A stretch of 64,000 nt of DNA from Vitrella brassicaformis CCMP3155 (lineage: Eukaryota; Protista; Chromerida), in assembly GCA_001179505.1 (NCBI GenBank), contig CDMY01000302.1, positions 1 through 64,000 of the forward strand, read 5' to 3'. Positions 1 through 64,000 of the stretch are shown one piece after another; the first letter of the stretch is position 1; each line of letters opens with the position of its first letter. The position numbers and the translations under genes were made by a program. The notes beneath the pieces were generated by a model. That model saw only the letters and a list, made by a program, of their open reading frames with translations. It ran no database searches and was not told where the DNA came from.

Positions 1-494
1 GAGTCCTTGATCTCGTCGCCGCCACAGAGACGCTCTCGCCGACCGTTGGATCACTCTCGCCGCTGAGTCCTCATTCATCTCCACCGGGGTCAACGCACAG
101 CCCACCCGAGGACGACGTTGAAATAAACGAATGAGATGTATATCTGTGCGCCTCGTCGGATAGCTGTGCGTTTGCGAGAGTGACGCACTCGGCCGACAAG
201 AGGGCGAGAGGAATCACTCGAGTCAGTCGTCCCTCTCGGCTGATGCGGTGAGATGGCGGGCCATTGAGTTGACAGCCAAACAGAGGTGAGGGAGGCCGAC
301 TACTCACTGACTGACTCACTCATGCGCTCACTGATCCATTGGCCTCAATGCGTTCGCCGTCCTTTTCCGTTGGCATCTCTCTCTCTGTGGCTGTCGGCCT
401 ATCGCTGCAGCCGTGTCGTTGAGGAGTGATGGCGGCCTCCTCATCTGCCGCTGCTGGTGGTGGTGGTGGTGCATTCAGTTCTCTGCATGCTGAT

Positions 495-592
495 CTGTCC
501 ATCTGAGCGTCGAACGAGGTGAGCACACAGATCAATGAGCAGCATGCTTGATGCACACGATCCTCTGTCGGCTCTGTCGCTCTGTGCAGGCT
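495..592 (+). promoter_or_regulatory. Shared 5' leader module, copy M1 (CATCTGAGC..AG|GTGAG..GCAGCATGCTTGA..TGTGCAG)
   Basis: Exon end gatctgtccatctgagcgtcgaacgag; donor GT at 519; intron motif gcagcatgcttga; acceptor at 589. The same motif set occurs at four other loci in the window. Confidence 0.65.
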
Positions 593-619
593 GTCGTCGA
601 GCACATCATAGCCACCCAG

Positions 620-2242
620 ATGCAGCCACCGCAACAGCAGCAGCAGCAGCATCCCTTCTCGTATATCTTCGTCGGCCGCCGCACCTTCTACCTCTTCAGC
701 AGCATCAAGGACATCCTGCGGCTGAGGGCCACCTGCACGTGGCTGAGAGGCCTCTTCAGAGCGGCCCAGCTGAGAGATCGGCTCCGCCACTCGCTGGGCT
801 CACAGGCGGGGCTGCGGCGGGCGGTGAATGGGCAGCAAGTGCAGCTGCTGCGGTTCGACGACGAGCAGTTCGGCACACATGATCTGCTGGCGGCTGTGTG
901 TGTGGTGGAGGAGGGGGGCTGGGACGAGATGGGCGAGGTGATTGAGGTGGCGGGGCAGTGCGGCAGCTGTGACCTGCCTGTCATCCTCACAGCCGATGAC
1001 ATCAACACACACGCAAACAAAACGGTGAGCCAGCAAAGAGAGGGGCGGGGAGGGGAGGGAGAGGGCCTCATTCTCTCTGTCTGTCTGTGTGTCTGTGTGT
1101 GGTCGTGTGTGTAGGCGTATGTGTCGGCTCCCCGTGTGTTGGCGCAGCTCAAGATGGTCGGCCACCACATCCACTTCAGTGACGACAGCTGCCTGCAGCT
1201 GTTCCAACACAATGGTGAGGTGCGGGCAATCATCGACGAGCCCGGCTTCCGGCTGGAGGTCGACCCGCCCCTCCCTGCCGGCCACCTGTACCAGCAGCAC
1301 CGACAGCCACACGACCCACCGGTGCGTGAGAGCATCTACTACTCGACCGCCAACGCCGGATGGGTGTCGATCCCTGGCGCGTACCCCCATGCGTCTGTGT
1401 CGTCGTTGGCCAAGTACATGGTCCTCCACCACTTCAGCGAGACTCACCAGACCAATGACACATCGATCACACTCAACAGGTAACACACCAACCACATGGC
1501 ACTGAAGGCAAGAGGGGAGCGCCGTTGATTGTGTGTGTGTCTGTGTTTTGTTCAGGGTTGTCGGTGGCGGTCGTCTGGGCGACCTGCTGACCGAGTCGCC
1601 CCATACACCAGTGGCCGGCTGCACCACGACACTCGGGCTGCACGGTGATGAGCGACGGCTGGTGCTGACCAACAGCAGTCATCCCTTCGTCGCATGGATT
1701 TGCATCACCAGATAAGCGAACAACACCGGTCAAAGTCACAGAGAGGGAGCTCTGCATGTCAATGTCATCAGTGTTCTCCGTCCCCTTGTGTGCAGTCTGG
1801 GTTAGTGTCTACACGACTGAGGCGGCTGTGTGTGGTAGTGGTGCCTTCAAGCACCGCTTCCCGGTGACCACTCAGCTGGCTCGTATGGTGTTGAGGGCGG
1901 TGGCGCCATACGTCTTCGACGGACAAGTACAGCAACAGCAGCAACAGCAGCAACAGCAGGATGATGACGACGGTACGGACACACACACACATGGATGGAT
2001 GGATGGATGGATGCCAGACGGGCGCTCTCTCTGTGTGGTCTGCAGATTCCGACGATGGCGATGAGGGTGACGATACGGATGAGGGCAGCGAAGAGGGCAG
2101 CGGAGGTACGAAGGAACGCACCACAGCACAGAGGCCCTCATGTCGACCTCCATCACATACATACATGTGTGTGTGTGTGTGTGTGTGTGTGGTGCCCTCG
2201 GCAGGTGACGGTGGCGAAGCTGAGGCGGAGAGCGGCGGTTGA
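620..2242 (+). CDS. Lineage-specific family A hypothetical protein, copy 1; in-frame TAA at 1713-1715 precedes three further in-phase exons (truncated or pseudogenised)
   Basis: Exons MQPPQQ..HPFSYIFVGRRTFYLF..HANKT | AYVSAPRVLAQLK..SITLNR | VVGGGRLGDLL..CITR*ANNT | VWVSVYTTE..DDD | DSDDG..GSG | GDGGEAEAESGG*, joined by GT-AG introns. Near-collinear paralog at 41940-43410. Confidence 0.7.
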
Positions 2243-4556
2243 TCAATCCATGAGCTAATACTAGTGCGCCTGACATGCAAGCGATTCTGCGGTGCCACTT
2301 GCGTGAGTGCGCATCCGTGTGCTCTGCTGCTACTGCTGTACGTGACCGAATGGCTGGCTGCATGAGTTCACGAAATGACAAATCTCTAGAGCAAGAATTG
2401 TGGCACCGGTGGTTGGTGACATCGCGTTGGTTGAATTGTCAGAAAGGTGATAGCTGCTAGGTCTGTATCCACCCCCCCATCACCCCCACCCCACGCACAC
2501 AACATACCAACAATGAAGTGCATTCACCACACCACACCCCTCTCCCTCCCCTCCCCTGAGCGTCGTCACTCACACTTACACTGACTTGAATGCAAATAAT
2601 TCTGACCGAGCAGGCAGGCAGGCAGGCAGGCACGTGTGTGGGCATCATCCAGGTCACACGTAAACGGCTCTCAGGGCGGCACGTATGTCTGTGTGTGTCC
2701 GCGTGTGTGTGTGTGTGGATCGGTCAACAAAGAGCCAGCCAGCCGCAGCGCGTCATGAAGGAGTAAACCGAAAACCAAGACACACATACCGACACGCAGA
2801 GTGCTCATCACGCCACAGGTACACATTTCCCTTCTCACTCGTCCCTCCTCCCCCGTGTGTGCCTGTGCTGGTTCTGGCTCCCATCATGCTCCGAGAAAGC
2901 TCGCTCGACGATGCTCGACCTGAGCTCTAGCTGAGCATGATGAGGGCTTAACCAGCACTAGGCACATCACAGGAGGTCACAAGACATCCACCCTCACACC
3001 CACGAAGCTCGTATCCATCTCTTCTCCTCTCTGCTCTTGTCTTTGCTGCTCACGTCTCAGCCCATTCGCCCCCTAATGTGTGCGTGCCAGATTCCCAGAT
3101 GAACGATAGAGCGAGGTATGTCCGCCCCGCTCTTTCGTTCAGCTGAGCCCCTGCCACTGACACACTAGGGAGGCGAGAAAACGGACTCTCACCGACGGAA
3201 AAGAGCACTGTTGATCGTTACTGGCTCATCCCTGGCTTGCACTCTGCGGATCTCTCTGTGTGTTGTGTCCCTCTCGTCTTCGCGCCACCTCCCCTGACAG
3301 ATGATCACTCGACTTGTCCAGGTCGGGTGCTCACAGATCAGAGACGAGCAGACTAGACGAGAAGACGCGCAACACACATCCATCCATCCGTCCATCCATC
3401 CATGTGTTGGTGTGTTGTGGTCCCTCTTGCCTCCACCCGTCGAGCCGCCCGGCCACCACCACATAGCACATAGCACGCGAAAAGGTATACAATTCGAGAG
3501 ACACGCACGTACACATCCCCACACACACCATCTGTATCATGATAGATCAAACAAAAGGAACGGACGTCTGATGAAGGAAGGCACATATATAGGGATGAGG
3601 GAGTCAGAGATGCACACAACACACCTACACGTACACACACGGTGCAGCTAGGCTATGACAGAGGCAGGCAGGCAGGCAGGCAGGCAGTATGCGAGAAAAG
3701 CGGGCGGGAGTGCGATAGGAGAACTGAGCTGAGGTGGGCTGAGTTCGACTGGTGTTTTCGTTCTTTCGTTCTTCCACAAAACACAAAAACCCGACCGCAT
3801 CTACGCGACATACCGACGTGGCTCTCACTGGTGGCGACATCTTGTGTGTGTGGGGGTGAGGAGAGCATCGAGAAGAGGACAAGACACTTCACGCAATCCG
3901 CCATCCATCCATCCATCCAGCCAGCCAGGAAGCTGCACAACCACAACCACACGCACGCTACACACACGACAGACAGACAGACAGAATCAACACGCGCAGG
4001 CACGAGCACGTACGCAGCTAATTAGACCTCCTACAGGCAGTGAGGGAGTGATCCACATCCGCACATCAACACAAACACGGCACCATGCACGCCCCCCTGA
4101 GCTGACAGATTCTCTTGTTTTCGACAATGCGCCAGACAGGGGGGCCACCACACCACACACGCACAACGACAATCCACAATGCACGCAGAAAGCATGCGCT
4201 CACACCACAAACATTACCCCCACCACAACCACCCCACCCCCCCTCTCGAGGTCAAGGTCTTCACAACATCCCACCCCCCCTCCCCCCCCAAAAAGACCAA
4301 CCATCTGCACACATCCATCCAGACAGTCAGCGGAAAAAAGAAAAACCGGAGAGAGACAGAGCAGGAGAGACAAGGAGACAACAGAGACAAGGAGAGACAA
4401 GATCAGGCCAGCCATTCCACCCAGGTTGTGTTGGTCCCCCCCCTCCCCCCCTCGCTCTCCCCTTTATCTACTCCCCTTCCATGCAGTCATGCAGCCGTGC
4501 ATAAATAGATCCATCCGTCCACCCTCCCGCCACCGTGTGTCAAGAGACAGACGAGA

Positions 4557-6069
4557 CTAGATCCGCAGCAGCGACACGAGCGAGCTGGCGACGATGGCGA
4601 ACCCCACGGTGAACCTGAAGCCGTCACTGGTGGTCTCCGCCTCCCTCTCAGCGTCGCCCTTGCTGCCGTTGGTCGTCTCCTCGGCGCTGCTCGCCGCGAC
4701 CTCAGCATCAGCATCCTCGGCTGATTCCTCCTGCTCGCTGCTGCTGTCGCCGCCCGTGAAGAAGTCGCGTACCTCCTGGGCGGCGCTGTTGACGCCCTCC
4801 TTGACCGTGTTGATCGCACTGTCGATGCCGCCGGCGATCTGGTCCATTACGGGCTCTGAGTCGCCTGTCCCTGCGTCGGTGTCTGTCTCGTTCTCGGCCT
4901 CGGTGACATTGGGAGCTGTTGAATGCCATGCCATGCCACCCAAAGACACAGATCGGTCGATGGGTGCTTGTGTTTGTGTGGGGTGTGGGGTGGGGGGTGT
5001 GGGCTGGTGGGGGTAGGGTACTGACCGGCTGTGACTTCAGCGAGTTCCTCGTCGTCGACGAGGATGTCGTCAACGGGGGCGGGGGTGCTGTCCAGCTCGG
5101 CCTCGGCCGCAGGAGGAGTCGTCACATCTGCAGCAGACACAAACCAAGACACACACCAGAAACACATGGATGGATGGATGGATGGATGTGGCCATGTGTG
5201 TGTGTAGAAGAGTGTACCCTCGTCGATGAGTTCTTCATCGGCCTCGTCGTCGATGACGGGCAGCACTGGGTCCTGCTCCGCCACCACCTCGGCCTCAGGC
5301 AGTGTCACGTCGTCGCCCATCTGACCGGGGAACGCCTGCAGGGGACCTGCACCACACCACACCACACCACAGCCACAGCCATACACACGTACAGGGTGTG
5401 TGAGGGGGTTAGGGGGAGGGAGGGAGGAAAGGAGTGGTGGGTGTCACTTACCCTGGTCGCCGCCCTCTCCACCGGGCTCAGCTGCGGTTGCGGGGCCTCT
5501 GGTGTAGCAGAAGACGCCCGCTGGGTTATCAGGCTCCCAGCAGCAGCCCTTGGCAGCTGACACACACATACGCACCCACCCACACACACACACACACACA
5601 CATACACACACAGAGAGGGCGTGTGGTGGGGTGGGGTGGGTGTGTTCTGTGATGCCCACTTTCTTCTCAAATGACGTACCGCAGTTTGATTCGTTGACAT
5701 CTTCGCCTTGGTCGAGGCAGCCCTGGTCGTTGGTGACCCTGTTGGGACACTCGCCCTCAGGCTGCAACTCTCCTGCAAAGCACAACACACAACACGCACA
5801 CACGAGTGAGACACGCCGCACAAACGTTCAACGGACACTTCACAAGTATCACGCCTTTCGACCCCAGTGCCCCTGCCGCCACCTTCACACTGCTCTAGCT
5901 GCCCTGCACCCCCCTCTCTGCCCGCCGCCCGCCCGTCTCGCCCGTCTGTGTGCTAACTGTCATCTCTCCACACACACATTCGTCTCTTACTCAGGGCGTC
6001 GGCGGGCAAGGAGAGCAGCGCCACCACGGCGACGAGGCCGAGCTTAGCTATTCTTGAAAACCCCGACAT
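4557..6069 (-). CDS. Secreted/surface protein: signal peptide, trefoil (P-type) domain, acidic low-complexity stalk, C-terminal hydrophobic (GPI-like) tail
   Basis: ATG at 6069 gives MSGFSRIAKLGLVAVVALLSLPADAL. Spliced exons 5772-5680 and 5556-5452 give CPNRVTNDQGCLDQGEDVNESNCAAKGCCWEPDNPAGVFCY (C-x9-C-x11-C-x4-CC-x10-C). The last exon ends FRFTVGFAIVASSLVSLLRI*. Confidence 0.8.
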
Positions 6070-6311
6070 CGCTGGTGTGCGTTTGGAGTGAATATGAGGA
6101 GGGGAGGACCGGGCGACGAGAGGGTCGGTCGGAGATCTGGGTTGTGGGCTGAGTGTGAAGGGCGGATGGGCAGATGCGTCGGGCGGGCTGCACGGTCCTT
6201 CTGTCGCGGCTTATCTTCTCGTCGTTTTGGCGACGCCGTTGAGGAGCGAGCTTGCACTATAGCTCGCGGAGAAGCGGAGAAAGAGAAAGAGGGGAAGCGG
6301 CGGTTTGGAAG

Positions 6312-9300
6312 ATGTCATCGAAGCAGGTGAGGACAGCAAACCGATAGCAAACCTGCTGGACGCCTTTGTGCGACACTGGATTGTGTGTGTTGGATGACGA
6401 CTGATGCAGTTGAAGAAGCTCTTGCGGCTGCGCGAGCAGCAACAGCAGCTAGTAGAGGAGGATCATGCCGGCGGCGAAGGTGATGGCGATGAGAGCGGTG
6501 AGGACGAGTCGACGCCGGTGGCGCAGAGGCCCCGGTCGGCCTTCCTGATGGCCATGGATGACATAGCTGACAGCGACGATCCAGATGCAGAGGAGGAACC
6601 GGAGCAGAAGGAGGACGGAGATGACGAGCCGCAGGCGAGTCAGACCACAACAGAAGAAAACACCATTTTTGATGTGTGCATGTCACCTCTCCGTGTGAGT
6701 GTGTTGGGGTGCTGGTTGTGGTTGTGTGGTCTTGTGCAGGCTCAGGCTCTGTCTGAGAGTCCCCCTCTTCCAGCGGCCTCCGGAAAGAAGAAGCGCAAAA
6801 AGAAAAAACAAGACAAACATGACAGAAACAAGCAGCCCTCCCCCTCCCCCTCCCCCTCCGCCTCCCCTCACACACACGCACACACAGACGAGATCGACGC
6901 CGCCATAGAGGAGCTCGACGCCTCAGCAACCGCATCAGCATCAGCAGAAGACGCCATGGCCGCCACCACCACCGCCACACACACCAAGCAGCGGCAGCAG
7001 CAGCAGCCGTCCTGCCTGTCGATGGAGAAAGCGGCCTTCAACCCCGACAACGAGCTGAAGCGCATCTTCGGCGCGTCGGTGGTGGCGCGCACTCAGGGGG
7101 CGGACCAGCAGCAGCAGCGGGGGAGGGCGAGAGGGCGGCAGCGGGCGCACTACAGCCAGGTGGTGCAGGCCAAGTGGCGGCGGATGTGGCTGCAGACGGG
7201 GGAGGAGACCTGGCCGCCAGCTAGGGAGGGGCTGGAGATGCACATGCTGGGCGGACAGCAGCAGCAACACGGAGAGGGAGGGGGAGGTGGAGAGGGAGGA
7301 TCGGCTGGTGTTGAGTTCAAACTCGTTGCCAACTCCAGGTGGGTCGGGTGCGTGTGGGGGTGTGGGTGTGTCATGTTGTGCCATGGTGGTGTGTGTGTGT
7401 GCAGGTACCAGTCTGTGCAGGAGCAGTTTTACGAGTGTGTGGAGACCCACGACCCCAACGCCTTGGTGGACCTCATCAGCAGAGAGCCCTTCCACGTCGA
7501 CGCACTCCTGCAGCTCAGCGAGATCTACAGAGCACAGGTCAACGAACGGCCGACACACATAGACACGCTCACTCCCCCACAGAGGCACACACAGAGGTGG
7601 AATCCCCTTTCTCTGTCCTGTCTGTCTGTGTGGTGTTTGTGCAGTCGGAGAACGAGACAGCGTTCGACCTGTGCAAGAGAGCCCTCTATGCGCTCGAGTG
7701 GGGCTTCCACCCTAAATTCTCCCCGTTCGTCACCACACCAGGCTCAAACCTACCACAGGCACGCACACACACAAAACACAGCACACGCCCTCTCTCATTG
7801 GCTGTATGCGTGTGTGGGGGTGTGTGGGGGTGTGTGTGTGGGTCGTTTAGGTGCGTGTGAGCTCGGCGCTGCCCGAGAGTATCCCGTTGTACCACGCGTT
7901 GGGGAGCTACATGCTCGGCCTGGGCAGCCAGGGGGTGCACAGGACGGCACTCGAGGTGGCCAAGCTGCTGCTGGCCATGGACATGGCTGCTGACCGGTTC
8001 CACACCCTTCTGCACATCGACTTCTACGCTATCAGGAGCAGGCAAGTCGCACGCACAGAGAAAGGGAGAGCGCCCAGCCCTCACACACACGCATCTCTAT
8101 CCCTTTGTCTGTCTGCCTGTGGGTGGATCAGGTCGTATGCGTTCCTGCACCGTTTTGCCTTTTCCTTCATCCCGCAGCACGTCAAGCATCTGCAGCAGGG
8201 CCCCCGAGCCCCCACCCCCACCCTCAGCTCCACCTCACACACATCATCATCACCCCTCCCAGCTGCAGGACCAGCACCAGCACCAACAGCAGCAGCACAA
8301 CCACAGCCAACGGACAACACCCACGCGCATCTCACATCGGCGGACGGCGTCGCTGATGGCGCTGGTGGTGAGGGAGAGGGAGAGGGTGTGGTTGAGCTGT
8401 GTCGGCTGGACTGGATGCTGCCCAATTTTGCGTTCTCAATGGCTATGGCCGCACTCATGGAAAACACTTCTGGTGGGTGGGCGGGATGGATGGATGGATT
8501 AACACACACATGGGTGTGGGCGGGTGTGTGTGTGTGTGCAGGTGTCGACGTGTCGCTGGTCAAGAGCCTGACAATCGATCGCATCGTTGCCTGGCCTCCC
8601 ACAGACCTGCAAGCACCTTACACACGTACGTCTTGCACGCACACAGCCACACACATCCATGCGCACCGTCTGTCGACCTCTCCTCTCAGCGCCCCAATCG
8701 GCATCCGACGACCCGAGTCGCCCGTTGGTGTGTCTGTGTCGCGCTTTGCTGCTGTTCCCCTCTTTCCTGCACGAGATACTCGACCACACCAGCGCGAAGG
8801 CCCACAACAAAGTCCCAGGCACGGTTCCTTGGAATGGATTGGATGGGCGCGTGTGTGGTGTGGATGGATGAATGGAGATACACGTGTCTGTGTCTGTGTG
8901 TGCAGGGTCTGCCTATGTGAGCAAGACCTGGGGCGACCTGCTGTTCGCGAGACCGTTTGGCGACGCCAAAGCCGCCAAATGGCAGCACCGAACGTGAGAT
9001 GATGAACCACAGGCACACACACACACACACACACACATGTGGATGGATGGATGGATGTCTGCAGGCACGGCGACGTGTTGCAGGTGATGGTGGCGTGCTA
9101 CGTGGCCAAGAGCGGCGCCCTGTGGAAGGCCGAGCAGGTGCAGAGGGTGCTCCACTCCTGTGCAGGGCATCTGGCATTCATCTACGCCGACCTCACCGAC
9201 AGTAAGCCAACACACACCACGCACCACACACAATCGGGATGGATGTGCCAGTGCCCGTGTGTGTCTCTGTGTGTGTGTGTGCAGCTGCGGGCGAGTTGGA

Positions 9301-10022
9301 TGCGTTTCGCACGTCGTGGTGTGCCTCGCGCTTTGCGATGGACATGGCGCGATACCGAGACCTCCGGCCGTCAGAGTTCGCGCAGAGATACACCCTGCCC
9401 GACTTCATCCTGCAGGTGCGTCTCGCTGCACACACACCCCCCCCCCACACACAGATGGATGGATGGATGGATGGAGTGCAGCAGAGGATCCCCGCCCGTC
9501 GAGGGCAGCAGAACGGCATGGGCGATGGGGAGCGCGGTAATGTCAGTCTGGACAGCAACCCGGTGGTGGTCTTCCTCCAGACACTCCTGCCCTGGAACCA
9601 AATCGACCAGACAGGTGTGTGTATGTGTGTGTATATCTATGCCACACCCACCCACACACACAGAGAGAGAGAGAGGGAGAGAGGCACAGACGTCTGTGTG
9701 TCCGTCTGGTCTGTCTGTCTGCCTGCCCTTTGCAGGTTTGCACGCCCAGCCGGTGAACCTGCCCACCATGCAGACCCTCCTGGCCCGCCTCCGTGACGCA
9801 CTCGCGCGTGTCAGCAACGCCCAGCAGGAGCAGCAGCAGCAGCAAGCAGCCGGTGATGCCGCTGCGGCAGCTGGTGGTGGTGGTGTGGAGATCGATGCCG
9901 CCGATGCGATGCAGGCGCACTTGGCTGAGCTGGCGAGGCAGTACACAGAGGGGGAGGGAGAGGGTGAGGGAGATTTTGATGGAGAGCCGAGGTTTGACGA
10001 TGAGCTAGATCAGGTAGACTGA
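6312..10022 (+). CDS. TCF25: Transcription factor 25 / ribosome quality control subunit RQC1 (DUF654 family)
   Basis: Starts MSSKQ|LKKL. Family-like segments DPNALVDLISREPFHVDALLQLSEI, AFDLCKRALYALE, HRTALEVAKLLLAMD..LLHIDFYAIRSR and LPNFAFSMAMA, in multiple phase-consistent exons. Confidence 0.9.
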
Positions 10023-10604
10023 CTGACTCGTTCGTTATTGTTTTGTCTGTGTGTGTGTTGCCGGTGCGTAGCCGTAGCCGTAGGGTTAGCAGACGGGCGG
10101 ACGGGCGGACCATCGCACTAATAACATAACATTACATGTGAAGGGATTGCAGATGCATTGATATCGTGTCTGACTGACCATGTCGGTTTCGTGTCTGACC
10201 AATCAAGCCATGAACATCACACTGTGCATAGAGCAAACGAAAGAAACGAACACAAAAGAAAAGGTGGCGATACAACCACTCACTGGTCGAGAGCGCACAG
10301 GTCGATACTGATACAGTACACAGCGGTTCCCATCAGCCCGACCAAAAAGACAAGCAGCGAATGTTGGTTGGCACGGTTGAAAAACATGTGTGCTGACTGA
10401 CTGATTGATTGACTGGCAAACATCGGTGGACATGAATCATACGCCCGCAGGCTTTGACAATCAGCGCATTGAGTGACAAGTCTACACACACACACACAGC
10501 ACGCATGAGGATGTGATGCGCTCGTCGCATGTATCTGCCTGTACGAGGGCAGTGCGCCGGTCGTGTGTTCGTTTGCTTACAAGGCAGGCAGGTTTGTTGA
10601 TCGG

Positions 10605-11425
10605 TCAGGCGCTGCTGTAGCCGGTCCTGGAGGGAGGGGAGGGAGAAGGAGGGGCCGACCACCTCAGGGATGGAAGCGAGGGCGGTTGCCGCGTACTTGG
10701 GCTGAGCAGGGGCAAGGTGAGGGTTGCAGCTGCGTGAGCCCGCTCGCTCGGCAGCAGACCAGTGGCCACCTCTGATCTTGGCTCGGTGGCCGTGTCTTGA
10801 GGTGTCACGTCAGACCAGGGAGGCACCGTTACGTGTAGATAATACATCCCATCCTCCTGCGCACACACACATCCAAACACACACACACACACACATCCAT
10901 CCATGTGTGTGTGCGTGCACTGCACACCGCTGGCTGTGGCGCCTCTGGCCGTTCTCCCCTCTGCTCCTGAGCTCTGCACACACACACACATGTCTTCACG
11001 TATGAGTCGCGTCGGCCCACCCAACCGTATGTATGTCTGTGTTTGTCTTTGTCGTAGGCCTGGCTGCGTACCTGACGTGTGCCTCGCCCCAGCCCCTGAC
11101 TTTCATCTGGCGGAGCCATAGCACCTGCTGCGCTCCAATTTGCGCGCAGATCTTCGCGAAATCCTCCCAACACTCCTGCTTGACCGTCTGTGATCTCACT
11201 CCACACACACGACACGTGTACTTGTGTGCGCGTTTGTTTGTTTCTCGTGCGTCACGTACGTGATCATCTTTGTTGATGCACGCGCACAGGGCCTCCCTGT
11301 CCGCCGGGATAGGGGAGGTAGTCGTTGATTTTGGTTTGGTACACTGCCTCGTGAATCATGGCGAATTGCTCGTCCCACTCGTCGTCATACACATCATCTA
11401 TCGGGCACCCCATCTTCGCACCCAT
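10605..11425 (-). CDS. Small multi-exon hypothetical protein
   Basis: ATG at 11425 gives MGAKMGCPIDDVYDDEWDEQFAMIHEAVYQTKINDYLP. Following exons TVKQECWEDFAKICAQIGAQQVLWLRQMKVRGWGEAHVR | AQEQRGERPEAPQPA | EDGMYYLHV..SSA*. The first donor is ambiguous. Confidence 0.5.
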
Positions 11426-11450
11426 TGTCGCGGCAGCGAAAGGCAGAGGG

Positions 11451-11477
11451 TTTAGGGTTGACGGGTTTAAACCCTAA
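11451..11477. promoter_or_regulatory. Inverted pair of telomere-repeat/telo-box motifs in a divergent intergenic region
   Basis: TTTAGGGTT at 11451-11459 and AAACCCTAA at 11469-11477, between the minus-strand gene start (11425) and the SulP 5' region. Confidence 0.45.
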
Positions 11478-11795
11478 CGGGTTTAAGGCAGAAAGAGTTA
11501 GAGGAGGGCTTCTACGAAACCCAATTGGGATTCGACCGGCAGACAAAACCCTTCCCTTGGGTCCCCCCGTAGATGCTCAGGTAGCCTAGATGCGATTCCG
11601 AGGGCTCGTCAGAACAGCTGATCTGTCGGTGAGCGGTTCATGTGTCGATGACCAGTTTGTGCGGTGGCGCGCGTTGGATCTGGGCTCAGAGAGAGAGATT
11701 CGCCTGCTCCTCGTGCGCTTCTCGTGTGTATCTGTGCGCTCTCTGTGTGTCTGTGCAGGTGACTGATTGAGGATCGAGGCCTTTGAGTCGGAAGG

Positions 11796-13161
11796 ATGAT
11801 TCCTCCACGGTCGGTGTCTAATGTGAGCGAGAGCGACTTGGAGAGGGGAAGAGGTACGCCTCTTGTGTGTGTCCGTGTCCGTGTGATTGGAGGCGCATGA
11901 TCCCGTTTGTGTGTGGTTGTTGTCGACACGCGCGCAGGCGGTGCGCCTGATGACCCCCTGTCCCGCTCGACGAGCAGCGAGAATGTCATGCTGGATCCCT
12001 CACACTGGCACACTTACAGGTGGGACACACACACACGCACACGCACTTCTTGAAGGGGCACATCTATCGCTGCATCCATCGCATTTGTGTGTCCGTCCGT
12101 GTGGATGGGTGTGTGTTGCATCCAGTGACTCTAATCTGCTCAAGCCGTCCATCCACCACTCCCACAGCCATGTGGAGCACCACAGAAAGAGATCAGACTC
12201 CGAGAAAAGGTACACACACAGATAATTACACCCACACGGCACACACAGATGGACACGTGTGTGGTGTGTATGTGTGTGTGTGTGTGTAGGGTTCCGCGAT
12301 ACTTTTCTGTCCAGCATTTGGGCGCCCTCATCCCGGAGAAATACTCACCCTTTCACTGCGCAAAAGGTAATCACTGAACCCATCAATCATACGGAGGAGC
12401 TCTCTGTGTGACCATACCTGTCACACACATCCATCCATGCATATGTGTGTGTGTGCGAAGGTATCGTCCAGGGCTGGGGAGTGGGGAAGGGGTGGCAGTA
12501 CTGGAAGACCGAGATACTCAGCGGCCTCATCGTCTGCTTCGCACAGGTAGGTACACACACCATCCCAATCCCACACACACGCACTCGCAGTCACATGTGT
12601 CCTCTCTCTCTCTGTGTGTGTGTGTCTGCAGGTGCCCGAGACAATGGCCTTTTCCCTCATGGCCAATCTCGACCCCTCGGTAGCCACACACGCTGACAGA
12701 CACACACACACACACGAAGCACGTTGAGTTGATGGTGTGTGTGTGTGTATGTGTGTGTCAATATAGGTGGGTCTGCACGCGACATGGATAGTGGGCCTCT
12801 TCGCCACGGCTCTCGGCAACAGAACCGGTGTGTGGGTGGGGGTGTGGGTGTGGGTACACACACACATGCACGGATGGGTCCACTGGTGAGTGTGTGCGTG
12901 TGCAGGTCTGATTAGCGGCGTTACTGGGGCGGTTGCAGCTGGTAGGCATACCACGCACACACACGCAGCCAAAGAGGGACAGGGAGAGAGGGACAGTGAC
13001 ACGTGCACATTTTGTGTGTGTGTGTGTGGTGCTGGATGGGTGCTCTGCAACAGTGGTGTCTACGTACATCGAGAAGAAGTGTGAGGGCCACGGACACGAT
13101 GCCCACTGTGAATATATAGGTCAGTGGGTCTGTGGGGGGGTGCGGCCGACCACACACACAT

Positions 13162-13198
<37 letters not shown>

Positions 13199-13451
13199 TA
13201 GAGGAAAATGCGTGTGTGTTCCTGTTTGCAGGAGCAGAGGCCCTCTTTCTGTCGGTGCTCGTGGCCTCCGTCCTCATGTACGCGCCATGCCATGCACACA
13301 CAGCACGAATGCAATGCGTGGATGGATGGATGGATGTATCCCCAATCAAAACACGCATACACACCTCCCACACACACAGGTTTCTGTTCGCCCTGCTGCG
13401 GCTGGCGTCACTGATACAGCTGGTCCCCACTCCTGTCATGATCGGTACGCA

Positions 13452-13487
<36 letters not shown>

Positions 13488-14396
13488 CACACACGCACCT
13501 TCACCCGCTTATGATCTGTCTGTGTGCAGGGTTCGTCAACGGCCTGGCCATCGTTATCGGTACGTTCTTATCTTACCGACAGCATGCACACCACACGTAC
13601 TGACAGTAGGTATACGTACGTATATCGTGTGTAGGATTGGCGCAGCTGCACCCCTTCCAGATGGGCCCTGGGCACACGTGGGTCACCGGCAAGACGGTGG
13701 GTGCCGTGCCATGCACATACACAGATTCATCCATATGCATCCATGTGTGCGAGTGTGTGTGTTTGTGTGCGCACAGGCGGTGTTTATGGCGATTCTGTGT
13801 CTGCTTGCCATGATCACCGTACACACGCACACACAGCGGGAGAGAGAGAGAGTTTGTGTGCACCCACCTGTCCGTATGTGTGTGTGTGTGTGTGCAGATG
13901 GAGTTCTTCACAAGGGTGCCCGTCGTCGGGAAGCTCATTCCCTCCTCACTTGTCGCTGTGGTGCGTCCACACACACACACACACACACAGGCGAATGTGT
14001 GTTGCGTATGATGCATGCAGGCTTCCTCCGTTGCCTTTGAATTCCTCATCGTTAGACTTGGTACACACACCCACACGCACGATACACAGACGGACAGACA
14101 GACACACAGACACACAGACAGACAGACACATCTGTGTTTCCGTGTGTGGCTGCATCGCATCGCAATGCATCGCAGCGTTCGGGAGCGAGACACTGACCGT
14201 TGACGACGTGGCGCCACTCACCAGAGACAAAGTACACACACACACAGAGAGAGAGAGAGAGACATGAACGTATGTGTGTGTGTGTGTGTGTGTTTGTCCA
14301 CACACACACACACAGGCCTTCCCTTTGCCCTTCTGGATTGACTCACGATACGACATGGCCACCGGTAGGTACCTGCCTACGGACGTCTGTCTGTCC

Positions 14397-14428
<32 letters not shown>

Positions 14429-15656
14429 CCACGACAAAGGCGAAAGAGTTATTGGGGTCGGCGGAGGGGCGGACGACCGTCATTACACAAGGTGGGTCGA
14501 GGGCATGCACACGCTTACACAGAGTGGGAGAAGGAAAGAAAGAGAGAGTGCGGGCCTGTGTGTGTGTTCAGGTGTGACTCTGTTTATCGTGGCCACGATG
14601 GAGAACCTCATGACCACTGAAGTGGTCGCTGGTACGCATCTGTGTGTATGTGAGCGCTATAGTGCCTCTACCCTCCCTCCCTGTGTGTGCGACCAACCTG
14701 ACTGACAGACCTGCAGAAGACCCCATACGACGGCGACCAACAGATGTTCGGGTAGGTACCTATGACCCACACACACACACACACACACACACGTGAGCCA
14801 CGTGCTTGTGTGGGCGTGTGTGTGTATGTGTGTGTGCGTGTGCAGCACTGCGGTGGGCAACTTCTTCGCCGGACTGCTCGGCACAATGGGTACGCCACAC
14901 ACACTCAGACACACACACACACATCCATACCCACACACGTGTACGTGTGTGTGTGTGTGTTGATATAGGCGGTGACGCGATGATCGGGCTGTCGGTGATG
15001 AACTGCCGCAACGGGTCGACGGGCAAGGAAGCCGGTTTGGTCACGTCCATCTGTGTGTTCCTGATCCTCACGGGCGGCTACGAGATCCTCAAGTGAGATT
15101 ACTCCCACACAAACACACCGGCACACACACATGGGGATGTGTGTGTGTGTGTGTGTGATACGAATGTCCGGACAGTTACATCCCCATGGCGGCACTGTCG
15201 GGCATCATGTTTGTGGTCGTCTTCCACACCTTCAGATGGTGGGTGCCTTGGGGCACACACACACACACACACACACAGACCTTCCCCCAACACACACACA
15301 CACATGACATCGACGCGTGTTTGTGTATATCTGTGAATCACACACACACACACATGCACACACAGGTACTCCATTCCCATGGTGATCGGCACCTTCCTCC
15401 CGCCCTTTCTCAGACGGGGCATCTTCGACCAGGTGTCTGTGCGACACACACACACACACAGAGCCCTCTCTCTCTCTCTCTCTCTCATACCCTCTGTGTG
15501 TGTGATTGGGTGGGTTTGGTGTGTGCAGAGGATTCGTCGATGGGACGCGTTAGTCATTCTCGCTGTCACGCTGGTCACGGTGTTCACCAATATCATGATC
15601 TCAATCGGACTCGGTACCAACACACAGCACAGAGACGCAAGTTATGCGTTCGTTTA

Positions 15657-15692
<36 letters not shown>

Positions 15693-17403
15693 TGTGTAGG
15701 CATCTTCATCAGCGCGTTGGTGTTTGCGTGGGACTCACAGCGGCGGATGTCCGTCGACTGCTCGACCATTGAGGGCACCAAAGTAAACACACACTCTGTG
15801 TATACGCCCTCGCACACACACATACATTCGTCTCATTCCCTCTCTCTCTCGCTCCGTGTGTGTGTGTGTGTCCGCGTCAGTATTATGAGGTCTCAGGCCC
15901 CGTCTTTTTTGGATCGAAAGTGGGCAGACCCCCACACACAGACAGAGAGACCCATGACGTGCGCACATTTATCACGTGTGTGTCCGTGTCGACACTCCGT
16001 AGGTCAAGTTTGAAAGCATGTTCGACTATGACAACGACCCCGATGTGCGTGAGAGCCCTTTCTCCCCCCTCCCCCCTCCCCGCCAACACACACACATACA
16101 CGTGTGACATGCAGGCCTATCTCTCTGTGTATGTGTGTGTATGTGTGCGTGGTGTGCAGCACATAGTGATCGTGCTGCGTCGGTCGGGGCTCGCAGACTA
16201 CTCAGCGCTGGAAAGGTGCGCACACACACAGACGTGTAGATCTGTTTGTGTGCATCCATCCGTATCTCTCTGTCTCTGTCTCTCTTTCTGTCAGCATCAA
16301 CGCCGTCAAGCGCGAGTACCAGAAACGGAAGAAGACTGTGCGCGTCAAGGTGCGTGCCGAAACCGCACACCCATACTGATGTGCATCCATGTCCGTGCGT
16401 GTCTGCGTGAATGTGGTGCGACCAGGGGCTGTCGTCGGAGTGTGTGCGGATGCTCTCCCGTGCCGGGCGGATCCTCAAGCACGTCGACCTCGATATGGTC
16501 GAAATGGTGCGCGAGCAGACTCATATTGACACCACCACTCTGCAGATGCACCATCTGCTTGTGTGTGTGTGTGTGTGTTAGGATGTGCCTGAGATCCGTC
16601 CGTTTGCATCGCTGGCTTACGGCCTGCCCGGCATAGAGGTGTCGCGGCGTCTAACACAGGCACCACTGACCAACCTGCTCCCGCCACCGCACTACGAACG
16701 TACACACACGCAGCCGAGAGGGAGACATAGAGATACCACATGTTGCCCGTGTGTGTGTCTGTGTATGTGCAGGGGATGAGGAGGGTCTGCCAGTGTTCCG
16801 CAGACACATCGTGCCCCCAAGCAACATCGGATCGACGACACAAGAAAAACCAGGTGCTTTGATGCATCCACATACACAGGTTCATGTATGTGTGTGTGTG
16901 TGTATCCCTGTGTGTGTGTGGGTGTGTTGTGTGTGTGTGCAGCTGAGGGTGGCGGTGGCGGTGAGCTGCGGTTCCCCACACCCATGACCCCCAGGAGACT
17001 CAGCGACATACAAGTGTAGGTCCATTCATCCTCCATTTATCCACCCACCCACCCAGTGTGTGTACGTGTGTGCAGGCCGCCTGTGCCGGTGACAGAGCCG
17101 GTGCTGATGTCGCCTTTCCACTCGCCCATGATGGTCAGCCAGCCGGACATTCTGTCAATCATTCGCCCACATGTATGTGTGTGCATTGGTGCAGGTTCAG
17201 CGTCAACCATCCTTCCCACCTCCACCGGCACTCACGTAACCACTCACACGCACTCGTGTGCACCCATTTATATGTCGGTGTGTGTGTGGTGCGTGCCCAC
17301 GTGCAGGATATCGACACGTGGCGAGAGCGACGAGCTGCAGGACGGCAGCAAGGAGAGCAGAGACAAGAAGGACTCGACCCGCACCCATGACGACAAGAGA
17401 TGA
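11796..17403 (+). CDS. SulP/SLC26 anion (sulfate/bicarbonate) transporter with STAS domain, bacterial-type sequence, >30 small exons
   Basis: EILSGLIVCFAQVPETMAFSLMANLDPSVGLHATW..GNRTGLISGVTGAVA; PTPVMIGFVNGLAIVIG; GTMGGDAMIGLSVMN; STAS segment YYEVSGPVFFGS..LADYSALE; C-terminal exons to ..THDDKR* at 17403. Confidence 0.92.
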
Positions 17404-18233
17404 TGAGAGGATTGAAGGCGAGACACCCACCACACACATGAACACATGTACAGTACACACCATCCCCCTCCCCCCTTTTGCCCCCCCTCCCCCCTGCGCA
17501 CACACACAGTTTTCCACGATTCCACACATACACACACACACACACACGAGCAGGTGTCTGCTAGTTGCTGTCTAGCTGCTGTGCATTTTTCTCCATCACA
17601 TGACTGAGTGACTGGGTGACAGACAGACAGACTGACTGACTGAGTGGCCGATTCTGTGATTGTGGTTGTGATTGATGAATGAGATTTTCATATTATCAGC
17701 ACGGGATTGCATCCAATGGATAGCCGACCGGTCTATTTGTTGACAAAGGGGGGGGGGGGCAGAGAGCCTCAGGGAGGGGGGTACTCGTTTATGTAAGCAC
17801 ACACACACTCATTCGTTCGTTCATTCATTCATTCAGGGCCAGGGATATGATGCATTAAGTGTACAGACATGCGGACAGGCAGACAGGAGACTCTCTCTCA
17901 CTGCGCTGGGTGGGTGGTATTTGTTGTGGCCACGGGGTGGGGTCACTGGGGTGGGTTGTGTTGCATGGAACTGCTGCTCGCTTGCTGCTGCTATTGCTGC
18001 GGATGAAGAGACGAGCCGGACAGAAAGAGACAGACAGAGAAGAGACCTGACCTCGCAACCGACTGCTGTCACGTGACGCATTCCATCGGCGCACACTCAT
18101 CAAGCAATCAACACTTCGCGCATAGGTACACATGTGTATGCCATTGATTGCATCACTCATACACTTCTGACAACAGCGATCGCTGCGCCCGTACTCGGGC
18201 CCCAAATCTCTCCACACCCTCCCATCGCGGAAA

Positions 18234-21200
18234 ATGGCCTCTCCCGCAGTGGGGATGGCCTCGCCACCCCGCAGCCCCCTCACAAGTGACAAATTGAGCC
18301 TGCGTTGTGTGAACAAGGCCTTCAGTCGTGTGTACGTTCGTGTGGTTGAGGCGAGGCATCGCGAGAAGGTGGAGCAGGAGATCGAGATGGCCACGGAGAA
18401 GGAGGACAAGATGACACTGGAGGGCGGCATGACAGGGGGATTTGGTGGCGTGGAAATCAGCGTGGAGGCGAGCAAAGGAAACGAAAAAAGTAAGCGGCAC
18501 GCGTAGAGAGTGGTGACGCGAGAGATGAGGGTGTGATTTGACGCATTCAGGCGAGAAGAAACAGGAGAGGACCTTTGTTCACATCCAGTACGCCAAACTA
18601 AAGGACTCGCCCGGCTGGTAAGGACACAAGAGCATTCCACCGAGGCTTTATGTGTCTCCTGCCACGTGCACGTTCAGGACGGCTATTGACCCTGGCAAAG
18701 AGGCCATTGTGGCAAGCCTCGACTCCCCCCTCATCTCCATCATCATTGAGGACTCTGAGGCCTTTCAGCTGCTGAACCACCTCATACATCCAGAGCAGTA
18801 CCCCAACGGCATTGTCATTGAGAGGGTGAGCATGCACTCCTCCATTTATCTCGCAATATGATGTCTCTGTGTGCCTGCATGTAGGCCAATCCACCTTTCT
18901 CTCCGGTGGATGCTCTCGAGGAGGCGAATATCAAAGCCAAAGAGTCCGCCTTTCGCTTCAACAATCTCAGCACGAAGCTCGTCTTGACCGCCGTGGAGAG
19001 CGCGGGTCTTGGCGTGTCAGTCGGTTTGGAGGAGAAGAAGAGCCGTGAGATACATGAGGAGGCCGAGCACTCGCAGCTGTGGATGCGGCAAGTCGATGGG
19101 CTGTGTCCTGCGGACGCCTTTCGTTTGCTGCCGATGGCGTTTCCCGATAAGACGCTTGCATTGAGCACTATGATGGGCAACAAGCTTGTGCTGGCCTCAC
19201 CCACAATCAGTGAGGAAGAGGCGAAGTATCAGCAGTGGATCATGGTTCCAGTCGAGATAGAGGACATTGCGCAGCCGACGGGCAGGAGCAGGTGTGTGCG
19301 GCCTGTTCTGCTGCTGTCAGCCCTCCAAGGATCAGCTGGTTGCGTCGCTCGACATGCAGTTTGAGCAGAGGCAGAGGAGGGGAAGCAGCAAATTTGATGA
19401 CCACTATGTGGCCCTCAAGTGTTTCGGGTCGTCAGACCATGTCATAAGTGCGAAGGCATCTGGCAAGGGCAAGGGTCTGGTGATGGCGAAGGCAGAGAAC
19501 GGTGTACCAATCGAGGCTCTGTGGAAATGCAGTCGGCCGACTAAGAAGGTCAGCCAAATAAGATACCAATACCCACCACGATGTATTCCTTTTGCAGATG
19601 AGCCTGTTCGAGGCTTGTGCAGAGGGCAATACAGATGCTGTGCTGCAAATCGTCGAAGCGCATGGTGTCCAGAGTGTGCAGGAGATCGATGCGGTGATAA
19701 TGGAGCTCGAAGGAAAAGATGACGCGCATTCAATGAGTGACTAATCCATTGCAGGACGGTTTCACCGCATTACACTATGCCGCACAGAATGGCCACGTTG
19801 AGGTTGTCAAGGCGATTGTAGCTGCTGGCGGCACCAATCTTATCAAAATGCATGCAGAAGTAAAGGTCACATGAGACATACAATGGCACAGAACCAATGG
19901 TACCCACTACAACATCATCTCTTGCTTTCTGTCAGGACAAACCCACTGTCATGCATCTTGCGGCCGAAAAGGGTCATACGGCAGTCGTCATGGCACTTCT
20001 CGAGCCAGAAAAGGACCGTCACAAAGTCTTGTCGCTCACTGACAAGGTGAACGAGTTGTCAAGGGCTACGAAGAGAATTGACAATGAATTGACAATGGCA
20101 TTGCAGGAGTATGCAACCCCGTTCGCGTATGCCGCACGGAATGGCCATGTTGGCGTGATGAAGGTGATGTTTGAAGGTCGAGGCAAAGTGCTGTTGGAAG
20201 ATTATGCCCTGGTAAACAAACACACACACACACACACACATACACACACACACACACACAAAACGAAGGCACAAAGCTGCATCTTCTTGTTGTGGGTTCC
20301 AACAGGATGGTTTCTTCCCCATCCATGAGGCAGTTCATAAGAATCACGTCGCTGCCGTAGAGCAGATATTGACTTGGGGAGGCGAGAAGGAGCTGCACAG
20401 ACGCGACGCAGTCAGCTCAGAATAAAGAACTAGTCCTCGTCTGACACTGCGTGTGTTACTTGTCTCCTTCTTTAGAATGCAAGCACACCATTCCTCAGAG
20501 CTGCGTACAGCGGTCACGTCGAAGTGATGCAGGTGCTATATGATGTTGGCGGAAAGGACCTCCTCACACAACATGCAGATGTAAAGAATATACCACTGCC
20601 GCCTACTGAAACAGAATCCTGCTGGTGCTTCTCTTGCAGAAGAGCTTTCACTATACTGAGACAAAGAAGCTGAACAAAGCTGGAGCTGAAGCTGAAGCTC
20701 GTGACATTCAATGTACTTTTTCCACCGGTTTTGACAACGCCATCGAAAAAAGACGGGCAGACAATGTAAGTGTACAAGCATTTCAGCCATCGACAGGCGG
20801 TCATTTGCTCTGTGTGTGGCTACAGGTTACTTGGGTGGAGCTGTATCCAATCCATCTGGCATCCTGTCAGGGCCATGTCGATGCAACGAATCAGCTCATC
20901 AAGTGGGGAGGAGAAGAAGAGTTGAAGAGAAGCAACACAGTATGCTGGAAGGGAGATGAATCACTAGGCAGCTCTCTGATTACTTGCGTGGCTGCAGTAC
21001 CATTACACACCATTTCTCCTCGCGGCGCGTCGTGGTCACCTTGACGTGATGAGGGCAATGTTTGCGAAAAAGGGCGAAGAGTTGTTGGAGCAACAGACCT
21101 CGGTAAGGAGCCAGACATCAGCAAATAGAATCAAATATATGGGCTGTGTAAATGTACAGAGTGGCAAGTTTGCGATTCATCTGGCAATTGAGAAAAACCA

Positions 21201-23331
21201 CGTCACCGTCATCAGCCAGCTAGCCCAGTGGAGCACACAAGAGCTCGACAAATCTGCAGTAAGGCGTCTTCTTTTGGCCCCGTATGCAGTGTATCATTGG
21301 GTTTCTGTGGATGAATGCAGTGCCTGTACATTGACGGACGGCATGTGGTGTTCACACCCTTTTTCGTCGCCATACGGCATGGTCGCCTTGATGCGATGCG
21401 GACGATATATGCCAGAAAAGGCAAGGCGTGTCTCTCCGAGAAAGTAGACTTCGGCGAGGAGACGAACGCCATTGCCAAACCTATGGCACGGGTCGCACGG
21501 CCTTTCACTGACGATCATGTGAGTGCCACCATACTGTCGACATAAACAAATTCCATTAGTCCTGACGTGTATATGGAATGCAGAGAAGCAGGTTCCCAAT
21601 CCATTATGCAGCTGAAATTCGAAACGTCGCCATAATCGATCTGCTGCTCTCGTGGGGCGGGAAAGCCGAGCTGGACAAACATGATGAGGTGAGGTATCGC
21701 ATGAATTGCGTTGACAATGTGGCTGCCACATGTGTCTATTGTTGGTGGTCATAGAAAAAGAGGACACCCTTTCTCATAGCTGCGGCTGACGGTGCTGTCG
21801 ATGCAATGCGGACGATGCATGCTGTTGGAGGCAGCGAGCTGCTAGAACAACACGATGAAGTGAGATGGGTACATGACAACGTCAGGTGATATCTTTGTGA
21901 TGTGCATGCAGGATGGCAACTATGCCATTCATCTAGCAGTTCTCAAGAGAAAGAAACTTCCCAAGTGGGATGGTATTCATCCTTCCATCGAAGACCACGA
22001 GCATTCTTCTGAAGCCGTCAAGCAACGTGGTCTTGAAGCAGCCGTCAAGCAACTGATGGAGTGGGGTGGCGCTCAACTCTTGACCAAGAAGAACAATAAG
22101 GTGAGGCATCGCGCAAATTGTGTTGACGATGTGGATGCTGTCTCTATGATTGGCGGCTACAGAAAAAGAGGACACCCTTTCTCATAGCTGCGGCTCGCGG
22201 TGATGTCGATGCAATGCGGGCGATGCATGCTGTTGGAGGCAGCGCGCTCTTAGAGCAACACGATGAAGTGAAAGAGGAAGGGTACAATGAGACAAAATCA
22301 GGTGACATCTTTGTGATGTGTACGCAGGACGGCAACTACGCTATTCATCTAGCAGCTATGGAGAATTCTGTTGCGGCCGTTGAGCAACTGATGGAGTGGG
22401 GTGGTGCCCAACTGCTGACCAAGGAGAACAATGAGGTTGCTTTTCTTGTCGCTTTAATCTCATGATTTTGCTGCTTGCTTGCCTCAGAAAAAGACCCCAC
22501 TGGATGTTGGAAAAGGTCAATCGAGTACGGACCCTGTCCTGTTGTTTTGGTGGTATGAGGGGAGGTCGACACCGTTTCTTCTCGCCATGCGAGATGGTCG
22601 CCTTGATGCGATGCGAGCGATATATATATTCGCCAGAAAAGGCAAGGCGTGTCTCTCCGAGACCACAGAAGTAAGTGCCACTGCACTGCCGACATAAATA
22701 AACTTGATTGGTCCTAATGTGGATGTGGAATGCAGATGGGCAGCTTTCCAATCCATTACGCAGCTGAGGGGGAAAATGTTGCCATGATTGATCAGCTACT
22801 GTCGTGGGGCGGGAAAGCCGAGCTGGACAAACAGGATAAGGTGAGGTATCCATGAATCGCGTTGACAATGTGGTTGATGGTATGTGCCTATCATTGGTGG
22901 CTACAGAAAAAGAGGACACCGTTCCTCATAGCTGCGGTTGGCGGTCATGTCCGCGCAATGCGGGCGATGCATGCTGTTGGAGGCAACGCGCTCTTAGAAC
23001 AACACGATGAAGTAAGGGGAATAGTGCCACGGGATAGTATCAGGTGATATCTTTGTGATGTGTACGCAGGACGGCAACTACGCTATTCATCTGGCGGTTG
23101 AGCAGTTCTTTCTCAGACGGGAGTTCCTTCCGGTCGTTAAGCAACTGATGGACTGGGGTGGTGCCCATCTCCTGACCAAGGAGAACAATGAAGTGGCTTT
23201 TCCTGTCGCTTTGATGTCATGATGATCTTACTGCTTGCTTACCTCAGAAAAAGACCCCACTGGATGTTGCGCCCGGAACACTCGCTCGCGATCCGGGCGA
23301 AGTACGGCAGTTCCTCCGCAGCTATAAATAG
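18234..23331 (+). CDS. Multidomain protein: unassigned N-terminal domain with beta-hairpin-like segment, ricin-B-like beta-trefoil, ~19 ankyrin repeats
   Basis: Ankyrin exons such as DGFTALHYAAQNGHVEVVKAIV and NASTPFLRAAYSGHVEVMQVL, all phase 0. Three QxW-like subdomains (SQLW, QQW, ALW) at 18945-19546. Ends KKTPLDVAPG..RSYK* at 23331. The start codon is uncertain. Confidence 0.85.
21340..23260 (+). repeat. Internal tandem duplications of ankyrin exon-intron units
   Basis: The KKRTPFLIAA exon + DGNYAIHLA exon unit occurs three times (~21720, ~22100, ~22860) with similar introns. The TPF..KGKACLSE + FPIHYAAE block occurs twice. Confidence 0.9.
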
Positions 23332-23867
23332 GCCATTTTCTGTTGTCTTGGTATCGGACGGCGCATAGGAATGCTGTGTGACAGTGTGTGTGAGGACACG
23401 TAGTCATGTGGCTGTTGGTCATATATATGGTGTGCCGTGAGACTCAAGAGCTTCACTGGCGCAACATACGAGCCTGTCACGTTGCGCAGAAGAGGGAGAC
23501 ATGGCAATAGTTGTAGTTGCGTGCACACACGGCAGATCCACACAACGCTACGCGCACACACGCACAAAGGCTGTGAACACTGACGAGCATGGCGCCGCCC
23601 ACACTCACTCACCCACCCACCCACCCACCCACCCACAGAGAGACGACCGAATAAGCGCAGGGGGTGGATGGACGCCGCCCTCGTACACACACACAGAGAG
23701 AGAGAGAGAAATGTCTTGGAAACACGTGACACCGACCTATGGTATATGTGTGTGTCTGCAGCGTTTCCCCCAGTGGTTCGCATGCATCGCCTGTTTGCTC
23801 GTGCGCCGAGAGTGCCGAGAGTGCCACATGTTTGCTCTGGTGCGTGTGATGCGTGGTGAGTGCCGCG

Positions 23868-23905
<38 letters not shown>

Positions 23906-23956
23906 TGTGCTGGCTCCAGAGGCGAAGACAATGGCTCCAGCAGCGGCGCACACAAA

Positions 23957-25032
23957 ATGGCAGAATGTAGCTCAATGCAACGAGTGAATGTAACTCGAAT
24001 TCTCCTCCTTGTGATGCATCCATACGCTGCACATTGACGGCGGACGTCCACCTCCACACGCGTTGGGGCGCAGATCTTGGTGTCAGTGTGATGTGTTGGC
24101 TCACGTACGTAGTCAACAGAGCAAGCTTGTTTCAACAGAGCCGCGCGATGAGTATTTCGAAAACGATCCATCATTTTGCGAGCTCGAGTTTGGAAAGGCA
24201 GATCTCCTGAGGAGCGAACGCGCTTCCAGGATGATGGAATGTGCTGTCTGTGGCGCTGCGGCTCCCCAGGTACATCCCATCTCGATGGGAAGATGAGTCG
24301 TCTCATTAACGGATGTCTGAGGTCCTTTATCTGCAGAGCTGTTCGTGTCTGCAAGTCGCCTACTGCTCAAGGGCAAGCGCGACTGGTGCACATGGATACG
24401 GCATGACATGCTGTTTGTTTCGTGCAGGTGTGTCAGTTCTGCACAGGACTGGAAGAATCACAAGCGCATCTGCCCGAACGCCAAACACGCCAAGGCTGAG
24501 AGGGGCTGCTCGGAGGCATGCGCGGAATGCGGCAAAAGGGTAACCCAGGACAACGCTACGGACACTCGGGGCAAGAGACGAAGCACGATCTGTATCATTG
24601 TCTTTGCAGAGTGCTCGTGGAGAGGAGAAGCCCTTCTGCTCAAAGGTAAGTGGTTGTACGTGTGACCGCCCTGTGTGTGAGTGAGTGTGTGTGTGTGTGT
24701 GTGCATGCAGGCGTGTGCGTCGCGGCACAACAGCAAGAGGAGCCGAATGGCCTCGCAAAGCGCCAGCAACGATCAGGCAGCTCAGGTGCCGCAGTTGTGT
24801 CAAATCTGCAATAAGAGTGCGCCCACTCTGGTAAGCGTGTCAGCGCGCATGCCCCCGGCACCTCCCTCTCCGTCCCTTTGTTGCCTGTGACAGATGTGCA
24901 GGTGGTGAAGGAAAACCTTCGCGGTGTATTCAAAAGCAACGACACGCGCGTGATCCGCACACACGTCTGCTCCCACGTGCGTAAGACACCTCTTGCCTAT
25001 CAAGCGTCGCCATGCACGTGTGTACACACGAG

Positions 25033-25072
<40 letters not shown>

Positions 25073-27265
25073 TGTGCGTGTGTTAGGACTGTGCCAAGGA
25101 GATCGCGTCATTTCACCAGCGGCGCGAGGATGCCAAAATGTGCGCCTCCTGCGGGAGGAAAACCGACAAGGTACGATATTGACATGGCATGAGGAAGCCA
25201 CCCATCCGTTATCGTATCCGTCTTTCGCTTTCGCTTTGTGTCTGTGTTTGGTCAGTTGCGCTTCGGCATGTGCGTGGATGGCGACCGCATTGCCTTCGAC
25301 TATTTCTACCTTTGCTCGGACGTACCCACACACAGCACAGACACACGTATATGCGCACCCGTGACGCCATCTCCCTCTTTCCCTGCCTCCCTCAAGAATT
25401 GCTTCCACGCGCATCAGCAGCCAGCCAACGAGGCATTTCGGCTCATGACCAGCCCACCTGCACCCGGACAGCTGAAGTGTGACGTTTGCTCGCAAGACGC
25501 CACACAGCCGAAGGTATGACCCACCACACACACACACACACACGCATGCAGAAAGAGGGAGAGAGGGGGAGAGAGAATGAACGGGGGCGGTGTTGCTGCG
25601 TGTGTTATATCAGCGATGTGGTGGATGCCGGCAGCGTTTGTACTGCTCCAAGGTCTTCACATGAACTGAACACATCAACGCAAACACGAAGAGAGGAAGG
25701 GATTGTGCTGTGCTGTGCTGTGGTGTTTAGGATTGTCAGGCTGTCGACTGGCGTGACATGGGCCACAAGGACCTCTGCAAGAGACTAGCAGACACCGAGC
25801 ACAACACCAGCACCAACACAGCAGAGGGCACACAGACCGAGAGCACTGTCCTCAACTGCGAGATCTGCGGGCGGACAGCAACATATGTGAGTCTGGGAGG
25901 GAGCAAGAATCACCGACGACCGACCAACCGTGCACCGATGTGCAGAGTTTCATGAACGTCTGCGGCCGTGCCGATGGCCGGGAGATCTACAAACGTGTCA
26001 ATGGCTGCCATGCGACCGTAAGATGACACATACTTCGCCTCCACATGTGGATGGATGGGTCGATGGATGGATGGGTGGGTGGGTGCAGGCGTGTGTGCTG
26101 TTGATGAAGATGATCTACGACGCCGACGTTTGCACGCTGGGTGGTGCTTCACTTGTCAATGTCCCCGCACGTCCTGAGCCCATGAACCGGATCCCATCTG
26201 AGGGGTGTGGTGTTGCCACGAAATGCACGGTGTGCGGCGAGCCTGGCCACATGGTAAGAAGAGACAGACAGACAGACAGATCGACAGACAGACCGACAGA
26301 CAGACAGGCGATCGAAGCTCCCAGAGAGGCGCACCGCTGTTGTTTCTGTTGTTGTGTTTAGCGGTGCATTCACTGTTTGCACGCCACCTACTGCTCCGAG
26401 GTCCCCCCACTCGATGGATGAATCCCGCATATGTATGTGTTCTCCCTCTCTTTTATGTGTTCTCCCTCTCTTTGTACATGCGTATGGGTCGTCAATGCAG
26501 GCTTGTCAGAAGGCGGACTGGGATGCAGGTCATGGCGACCTCTGTGCGTCTCTTTCGTACCACCACGGCCGAGCCAATACAGCCAACACCGACCCCGAGG
26601 CCGACAGGATCGCACCAAGCAGGACGGCAATGCTCGCCGCAGCCAAGGCGGGACACGTCATCGAGATCAGATTCTTGTCGGAGGTATAAACAGATAGACA
26701 GACAGACTGATTAAGGGTACAATTGTTGGTTCAATCAGGAGACGAAGAATGTGCACCACATCTACCACCCGAGGACCACTCTTGGCAGGTGCGTCAAGTA
26801 CATCCGGGAGAAAGGCCTGAGCGAGCTTCCCCCCGAGCTGCGGCGATCGATACTCCAGCCGCGCGGCCTGAACGCCAAGGACCCCAAGGCCAAGTCGATG
26901 TATGCCCTGCTGCTGCATGAGACGATGCGCGACTTTGAGCGGAGGCTCAGGCACGGCAACTCGGGCTTTCAGCATCGGGACAGATCAGATTACGGCGCGG
27001 TAGGCCAAACAGACACACACGCAACACGCGCAAATGTGCCTCCACGTCTGTCTGCGATGGGCAGGATGTGTTGGAGTATGCATTGCTGATGAAGGAGCTG
27101 AAGCTGCCGGGTGTCGGGACGCCAGACGTGGCGTCGTCGATCGAAATTCTGCTGGCCGACGAGCGCAGCGTCAGAGAGGCGGAGACGGCCAAGGGGGAGC
27201 TGATGTTTGTGATGTTTCCGTTGGCGGGGCGCACGTGGGAGCATCCGGCCGAGGGAGAGGACTGA
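23957..27265 (+). CDS. Tandem zinc-finger protein: 3 MYND-type plus 4 degenerate CxxC..CSxxC (FCS/TRASH-like) fingers and a unique C-terminus
   Basis: CDVCSQDATQPK|RCGGCRQRLYCSK|DCQAVDWRDMGHKDLC and CTVCGEPGHM|RCIHCLHATYCSE|ACQKADWDAGHGDLC are canonical MYND. Ends EHPAEGED* at 27265. There may be upstream exons back to ~23501. Finger 1 has a splice/frame anomaly. Confidence 0.8.
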
Positions 27266-27689
27266 TGTGGATGGAGGTGCAGTGAGAGCTTTTTTGTGTG
27301 TTTTGTGGGTGGGTGAGAGAAGCCACATCGTGGATGTTCTTTGATGCATGTTGGGGCTCCCTTTTTTGGATGCGCTTATGTGCCAAGCAGCGTGCATTGT
27401 GTTTATGTGCATTGTGTTTATGTGAACAACTCTTTGAGACGCATCCAGTCCGTGCATGTATGTGGGCATCCATCAATCTCAGACATTGCCCCGATACATT
27501 TATGCATACATGCGCACAGCGGACGCATACAGCTAGTGGTGTGGCGTAGTGTAGTGCTCTGTCGAAGCATCCGAGGCAGGCCAGAAACGTGTGTCTCAGC
27601 CGTGTACATGGGATGTGCATCCTTTCAGCCAGCACTCGCATCAATCCATCCATCAGTCAACCAGACATAGTCCCCGACACATAGGCCCA

Positions 27690-28400
27690 CAGGTGGAAAG
27701 TGTTGCGCGTGACGCTCCAACTCTTGCTGCAGCATAGCATGCACAAGACACACACACACGCACACACACAGAGAGAGAGAGCGCTGAAGGCGGGCATGTG
27801 CGTCTTGTGTTCCTACAATGTGGGCGGGTGTGTGAAGCACCTGACCCCAACGCGCCACCACCACTGCAGGCACGATCCCCACCGCACACGCATATCCATC
27901 CACACAATCACCCAGCTCGTGTGTGTCCAACTCAGCTTACTCACTGCTGTGTATGTATGGGTATCCATAGAGCTCTGCAAACTTGTCTAAGGCGGCCTGC
28001 CGGCGGCGCATCTTCAACTCATCGCTGTCGTACTCGCCCATTGGATTACTGCATCAGGTCAGCGAAGGAGCCACACACACACACCCCGACACACAGAACA
28101 CCGCCATGCATTCTGTGGTCTGTGTATTCTTGCGTATCTTGATTGGCGTACTGTGGAATGACGGGTTCGATGCCGACGATGCGCGAGAGCGACATGTACA
28201 GCACCGGATCGACCAGCACTGAGTGCCACACCTCGTCGATGTGAGCCGGCACCGACAGGCGGCAGCTGCGGTCGTTCTCAACACCCTTCTGCACACACAC
28301 ATCACGGTAGCAAACAGACCATTTCTGCACACAAATGGGTGCAGGGCACTCACTAACAGCCCGACTGCCAACACCTCAGTGGCGACCTGACGCACACACA
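27690..28400 (-). CDS. GRDP/DUF1399-like (glycine-rich domain-containing protein family) hypothetical protein, partial model
   Basis: Spliced KGVENDRSCRLSVPAHIDEVWHSVLVDPVLYMSLSRIVGIEPVIPH|NPMGEYDSDELKMRRRQAALDKFAELYGYP resembles the P-x2-ID-x-VWH..P..Y..H-x-P motif. Both ends are unresolved. Confidence 0.55.
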
Positions 28401-29269
28401 GACACACAAATGCGCTCACGAAGGGCCCACAGGATACACGGCACTCATGCAGTCAGTGCCCCGATGGATGGCATGGCAGAGGTCACGTGGTGGTGCCCAG
28501 TGGCACCAGAGTGGTCGGCTGTTGTGTTGTGTTGGTCGGCTGTCTGTTGATTGGATGGGTCGCGAGACTCGTCAGGGGAGCGGCTCAGCGACATCGCCAT
28601 CCCTTCCTCTCTCTCTCTCTCTCTCTCCCTCGCCCATCAGTGGTCGCAGGGGGGACTTCTTGGCCTTCTTGGGCGATGACCAGCTGAGAGTGAGCTGCTT
28701 GATTCCGCGGCTGTCTGTCGCCTTGGCAATGCGGGCAGTCTGCATCAACAGCAAGTACACACACAACGACATGAGCACATGTTTGGTCTCGTGCATTCAA
28801 GTGTGTCGGCTGCTTTGCTGTGTGTACCTCCCTGCTGCGGTGTGGTGTAGCCGAGAGGGGGAGGTCACCACCTCGTGTGGGGTGGTGGTCCAGGTCCTGG
28901 GCTTCGTTTAGAGTGAGGAGGCCGCTGGCGAACGGACCGCTTCACCAGCTCCCGCGCTGTGCCGTCCGACTACTCGCACTGCTGGCGCACTTTCATCGGA
29001 CCAGATCACCCCGAGAGGAGTGGCCTGTGACTGGGCGGGTTCTGATCACCGCAGTCGTCTCGTGCGTCTGACCTCAAAGGTCGGGAGGGCAGGCGAAGTG
29101 GGTCAGAATGCCATCCGGCAGCATCTGGTGGTCCCCCTGTCACTCAACGCTCGATGTAATCGGGTCAGAATCACACGAGTTGTCTTCAATGCACTCGGCA
29201 ACGAGTGCCGAAAGAACGTTTCACGGCATTGCGAGCTCAAAGGTGAGGAAAGGCCCTGTGATCCAGATA

Positions 29270-29385
29270 CTCGCCATCTGAGCATCCAGGAAGGTGAGGA
29301 ACTCGAAGATCTCTAGGCAGCATGCTTGAGGATTCATCAGCTGTCGCTCTGCTCCCATTTCTGTGCAGCCCTTCAGTGAGGACCT
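29270..29385 (+). promoter_or_regulatory. Shared 5' leader module, copy M3
   Basis: catctgagcatccaggaag|gtgaggaactcgaag..ggcagcatgcttgaggattcatcagc..ctgtgcag|cccttcagtgaggacc. Confidence 0.65.
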
Positions 29386-29624
29386 CCGCTGCCGCCCGTC
29401 CACCAGCGTCAGGTACCGAGGCAGACCACACCGAACTGTGAGCCTCGCTGAGCTCGGTGTGTGTGCGTCAGATTGGTCGGTTTCGCCTCGGCTGTTCGCC
29501 CACCGCTCAAACAATCAGACTGGTGACCAACAAGTGACAGGTACGTCAGGGCCGAGAGAGGCGCGCGGCATCCAGTCACCACATTATGTGTGTGCCTGTG
29601 ACGCCGATGGTAGGCACAAAGACC

Positions 29625-31131
29625 ATGCTGCTGCTGGTGCTGCTGGTGGGAGTGTGGGCCACTGCCGTCGTCGCATTCGTGCCTCCCCTCGGCTATGCCA
29701 TCCGCCACCTGCAGCATGTGGGTTCCCACTCTGGTGGCCAGCAGCAGCAGCTGGACGTGCGGCGAGCCGAGCCGACTGAGTGGATGGCCGCCCTGCCTCT
29801 GCCTACCGTCGTGGTGCAGTCATCTTCGTCCACTCCCCATCGACACCGGCGGCTCCGTGGCTCCACTGCACTCATGGTGGGTCGGTGGGAGAGGGAGGCC
29901 AGGCGATCGGTGACTGACGCAGGCAACTGAATGTGTGTGGTGGGTGCAGGTGACCAATGACGCCGATACCGCCCCGCCTGCCGACCTGGACAGTCGCATC
30001 AGGGAGCTTCGGGAAAAGAAGGCGGCGCTGGAGCAGGAAGAGGCACAACTGAAGCAGCACTTTGCTCTCGCGCTTAAGCAGCCTGAGGACAAAGAGACCG
30101 TCATCAACAGCCTCCAGCAGCTCATTGTGTCGACCGACCAGCGCATTGTGTCAATCGATAACCGACTCAATACGCTGTACCAAGCACTCTTCTCCACACA
30201 GCGCCCTGGTAGGCACGCACCTCTCACACACACAGGGAGGGAGGGAGGGAGGGAGGGAGAGAGAACGACCCACACAAGCATGTGAAGAGAAGAGAAATGC
30301 GCACACATGACGACAGAGAGAAAGAAAGCGACCCGGCTATTCACCTGACGTGCCACATGGGTGTCTTTGTCTCTCTGTGTGTGTGTGTGCGCTGCAGAGG
30401 GAGTGACCAAGGAGGACTTGAAGGCGTTCCAGGAGAGCAACAAGGCGTTCCTGGAGGACAACAAGGCGTTCCAGGAGAAGTTATTCGACTTTATTACCAC
30501 TCAGAATGGCATACGAGAGATCAGAGAGCAGCAGAGATCTGATTCGCACCCCTGCGAAGCTGGACCAACTCATCTGGGAGCTTCGATCAGAGCAGGATGG
30601 GCTGCAGCAGGAAAAGGCAGAAGTCGAGGAAGAGCTCGAGCAGGAGAAGGATCCCGACACTCGCAAGCTCCTCACGCAGCGCATTCTGTCCACCAATCAG
30701 CTCATTCTGGCGACCATGCAGCAACTCACCCTGCTGTACCAAACACATTACTGCACACCGCCCCCTGGTACGAACGCACCTCACACACAGAGAGAGGGAG
30801 GGAGGGAGGGAGGGAGAGCGACACACACACACACACACACACATATGACGACACTAGAAAGAGGAACGCGCACACTGACAACAGAGAAGAAGAAAGAAAG
30901 CGACCTGGCGATGCACCTGATGTGCCACATGGGTGTCTTTGTCTGTCTGTGTGTGCATGTGCGCTGCAGAGGCCGCGACCAAGGAGGACTTGAAGGAGAT
31001 GAAGGACGATCAACCAGATAATGCTGATAAAGAAGCTCGAGGATGAGTATAATTTTCTGAGGCGCCAGCAGGAACTATCATCTCAACAACGAGGGCAGGG
31101 GGGAAGAAGCACCTCTCTGTCGAGCTGGTGA
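29625..31131 (+). CDS. Putative plastid-targeted coiled-coil protein, family B copy 1, two internal modules with a frame break at ~30530-30545 (possibly pseudogene)
   Basis: MLLLVLLVGVWATAVVA-FVPP..RRLRGSTALM (signal peptide + AF motif + transit-like peptide), then coiled-coil exons. Module 2 (TPAKLDQLIWELR..) is in a different frame from module 1, with no intron between them. Confidence 0.7.
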
Positions 31132-31739
31132 AGCCACGTAAGATGCTCAAGGCTCTCAGTGGCTGCACTGATGACTAGATAGAAGCGGGTCTGAAGCAGT
31201 CTGTTGGGCGATGAAAGAACTTCTCCTCAGAATTGCAGATGGTGAGAGATCGATAGGCAAGAAGGTGTGGTCCCGCAGGTTAGCCATGAACCCGCTTACT
31301 AGGTGGGATCGCAAGCCGATACCGTATGATGGACGATGGGAAGATATACGGCCTGGCTTTCTGTGTATATGTGTGGATTGGAATGCTTGTGTGGGTATGG
31401 GGAAATACAGACTCGAACTGGTTGGCTTTGTGCCGCTTCATCATGTCTCACCGTCATGCACGTACTGTGCAAGTGCTTTGCAATGCCCACCCAGTTGACA
31501 GCTTTTCAGGTGACGCATCATTCCAACCGCGCACACACGTGTGTTGGTCAACGTTGCAAGTCAAGCAGGGACAACCATACAGACAGACAGGCTCAAGATT
31601 TTGTCTGGGTCTATCTATGATGGACAGACAACCCTCACACACGTGCAAAGGAAGAAAGCAACCATGGCCAGCCAGCCGTGTGCCCCGCCCGACACATCCC
31701 TCCCTCCCTGCAGGTCAGTCAGTGATAGATACCCTTGTC

Positions 31740-34580
31740 TCACTGCTTCTTGTCGCTGTCGTCTTTCTTGTCGCCATCCTTCTTGTCGCCACCCTCCGCA
31801 CCAGACGGACCCTCACCCTGCCCACCATGCAGCTGCACACACAACCACACCAACCACATCCACGGACACTTCCGTGGAGGATGGATGGACAGATGCGTAC
31901 CTGCTGCAGTGCCTCCCTGATGCGGGGGTCGTTGACGTCGACGCCCGGCAGGCTCCCCAACATCTGACCTCACACACACACACGCACATGCATAGAGGAT
32001 CGGCGGCATGACATCCTTGTCTGCTTCTGTGTGTACCCGCTCCACGAACGCGGGATCTTGAAACATGGCATCCCCCCCAGCACCGGCAGCACCCCCAGCA
32101 CCAGCACTTGCAGCAGCGGCAGCGGCGGCGGTCTGGCCCTCACCGCCACCACCAGCGGCAGCAGCACTTGCTGAGGCACCTGCCGACCCAATGACACACA
32201 CACAGGCAAAGCGTCGTGAGAAAGAGAGAAAGAGAGAGAAAGAGAGAGAAAGAGAGAGTGCCGCGCATGTGTGTGTGCGCACCTGCAGCAGTGGCAGCGG
32301 CAGGTGCAGCGGGCTGCTCCTCCTGCTTGGCCTGCTCCATCGGCACGTCTGCACACACACACAGATATGAACAGCATGTGCATCACCTCGCACCCGTCAC
32401 CGCTGCCAGCCTCCCTACCAGCGGCCGGCGGTGCGGCGTCTTCCTGCAGCGACAGCAGCAGCGCCTGACGCAACTCGTCGTCAACACCTGCTTAGAAATA
32501 TGGACACACATGTGTGTGTGAGGCCGTGATGTCCATGCGCACGCACACACAGGAATGAAGCAGACGCACCTTCCATGGCCTCGATCTCTGCACGCGTCAT
32601 GGCGCGGTCGGCTGATGTGTCCGCTGGTGCCGCCGGGGCAGCTGTAGAACGAGAAAAGAACACATTCACGTATGTTTGTGCTGTGAATGAGTGAACACGC
32701 TCACTCGTACCTGCGGTCTGTGCCTGTGTCTGCCCCTCCTGTGCTGTGGCCGTGGCTGTGCCGCCCTCTTGTGCAGGCTGTTGCTCCTGCTGCTGCTGCT
32801 GTTGGCCGGCTGGCGCATCTGAGGGGACACGTGTATGTATCCTCCATCATGTGGGTGAGTGTTGGTGGTGTGGGTATGGGTATGAGGGCAGTCGACTCAC
32901 TGACCTTCCTGTCCCTTTTGCTGTCTGCTTCTCTCCTCCTCGAGCGAGATGCGCAGCGCCATGTACAACTCGGGATCTGCACTCACACACACGACGACAC
33001 AACACACCATGACACACACACTCCATCCACTCATGAGTGTGTGTGGTGTGTGAGGAGATACCGACCTGCGTTTGGGTCGACGCCGAACTCGTTGGCGCCG
33101 CCCCCGCCAGTCGCAGCACCGCCCGGCACACCTGCGCACACACACACAGACAGGCGCAGTGTGTGCGATCGGTCTGTGTGCTTGAGGACATCTGCGTGTC
33201 GACCGACGTACCTCCTCCTTCAGTGTCCATGGGAACGCCGTCCTCGCCGCCGGACATCTCGACTGAGTCAACAGATAGAACCCTGTGTGCGTGTTGTGGT
33301 TGTGCGTACTGATGGGCGATGACAGCAGGTAGTCCGACAAGATGCGATCAGAGGGCACCTGTGCAAGGACGCGCCGACACACAGGTGAGCGCATTTCTTC
33401 CCCTCTTTGCTGTGTGTATCTCTGTCCCTATGTCCCTCTGTGTATATGTGTTTGTACCTCCACCAGGTGGGAGTTGTTGTTGCTGTCGACAGTGGCGATC
33501 AGCTTGGACAACTTGGCGCTGTTGGGCTGCGTATCGCCTGCATGCACACACACGTGCAGCCACAGACAAGACCCCCACACAGACACGTTCCATCTCTTTC
33601 TGTCTGTCTGTCTGTCTCTGTGTGTGTGCGTCTGGTGGGAGGTGCACCGAACGAGATGAGGTCCAGCGCGACGTTGTTCTTCTTCAGGTTCTTGCCTGCG
33701 CAGAAATGCGCACACAGACAGACAGATGAATATTCACGTGTCTGTGTCTGTGTCTGTGTGTGGGGAGGGAGACTACCGATGGTCTCGAGTTGCTTCTCCG
33801 TGGCCTCGACGGGCGAACCGATGAAACACACTGATGACGACACGCGATACACACACACACACCTGGGTGTGTGTAGACAGACAAGTGTGTGGGTACCGAT
33901 GCGCTGCTTCTGGTTCTTGTTGGGCCGATGCTTCAAAGCCAGCTGCACACACACATTCATGCCTTCCTGTACAGAGGCTGCTGCGCTGCGCTGCGCAGAC
34001 GCACCTGTGCGGTCTGGATGCCTCGCAGGAAATCGCTCGTCCCGGCAATCGATATCTGCACTCAGTGGACACGAACCATCACACGCACACACACGCTGCA
34101 TACATTTCTTGACTCGGCTGCTCGTCGTCACCTCACCTGGCTGAGTCCGCTGAGCATCTTGCCGAGGTCAACCGTGGGCGTCACGCGCACCTCAACGCTG
34201 CACACACACACACACACATGCACACGGGGACACATACGAGTTGTCTTGTGTTGTATTAGGTGGTGTTGTTGCGTCAAGGTCGCGCACCGTTCGCCAGCCA
34301 TGGTCATGATGCCGACAGAGTTCTCCGGGTGCTGCTGCGTCTTGGCGCCACATATCAAATTCGCACTGTCCAACTGATGGATGTAAGGACAATACACACA
34401 GCCATACACAACAAAGAGTCACCCAGAACGAGGCCCTTGTTTGGTGCACATCTCTCTCCCTCTCTCTGCCCTCCCTCCCTGCGCCAGCCCACATCCATCT
34501 ACCTGTGCTTCGAATCGCGTCGGGCTCACGTCACCATTGCGCGTGTACTCACTGTTGTCTGGTGGCAGGGAGGGAAGGAC

Positions 34581-34611
<31 letters not shown>

Positions 34612-34747
34612 GGCAGGCAGACAGACAGACAAGAGATGCCGGCGCAATCAACACACGTGATCACGTCTATGCCGGGTGCATCTCTCTCTGCCTTTCTGGG
34701 TTGTGAGCGTGCGTACCGATGCACAGCAGCGTCGCCTCCAGCGGCAT
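31740..34747 (-). CDS. RPN10: 26S proteasome ubiquitin receptor RPN10/PSMD4 (vWA + UIMs)
   Basis: MPLEATLLCI|DNSEYTRNGDVSPTRFEAQ, NLICGAKTQQHPENSVGIMTMAG, LALKHRPNKNQKQRI, KNLKKNNVALDLISFG, UIM DPELYMALRISLEEER, C-terminal LGSLPGVDVNDPRIREAL. Confidence 0.95.
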
Positions 34748-34956
34748 CTTGTCTTGGTCAAATCAGGCACTGCTTGCCTCTACACACACGCACAGGCATC
34801 CCCAGAGAGAGACAGACTCAGATGCAGGCCACCCAGACCGACTTTTTCGCCCGTTTCTTGCTTCATTACCGGTGTGTGCACTCTCTGCGAACCGCACAAG
34901 CCCGTCAGCAGCCAAGAAACCGAGACTCGCCTTAGGAGATCGCCAGGTGCGAGCTC

Positions 34957-36396
34957 ATGGGCGGGCAAGCTAAACCCGCAGAGGTGAGACTGGGGGAGGC
35001 ACAGCAGCGGGAAAGCAGTTGACAGGGAGAGGCAGAGGAGATTTGTCGTTGAGGCGGCAGCAAGGCAGCTCACATTTCAGTCAACGGTCAGCTGCTGCCT
35101 GGGGTGGCTGTGGCTGTGGGTGGTGGGTGCTATAGTTCCTGACTCTCTGCCTGTCTGCTTGTGTGTGCAGGTGTGTGTAGAAGGCCTGACAGACAGTGTG
35201 GCTGTCTGCACACTGCAGCAGCAGCAGCAACACAAGGAGGGGGTCGTGACGAGCAGAGGTATTTCGAAGGAACGAGGATGGGCACACTCAACACACGGAG
35301 GGAGTCCTGCTGAGCGGCCGTCTGTCTATCTGTCCGTCCGTCTGCCTATCTTTGTGTGTGTAGAGGATGGGCAATTGTGCGTCGCGGCCCAGCGATGTGG
35401 CCGTCCCTCACCCGCCACAACACGTAGCCCCGGCACACACAGATGGAGAGGGATTCCCTGCAGCAGGTGTGTATCTCTCTCTATTGTATGTACTTGGTTG
35501 CAGAGGGAGGTGGTGAGATCGGCTGTCAAGGACAAGGCGGCCAAGCAGCACCATCAGCCGCATCATCCGAGAGAGAATGGCCAGACAAATTCACATGGAG
35601 AGATGGCGATGGCGCAGGTGCGCTTATCGACACATACGCATGATACCGTCCACAGCACCTCACTTCTGCTCGTCTCGTGTATGTGCTGGTGTAGAATGAC
35701 GTGCGCCACAACAACCATAACCATGTGCAGCAGCTGTCGGCATCGTCAGCAGCGTCAGCGTCAGCCTCGTCGTCCAAGAATGAGGGCGGCGGGAGGCCAT
35801 CACAACCACCACCGTTGCCACAGCAGCAGCAGCAGCAGCAGCAGCAAACAGAGGAGCACCAGATGGTACGAGAAATGGACAGACACCCTGAGCGTAGTCT
35901 GAGTCAGCCAATCGTTGTGTGTGGTGATGTGTGTGTGCAGGTGTGCGTCCCTGCGGCAGCCGCGGCGGCGAGCGACAGCAAGTCTGCGGACAACGGCACC
36001 ACACGCGATGAGGTATGCAGGCCTGTCAGTCTCTAACTGTTTATGAGAGACGGATGAGAATGCCTTGCGTGTGTGCCTTGTTGTGAATGTGCAGACGCCG
36101 CTGGAGCAGCAGAATGGGACCCACCCGCAGATTGTGGAGCTGCCTGCAAAGACCAGCAATGGTACACACACACATACACACACACACACACACATAAAGA
36201 GGCAGACAGACCGTTTCTGTGCTTCTGTTTGGTGTGCCTGTGTGAATGAGCAGACGACCACAGTGAGAAGAAAACGGATGTCAGTAACGGCAATAATAAC
36301 AACAACAACGGCACCAGCAGCAGCAGTGGACAGGTGCGCACGTGTGCGCATGGGTGTGGTGTGGCAGGTCGATGTGCTGAATATGTGCCACATACG

Positions 36397-36431
<35 letters not shown>

Positions 36432-39400
36432 TATGCCTCCAATCATCAGCTGCCCCCCACCCCCCCGACCCCACCAGCCGTCGATAACAACAGCGCCTGC
36501 TCAGAAGAGGTACGTTATCTGCGCCTATCCCGTTCCGTTCCCCATTTACCCCTGTGTCCGCTTCTTGTTTGTTTGTGTGTGTGGTGTCATCAATCAATCA
36601 GGAGCTGCTGTACCGTGCGAGTGACGAGATTCGCTTCATCAAGGAATACGACACCACCTATGTCGACGAGAACGTACGTCTATTCTACGCACACAGCTGT
36701 GGACACAATGGACAGAACCCTTACTGTGTGTGTCGGTGTTGTTGTCAATCAATCAGGGGTGTTATTATTTGGTCAGCGCCCAGTGGATCGCCTCGTGGAA
36801 GAAATTCGTCCAAAAGAGGTAGGTGCCAGCGGAAGGCGTGCTGACACACACAGACACACAGACAAACAGCCAACTGTGTGAACGCCTCTCTCTCTCTGTG
36901 TGTGTGTGTATGTGTGTGTGTGCAGCGGCCCCCTGCCCGGCCCAATCGCAAATGGTGTGTTTTTTGACGCGCAGGGGAATCTGCGCAACGGGCTGCAGTG
37001 CTCGGCCGACTACCGGTACGCACGCACACACACTCCCACACTCACAGATATGCAACGGGGTCTGTGTGCTCGTATGTGTTGGTCCAGAGGTGTCAATTCG
37101 TCTATCTGGCGCTTCTGGCTCGCACGCTATGGGTACGTACACTCCACCGACACGCTCCCCCTTGTGTATACCCATCAGTGTGTGTCTGTTCGTGTGCGTG
37201 CGCGCGTGCAGTGGCGGGCCCATTGTCAAGCGTATGCGGCTGGAGATCTACGGTGACAAGCGAATGAGCACACCACACCACACCATCCCACACGCATGTC
37301 GCCTCTTCCCTCTGGGGTGTGGTGTGTGTGCGGCACAGATCCGCCCATCGCTGCTGTGCCGGAGGACTCAATGCCGCCGGCCCACTTGTCCGGTATGTCT
37401 GAATGCCTGTTTGTCTGTCTGTCTGCCCACACTTGCGGCAAGGGGGATGCATCTATGTGTGTGTGTGTGATTGTGTGCAGGGTACACGGACCTTGCTCAG
37501 GTGTACGCTCGCGCGCGGCGGCGAGAACGGTACCTACACAAACACCCACCCTCACACAAACACCCACCCGGACATCTGTGTGTCCCCCCACTCACACAGG
37601 GATGGCTACTCCCATTCCAGCGGGCCAAGCAGGTGCGCACTGAACTGAACACGTGTGTGCCGTCACTCGCCTCTGTGTGTGTGGCGCCTGTGGGGATGCA
37701 GGCGGTCGAGCAGCGAGAGAGAGCGAGATCGGGATCGAGATCGCGACCGTGAGCGGCGGCACCATCGGCACCACTCTCATTCTCACTCCCACTCTCACGC
37801 TCACACGCCAAACGGCCACGTTGAGTACACCGAACGGTCAGCCTACACCCACACACATACACTATGGGCCTCGGTGGATGGATGCATGGATGGATTGATG
37901 CAGGCGCCGATCGTCTTCACGGAGACACAGAGGCCGTGACGACAGGTGCATACCGACGGATCACACACACAGATGCACAGGTTGATGCGTCTGGTGTGGT
38001 GTGGTGTGGCTGCAGCGAGCTGCCTCCCCATCCCCCCACCAGCAGCGACCGCCTGCCGTCACTGCCCTACCACGCGTACATGCCCACACACACCACACAC
38101 GCACACGCGCTCATTCTGCCCTACACCCCATGTGGTGACACGTGTGTGCGTGTGTGTGTGTGTGTGTGTGCAGCAACTCGCCCTATGCCGTCAGCGCCCC
38201 TGCACTCGACAGGAAACGAAGGGGTACGCTTCGCTTGCACTGCACGTGTGTGCCTCTATCTGACGGTGTGTGTCGTCTCTTCGTGTGTGTGTGTGTGTGT
38301 GTTCAGAGCACCGGAGTGGCTCGTTTTCCAATGGGGACAGCTCTCGCGACCGGGATCGGGACACGACCAGCGGTGCGCATGACGCTTCGATGCGCCCATA
38401 TATGTGTCTGCACACACGTGTGTGTGTGTGTGTGTGTGGTTGTGCAGGGCTGTCGCGTTTCCCCGCTGGCCTGGCCAACCTCGGCAACACGTGCTTCATG
38501 AACGCATCGCTGCAGGTACGCTACGCTCGCACCTCATCAACTCCACTTCACGGACACATCCACGTCAACATATGTGCGTCTCTCTCTGCGAGCAGTGTTT
38601 CGCCGGCATCCCATCGTTCGCCAAAGGCTTCAGAGAAAAGTACGCACACTCACCTCACCCACATTCCTATAGACCCACACACACATCCATCCATCCATCC
38701 CTGTCTCCCTTCCTGTGTGTGTGATTTCCACACCAGCGTGACGACCGACTCATCAGAGTTGACGCGGAGTCTCTTGGACGTGCTCACCGAGCTCAGCCTG
38801 ACGCCGCCGAGACGCTCCTACTTCTCATGCAACGGTACACACCCACAATCTCACTCAGATGCACTCACATCCACGCCAACACATGGAGGCCTTGCCTTCA
38901 CGTGTGTGTGTGTGTGCAGGTCTGCTGTCTCAGCTGCGGCGCACTGTGTCGCCGCTTTTTTTCGACTTTCAGCAACAGGGTACTGCTGCTGTTGTGTGGG
39001 GCGATGGTTGGGTGTGGTGGTGCACTGCAGCATACCATTTTATTACGTGTATGTCCATTCCATGTCATGTGTGGATCTGATGTGTGTGTGCAGATGCGCA
39101 TGAGTTTATTCGTCTGTTCCTGGACACGCTGCACGAAGACATGAAGGAGGGGGTACGGGCATAGTACACACACGCACATCCCTCCCTCCACATATGGATG
39201 CCGTCTGTGTGTGTGTGCTGTGTGTGTTTGTGTGTGTGTGTGTGTTTGATAGGATCTGTCTCCGTGTTCGCTGGAGGACTTCGAGCGCCAGCTCAAGAAG
39301 GAGGGCGTCAACTCGCAAATCGAGGTCAACACACATACACAGAGGGAGAGAGGGAGAGGAACACGTGTGTATGTGCATGTCTTTGTGTATGTGTGTATGC

Positions 39401-40568
39401 GTGTGACGATTGTGCAGGCAGCCGAGCGCTGGTGGAGCCACTTCCTCGAGAGCAACAACACCCTCATCGCAGAGACCTTCTCGGGACAGGTAACCACTCA
39501 CACCCACAACAATACGCTCCTGTCCATCCGTCTCTTCCTCGGTGTGTGTGTACCTGCAGCTGCGTTCGCGCGTCAAGTGCACCATGTGCGGGACCACCAG
39601 CGACACATTCGACCCCTTCTTCGACTTGTCGCTGCCACTCGAACGGGTAACTACGTGTGTGTTGACGGAGGTCCCTCATGTCGTTCGTGTGCCCACATCC
39701 ATCCATTCATGTGTGTGCGTGTTTAGGCGCCGCGTCTGTCGCTTCACACGTGTGTGGAGAGCTTCTTCGACGAAGAGATACTCGGACAGGTCAGCAAGGA
39801 GACAGAGCGATGGACGTGTCCGCGGATGGATTGATGGATGGATGGATGAGTGTGCGGTTGGTGCAGCCCGGCCACCAGCACTACTTCTGTGAGGTCTGCA
39901 AGCAGAAGAGACGGGTACGCACCCATGCACACCCACACACAAAAAGAAAACCCCCAGAATGGTCTATGTCTGCCCTCACCACCCACCCACAGGCGACCAA
40001 GCAGCTGTCCATCACACATGTGCCCAAGCTGCTCCTCGTCCACCTCAAACGGTACGCGCCTTACACTAGACACACACAATACGCACAGCCCACGAAGTAT
40101 GTGTGCCCTCTCTGTGTGTGTTCGTTGGTGTAGGTTCTCCTCAACGTTGACCAAGGTGCGGACGGCGGTGGACATCCCAATGAGACTCGAGAAGGGCGAA
40201 TGGATGGACAAGTGAGCCGGGAGGGAGGGAGGGAGGGATGACAGGGATGGAGAGGGGGGAGGGAGCTTTAGACACACGCGTGACCGGTGATGTCTGCTTG
40301 TGTGTGTAGGTTCTTCTGCGGCGCTGAGTATGACCTCCTGGGCGTGGTGCAGCACACAGGTATGCACACGGCACACCTACACAGACATACAGATGTGTTC
40401 ATTGACCCACTCGCCCGTGTCTGTGTCTGTCTCTGTCTTTGTCGCGTCCATGCAGGCGTGTCGCAGGGTGGACACTATGTGGCCTATGCCAAGCGCAACA
40501 GCAAGGTCGGTGGGAAGGCACACACATCCCAACACACAGCTGCTGATGTGAAGATTCATGGACTCTCG

Positions 40569-40605
<37 letters not shown>

Positions 40606-40730
40606 TGCAGTGGTATCTGTTTGACGACGACCGGGTGCATTTGGTGTCTGCCGATGAGGTGCAGCGGGCCGAGGCCTACTGCCTCTTCTACATGAAGGTC
40701 GAGCGAGACGACAATGAGCAGCAAAGATGA
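34957..40730 (+). CDS. Ubiquitin-specific protease (C19 family) with N-terminal DUSP-like domain
   Basis: Cys box GLANLGNTCFMNASLQ; QDAHEFIRLFLDTLHED; CTMCG/CEVC zinc ribbon; His box GGHYVAYAK..WYLFDDDRV; DUSP-like PGPIAN..DYR..GGPIVKR. Probable start MGGQAKPAE|VC at 34957. Confidence 0.9.
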
Positions 40731-41939
40731 TGAAGGCACGTGTGTCCATCCACCACATATACATGGCCACACACGTGAGGTGAGTCAGGCCGCCGACGGT
40801 TGATTGCACATCTAGACCGTCGATCGTAGCTGCCAGTGGTGTTTTTGTACATGGTGGGGGGGAGGGAGGGGGGGACCCGTGACAGACAGACAGACAGACA
40901 GGCGGACAGATGTATCCCTACACACACACGGATGGTTGCGTACACGTACTGAGTGTACAGGTAGACAGACAAACATGCACACAGACACGCGGACACTGAT
41001 TGCTTTGTATAGCTAGACTGAACAAATGAATGGATTGGTTTGGTTGATGGGGTGATGGGTGGAGGGATGGTTGATGGATGGATGGATCGCTTCCTTGCCT
41101 GCCTGCCTGCGTGTCTGCATACCTGCCTGCCTGCCTGCCTGCATGTCTGTTCGTCCGGTTGCCAATACTTTTTCGTCTCAACGCGTGTGTGAGTGATCCC
41201 CATGTGTGTGTCCGTGTCTGTCTGGTGTGCAATAACACACATGTATCCCCGCGCGCGATCCGCGCGCGGCCGTGTGTGCCTGACTGCCTGGATGGATGGA
41301 TGGATGGATCTCTGCATTCCAGAATGGCTGCTGGTGGATTGACGAGTGTGCGCATGTGTCTTTGTTTGTGACTGTGAGTGAGGGAGTGTTGGTTTTGCCC
41401 GACCGACCGAGTGACTGACAGACAGGCAGACAGACAGAGCCCCTGACTGGCTCTCTGCCTGCATTGCATGTGTGCCATCCGTGTCCGCCCACCCACACGT
41501 GTGTGTACACATGATGCCAATTAACGCAACTCTTTGTCCCTTCGATCGAATGATCATTCGTGCGCCTCTCCTGCCCTGTCAAATCCCTTCGAGCACCCGG
41601 CAACACGCATGGCAACTGCCCAGTCAGCCAGGCAGCCATGCACACTCACACATCGGCCGGAGCGTCACACCAAAATCGGCCAGCAGATGATCGGAGCGCA
41701 TGAGACGCACTCACACCCACAGCCACACCCACAGGCAGCCGGCCCTGAGGACGGGCAGATATCTCTTTACACACACCTAGCGGTATGCGATGCGTCTTCA
41801 AAACGGATCAGCTTCAGAGACAATGACAGCCAGCACGCACATACACACAGAGTGCAGGGCGACATGCAACAACATGGCGACAGACGACATGCATATCGCT
41901 GCTCACCCACCGGTAGTGACTGATGGATGGATGGATCGA

Positions 41940-43410
41940 TCAGCCGCCGCTCTCCGCCTCAGCTGCTCCACCCTCACCTGCCGAGGGCACAATACACACA
42001 CACACACACAACCATATGTGTGATGCAGATCGACGTGGGGGCCTCCGTGGTGTGTGTGACTGTGCCCTCCCTCTATCCATACCATCGTCACTGTCGTGAT
42101 CTTGCTGCTGATGCTGCTACTGTACTTGTCCGTCGAATACGAATGGCGCCACCGCCCTCAACGCCACGCGAGCCAGCTGAGTGGTCACCGGGAAGCGGTG
42201 CTTGAAGGCGCCACCCCCACACACAGCCGCCTCAGTGGTCTCGACACGCACATCCACTGCACACAAGGGGAAGAAGACCACGCGACATTGACGAGCAGAG
42301 CTCCCTCTCTGTCTCCCTTACCGTCGTTGTTTCCTGCTCCGCTGATGGAAATCGATGCGACGAAGGGGTGGCTGCTGTTGGTGAGCACCAGCCACCACTC
42401 ATCACCGTCCAGCCCCATTGTGGTCGTGCATCCGGCCATCGGTGTGTGAGGCGACTCGGTCAGCAGGCCATTTAGACGGCCGCCACCAACATACCTGAAC
42501 CAACCACAGCCATACACAGTCAACGGCGCACCTGGTATCTTTAGTGCCATTGATGTCTTGTCACCTGTTGAGTCTTATCGATGTGCGGTTGGTCTGGTGA
42601 GTCTCGCTGAAGTGGTCGAAGATCATGAACTTGGCAGACGACGACAGTGACGCATCGGTGAACAGGCCACCGTCCGACACCCATCCGCCGCCGTCCTCGG
42701 TCGAGTAGATGATGCCGCTGTTGGTCGCCGGTGGGTCGTATGGCTGTCGGTGCTGCCGATACAGGTGGCCGGCAGGGAGGGCCGGGTCGACCTCCAGCTC
42801 GAAGCCGGGCTGGTCCTTGATGGCCCGCATTCCACCGTTGCCGTGTTGGAACAGCTGCAGGCAGCTGCCGTCACTGAACTGGAAGTGGCGGCCGACCATC
42901 CTGAGCTGCGCCAACACACGGGGAGCCGAGACATACGCCTACACACACGACCACACACACACAGAGAATGAGGCCCTCTCCCTCCCCTCCCCGCCCCTCT
43001 GTTTGCTGGCTCACCGTTATGTTTGCGTGTGTGTTGATGTCAGCCCCACTCAGGGTCACAGGCAGGTCAAAGTTGCCGCACTGCCCCGCCAGCTCAATCA
43101 CCTCGGCCATCTCGCCCCAGGCCCCCTCCTCCACCACACACACAGCCGCCAGCACATCATGTGTGCCGAACTTGTCGTCGTCGAACCGCAGCAGCTGCAC
43201 TTGCTGCCCATTCACCGCCCGCCGCAGCCCCGCCTGTGAGTCCAGCGAGTGGCGGAGCCGATCTCTTAGCTGGGCCGCTCCGAAGAGCTCTCTGAGCCAG
43301 GTGCAGGTGGCCCTCAGCCGCAGGATGTCCTTGATGCTGCTGAAGAGGTAGAAGGTGCGGCAGCCGACGAAGATATACGAGAAGGGGTGCTGCCGCTGCG
43401 GTGGCTGCAT
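41940..43410 (-). CDS. Lineage-specific family A hypothetical protein, copy 2; TAG at 42117-42119 precedes a residual acidic tail exon
   Basis: Same exon series as copy 1 (MQPPQRQHPFSYIFVGCRTFYLF..; VDVRVETTEAAVCGGGAFKHRFP..DGQVQ*). The final exon GEGGAAEAESGG* ends at 41940. Confidence 0.75.
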
Positions 43411-43431
43411 CTGGGTAGCTACGATGTGCTC

Positions 43432-43535
43432 GACGAGAGGCTGCACAGAGGGACAGAGCCGACAGGGGATCGTGTGCATCAAGCATGCTGCTCATTGATC
43501 TGTGTGCTCACCTCGTTCGATGCTCAGATGGACAG
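43432..43535 (-). promoter_or_regulatory. Shared 5' leader module, copy M2
   Basis: Reverse complement reads gatctgtccatctgagcatcgaacgag|gtgagcacacagatcaatgagcagcatgcttga..tctgtgcag. Confidence 0.65.
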
Positions 43536-45938
43536 ATCAGCAGGCAGAGAACGGAAAAAAGCACCACCACCACCACCACCACCTCCAGCACCACTGGCAG
43601 ATGAGGAGGCCGCCATCACTCCTCAACGACAAGCCTGCAGCGATGGGCCGACAAGTACAGAGAGAGAGAAATGCCAACAGAAAAGGACGGCGAGCGCATT
43701 GAGGCCAATGGATTAGTGAGCGCATCAGTGAGTCCGTCAGTGAGTGGTCGGCCTCCCTCACCTCTGTTTGGCTGTCAGCTCAATGGCCCGCTTCCACCGG
43801 GAGGATGATTCGAGTGATTCCCTTCGGCCGCTTTCTCGGCCGAGTGCGTCACTCTCGCAACGCCCAGCTATCCGACAAGGCACAAACGCCACAGCGCACC
43901 TCTCACGCGTGGGGCTAAAGGGTAATCAACCCTTTGACCCGAACCCTGCTGCTGCGTGAAACACAAATTTTGAGCCTGCAGATCTTTCGCCTTTTTCCCT
44001 AACCTGCCCTCCCTCTTGGGCATGGCAGAGGCGGCGGAAGGCGTCCGCGCGCGTCGTCTGACTCGCTCCCCTCCCTGCCCCTTCTCCTGCCAGCCGGCGG
44101 ACGTCGGCCGTTGACAGGTACGGGCGGCAACAGAGAAGCTCACAGGCAGCAGAAACCACACACGACGTATTGCATGTGACAGAGAGGAAGATGCGCAGAT
44201 ATCAAGGCAGGATGCAGACGAGCACGCGTGTGTCTGGTGTGTGTTTCCTGCAGGCGTCGCGAGATCAGCACCGGACGAACTGTGTGGACGCTCGGCGGTG
44301 CTCATGGCGTGACTTCGAGCCACTCCTCCGCTTCTTTCTCTCACTTGGTGTCTCACTGAGGCCTGCATGCGGCGGGGCGACTCGTCAACTCTCCCTCCAC
44401 TCGACCACCTGACGCTTCAACACACTGACGACAGCACCCACCCACTAGCGGCTGGCGGCTCAAGACAATCCCACTCGCTACAGACCAGTGTCCTGCCAAC
44501 ACGCACCTCTCATCCCTCGTCTGTGCCCAGCCGACGGCCAGACGCCCCCGTCTGATGACCTCCCACATGCCCCTCTGGATATCGGTGGCTGACGGGCTGT
44601 GAGCGGGTCGACGCTGCAAGGAGGCATTGGGGCAGACGCATGCCCTCTCGCTAATGGGCCATGTGGCTGCCGGATGTCTATTTGTAGGTCAGTGAGGGGG
44701 GGGGGGAGGGCTGCACACACACACACACACGCCTGCAGAGACAAACGCACTGCTTTGCTGTGTTTTTACTTCATCAGCGCCGACCCGCTCACTGGCCGTC
44801 CCACCGACGCGCATACACACAAGACGACAGATGACCGGCCGCTCTTCGGGATGGATCGGCGGTCTGGTGGGCAGCTGTGAGGTTACTGCGGGGGCCGAGG
44901 ATGTCGGCAAGGCGGCTCGGCTGGGGGATGATGACTGGTGAAAGAGGTGGATGGATGCGGTGTTGCGGCGGCCCGGTCCAAAGCAGCCAATGAGAGTGTA
45001 TGTGAGTGCTGTCAGTGTGGTGCCTGTGGAGGTGTCGTGTGTGGTCGTGTTGGAGGGGTACAGGTACGGTTTATCCCGGCGTGTGTCGGGCCTGTCTCTG
45101 TGTAGCCATCCAGGCAACCAGCTGATGTATATGCTCTGGCCATCTGACCTCCTCTCTCTCCCTCGGCTGTGGATACTTCTGCTCACGTCGTGTATGCGGT
45201 GTTTTGTGCTTCGTGGTGTATGTGTGTGTGTGTTTGGCTTCGGAATCCTGCTGCTCAGACAGCGAAAGCGAAACCGGCGGCTCGCATTAGCTTTCGCTTG
45301 ATCTCTAGGATTGCGAAGCGAAGCATACACATACGGCCCCACATTCTTCATTCCTTTCTTCTGATGGATAATCTGTTTATGTGGTTGGGTCAGTCTCTCG
45401 TTGGCTCATCCGTATGGACACGCGTACGTGGCTGACGACGGAAAGGGCGACGGTCTCTTTGCAGCTGACCGACGTCCTTTTCGGTCTCGTCCCGGTACGC
45501 TTGTCCACGGGTGAGGCAACAGAGAGAAGACACGTCATCGCTTCTCATCTGTGTGGTCCCTGGCATATGTGTGTGTATCATATGGACGACACTTATGTGC
45601 CCTCTCACTCACATCAATTTGAGATGCGATGGGACATCGATGGGTCATTGGCATCATGATGTTGAGATGATGCATGGGATACGACGATAATCAACAAGAG
45701 ACAGAGTGGATGCTCTCTTAGTGGGCGATTAAGTGAATCGCAACAGAAGCGAGTCTCGGTACAAGCCATCATCCGTCAATCAGACATCCATAGAAATGTG
45801 TTCACCGCCTATATCGCATGCAGTCGTCTCAACCGCCCGACAGCAACACGCCAAGAGAGCCTCAAAACAGACGCATGTAGAAACACACGGCGGTTCTAAT
45901 GCAGGAAGGCATTGAGGCATCGGTAGGTCAAGTGTCTT

Positions 45939-47146
45939 TCAATGAGTCTGGGCTGATGCCGCTTGCGCCAGAGGTGGGAAGTGCGCTGAAAGCACCGCCG
46001 CACACTGCAAGCCAAGAGACATGCACCCAAGAAGGAGTGTGTGTGTCTGTGTTTGGCGGATCGCTGCAGTTGAGTCGCTGTCCTTACGCAGCGCGATAGG
46101 CCGGGTGGGCCGTGCAGCGCCAGTCGTTGGATTTTGGCCAGACCGCCAGCCTTCACGGGCAGATAGCACATGTACTGAGTGAGACATTGGCCGTCTTCTG
46201 CCCTGATTCTGACATGAATGACTGACCCGGCGGACCAGCCCACAGTAGGCATTGTCGGTGAGGCCTTGACTCGCGTGCTTCCGCCGCCCCACACTGCACA
46301 GGAATGACAACAGAAGAGCCACAATGCGTGTCATATGCACTGTTCCCTTCTCCTGACCCACGACCGACCGCCCGACCACAGAATGCGATCAAGTGCCATC
46401 AGGGCGGTGCGGACCTCCAAAGGCTTGTTGCTGTCCAGCAAGGCACACACGGCATCGACGCACCCACACTTAACTAGATACTCTCCCTGCAGACATCCAT
46501 CCATCCATTTATTTATCTATCCCTTGTGTGTCCGTCTTCTGGGAACACCTGCAAGTACCTGTGGTAGGCACCATCTCGCGACCTCTAGGATGGCTGTGCT
46601 GGCCATTGCTGAGTGCTGGGCCATGAAGCGCAGAAAAACGGCCGCGTGGATCACCAGATCCATGTCATCGCTAAATGACAGCAGCTTGACGAGGGTGGGG
46701 ATGCCATCTGCGTCAATCAGCGCCTGGACGACCCAGTCCCTCATGGATGGACACGAAACCGGGGGAGATCTGTGGCAGCGGGAGCGTAAAGTAGGTGAGT
46801 GGATCTCGGCTCGTGAGGCTGGCCAGCAGTTCCAGGATGGGCTGCTTTGGATGCATTCTTTGTGGACGAAGGTTGATGCCCAGCTGAAGTCAGAAGAGAG
46901 CAACGCTCGAATCAGGAGGGGGGGGAGGACCATGGGGAGAGGATGACAACGGCAGCCGACAGTGCTCCTGGCAGCACAATACCCCCAGCACAAGCCAAAG
47001 CGTCCCGAAGCGTCCCGAAGGAAGTTTATGAATTGGCGAGAATTGAGACGGGAAGCGGGCAGACAATGCAGGCCTTTTCCATCACTGGCAGCACCCCCTC
47101 TGCGGACCATGGGGATACGATATACTCCAGCCACCTCGATTGGCAC
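45939..47146 (-). pseudogene. Divergent importin-alpha-like armadillo repeat gene, C-terminal part only; 5' part degenerate or unresolved
   Basis: VVQALIDADGIPTLVKLLSFSDD; EYLVKCGCVDAVCALLDSNKPLEVRTALMALDRILWSG; VKAGGLAKIQRLALH; CAAVLSAHFPP. These follow the order of the last ARM repeats of importin alpha. Confidence 0.55.
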
Positions 47147-47284
47147 CTCGACAATTCATCGAGGAGTACGACACCATCTGAGGAACCAGGCAAGGTGTTT
47201 CTTGTAGCGAGCAGCGTGTTTGAGTTGCCGTCTGATGTCACTCTCCCCGATGCTTGAGGACGCCATAAATGGCCGCGAATTGCT

Positions 47285-48994
47285 ATGAAGGCACATCCGC
47301 CGCTGAGGCTCACGACGCCCGAATGCAAGCTGCTCTACCATCTCGGCGTACAGGAGGCCTCCCGGCTATCGCATGCCACAGCTGTATTGGCGGTCAGGTC
47401 TATCCGACCGAGGGGACGTACCATCTACGGCGACTCCATGGACGACAAGGGGGGACGAGGTGCCGCTGCGCAAGAGGTTCCCTCGTGATGTCAAGTGGGA
47501 GCAGCCGATCGAGCACCTGAAGCATCGGCTACTGCAGACCCTTTTGCCGTCGTCCCAGCCCTCGCACTTCGATGACGTCCACGCCCTAGAAGGCTGTCTG
47601 AGCGTGAAGATCCTGGAGGAGGCGGGCGCGGACATACAGCATACCAGACTGAGCCAGGTCGTCGCGAATCGCTTCTCCTCGCGCCTGACCGACAACGCAG
47701 CAGCCAAGGCAGACATCGCCATCCTGTGTGTGTACGGATCCGCAGTGTTCCTGGCCATAACACATCTGGTGCTCTTGGCAACTGGTCAGGATACAGATGC
47801 GGCCATTCTCGCTAAGAATGTGGTGAACCTACACCCCTGGCACCGCACGTCATCCCGATGTCTCATTGGGTCACATGCAGATGTGTCTTGTTTCGATGAC
47901 ATGGAGGCGGAAGTTTCTGAGTCGGTTGCGTCGTCTCCGTGAGAGGCCGGTTCGGATTGGATGCCTGAGACGGAATCGGAAGCAGACGACGAGTCGAGTG
48001 GCCACGATGACGCCGCCTCTGAGGCCAACAGTGATGCCTCTGTGGACTCGGCTGTGCCGGCCTCAGAGAAGGCCTACGTCTGCGCTTCGGACATCGAGCG
48101 GCTGATGGACAAGATGGCGAGCGAGTTGAATCTAAAGCCTCCAGATGTATATGGTGTACAATGTCGACTGCTCTAGTCCCCCCCAAGTGCTGGCAGTCTT
48201 CCCCTCGGCGGACACGACGGATGCGGTGATGCAGAAGAGGCGGCTCGACCTTCTCATAGACATCTGCAGGCAGGAAGGGCACAAGGTACGCACAGAATCA
48301 CCTGCAAAGGGAGAGAGAGAGGGACACAGAGAGGGAGAGATCCCTGGGGTCACATGTTTGTGATGTCATGTATGCGCAGGTTTTCAGTCACAGTGCGGGT
48401 GGAGCCGGCAAGCTTGTCAAGATGCACATCTACCTCATGCTGCACCCCTAGCCCGACCGTCCCGGCCGCATCTTCGCGAACGAGACGTGATCGTATGACG
48501 TCTACCCACCCCCCGAGACGGTCCCGAAGGCCAAACCGTACCCCATACCCATCCAGGATCCCCTCCACACCTGCCTTAAGGGCCGCAATCGTGGCATCAC
48601 GCACACCAGCTGCACTCTCACCCTCGGCATAGGTGACGACGAGCGTCAGACGGTGTCGAAGAAGCACCTCTATCCTCTCGTCAACGACCAATCCGTGTGG
48701 CAGTGGCAGCTCTGTCGTAGCGACCGCACATGGACCGCAGGGTGGTTCGGCCCCATTTGCCTCGCGGTGGGCAGGAGCTGCCTGGCTGTCCTGCCCCTGG
48801 TCCCTTCTGCCTGCTTGGCAGTGATGCATTGGCTGATCGACCTGCTACGACTGGCGGAAGAGGCGGCATGGCTGCTCTTTCGCGTTTTTCTGGCGTGTGT
48901 GTTAATCTGGTTGCTCATCCGCTACGGCACTAGAGGCAAGATGGGAGCGAAGGACTTCCTAGGATGGTGGCACTACGAGAACATGACAGGGTGA
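47285..48994 (+). pseudogene. Degenerate hypothetical gene with multiple in-frame stops and frameshifts
   Basis: One frame runs 47373-48176 through TGA 47940 and TAG 48174. After an intron, one frame runs 48380-48994 through TAG 48449 and TGA 48488. Frame changes occur near 47480 and in the C-run at 48178-48184. Confidence 0.5.
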
Positions 48995-50312
48995 CCCGTT
49001 CGGCAAGAACTCAGCCATGATGATGGCACGTCAGACGGCAGACGAGGCAAACGAGGGCCGAGGAGATGGAATACCCATGTATGCATGAAGTCACACACAC
49101 ACACACACACACCAGTCCAACACACACAACATATATGACACGCGTTTGGCTGCTCTGCGTGACGGGTGGGTTGAGGGGTAGGGAAGTCATCTGTCGATTC
49201 ATTTATTGCTATGCGTACGTGTATACTTCTTAGGAAGCGACTTCTTGAGATGGTGGCGTCACGAGAATAAAGGCCGCCGCACTGGTGGCCGCCCTATCGT
49301 CGACGTCAACGGCTTCAAAGTCAAACGCAAGAAGTGAGACGTAAGCTGATTCTCTCACTGGTATGCACGGAGAGCACGACTCGATAGAGACACGTATACA
49401 TGCATCCTCGTGCTTTTCTTGTCAGGCGAGACGATCCGGGGTTGATTACCTTCCCGGACTACCCGCATTTGCGCGGCAACGCCCGTGTGGACTTGGCTAC
49501 GTTCACGCGCGATGGGAACCAACATGGAACACTATCAAATCCATTCGAGCGGTCATCCCTTCACAGCTTCGCCTGCAAGCACGTGAGGATGCTGTTCATC
49601 ATGTAAGGCAGTCAACTCTTCGACTCGTATGTGTTTTCCAGAACTCGCTGCTCTTCAAGCCATGATGTCCATCATGATGAGGTACCATGGCGATTCGGCG
49701 AGATCATGAACGTCACTCTGTGAGCTTAAGAGAAACTCTTTTTTCTTCCCTTCAGCTAGCGAATGGGGCTTTTTCGTGCTGTTCTGAGTAGTGTACGGGC
49801 TTTACCTGCCCAGCACTGCCAGCACTGCCGCTAGCACTGCCGCCACCGACAAGGCCAAGCCCAAATCGAAGCAGATGGGAGTGGTGACGTGGGTGTAATT
49901 AAGTGTCTATGACTGTGTGAGTAGGGAAGTAGTGAGTACGACATGTAAGACGTGACGTCTCCATGGCGTTACAAGTAGACATCCGTGATTGTCTCACTCA
50001 GTGTCATCCATGCAATGCAAAGCACCGTCGATGTACTTATACGTGTCAATGAAATGTGTGACAAATGAGACATCCAAAACCCACCTAAGTATCAGGCAGA
50101 CACGGAAGAAACGACACACAACGACACAGACATGCCAGGCATAATGGATGACCGATGCCAGCTCAGCGAAGGTATTGGTAGAGTGAATGCTGGCCACAGC
50201 ACATCAGCACACATTTGTTGGTATGAGGACGAAGGGTGTAAATGAGCATAAGAGTATGTGCAAATGGTCTGTTTGTTGCTGTGGTCGTGTGGTGTGATGT
50301 GCGTGTGTGCAG

Positions 50313-50416
50313 AAGGGTGTTGAGAACGACCGCAGCTCTGCCGCCTGTCGGTGCCGGCTCACATCGACGAGGTGTGGCACTCAGTGCTGGTCGATCCGGT
50401 GCTGTACATGTCGCTC
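50313..50416 (+). pseudogene. Displaced, truncated copy of the GRDP-like exon at 28187-28288
   Basis: Near-identical to the reverse complement of 28187-28288, plus the adjacent intron end. It carries a 2-nt insertion at ~50337 (frameshift) and stops abruptly at 50416. Confidence 0.85.
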
Positions 50417-50638
50417 TAAAGAAACGGCCCAGAGGGTCTCGCATAGCTGTCCGACCTTCCTTCTTCCCTTCCCGCGTAAGTTTGTCTGACTCAGTCTGCG
50501 TGTCCTCAAATGGCGCCAGCAAGCCCGCAGACTGCTTCAGACCCTCTTCTATCTGGTCATCAGTGCAGCCAGTGATACCCTTGAGCATCTGACGCCACGT
50601 CAGCAGCTCCACAGAGAGGTACTCGTACCTCCCTGTCC

Positions 50639-51610
50639 TCACTGTTGAGATGATGCTTCCTCCTCCTCCTCCTCCTTCTGGCGCCTCAGAAAATTATACT
50701 CTTCCGCGACGTTCTTTAGCAGCATTATCTGGTTGAACAAGCGGCGGTTGTCCTGGAAGTTCTCCCATTGCTCCTTGGCCACTCCCTCTGCAGCGCACAT
50801 GCACACACAAAGACAGACAAAGGCACCCATGTGGCACTCTGTCGTCGTGTGTGCGCATTTCTCTGTCTGTGCAGGTGCTTGTGTGTGTCGTTCTCCCTCC
50901 CTCCCTCCCTCCCTCCCTGCCTCTCTGTGTGTGTGAGGTGCATGCGTACCAGGGCGCGGTGCGGAGAAGGGTGCTTGGTACAGCGTATTGAGTTGCTGAT
51001 TGGTGGACAGAATGCGCTGCATGAGGAATTTGCGAGTGTCGGGATCCTTCTCCTGCTCGAGCTGCTGCTGTACTTCTGCCTTTTCCTGCTCGACTTTTGC
51101 CCGTTCCTGCTCCAGCGCCGCCTGCGCTTCCCGAAGCTCCTTGATGAGCTGATCCTCAGGCTGCTTACGCGCGAGATCGATCTGCTGCTCCAGTTCTGCC
51201 CTCTCCTGCTCGAGTGCCGCCAGAAGCTCCTTGATGAGACTGTCCAGCTCGGCAGGGGTGGTGGTACCGGCGTCATTGGTCACCTGCACCCACCACACAC
51301 ACAGTCAGGTGCCTGCGTCAGTCATCGGTCGCCTGGCCTCCCTCTCCCACCGACCCACCATGAGTGCAGTGGAGCCACGGAGCCGCCGGCGTCGATGGGG
51401 AGTGGACGAAGATGACTGCACCACGACGGTAGGCAGAGGCAGGGCGGCCATCCACTCAGTCGGCTCGGCTCGCCGCACGTCCAGCTGCTGCTGCTGGCCA
51501 CCAGAGTGGGCACCCACATGCCGCAGGTGGCGAACGGCATGGCCCAGGGGAGGCACGAATGCGACGACGGCAGTGGCCCATTCTCCCAGTAGCACCAGCA
51601 ACAGGAGCAT
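50639..51610 (-). CDS. Putative plastid-targeted coiled-coil protein, family B copy 2 (single chimeric module, intact frame)
   Basis: MLLLLVLLGEWATAVVA-FVPP..STALM | VTNDAGTTTPAELDSLIKEL..KQPEDQLIKELREAQAALEQE..LYQAPFSAPRP | EGVAKEQW..ASSQQ*. Confidence 0.75.
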
Positions 51611-51869
51611 GGTCTATGCGCCTGCAATTAGCGTCACACAGACACACACATAATGTGGTGACTGGATGCCTCGCGCCCCTCTCACCCCTGACATTCCTGT
51701 CACTTGTGAGTCACCAGTCTGATTGTTTGAGTGGCGGGCGAACAGCCTAGGCGAAACAGACCAATCTGACGCTCACACACCGATGTCAGCGAGGCTCACA
51801 GTTCGGTGTGGTCTGCCTCGGTACCTGACGCTGGTGGACGGGCGGCAGCGGAGGTCCTCACTGAAGGGC

Positions 51870-51970
51870 TGCACAGAAATGGGAGCAGAGCGACAGCTGA
51901 TGAATCCTCAAGCATGCTGCCTAGAGATTTTCGAGTTCCTCACCTTCCTGGATGCTCAGATCGGCAGGAT
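51870..51970 (-). promoter_or_regulatory. Shared 5' leader module, copy M4
   Basis: Reverse complement reads gatctgagcatccaggaag|gtgaggaactcgaaaatctctaggcagcatgcttgagg..ctgtgcag; almost identical to M3. Confidence 0.65.
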
Positions 51971-52214
51971 CCGCAGATCACCGCGCCTTTCCTCACATTT
52001 CAGCTCGCAATGGATCGCCGCGCCTTAATTTCAGCACGATGGCTGAGCGTCCTTTGCGTGTGGCGCCTCTCGGCCATGACCTGCCAGAGGTAAGACCAGC
52101 CAGAAACGCACTCATCATCACAGTGGGGAGTTGAGCAGCCGACGCGGGATGAGGCCTTTCTGTGTGTGCAATTTGCGTGTTCATGTCCTTTGATCAGTAG
52201 CTTCGCTGATCTGC

Positions 52215-52340
52215 TTGTTGATCTGTCCATCTGAGCATCTGTGAAGGTGAGGGACTCGAAGTTCTGCAGGCAGCATGCTTGAGGAATCATCAGCTATCGC
52301 TCTGCTGCTGTTCTATGCAGCATCTCCAGTGAGGACCCTC
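52215..52340 (+). promoter_or_regulatory. Shared 5' leader module, copy M5, upstream of the BTB relic
   Basis: gatctgtccatctgagcatctgtgaag|gtgagggactcgaag..ggcagcatgcttgaggaatcatcagc..ctatgcag|catctccagtgaggacc. Confidence 0.65.
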
Positions 52341-52440
52341 TGGCCCACTTGGCCCATCCATCGTGGGCCAGGTGGGATTTCACCCAGATTCAGGTGTGCC
52401 TCTATAGTCTGTCGTGCTGCAGGTGTGCGTGCGTGTCGCA

Positions 52441-53103
52441 ATGACGACTCCCATTCGACTTGATGTCGGCGGCAAGATGTTCCACGTGGCCAGGACGACC
52501 ATCGAGCGGCACCCACAGACATTGTCGGGCCAGCTGGTCGCCAATGAGAACTCTGCCGAGTCATCTGTCACCGTAGAGGACTCATCGGTCTGGCAGGGTC
52601 TGACCGAGTACAACGCGTCCAAGAAAGGCCTCAAACGAATCGCAACGGCGAGCAAGTGGGTGCTCAGGGTGAGAGCATGGAGGTCGACGACGAAACGCCC
52701 GCTGTGATCATGAAGAACACCAAGCCCGCGCCAAAGCTACACACGCACGAGCCTGGTGTGACAGAGTGACACGACATGATTCACTTCACATTGGCTGGTG
52801 TCTCTCCGCCAGTTTCTGACTTCTGCAGTGCAGAGATGGCCAAGTTCAGCCGCTCCCGGCTCCTCATCCCAGAGGACCTTCTCTTCTGTCTCTGTGGTAG
52901 GGCAGCCACCGCTGCATGAGTCACACACTCCTGCATTCGCTTGTGATTGACAGTGTTTCACTACAAGCGCCAGACAGATGAGAAGAAACTGCAGCTGGCC
53001 AAGCAGGTGGCGCATGTGAATGTGAACGCGTCAGTCAATGATTGTTTGTGTGCTTTCACAGCAAGCTGAGAACGGCTGTCCGGCGGCCATGTTATGTACA
53101 TAA
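52441..53103 (+). pseudogene. Degenerate BTB/POZ (KCTD/T1-type) domain gene
   Basis: MTTPIRLDVGGKMFHVARTTIERHPQTL matches the BTB_2 N-terminus, but the DRDP core is absent. Later exons (SDFCSAEMAK.., VFHYKRQTDEKKLQLAKQ, QAENG..*) are phase-consistent with each other but not with exon 1. Confidence 0.5.
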
Positions 53104-53264
53104 TTCCGAATTTTTCCAAGGGGCTTTGAGGGCTCATAGAGGCCAGCAAAACATGCACGCAGAGTGACAAAATGACCTCCCCCATGTCATTGAATGCAGC
53201 TGTCATTGGGTGCATGTGTATGGATGTCGATCACACATGTCCGTACAAAATGAAGCAATGGTGG

Positions 53265-53337
53265 GACACACAATCAGTCATTGATTGTCTGATTGTGTGT
53301 GACACACAATCAGTCATTGATTGTCTGATTGTGTGTC
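53265..53337. repeat. Two perfect tandem copies of a 36-bp unit that is itself a hairpin
   Basis: GACACACAATCAGTCATTGATTGTCTGATTGTGTGT occurs twice. Arms ACACACAATCAG / CTGATTGTGTGT are perfectly complementary around an 11-nt loop. Confidence 0.9.
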
Positions 53338-53668
53338 TCTCTCTTCACTGAGACATTCGCATGACTTTATTCGACCAAAACAGACGAAACAGACAAAAAC
53401 TGTTGGCACAAAAGTTTGATTGGCGACAACACACACAGACATTAACACATAGACACACACTGGCCAGCCTGTCGCCGCCGCATGGATGAGTGAATGCACG
53501 TTCTGCCGGAAGTCGACGAATCAGTTGTATGGCGAACACGGCCGCTGCATACAACAAAGCAGGAATGTCCATCACACTCAACCTGCACAAACGCACACTC
53601 ACGCACACATGCACACACATATTTGGAGACACCAACATCGACAAACGGGCGTGGTGATTCTCTTGGTC

Positions 53669-55101
53669 TTATTCACTGAGAACTGAGATGAGCCTCTGAG
53701 TTGACCAAGTCCATAAAGCTCTTGACATTCTCGTCTGGCAAGTGAACCGACAGTAGGGTGGGAAGCCGCACTCGGTGCTTAAGGCGGGTGGGGCAGCGCT
53801 CGCGACACGCCGAAGCAGATGCTCCAGCAGACGCATGCAGGCGTGCAGGGCACAGATGCCTGTCAGCATCATGCGGACGTCGTCCATGACGAAGGCTGCC
53901 CGCCCGCCGCCGCTGGAGGGCCGGTGGGCACACCCGACCTTGATCATGGGCACTGGGTCAGCTGGCTTCACCTGCGTCCTCAGTCGCCGGGGCGCTTGCG
54001 GCAGGTCGTTGGTCGAGGAAGTCGACAAAGCACTTGTAGGCAAGAGGAGGCTCCTCCATGTCACGCACGTCGTCCATGTGCAGCCTGGCCTCGTGGAGGC
54101 CACCGCTGTCTGCAGATCGCTGTGGGGGGAGAGCTCGAGCACCCTCGCGTCGTGTGTGGGGCAGGACGAGCCGAGCAGTATGTTGATCTCGGCCAGGCCG
54201 TCGTGTGGCTTGAGCTGCAGCAGCTTGACCAGGTCCGACACGACAGAGGACGACTGCCCGTCACAGCCAACCTGCCACACACGCACACACACACACACAC
54301 ACACACAGAGACACAATTCCATCCATCCATCCATCCATCTGTCTATCCATCCATCACTGCTTGCAGTGTGTGCCACAATGTCTCCTTCACTCACGGCTTT
54401 TGTGTCGGGGCTGATTGCCATAGACCTTGGTATTTGCGATGCGAGCACGTATGTCGAGCTCTCGCTCCTGCTTCTGCAGTGCGATGGCCTTGGCGCCTGC
54501 TCGACGCGTGCGATAGGGCTCGCCCGGTGGGGTGGGCGGCTTCGGCGGCACCTCTTCCTCCTCTTCTATCTCGTCGACGGGCACGTCGTGCATATCCTCG
54601 TCCACCTCATGGTCCCATCCCCTGCCCTCTCTCCCCAGACTGCCTCGTCCCCGCTTCTTGACCGTGCCGACCTCAGCATCGCCGTCCTCTCCCCCCTCCA
54701 TCTCGTCCAGGTCGGCGTGGCGGTTGGCCTCCTGCTCGTCGTCCAGCTGGTCCATCAGGGCGTCGTCCTCAGCCCCTTCGCCAGCATTCTGATGGAAGTC
54801 AGGCTCAGAATGACGGTCGGGCTCGTCATCTGAACGGTGAAAGAGGTACAGTGAGTGATTGAGTGATTGAGTGAATGATGATGAAGTCTGCAGTGAAAGT
54901 CATTGCTGACCCTGCTGCTCCGCCTTCAGGCGCTTGTTCGCACCTGAGTGAGAGGCAGACACGCAAACAAATGAATGAATGGCTCACTTGACCATCGCTG
55001 CTTCGCTCTTCACCTGTTGATCGGCTGCGCTGAGTGCCATTTCTGTTGATTCGCGGATCATTGTTGGCAAAGTCTTGTTTTCTTTTCTTCTTCTTTGGCA
55101 T
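53669..55101 (-). CDS. Hypothetical acidic, probably nuclear protein; the last exon may be frameshifted
   Basis: MPKKKKRK (NLS-like)..SD|GANKRLKAEQQ|DDEPDRHSEPD..IANTK|VGCDGQ.., with consistent splice phases. More protein-like text appears in alternative frames of the last exon. Confidence 0.5.
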
Positions 55102-56315
55102 GACGAGGCAGCTTAGACTCTTAGACCAACTTAGAACGATGCAACTCTCATCATTGCTCTATTATGCCGCATGCTGTGGTAAATGCATGCATCGTTGTGG
55201 GAGCGGGGGCACCTCTGCAGGCTCCGTCTCAAATATCACCTTCTCGCTCCTCCCTTTTTTTGGAGAGATCTTATCCATATGTGTACGTGCACATGAGGAC
55301 ACTGTCGAAAACCGTAACTGCTCGGCGGCCTGAGGGCAGATCAGTCTGGAAATCGGTGAGCAGACGCCTCTCTCACTTCCCCAGAGATCTTGCTGCTCGG
55401 ATTGTTCAGAAATGCCTTGTGTGTGGACTTTTCCTTAGGTCGACGTGACGCTCCTATGTCCATCGGCAAAAAAACGGTATCTGCTCGGCGGCGTCTTTGC
55501 CGATCGGCTTGGAAATCGGCATGCGAGGGCCCCTGAAGGTGCCTGACAATTCTTGCTGCTCGGATTGTTGAGAAAAGGTCTGTGTATGGCTGTAGGGCCT
55601 CACGCCATACAAATATGTAACCGACGTGTACAAGGTGGCCGTTGAAGAGAGCCTCTCAGTTTGAAGTGCTTATTTGCTGCAGGCTGCAGCACGCACGAGG
55701 GAGGCCGACTCGCACCTGGCCGAGGCGATGGTGCGAGCTCGCGCAAGCACAGACATCCAGGTACGTCAGCTGCCAGCACGATAAGTGACTGCGTCGTGAA
55801 TGCATTCATTCCTTGGCTTCACAGATGTCTGATGACGAGTGATGAACTCCGTGTCGCTCAATCGCAACCGTGACGCACACGGTGCAGACACTTACGTGTG
55901 CATGAAAACAGACAGACACAGTGCGACAGATAGATAGACAAACAGACACGATGGACCCGAACAGACCGACACGTACTGACAGAGACATCTGTCCGTCTGT
56001 GCTGGTTTGACGCCGATCGATCTGTCTGTCTGACGTATGTGCAGTGAGTGATGGAAACAGACGGGCTGCAGCCTGCCGCAGACACTTACGTTTGCATGAT
56101 AACTGTGCCGACTCACATATGCGAGGAACAGGCGACGTCGGCGGGAAAATCAGGATGGCGTCTGATGAACACTGTCTGAGGGTGTACGACGCCAGATCGC
56201 CTGCATGCCTTGCGCGCAAGGAAACACAGAAACTCTGCATGTGCACATATGACTCAAGTCCTAGAATCAATCGCGGCCAATGTCATAACAGCTGAACGAC
56301 AGCCACACGTCTCTA

Positions 56316-59300
56316 TCAAGCAGGTCTCTGCCGGGCACTGAGCGGCCGACCCCGGCCGTCCCCCACACCGCCGCCCCAAGTGCAAATCACATGCCGGCTC
56401 CCACCCGCACTCACCGGCCTCCTACTGGGCTGTCTCTGCCTCCTCTCCTTGCCCCAGGTGGCCTTATGCGGCGATCCAATAATGTTCTGCATCCCTTTTG
56501 GTCGTGGGATGCCACTTGCATCGAGCATGTAGTCGACAGGAGAAGGCGGCATCGGCGAGACGTGCCTTCTCGACGATGGCGGCCGGGAGTAGGTGAGGAG
56601 TGAGGAGGGCGTCTCGGTGGGCGGCGACGTGATTGGAGGCGACAGGGGCGGGTGGGGCGAGGTGATGCGGAGAGGGGGTGGGAATACCTTCACAGCCTGC
56701 AGAAGGGATAGCACGCAGCAAAAAACAGGAATGCGAAGATATGGTCACCTCCGTCGCTTGCTCACCGGTATGTTAGGCAGCCCGCCAGGGATGTCTCTCC
56801 AGCTGATCATGCGCCTAACTGACGACGGCTCGTCTTCCTTCCGATCCACAGGCCGCACCACCCTCCTGGCCCGCGCAAACGACGCAGGTGGCCCCTCCAA
56901 CCCTTCAGCGGATGCCGGCCTGGCGGGAGACGATGCCAAGGGCCTGCGTTGCGTGTGGTCCCCTCTCTCCGGATCCTCTCTCCTCGGCGACGGTCGGTGT
57001 GACGGCGGCAGGAGGGAAGACGTGTGTGGGTGTTCGTCCTCCTCCTGGTCTTTCGCCTGAGTCCGTGGGGTCCGGGGCGACCCGATGGATGACGAGAGAA
57101 GATCGTCAGTGGACGACGCCCGATGACTGAGCAGGGAGCTCTCGTGCCGCCTTGCCGGCGGCAAAGACGGCACCTTGGCAACGTGGGTGCGGCGGGTCTG
57201 TGCCTCTGCTGCTGCTGGTGGTGAGGTCGGTCGTTGTGTCGGCCGTGCGGCTGTCTGCACACGTGGAGGCGCCGACAGCGGCCGGTCATAGCCGATTGGC
57301 GCCCAGTATCGTGGAAGGTCCTCATATGTGTATGAGGGGGGCGTGTGGGAGATCTGGTACGCCCTGATTGATATCAATGTCAACAACACACAAAGGCCAA
57401 CCAAGAAGGGCCCCTGCGCGTGTGCGTCACTCTCATTCGCACTCACCTCAGAGCAGCCACATTGAATTGCGAAGCCCATACAGTCAGCGGCAGGATGGGC
57501 GGCACATTTGGGTTCAGCAAAAACGGCCGTATCACACTCGGCGCCGCCAGAGCGTCCATGTCGCCCAAACCCACGATCACCCAACCTCCGGGCAGCGTGG
57601 CCGGCAGCTTTATCCGCACACCGGCAGCGGTCCTCGGTCCGCTCTTGGACGGCAGGAGAGCCTCCTGCGCCCTCAACTCGTCCTCCTGCACCTGCTGCAG
57701 CCACAGTCGGTGTGTGGTGGCGTTGGCATTGGTCGTCAAGACGGTGTCCGATGGCTGTGGGGCGACACCGACAGCCGCTGTGGGCTGCTCGGGGGCGGGT
57801 GCGGGTGGAAAGAGCAGGGGGAAGATGGGCGGGAAGAAGGGCGGGAGGGAGATGTCGGTGTTGCTGGGCTGTTCGATCACTGCAAAGAATCGCCAGCTGC
57901 CAAGCTGCAAGGGAGAAAAGACCAGAGCATACCACATGAACTTCGTTCGTTGTGTCTGGTGGATTCATACGTCTTTCTTGTCCCTTGTGGCACTAGAGTG
58001 ATCCATCGGCCAGGTGTCAGCTCTTTGGTAACCTGGCGCCACCCGCCCTTCACCGCCCTCCTGCCCCTCTCCAGCAGCCGTCCATCGCCTGTCAAAGATA
58101 CCAGCCATCCTCCTCCCATCTCCTGTCGTATCGATGTCGCCCGGAGCTGCCTCTGCATGCGACACCAACAGAGAGACGAGACACGATATTCCTGAAGGTG
58201 TCCGTGTGGCTCTTATGCTCTTATTTGCATACGTCGGGGCACCAGCCGCATTTTGGCAGTCGACATGGCGGCTGATGCGGCGGCTTCTCGGTCTCCCTCC
58301 CTCTCCGCTTCTCTAGTGGTTGTGTCCCCAGCAGCCGCTTCCCGGCCTGGCTGGCCTTCTGTCGGTGGCTGACTCGTGCCAGCACCGCTCTCTGGCTGCG
58401 ATTTAGGTGGGTAGTCGGCCGTGAGCGGTGACATGAGCGCCTCACGATAGATGGCGGGAAGTGGCTGGTCGAGGGTTGATAACACGGTGTGCAGAGATGC
58501 GGCACCTGATGCATGAATGGATGGACAAAGGCAGCAATGAAATTGTGACTGGGGTGGTCAGTTGAGTTGAGCGGTTTTGTGTGTTTGTGTGTGTGTAGTT
58601 ACCTTGCGATGTGAGCGTGATGCCCTCCCTCGCCAGTGCTGCGAGGAATGCAGTAACGTTCTGATGGAAGATGTGGTGGGCCTGAGGTGAATATACACGC
58701 CAAAACATCCATAGTGGGATGCATAGAGACAAATCGTGCGTACGACTCGCTTGCCTTGAGTGCGATATAGAGCTGCCGCTGCATGTCCTCGCGCTCCTTC
58801 CGCGCCTTATCTCTCTCCCTGCATAATAAAGCGGCCAACGAGAGACCATACAGGCAACCAAAGGAGTCCTTGACATGTGCGCTTACTTTTCGGCCTCTTC
58901 TGTCTGTTTGGCGAGCTCTTTCATCTGTGTGTCCAGCACCTTGTCGCGATCGTCAGCCATTTGCCTTCCAGAGAGAAAGGCATCCATAGAAACGACCTTA
59001 ATTTATCTGCTGGCTGGTGAACTATGAGGGGTCATGGCCAGCGCACCTCTTCTGATCGATCAGTAGAGCCGCCGTCTTCCAATCCATGCCGAACGTCTCG
59101 TCATACTCCGGCTCGCCAAACAGCACATCACCCTCACCAGCACCAGCACCGGCGCCTTGAGTGGCAGATGCCCGACGAGGGGAGGGAGTAATGAACCTCT
59201 GAGAGCCTCGCTGCAATAGGGAGACACGCAGCCAGTGGGGATGTTTGATCATATTGGTCTTGTGTGGCTGCGTGTTGCTACCCTCGTTGGTGCCTTTGGT

Positions 59301-61067
59301 CGGAGATCAGTCGTGGGCTTGGCCTGGGCCACCATGGCCATTGCGATACGGGTGTGCGCCGCGTTCAGCTGGCGACGCAAGGACTCCATCTCTTTCTCGG
59401 TCTGCACACGATGCGCAAATGGAAACTGTATTCTGCGTAAGTGTGTCTGTGTGCTGTTTGCCTCTACCTTTGCCTCGGCTGCTTTGACAGCCCTCTGCAC
59501 CTCCTCTGCGATCCGCTCGCTGATGTCCATTTCCTCCTCACCGACACCCATGCCCACACCGGCCTCCTGGACACAAGACACACATTGATATCCACACGAG
59601 ATGAAGCAAACGAAGCATGTGCGATGATCAGTGGTGGCTCACCGATGGCACTCCCGACGTGCCAGGCGGCGACAGCGGCCCCACGCCTTCCCTCTCCCTC
59701 TCGCCCTCATCCTCACCTCTGCTCCTCACTGACGCCGCCTCACCACCAGCAGCACCAGGACCGCCAGCGGCAGCAGGCCACCCCACACCAGCACCAACAC
59801 CAAAACCTGCAGCAGCAGCGGCTGTTGCCGTCCTTGGCGAGAACATGACAGACGGGGCGCGAGCACGCTGCCCTGCCGCTGGTGGTGGTGGCTGCATTGC
59901 CTCTGTCGGCATCTGTGTGGTGAAGACCGATGTCGGCTGGGGAGGTGTCGGAGGCTGGGCTGGCGCCTGTTTCGCAGCCGCGTCTTGCCGCGCTTTCTCG
60001 TCACGACGGCGCACAGCTTGAAAGACTTCATTGAGTTTGCCCTGCAGGTGTTCTATCTCCAGGTCTCGGCTGCGCAACTCATCCTCCTGACAAATTACAA
60101 GCATATGCACACACACAAGAGAACTGTCGCAGTGGCCCATCCATCGACCCACCAGGCTCTTCTTCATCTTTTTGAGATAGTCAACTTCCTCCAACGCCTC
60201 GCCGTGGAGGGCCGCCCGCAGCGCCGCGATGAATGCATCCTCGGCCTCCTGCACATCAACCGACAGCTGACTGTCGCGGTCCTGCAAACAAAGACAAGCA
60301 AAGATGGGGACTAGGCGGCCATTCTGTGGTGTCTCTCTATCTGCCAACCAGGCGATCGGTGCGGCCGCCGCCCCGCAGCATGGCGATCTCGCGGAGCATC
60401 GCTGCTTTGGATGCGTTGTAGGCCTCACGAAGCCGCTGGAAGAGGCGGGCGAGCTCATCCAGCTCCTTCTCCTTGCGGCTCAGCTGCAGCAATAGACCCT
60501 GCACAAGATGGCACACAGCCCAACACACAGCATGGTGGATGGCATTACGATTCTGGCTGCACTTACGCCAGCGTGTGGAGTGAGCTTGTCTGTGTCCATG
60601 TGCAGCACAAACGTCCTGAGCGCCTTGGCGACCTCCTCGACAGCCGTCCTGATGCTGCGGTCGGTTGCCTCCTGTTCTCGGCCCTCAACGATGCCCTGTC
60701 TCACCCTGTACCGAAGCAGACGGCCTATCTCGCTCTTCACCACCACCTGCGCCAAACACACAAACACGTGCAAGGCCTCTTTGCAATGCCCTTTTGCTTT
60801 TGCTTTGCTCACCTGCAGATGCTCCAGCTCCTGCGCTCGGTTCATTGCAACGGGCTTGTCAACGATGGCCATCTTTAGCTGCAGCCGCTCAGGCGAGTGC
60901 TCCACCAGTTCCGTTGCCATACGGCTCTCAGCATCAGCCACCTCCCGCAGCGCTCGGAGCGGCGAGCGAGGCGACATCAGGGCGCTGCGAGGCGAAGTTC
61001 CCGGCGGGAAGTCAGAGGTGTCCATTATCGCCTTCGCCAGGCCGCTCTGGGAAGTCAAACGAGCCAT
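56316..61067 (-). CDS. Large multi-exon coiled-coil protein with a globular central segment and a Pro/Ser-rich tail
   Basis: MARLTSQSGLAK.., heptad-rich exons (LLLQLSRKEKELDELARLFQRLREAY; ELRSRDLEIEHLQGKLNEVF). The phase-1 junction TSQ|GAASLHTVL links the 58.6 kb exons to the 56-58.4 kb ORFs. Central segment VRIKLPATLPGGWVIVGLGDM..YTYEDLPRYWAP. Confidence 0.65.
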
Positions 61068-61211
61068 CTCTGCAATGTTGCGAAAAAAGTGCGAGCTTAG
61101 CGAGGGAAGCTCGCATTCGTCTGACGTTGGATATTGCGTTTGTGGGAGTGGTAGCGGCCTGTGCTGAGATCTTGTGCGTGCGTGGTTTGACGCCGCCTCT
61201 GGGAGAGCTGA

Positions 61212-62372
<1,161 letters not shown>

Positions 62373-64000
62373 TACTAAGACATTCACACACACCTGCACA
62401 CATGCATGTACGGCGGCGTGGTGCATCGTGTGTGGGTGTCTGTCTGTCTGTCTGTCTGTGTGGCTGAGTGGATGGATGAGTGAGGTGACTGACGTGTTTG
62501 TGGGGGTGAGGGAGGAGGGAAGGGTGGTCGAGTGGGCGGGGCGGGCCAGTTTGATACGAATTAGCCGAGTCGCTGCCACATACTCGCCGCCACATACGTA
62601 CACACATACACACACACTTCTACTGCTGCTATACATATGCATCCATTCATGCGTGAGAGCCGAAAGCCACCACACCCTCTTCTCCCTTCATCCCTCCATG
62701 TGTGTATCCATCTGCCCACCGGCCTGGTTGCCTGGCTTCTTGCTTTTTCACTTGCCCTCTCCCTCTCTCTCTAGTTTCATTCCAACGTGTTGGTGTGGTG
62801 TGTATTGCCTGTCTGCCTGTGCGCCTGTCTGCCCGCCTCGAGTGAGCAAAGCGTCTCTCGCAATTAAGCAGGGCGGCTGACCGATGACCGATGACCAATG
62901 GATGGATGGATGAGCGACTGAGAGAGACGAGACGGGCAGATAGATGCGGGTGGTGGGGATGATGGCAGTGGAAGTCGGTGCGTTGTCTGGCAGCTAGTCC
63001 AGACGACGACTCTCTTTCTGTGTAGATGGGGAGGGAGGGAACGCACACAGTTCAGTCAGTCATCCTTTTGCCCACACACACATTGCTTTTCGGCCCACAG
63101 GCCCGTGTGCTTCCTTTGCCTTGTTGAGCACATCTCCCACCGCACAGATCGACCATCTTGTGCGGTGGTTGATGTGGGCGGCCGGCAGCAAGGGAACACA
63201 CATATCTGGACGGTGCAGGCCAGTCGGAACAGCGAGGATTGGTATTGTCAAACAGGTGCAACACGGTTGCTCGGCTACTCGTGTCGGTGTGCTTGCCGTC
63301 TGGCTTCGTGATGCTACAACCGAACCCTGCCCGAAGGTGTTCGTTTGGCGCGTCGCGATGGAGGAGGGTGAGCGAGCCACACGGATGAGGCCCACCACCG
63401 TGGGAAGGCTTGGAATGGGAGAGGGTTGTCCACACGCATCACTCACTCACTCACACACAAGCAGCTAGTGCCTTGCCCCGCACATGTTGGTTTTTTCCCC
63501 TAGCTTCGTTCGGCACTGTGCACGTAGATATACTTACAGAGAGGGAGAGAAAGGGAGAGGGGCGGCGTGTTTGATCAATCACTCATCGGTTTTGCGTCTG
63601 TCTGTCATGTATCCTTTTCCCATCCCACCACACCACACCCCACCCGTGTAATGGTGACTTTGCATTGCTGTCTGTTTTCGAGAGGGGGAGAGAGAGTTTA
63701 AGCGCATGTCTGTCTCACCCCTTGGCTTGTCTTGCCGCTGGCCTGCTGCTGTGGGCGGCCCCTCTCGCGCCAGTCTCTCTCTGTGTGTATGCCTGCCCAT
63801 CTGCCTGTCTGCCTGGCTCCCCTCCGTCGTGTGTGTGGCGCGATTTTGTATCTGCTGTCTGCCTGAATGAATGGATGGATGGATGGATGGTCGGTGTGTG
63901 CGTGTGGTGGCGTATGGATGTGACAGACAATTCGTGAAGACCCCTAGATAGATTGATGGATGGATGTCTGCTGCACGTCATGTGAGGTGATTGATGTGTA

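Follow-up and report, generated by a model that had tools for sequence, protein, structure and literature searches.

The window analysed here is a stretch of 64,000 nucleotides of the Vitrella brassicaformis CCMP3155 genome (contig CDMY01000302.1, positions 1 to 64,000 of the forward strand). It contains five copies, M1 to M5, of a short leader module, whose coordinates are given in Table 1 together with those of the neighbouring features. On alignment of the copies, the module consists of an exon tail of about 30 nt, a GT donor and an intron of 71–77 nt, the whole unit being about 110 bases long. The consensus of the tail is CTGATCTGTCCATCTGAGCATC plus 7 nt ending in AG, and the intron carries an invariant block, GCAGCATGCTTGA, a CT-rich 3′ tract and a TGTGCAG acceptor. 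The donor GT and the acceptor CAG are invariant in an alignment of 29 copies. No frame is open from upstream across the spliced junction of M1, and the module is therefore a 5′UTR exon followed by a 5′UTR intron. All five copies were found where the original prediction had placed them, each upstream of a coding region in the same orientation, and a profile of the leader matches exactly these five within the window.

Table 1. Leader copies M1 to M5 and associated features in the window.
Feature	Position	Strand	Details
uORF of family A, MAASSSAAAGGGGGAFSSLHADLSI and stop	429..506	+	stop codon inside the M1 leader tail
M1 leader exon tail, A-type	489..518	+	last ~30 nt of non-coding exon 1
M1 leader intron	519..589	+	71 nt; GTGAG...GCAGCATGCTTGA...TGTGCAG; donor G at 519
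M1 exon 2	590..1036	+	30 nt of 5′UTR, then first coding exon of family A, ATG at 620
Family A exons	620-1036; 43003-43410		first coding exon of the M1 and M3 genes
Gene Y copy	27801..28339	-	head-to-head with M2/family B gene
M2 leader, B-type	29227..29412	+	exon 1 region from about -67; intron 29294-29368 (donor G at 29294); short non-coding exon 2 29369-29412; second donor at 29413, after exon 2; family B ORF start at 29586
Donor-like AAGGTGAGGAA, two copies	29240-29250; 29291-29301		at the M2 leader
M3 leader, A-type	43441..43540	-	tail 43540-43512; intron 43511-43441 (donor G at 43511); family A paralog ATG at 43410
M4 leader, B-type	51825..51973	-	tail 51973-51944; intron 51943-51869 (donor G at 51943); exon 2 51868-51825; before family B paralog B2
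Gene Y remnant first exon	52039..52089	+	MAERPLRVAPLGHDLPE, then GTAAGA; between M4 and M5
M5 leader, B-type intron with A-like exon tail	52217..52440	+	tail 52217-52246; intron 52247-52320 (donor G at 52247); exon 2 52321-52371; intron 2 52372-52422; 5′UTR after intron 2 runs to BTB_2 ATG at 52441
BTB_2 first coding exon behind M5	52441-52596	+	intact

The five copies are not five independent cases. Both flanks of M3 align with the sequence upstream and downstream of M1, and because the flanks align on both sides within each pair, M1/M3 and M2/M4 are whole-gene duplicates. The window thus offers three contexts, namely family A, family B and a BTB gene. M5 does bridge the two leader types as had been proposed, but the copies had been mislabelled: it is the exon tail of M5 that matches M1/M3, and its intron that matches M2/M4. 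The leader at C562:28403(-) is 94% identical to that of M5. No match to the second BTB exon of the paralogs on contigs C658 and C562 was found within the window, which is consistent with the earlier description of the gene behind M5 as a relic, in this case a truncated one.

Some variation is seen around the splice sites. B-type leaders have a second copy of the donor-like word AAGGTGAGGAA, placed 51 nt before the real donor, and a related word stands at the same place in M4, in the copy before a cysteine-synthase-family gene and in C617_21866. The duplicated word could serve as an alternative donor, or could have been left behind by a tandem duplication. Otherwise intact leaders have the donor GTCAGG at C562:28403(-) (L002) and GTAAGC at C802:2538(+) (L078), and one (L020, C374:91093-) has the acceptor context TGTCCAG.

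The distribution of the leader was analysed in the whole genome (72.7 Mb in 1064 contigs), using a sequence-only profile (R1) built from 29 copies, with the best 150 candidates scored. At least 54 copies were found at E<1e-7, and reversed-pattern controls gave no matches. Simple patterns gave a similar picture. The pattern ATCTGAGCRTC-N3-9-GGTGAG matches 20 times in the genome, and GGTGAG-N10-35-GCAGCATGCTTGA matches 32 times, with no match of either in the reversed control. The 13-mer GCAGCATGCTTGA alone has 34 matches (none in the control), all except one inside leader copies. The arrangement in the window is thus far beyond chance. A reading of the conserved words as general cis-motifs was rejected, as neither of the two invariant cores occurs to any real extent outside leader copies. 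Many copies are clustered on a few contigs (C302, C351, C617 and C409), and the profile census contains no tandem arrays of the leader. In metagenome contigs there was no match to the exact leader-tail pattern, and a search with the trypsin relative gave no related loci.

The genes behind the copies were classified by translated comparison and Pfam for the 46 copies with flanks of ±1.5 kb, and five further copies were placed by their coordinates directly upstream of a family A first exon. The 46 flank-bearing copies comprise 36 family A genes or fragments, three family B genes, three BTB_2 genes, one trypsin-like gene, one cysteine-synthase-family gene and two unknown ORFs. The tally of the 54 is therefore 41 in family A, 10 before other genes of at least six types, and three unclassified, at C303:41656, C351:78600 and C341:48619; several weak partial matches are likewise unclassified. 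Each of the 46 flank-bearing copies is followed on its own strand by an ORF or a piece of one, so that their orientation to genes is uniform and not random. All classified copies are in 5′UTRs, and none is free-standing or in a coding exon. The copies outside family A are all correctly oriented, and lie 30–250 nt before the start of an intact ORF.

Pfam names three of the recipients (BTB_2, Trypsin and PALP), and gave no match for families A and B. No significant protein similarity was found between the downstream proteins of different families. Family B proteins have a signal-peptide-like N-terminus and are coiled-coil-like. The trypsin-like serine protease (PF00089, 36.9 bits), at L017:1658-2899 (+) on contig C310, has a leader of the A′ subtype. 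MMETSP contains a complete transcript ORF that is 97% identical to it, departing from the genomic frame after ..DPFPE, where a 3′ intron is spliced; the gene is thus expressed from the predicted ATG, this evidence covering the coding part only. The cysteine-synthase-family gene encodes a PLP enzyme with PALP matches on two exons, gene models having been searched exon by exon. Its first exon aligns to residues 1–40 of solved cysteine synthases and O-ureido-L-serine synthase. The original prediction was that the module seeds expression of new lineage-specific genes, and this is only half right: such genes are among the recipients, and so are a conserved cysteine-synthase-family enzyme and a trypsin-like protease.

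Family A is very large. Of 325 candidates, at least 150 match its first exon, the most distant of them at about 45% identity. The leader is found only with the clade that is about 72% or more identical to the window copy, members at or below 70% having no leader match among the best 150 candidates. An F-box identity for family A is a weak lead: there is no Pfam domain, and the match to F-box clusters in the Atlas (0.83–0.89) is below the reliable range. About 25 of the 36 family A copies (L014, L021 and L046 being examples) have a uORF of 21–33 codons, whose stop is invariably a TGA, at -12 in A-type and at -25 in A′-type copies. It has the pattern MAASSSAAA, a Gly/Ala run and AFSSL.ADLS[IV] before the stop, and is absent from all copies outside family A. 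The length variation of the uORF is in-frame but falls within a GGT repeat, and the frame-keeping may be mechanical.

Several family A copies are rearranged. One (L045, C391:48093+) has a 1.26-kb insertion at +106, and in another (L051, C602:20677+) 400 nt are inserted at +296, part of which repeats the upstream region of this same copy. In three further copies, the leader intron has been kept and the leader exon exchanged for unrelated sequence, homology starting at -2 in L055 (C658:272+), at -17 in L038 (C302:119273-) and at -14 in L050 (C571:266789-). To judge from these three, first-exon replacement occurs in the opposite direction too.

One account of these numbers would be that every copy was inherited with its gene, and that the apparently unrelated genes are co-descended or have been mis-called. 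Family A copies are homologous over a stretch that begins at about -450 and continues past +1500, each of the pairs M1/M3 and M2/M4 arose by plain gene duplication, and about three quarters of the copies (41/54, 76%) are evidently explained by the expansion of family A, which is ordinary paralogy. As a complete explanation, however, paralogy is refuted, and we regard it as highly improbable that the remaining copies are also of this kind. The recipients have distinct Pfam folds (BTB_2, Trypsin and PALP) with no similarity between families, and their own paralogs mostly have no leader among the best 150 candidates. No match was found near a trypsin paralog at C310:122188 that is 83% identical and 58 kb away on the same contig, and only one of at least five trypsin paralogs has a leader. 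Within about 19 BTB_2 genes, the leader is found only in the C658/C562/M5 clade, with no match near the other 16 or so. A fourth copy of family B, at C302:71532, has no match either.

The phylogeny of the leader is likewise incongruent with the gene families. The leader tree has two clades with 100/100 support, which are about 70% identical to each other and retain the same invariant blocks. The B-type clade contains leaders of five gene types. The A-type clade contains 36 family A leaders, the trypsin leader, which is nested within A′ (branch length 0.0099), and one of the BTB leaders, so that the BTB leaders are divided between the two deep clades. The three BTB paralogs share a sequence that begins about 40 nt ahead of the ATG and continues downstream, and differ in their leaders: M5 and the C562 gene have a B-type leader, and C658_19598, with a gene body 89% identical to that of M5, has an A′-type core (91–96% over -32..+77). 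The leader is evidently not ancestral to the recipient families. Unrelated genes behind it, a tree incongruent with gene family and paralogs without a match together bear out the description of the module as portable, and shared gene ancestry alone fails to explain the matches.

The extent of the transferred pieces can be read from the positions at which homology ends. Between A and B leaders, the 5′ edge is at -20/-33 and the 3′ edge at +72/+77. C658_19598 is homologous to A′ from -32 to +77/+80, M5 to B from -24 to +91 and to A′ from -28 to +116, and the cysteine-synthase-family copy to B1 from -58 to +105. The trypsin copy matches A′ from -97 to +129, the position of the A′ start codon, and the longest block, between UNK617 and the cysteine-synthase-family copy, runs from about -1340 to +80. 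Overall, the 5′ edges lie at -15, -28/-33, -58, -97, -182 and about -1340. These positions form a nested series about the core, and change from one independent context to the next. The 3′ edges (+72 to +129) all fall between the acceptor (+71/+77) and the ATG of the donor gene (about +101 to +125). We infer that this confinement is the result of selection, because only such fusions would give an intact foreign ORF together with a still-spliceable leader.

The long common blocks contain a divergently transcribed cellular gene, here called Y. The block at 52039-52089 is common to the cysteine-synthase-family locus, the C617 locus and two family A loci, and at these four loci it forms the first exon of a gene that runs in the direction leading away from the leader. 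Y is a small multi-copy gene (about 8–10 copies), and is head-to-head with the leader at five loci at least (the window, L003, L007, L041 and L042). The genes on the other side of the leader at Y loci are family B in the window, the cysteine-synthase-family gene, UNK617 and two of family A. In the window, the Y copy is separated from the M2 leader by about 900 nt that are absent from the other Y-leader loci. At one locus, an ORF with a ubiquitin-like domain lies beyond Y (L007:2610-2903). The possibility that Y is a transposase was rejected, since Pfam gives only this downstream ubiquitin-like domain.

It had also been proposed that the module is the end of an unrecognised non-autonomous element, and a MITE, a Helitron-like or an introner-like element carrying a promoter, first exon and intron would indeed be a short, dispersed, multi-copy unit before unrelated genes, as is seen here. 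We consider a mobile element very unlikely. Its copies should have common termini, but the edges vary on both sides (from -15 to about -1340 at the 5′ end and from +72 to +129 at the 3′ end). No shared ends, inverted terminal repeats or conserved hairpin were found, copy alignments contain no common junction sequence, and there are no flanking direct repeats at M1, M2 and M5. The original statement that no TIR or TSD is present holds at these three copies, their flanks included. Insertion in both orientations or at varied kinds of site was not seen in the 46 flank-bearing copies, and the classified copies are confined to 5′UTRs in gene orientation. In addition, 76% of the copies are explained by one gene family, and the larger common blocks hold a cellular gene, Y, and no transposon genes. 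Introner-like elements are intron-generating transposons, described for instance in the dinoflagellate Amoebophrya (PMC7789003). They resemble the leader in being near-identical short introns at many loci of an alveolate genome. Introners differ in having defined ends with direct or inverted repeats, in lying within genes including their coding sequence, and in numbering hundreds to thousands. The Vitrella unit has no defined ends, always comes with an upstream exon tail, is found only in the 5′UTR and has about 54 copies.

Nor is there support for a structured RNA. RNAalifold gave -5.3 kcal/mol and no compensatory pairs for 29 copies, and a search of Rfam with positions 51600–52600 returned only sub-threshold matches at chance level. 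An intron-encoded small RNA (snoRNA or miRNA) was rejected, as there is no covariation and no Rfam family. The words upstream of M4 that resemble C and D boxes were also discarded, being the antisense of the protein-coding first exon of gene Y.

It is worth considering in this connection whether the leader could be a relic or cis derivative of a myzozoan spliced leader (SL) RNA gene, or could itself be trans-spliced. The SL of perkinsids and dinoflagellates is 21–22 nt long and ends in ..CCATCT(T)GGCTCAAG followed by GT (PMC3101222). In those lineages unrelated mRNAs begin with one short non-coding sequence that ends in AG|GT, as would those behind the leader here, and the Vitrella tail, CCATCTGAGCATC..AAG|GT, contains the letters of the known SL end in order. 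The alignment score of the tail with PmaSL2 is reached by only 1–19 of 436 control AG|GT sites. However, the best p value (0.002) is uncorrected and belongs to a minor variant, p is 0.03–0.10 for PmaSL1 and 0.3–0.76 for DinoSL, and the resemblance is not significant after correction. The candidate Sm motif in the leader is interrupted. No free-standing form of an SL RNA gene was found: every copy has a CAG acceptor 71–77 nt after the donor, followed by a gene. The Vitrella leader is thus cis-encoded before each gene with its own acceptor, unlike the SL of PMC3101222, and its most conserved part is the 3′ half of the intron with the acceptor (0.95), which fits cis-splicing and not an SL RNA. 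The literature searched contains no report of SL in chromerids, and for Vitrella it does not treat spliced leaders, introners or the structure of promoters. Taken together, an SL origin is exceedingly improbable.

The conservation of the core was measured as mean pairwise identity in 28 family A paralogs. The leader tail has an identity of 0.91 and the leader intron 0.93, rising to 0.95 in its 3′ part including the acceptor. In the coding sequence, codon positions 1 and 2 are at 0.91 and position 3 is at 0.87, and intron 2 is at 0.86. Identity falls to 0.79 in the rest of the 5′UTR (the exon 2 UTR) and to 0.73 in the upstream region. Between the A and A′ subtypes, identity is 0.89–0.90 in the core, 0.83 at position 3, 0.63 in the exon 2 UTR and 0.66 upstream. 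This elevated conservation indicates that the core is under selection or local homogenisation. The excess over synonymous sites is modest (0.92 vs 0.87), and concerted evolution without function could yield the same.

The main rival explanation is that the copies are a neutral by-product. Randomly scattered 5′ fragments of family A in an unstable, duplication-prone part of the genome, with a core kept similar by recent copying or gene conversion, would then have no regulatory role. Fragments of family A do exist in many sizes (C571 covers -14..+401 and C840 -444..+247, and C391_48093 and C602_20677 contain insertions), the copies crowd on the few contigs named above, and the excess of conservation over codon position 3 is small. 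Neutral scatter would not, however, be expected to place every copy outside family A in the correct orientation, 30–250 nt before an intact ORF start, or to leave the GT and CAG invariant in 29 copies. The two leader clades are also old, at about 70% identity, and have the same invariant blocks, and between subtypes the flanks (0.63 and 0.66) have decayed much faster than the core (0.89–0.90). Neutral scatter with concerted evolution is for these reasons rather unlikely.

On the basis of these observations, we hypothesise that the module is a promoter-proximal leader and intron cassette native to family A, which other genes have acquired by segmental duplication or ectopic recombination and have since kept; this is probably the correct explanation. 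The core would comprise the last 30 nt or so of non-coding exon 1 and a GT-AG intron of 71–77 nt. Many copies would also take in some tens of bases of the non-coding exon that follows. The leader would be native to one clade of family A, a very large, Vitrella-specific family, and would have multiplied with it. Pieces of variable size, the shortest about 110 nt long and the longest, with the whole bidirectional intergenic region, over 1.5 kb, would have been copied repeatedly at the DNA level to positions before unrelated genes. Viable products would be those with a 3′ breakpoint after the acceptor and before the start codon of the donor gene, and their core would then be kept by selection or local homogenisation. 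Retention would most likely be due to cis-regulatory information in the exon tail and intron. Candidate signals are start-proximal promoter elements, and/or an intron enhancer or splicing-control element near GCAGCATGCTTGA and the CT-rich 3′ tract. In C658_19598 the transferred piece is the smallest (-32..+80) and would bring no upstream promoter with it, and here the promoter would have to be inside the core, or that of the recipient would be used.

A bolder version of this proposal is that the leader is a self-sufficient regulatory cassette, made up of a promoter element, a mini-exon and an intron control element, that recruits any gene into a co-regulated set. The set would include the F-box-like family, secreted coiled-coil proteins, BTB, a protease and a cysteine-synthase-type enzyme. 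The leader would then be a cis-encoded functional analogue, and possibly an evolutionary relative, of the common leader added by trans-splicing in the related dinoflagellates and perkinsids. We regard this version as improbable.

The capture of leader and intron by segmental duplication can be compared with known systems. It has much in common with promoter and 5′UTR capture by segmental duplication, in which the breakpoints are variable, upstream DNA is carried over into the 5′UTR and the transferred piece stops before or at the donor start codon. The recipient ORFs are unrelated, and the process is local and driven by recombination. Two features set the Vitrella case apart. The same core has been reused, with at least 10 non-native placements and two diverged leader lineages, and what is kept is a tiny exon tail with a complete intron, and the repeated reuse gives it the look of a cassette and not of a one-off chimera. 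In Plasmodium var genes, the ups regions and a conserved intron are highly similar across dozens of paralogs and are tied to family-wide regulation, the similarity being probably due to selection and gene conversion. The var leaders are confined to one family, whereas the Vitrella leader is also found before BTB, protease, PLP-enzyme and other genes. Intron-mediated enhancement, in which 5′UTR introns are regulatory, is known from plants and from intron 1 of Chlamydomonas RBCS2. The likeness is in a promoter-proximal first intron that is conserved beyond the splice signals and is portable between genes, the activity of the Vitrella intron being putative. We know of no description, in the plant and Chlamydomonas systems, of the natural spread of one enhancing intron to unrelated genes.

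The borrowing of 5′ ends is of a known general kind, and Vitrella provides an unusually clear and repeated case of it, with a putative function. It is a natural example of genes gaining new 5′ ends, one unit from two old lineages having been reused at least 10 times outside its home family, and the breakpoints point to the filter that would make such fusions viable. There is also a warning for annotation, in that near-identical 5′UTR introns in Vitrella need not signal transposons or membership of a gene family. If the core is regulatory, it would be the first defined portable promoter/leader element for chromerids, and could provide expression tools in a group without established genetics. 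It would also define a candidate set of co-regulated genes.
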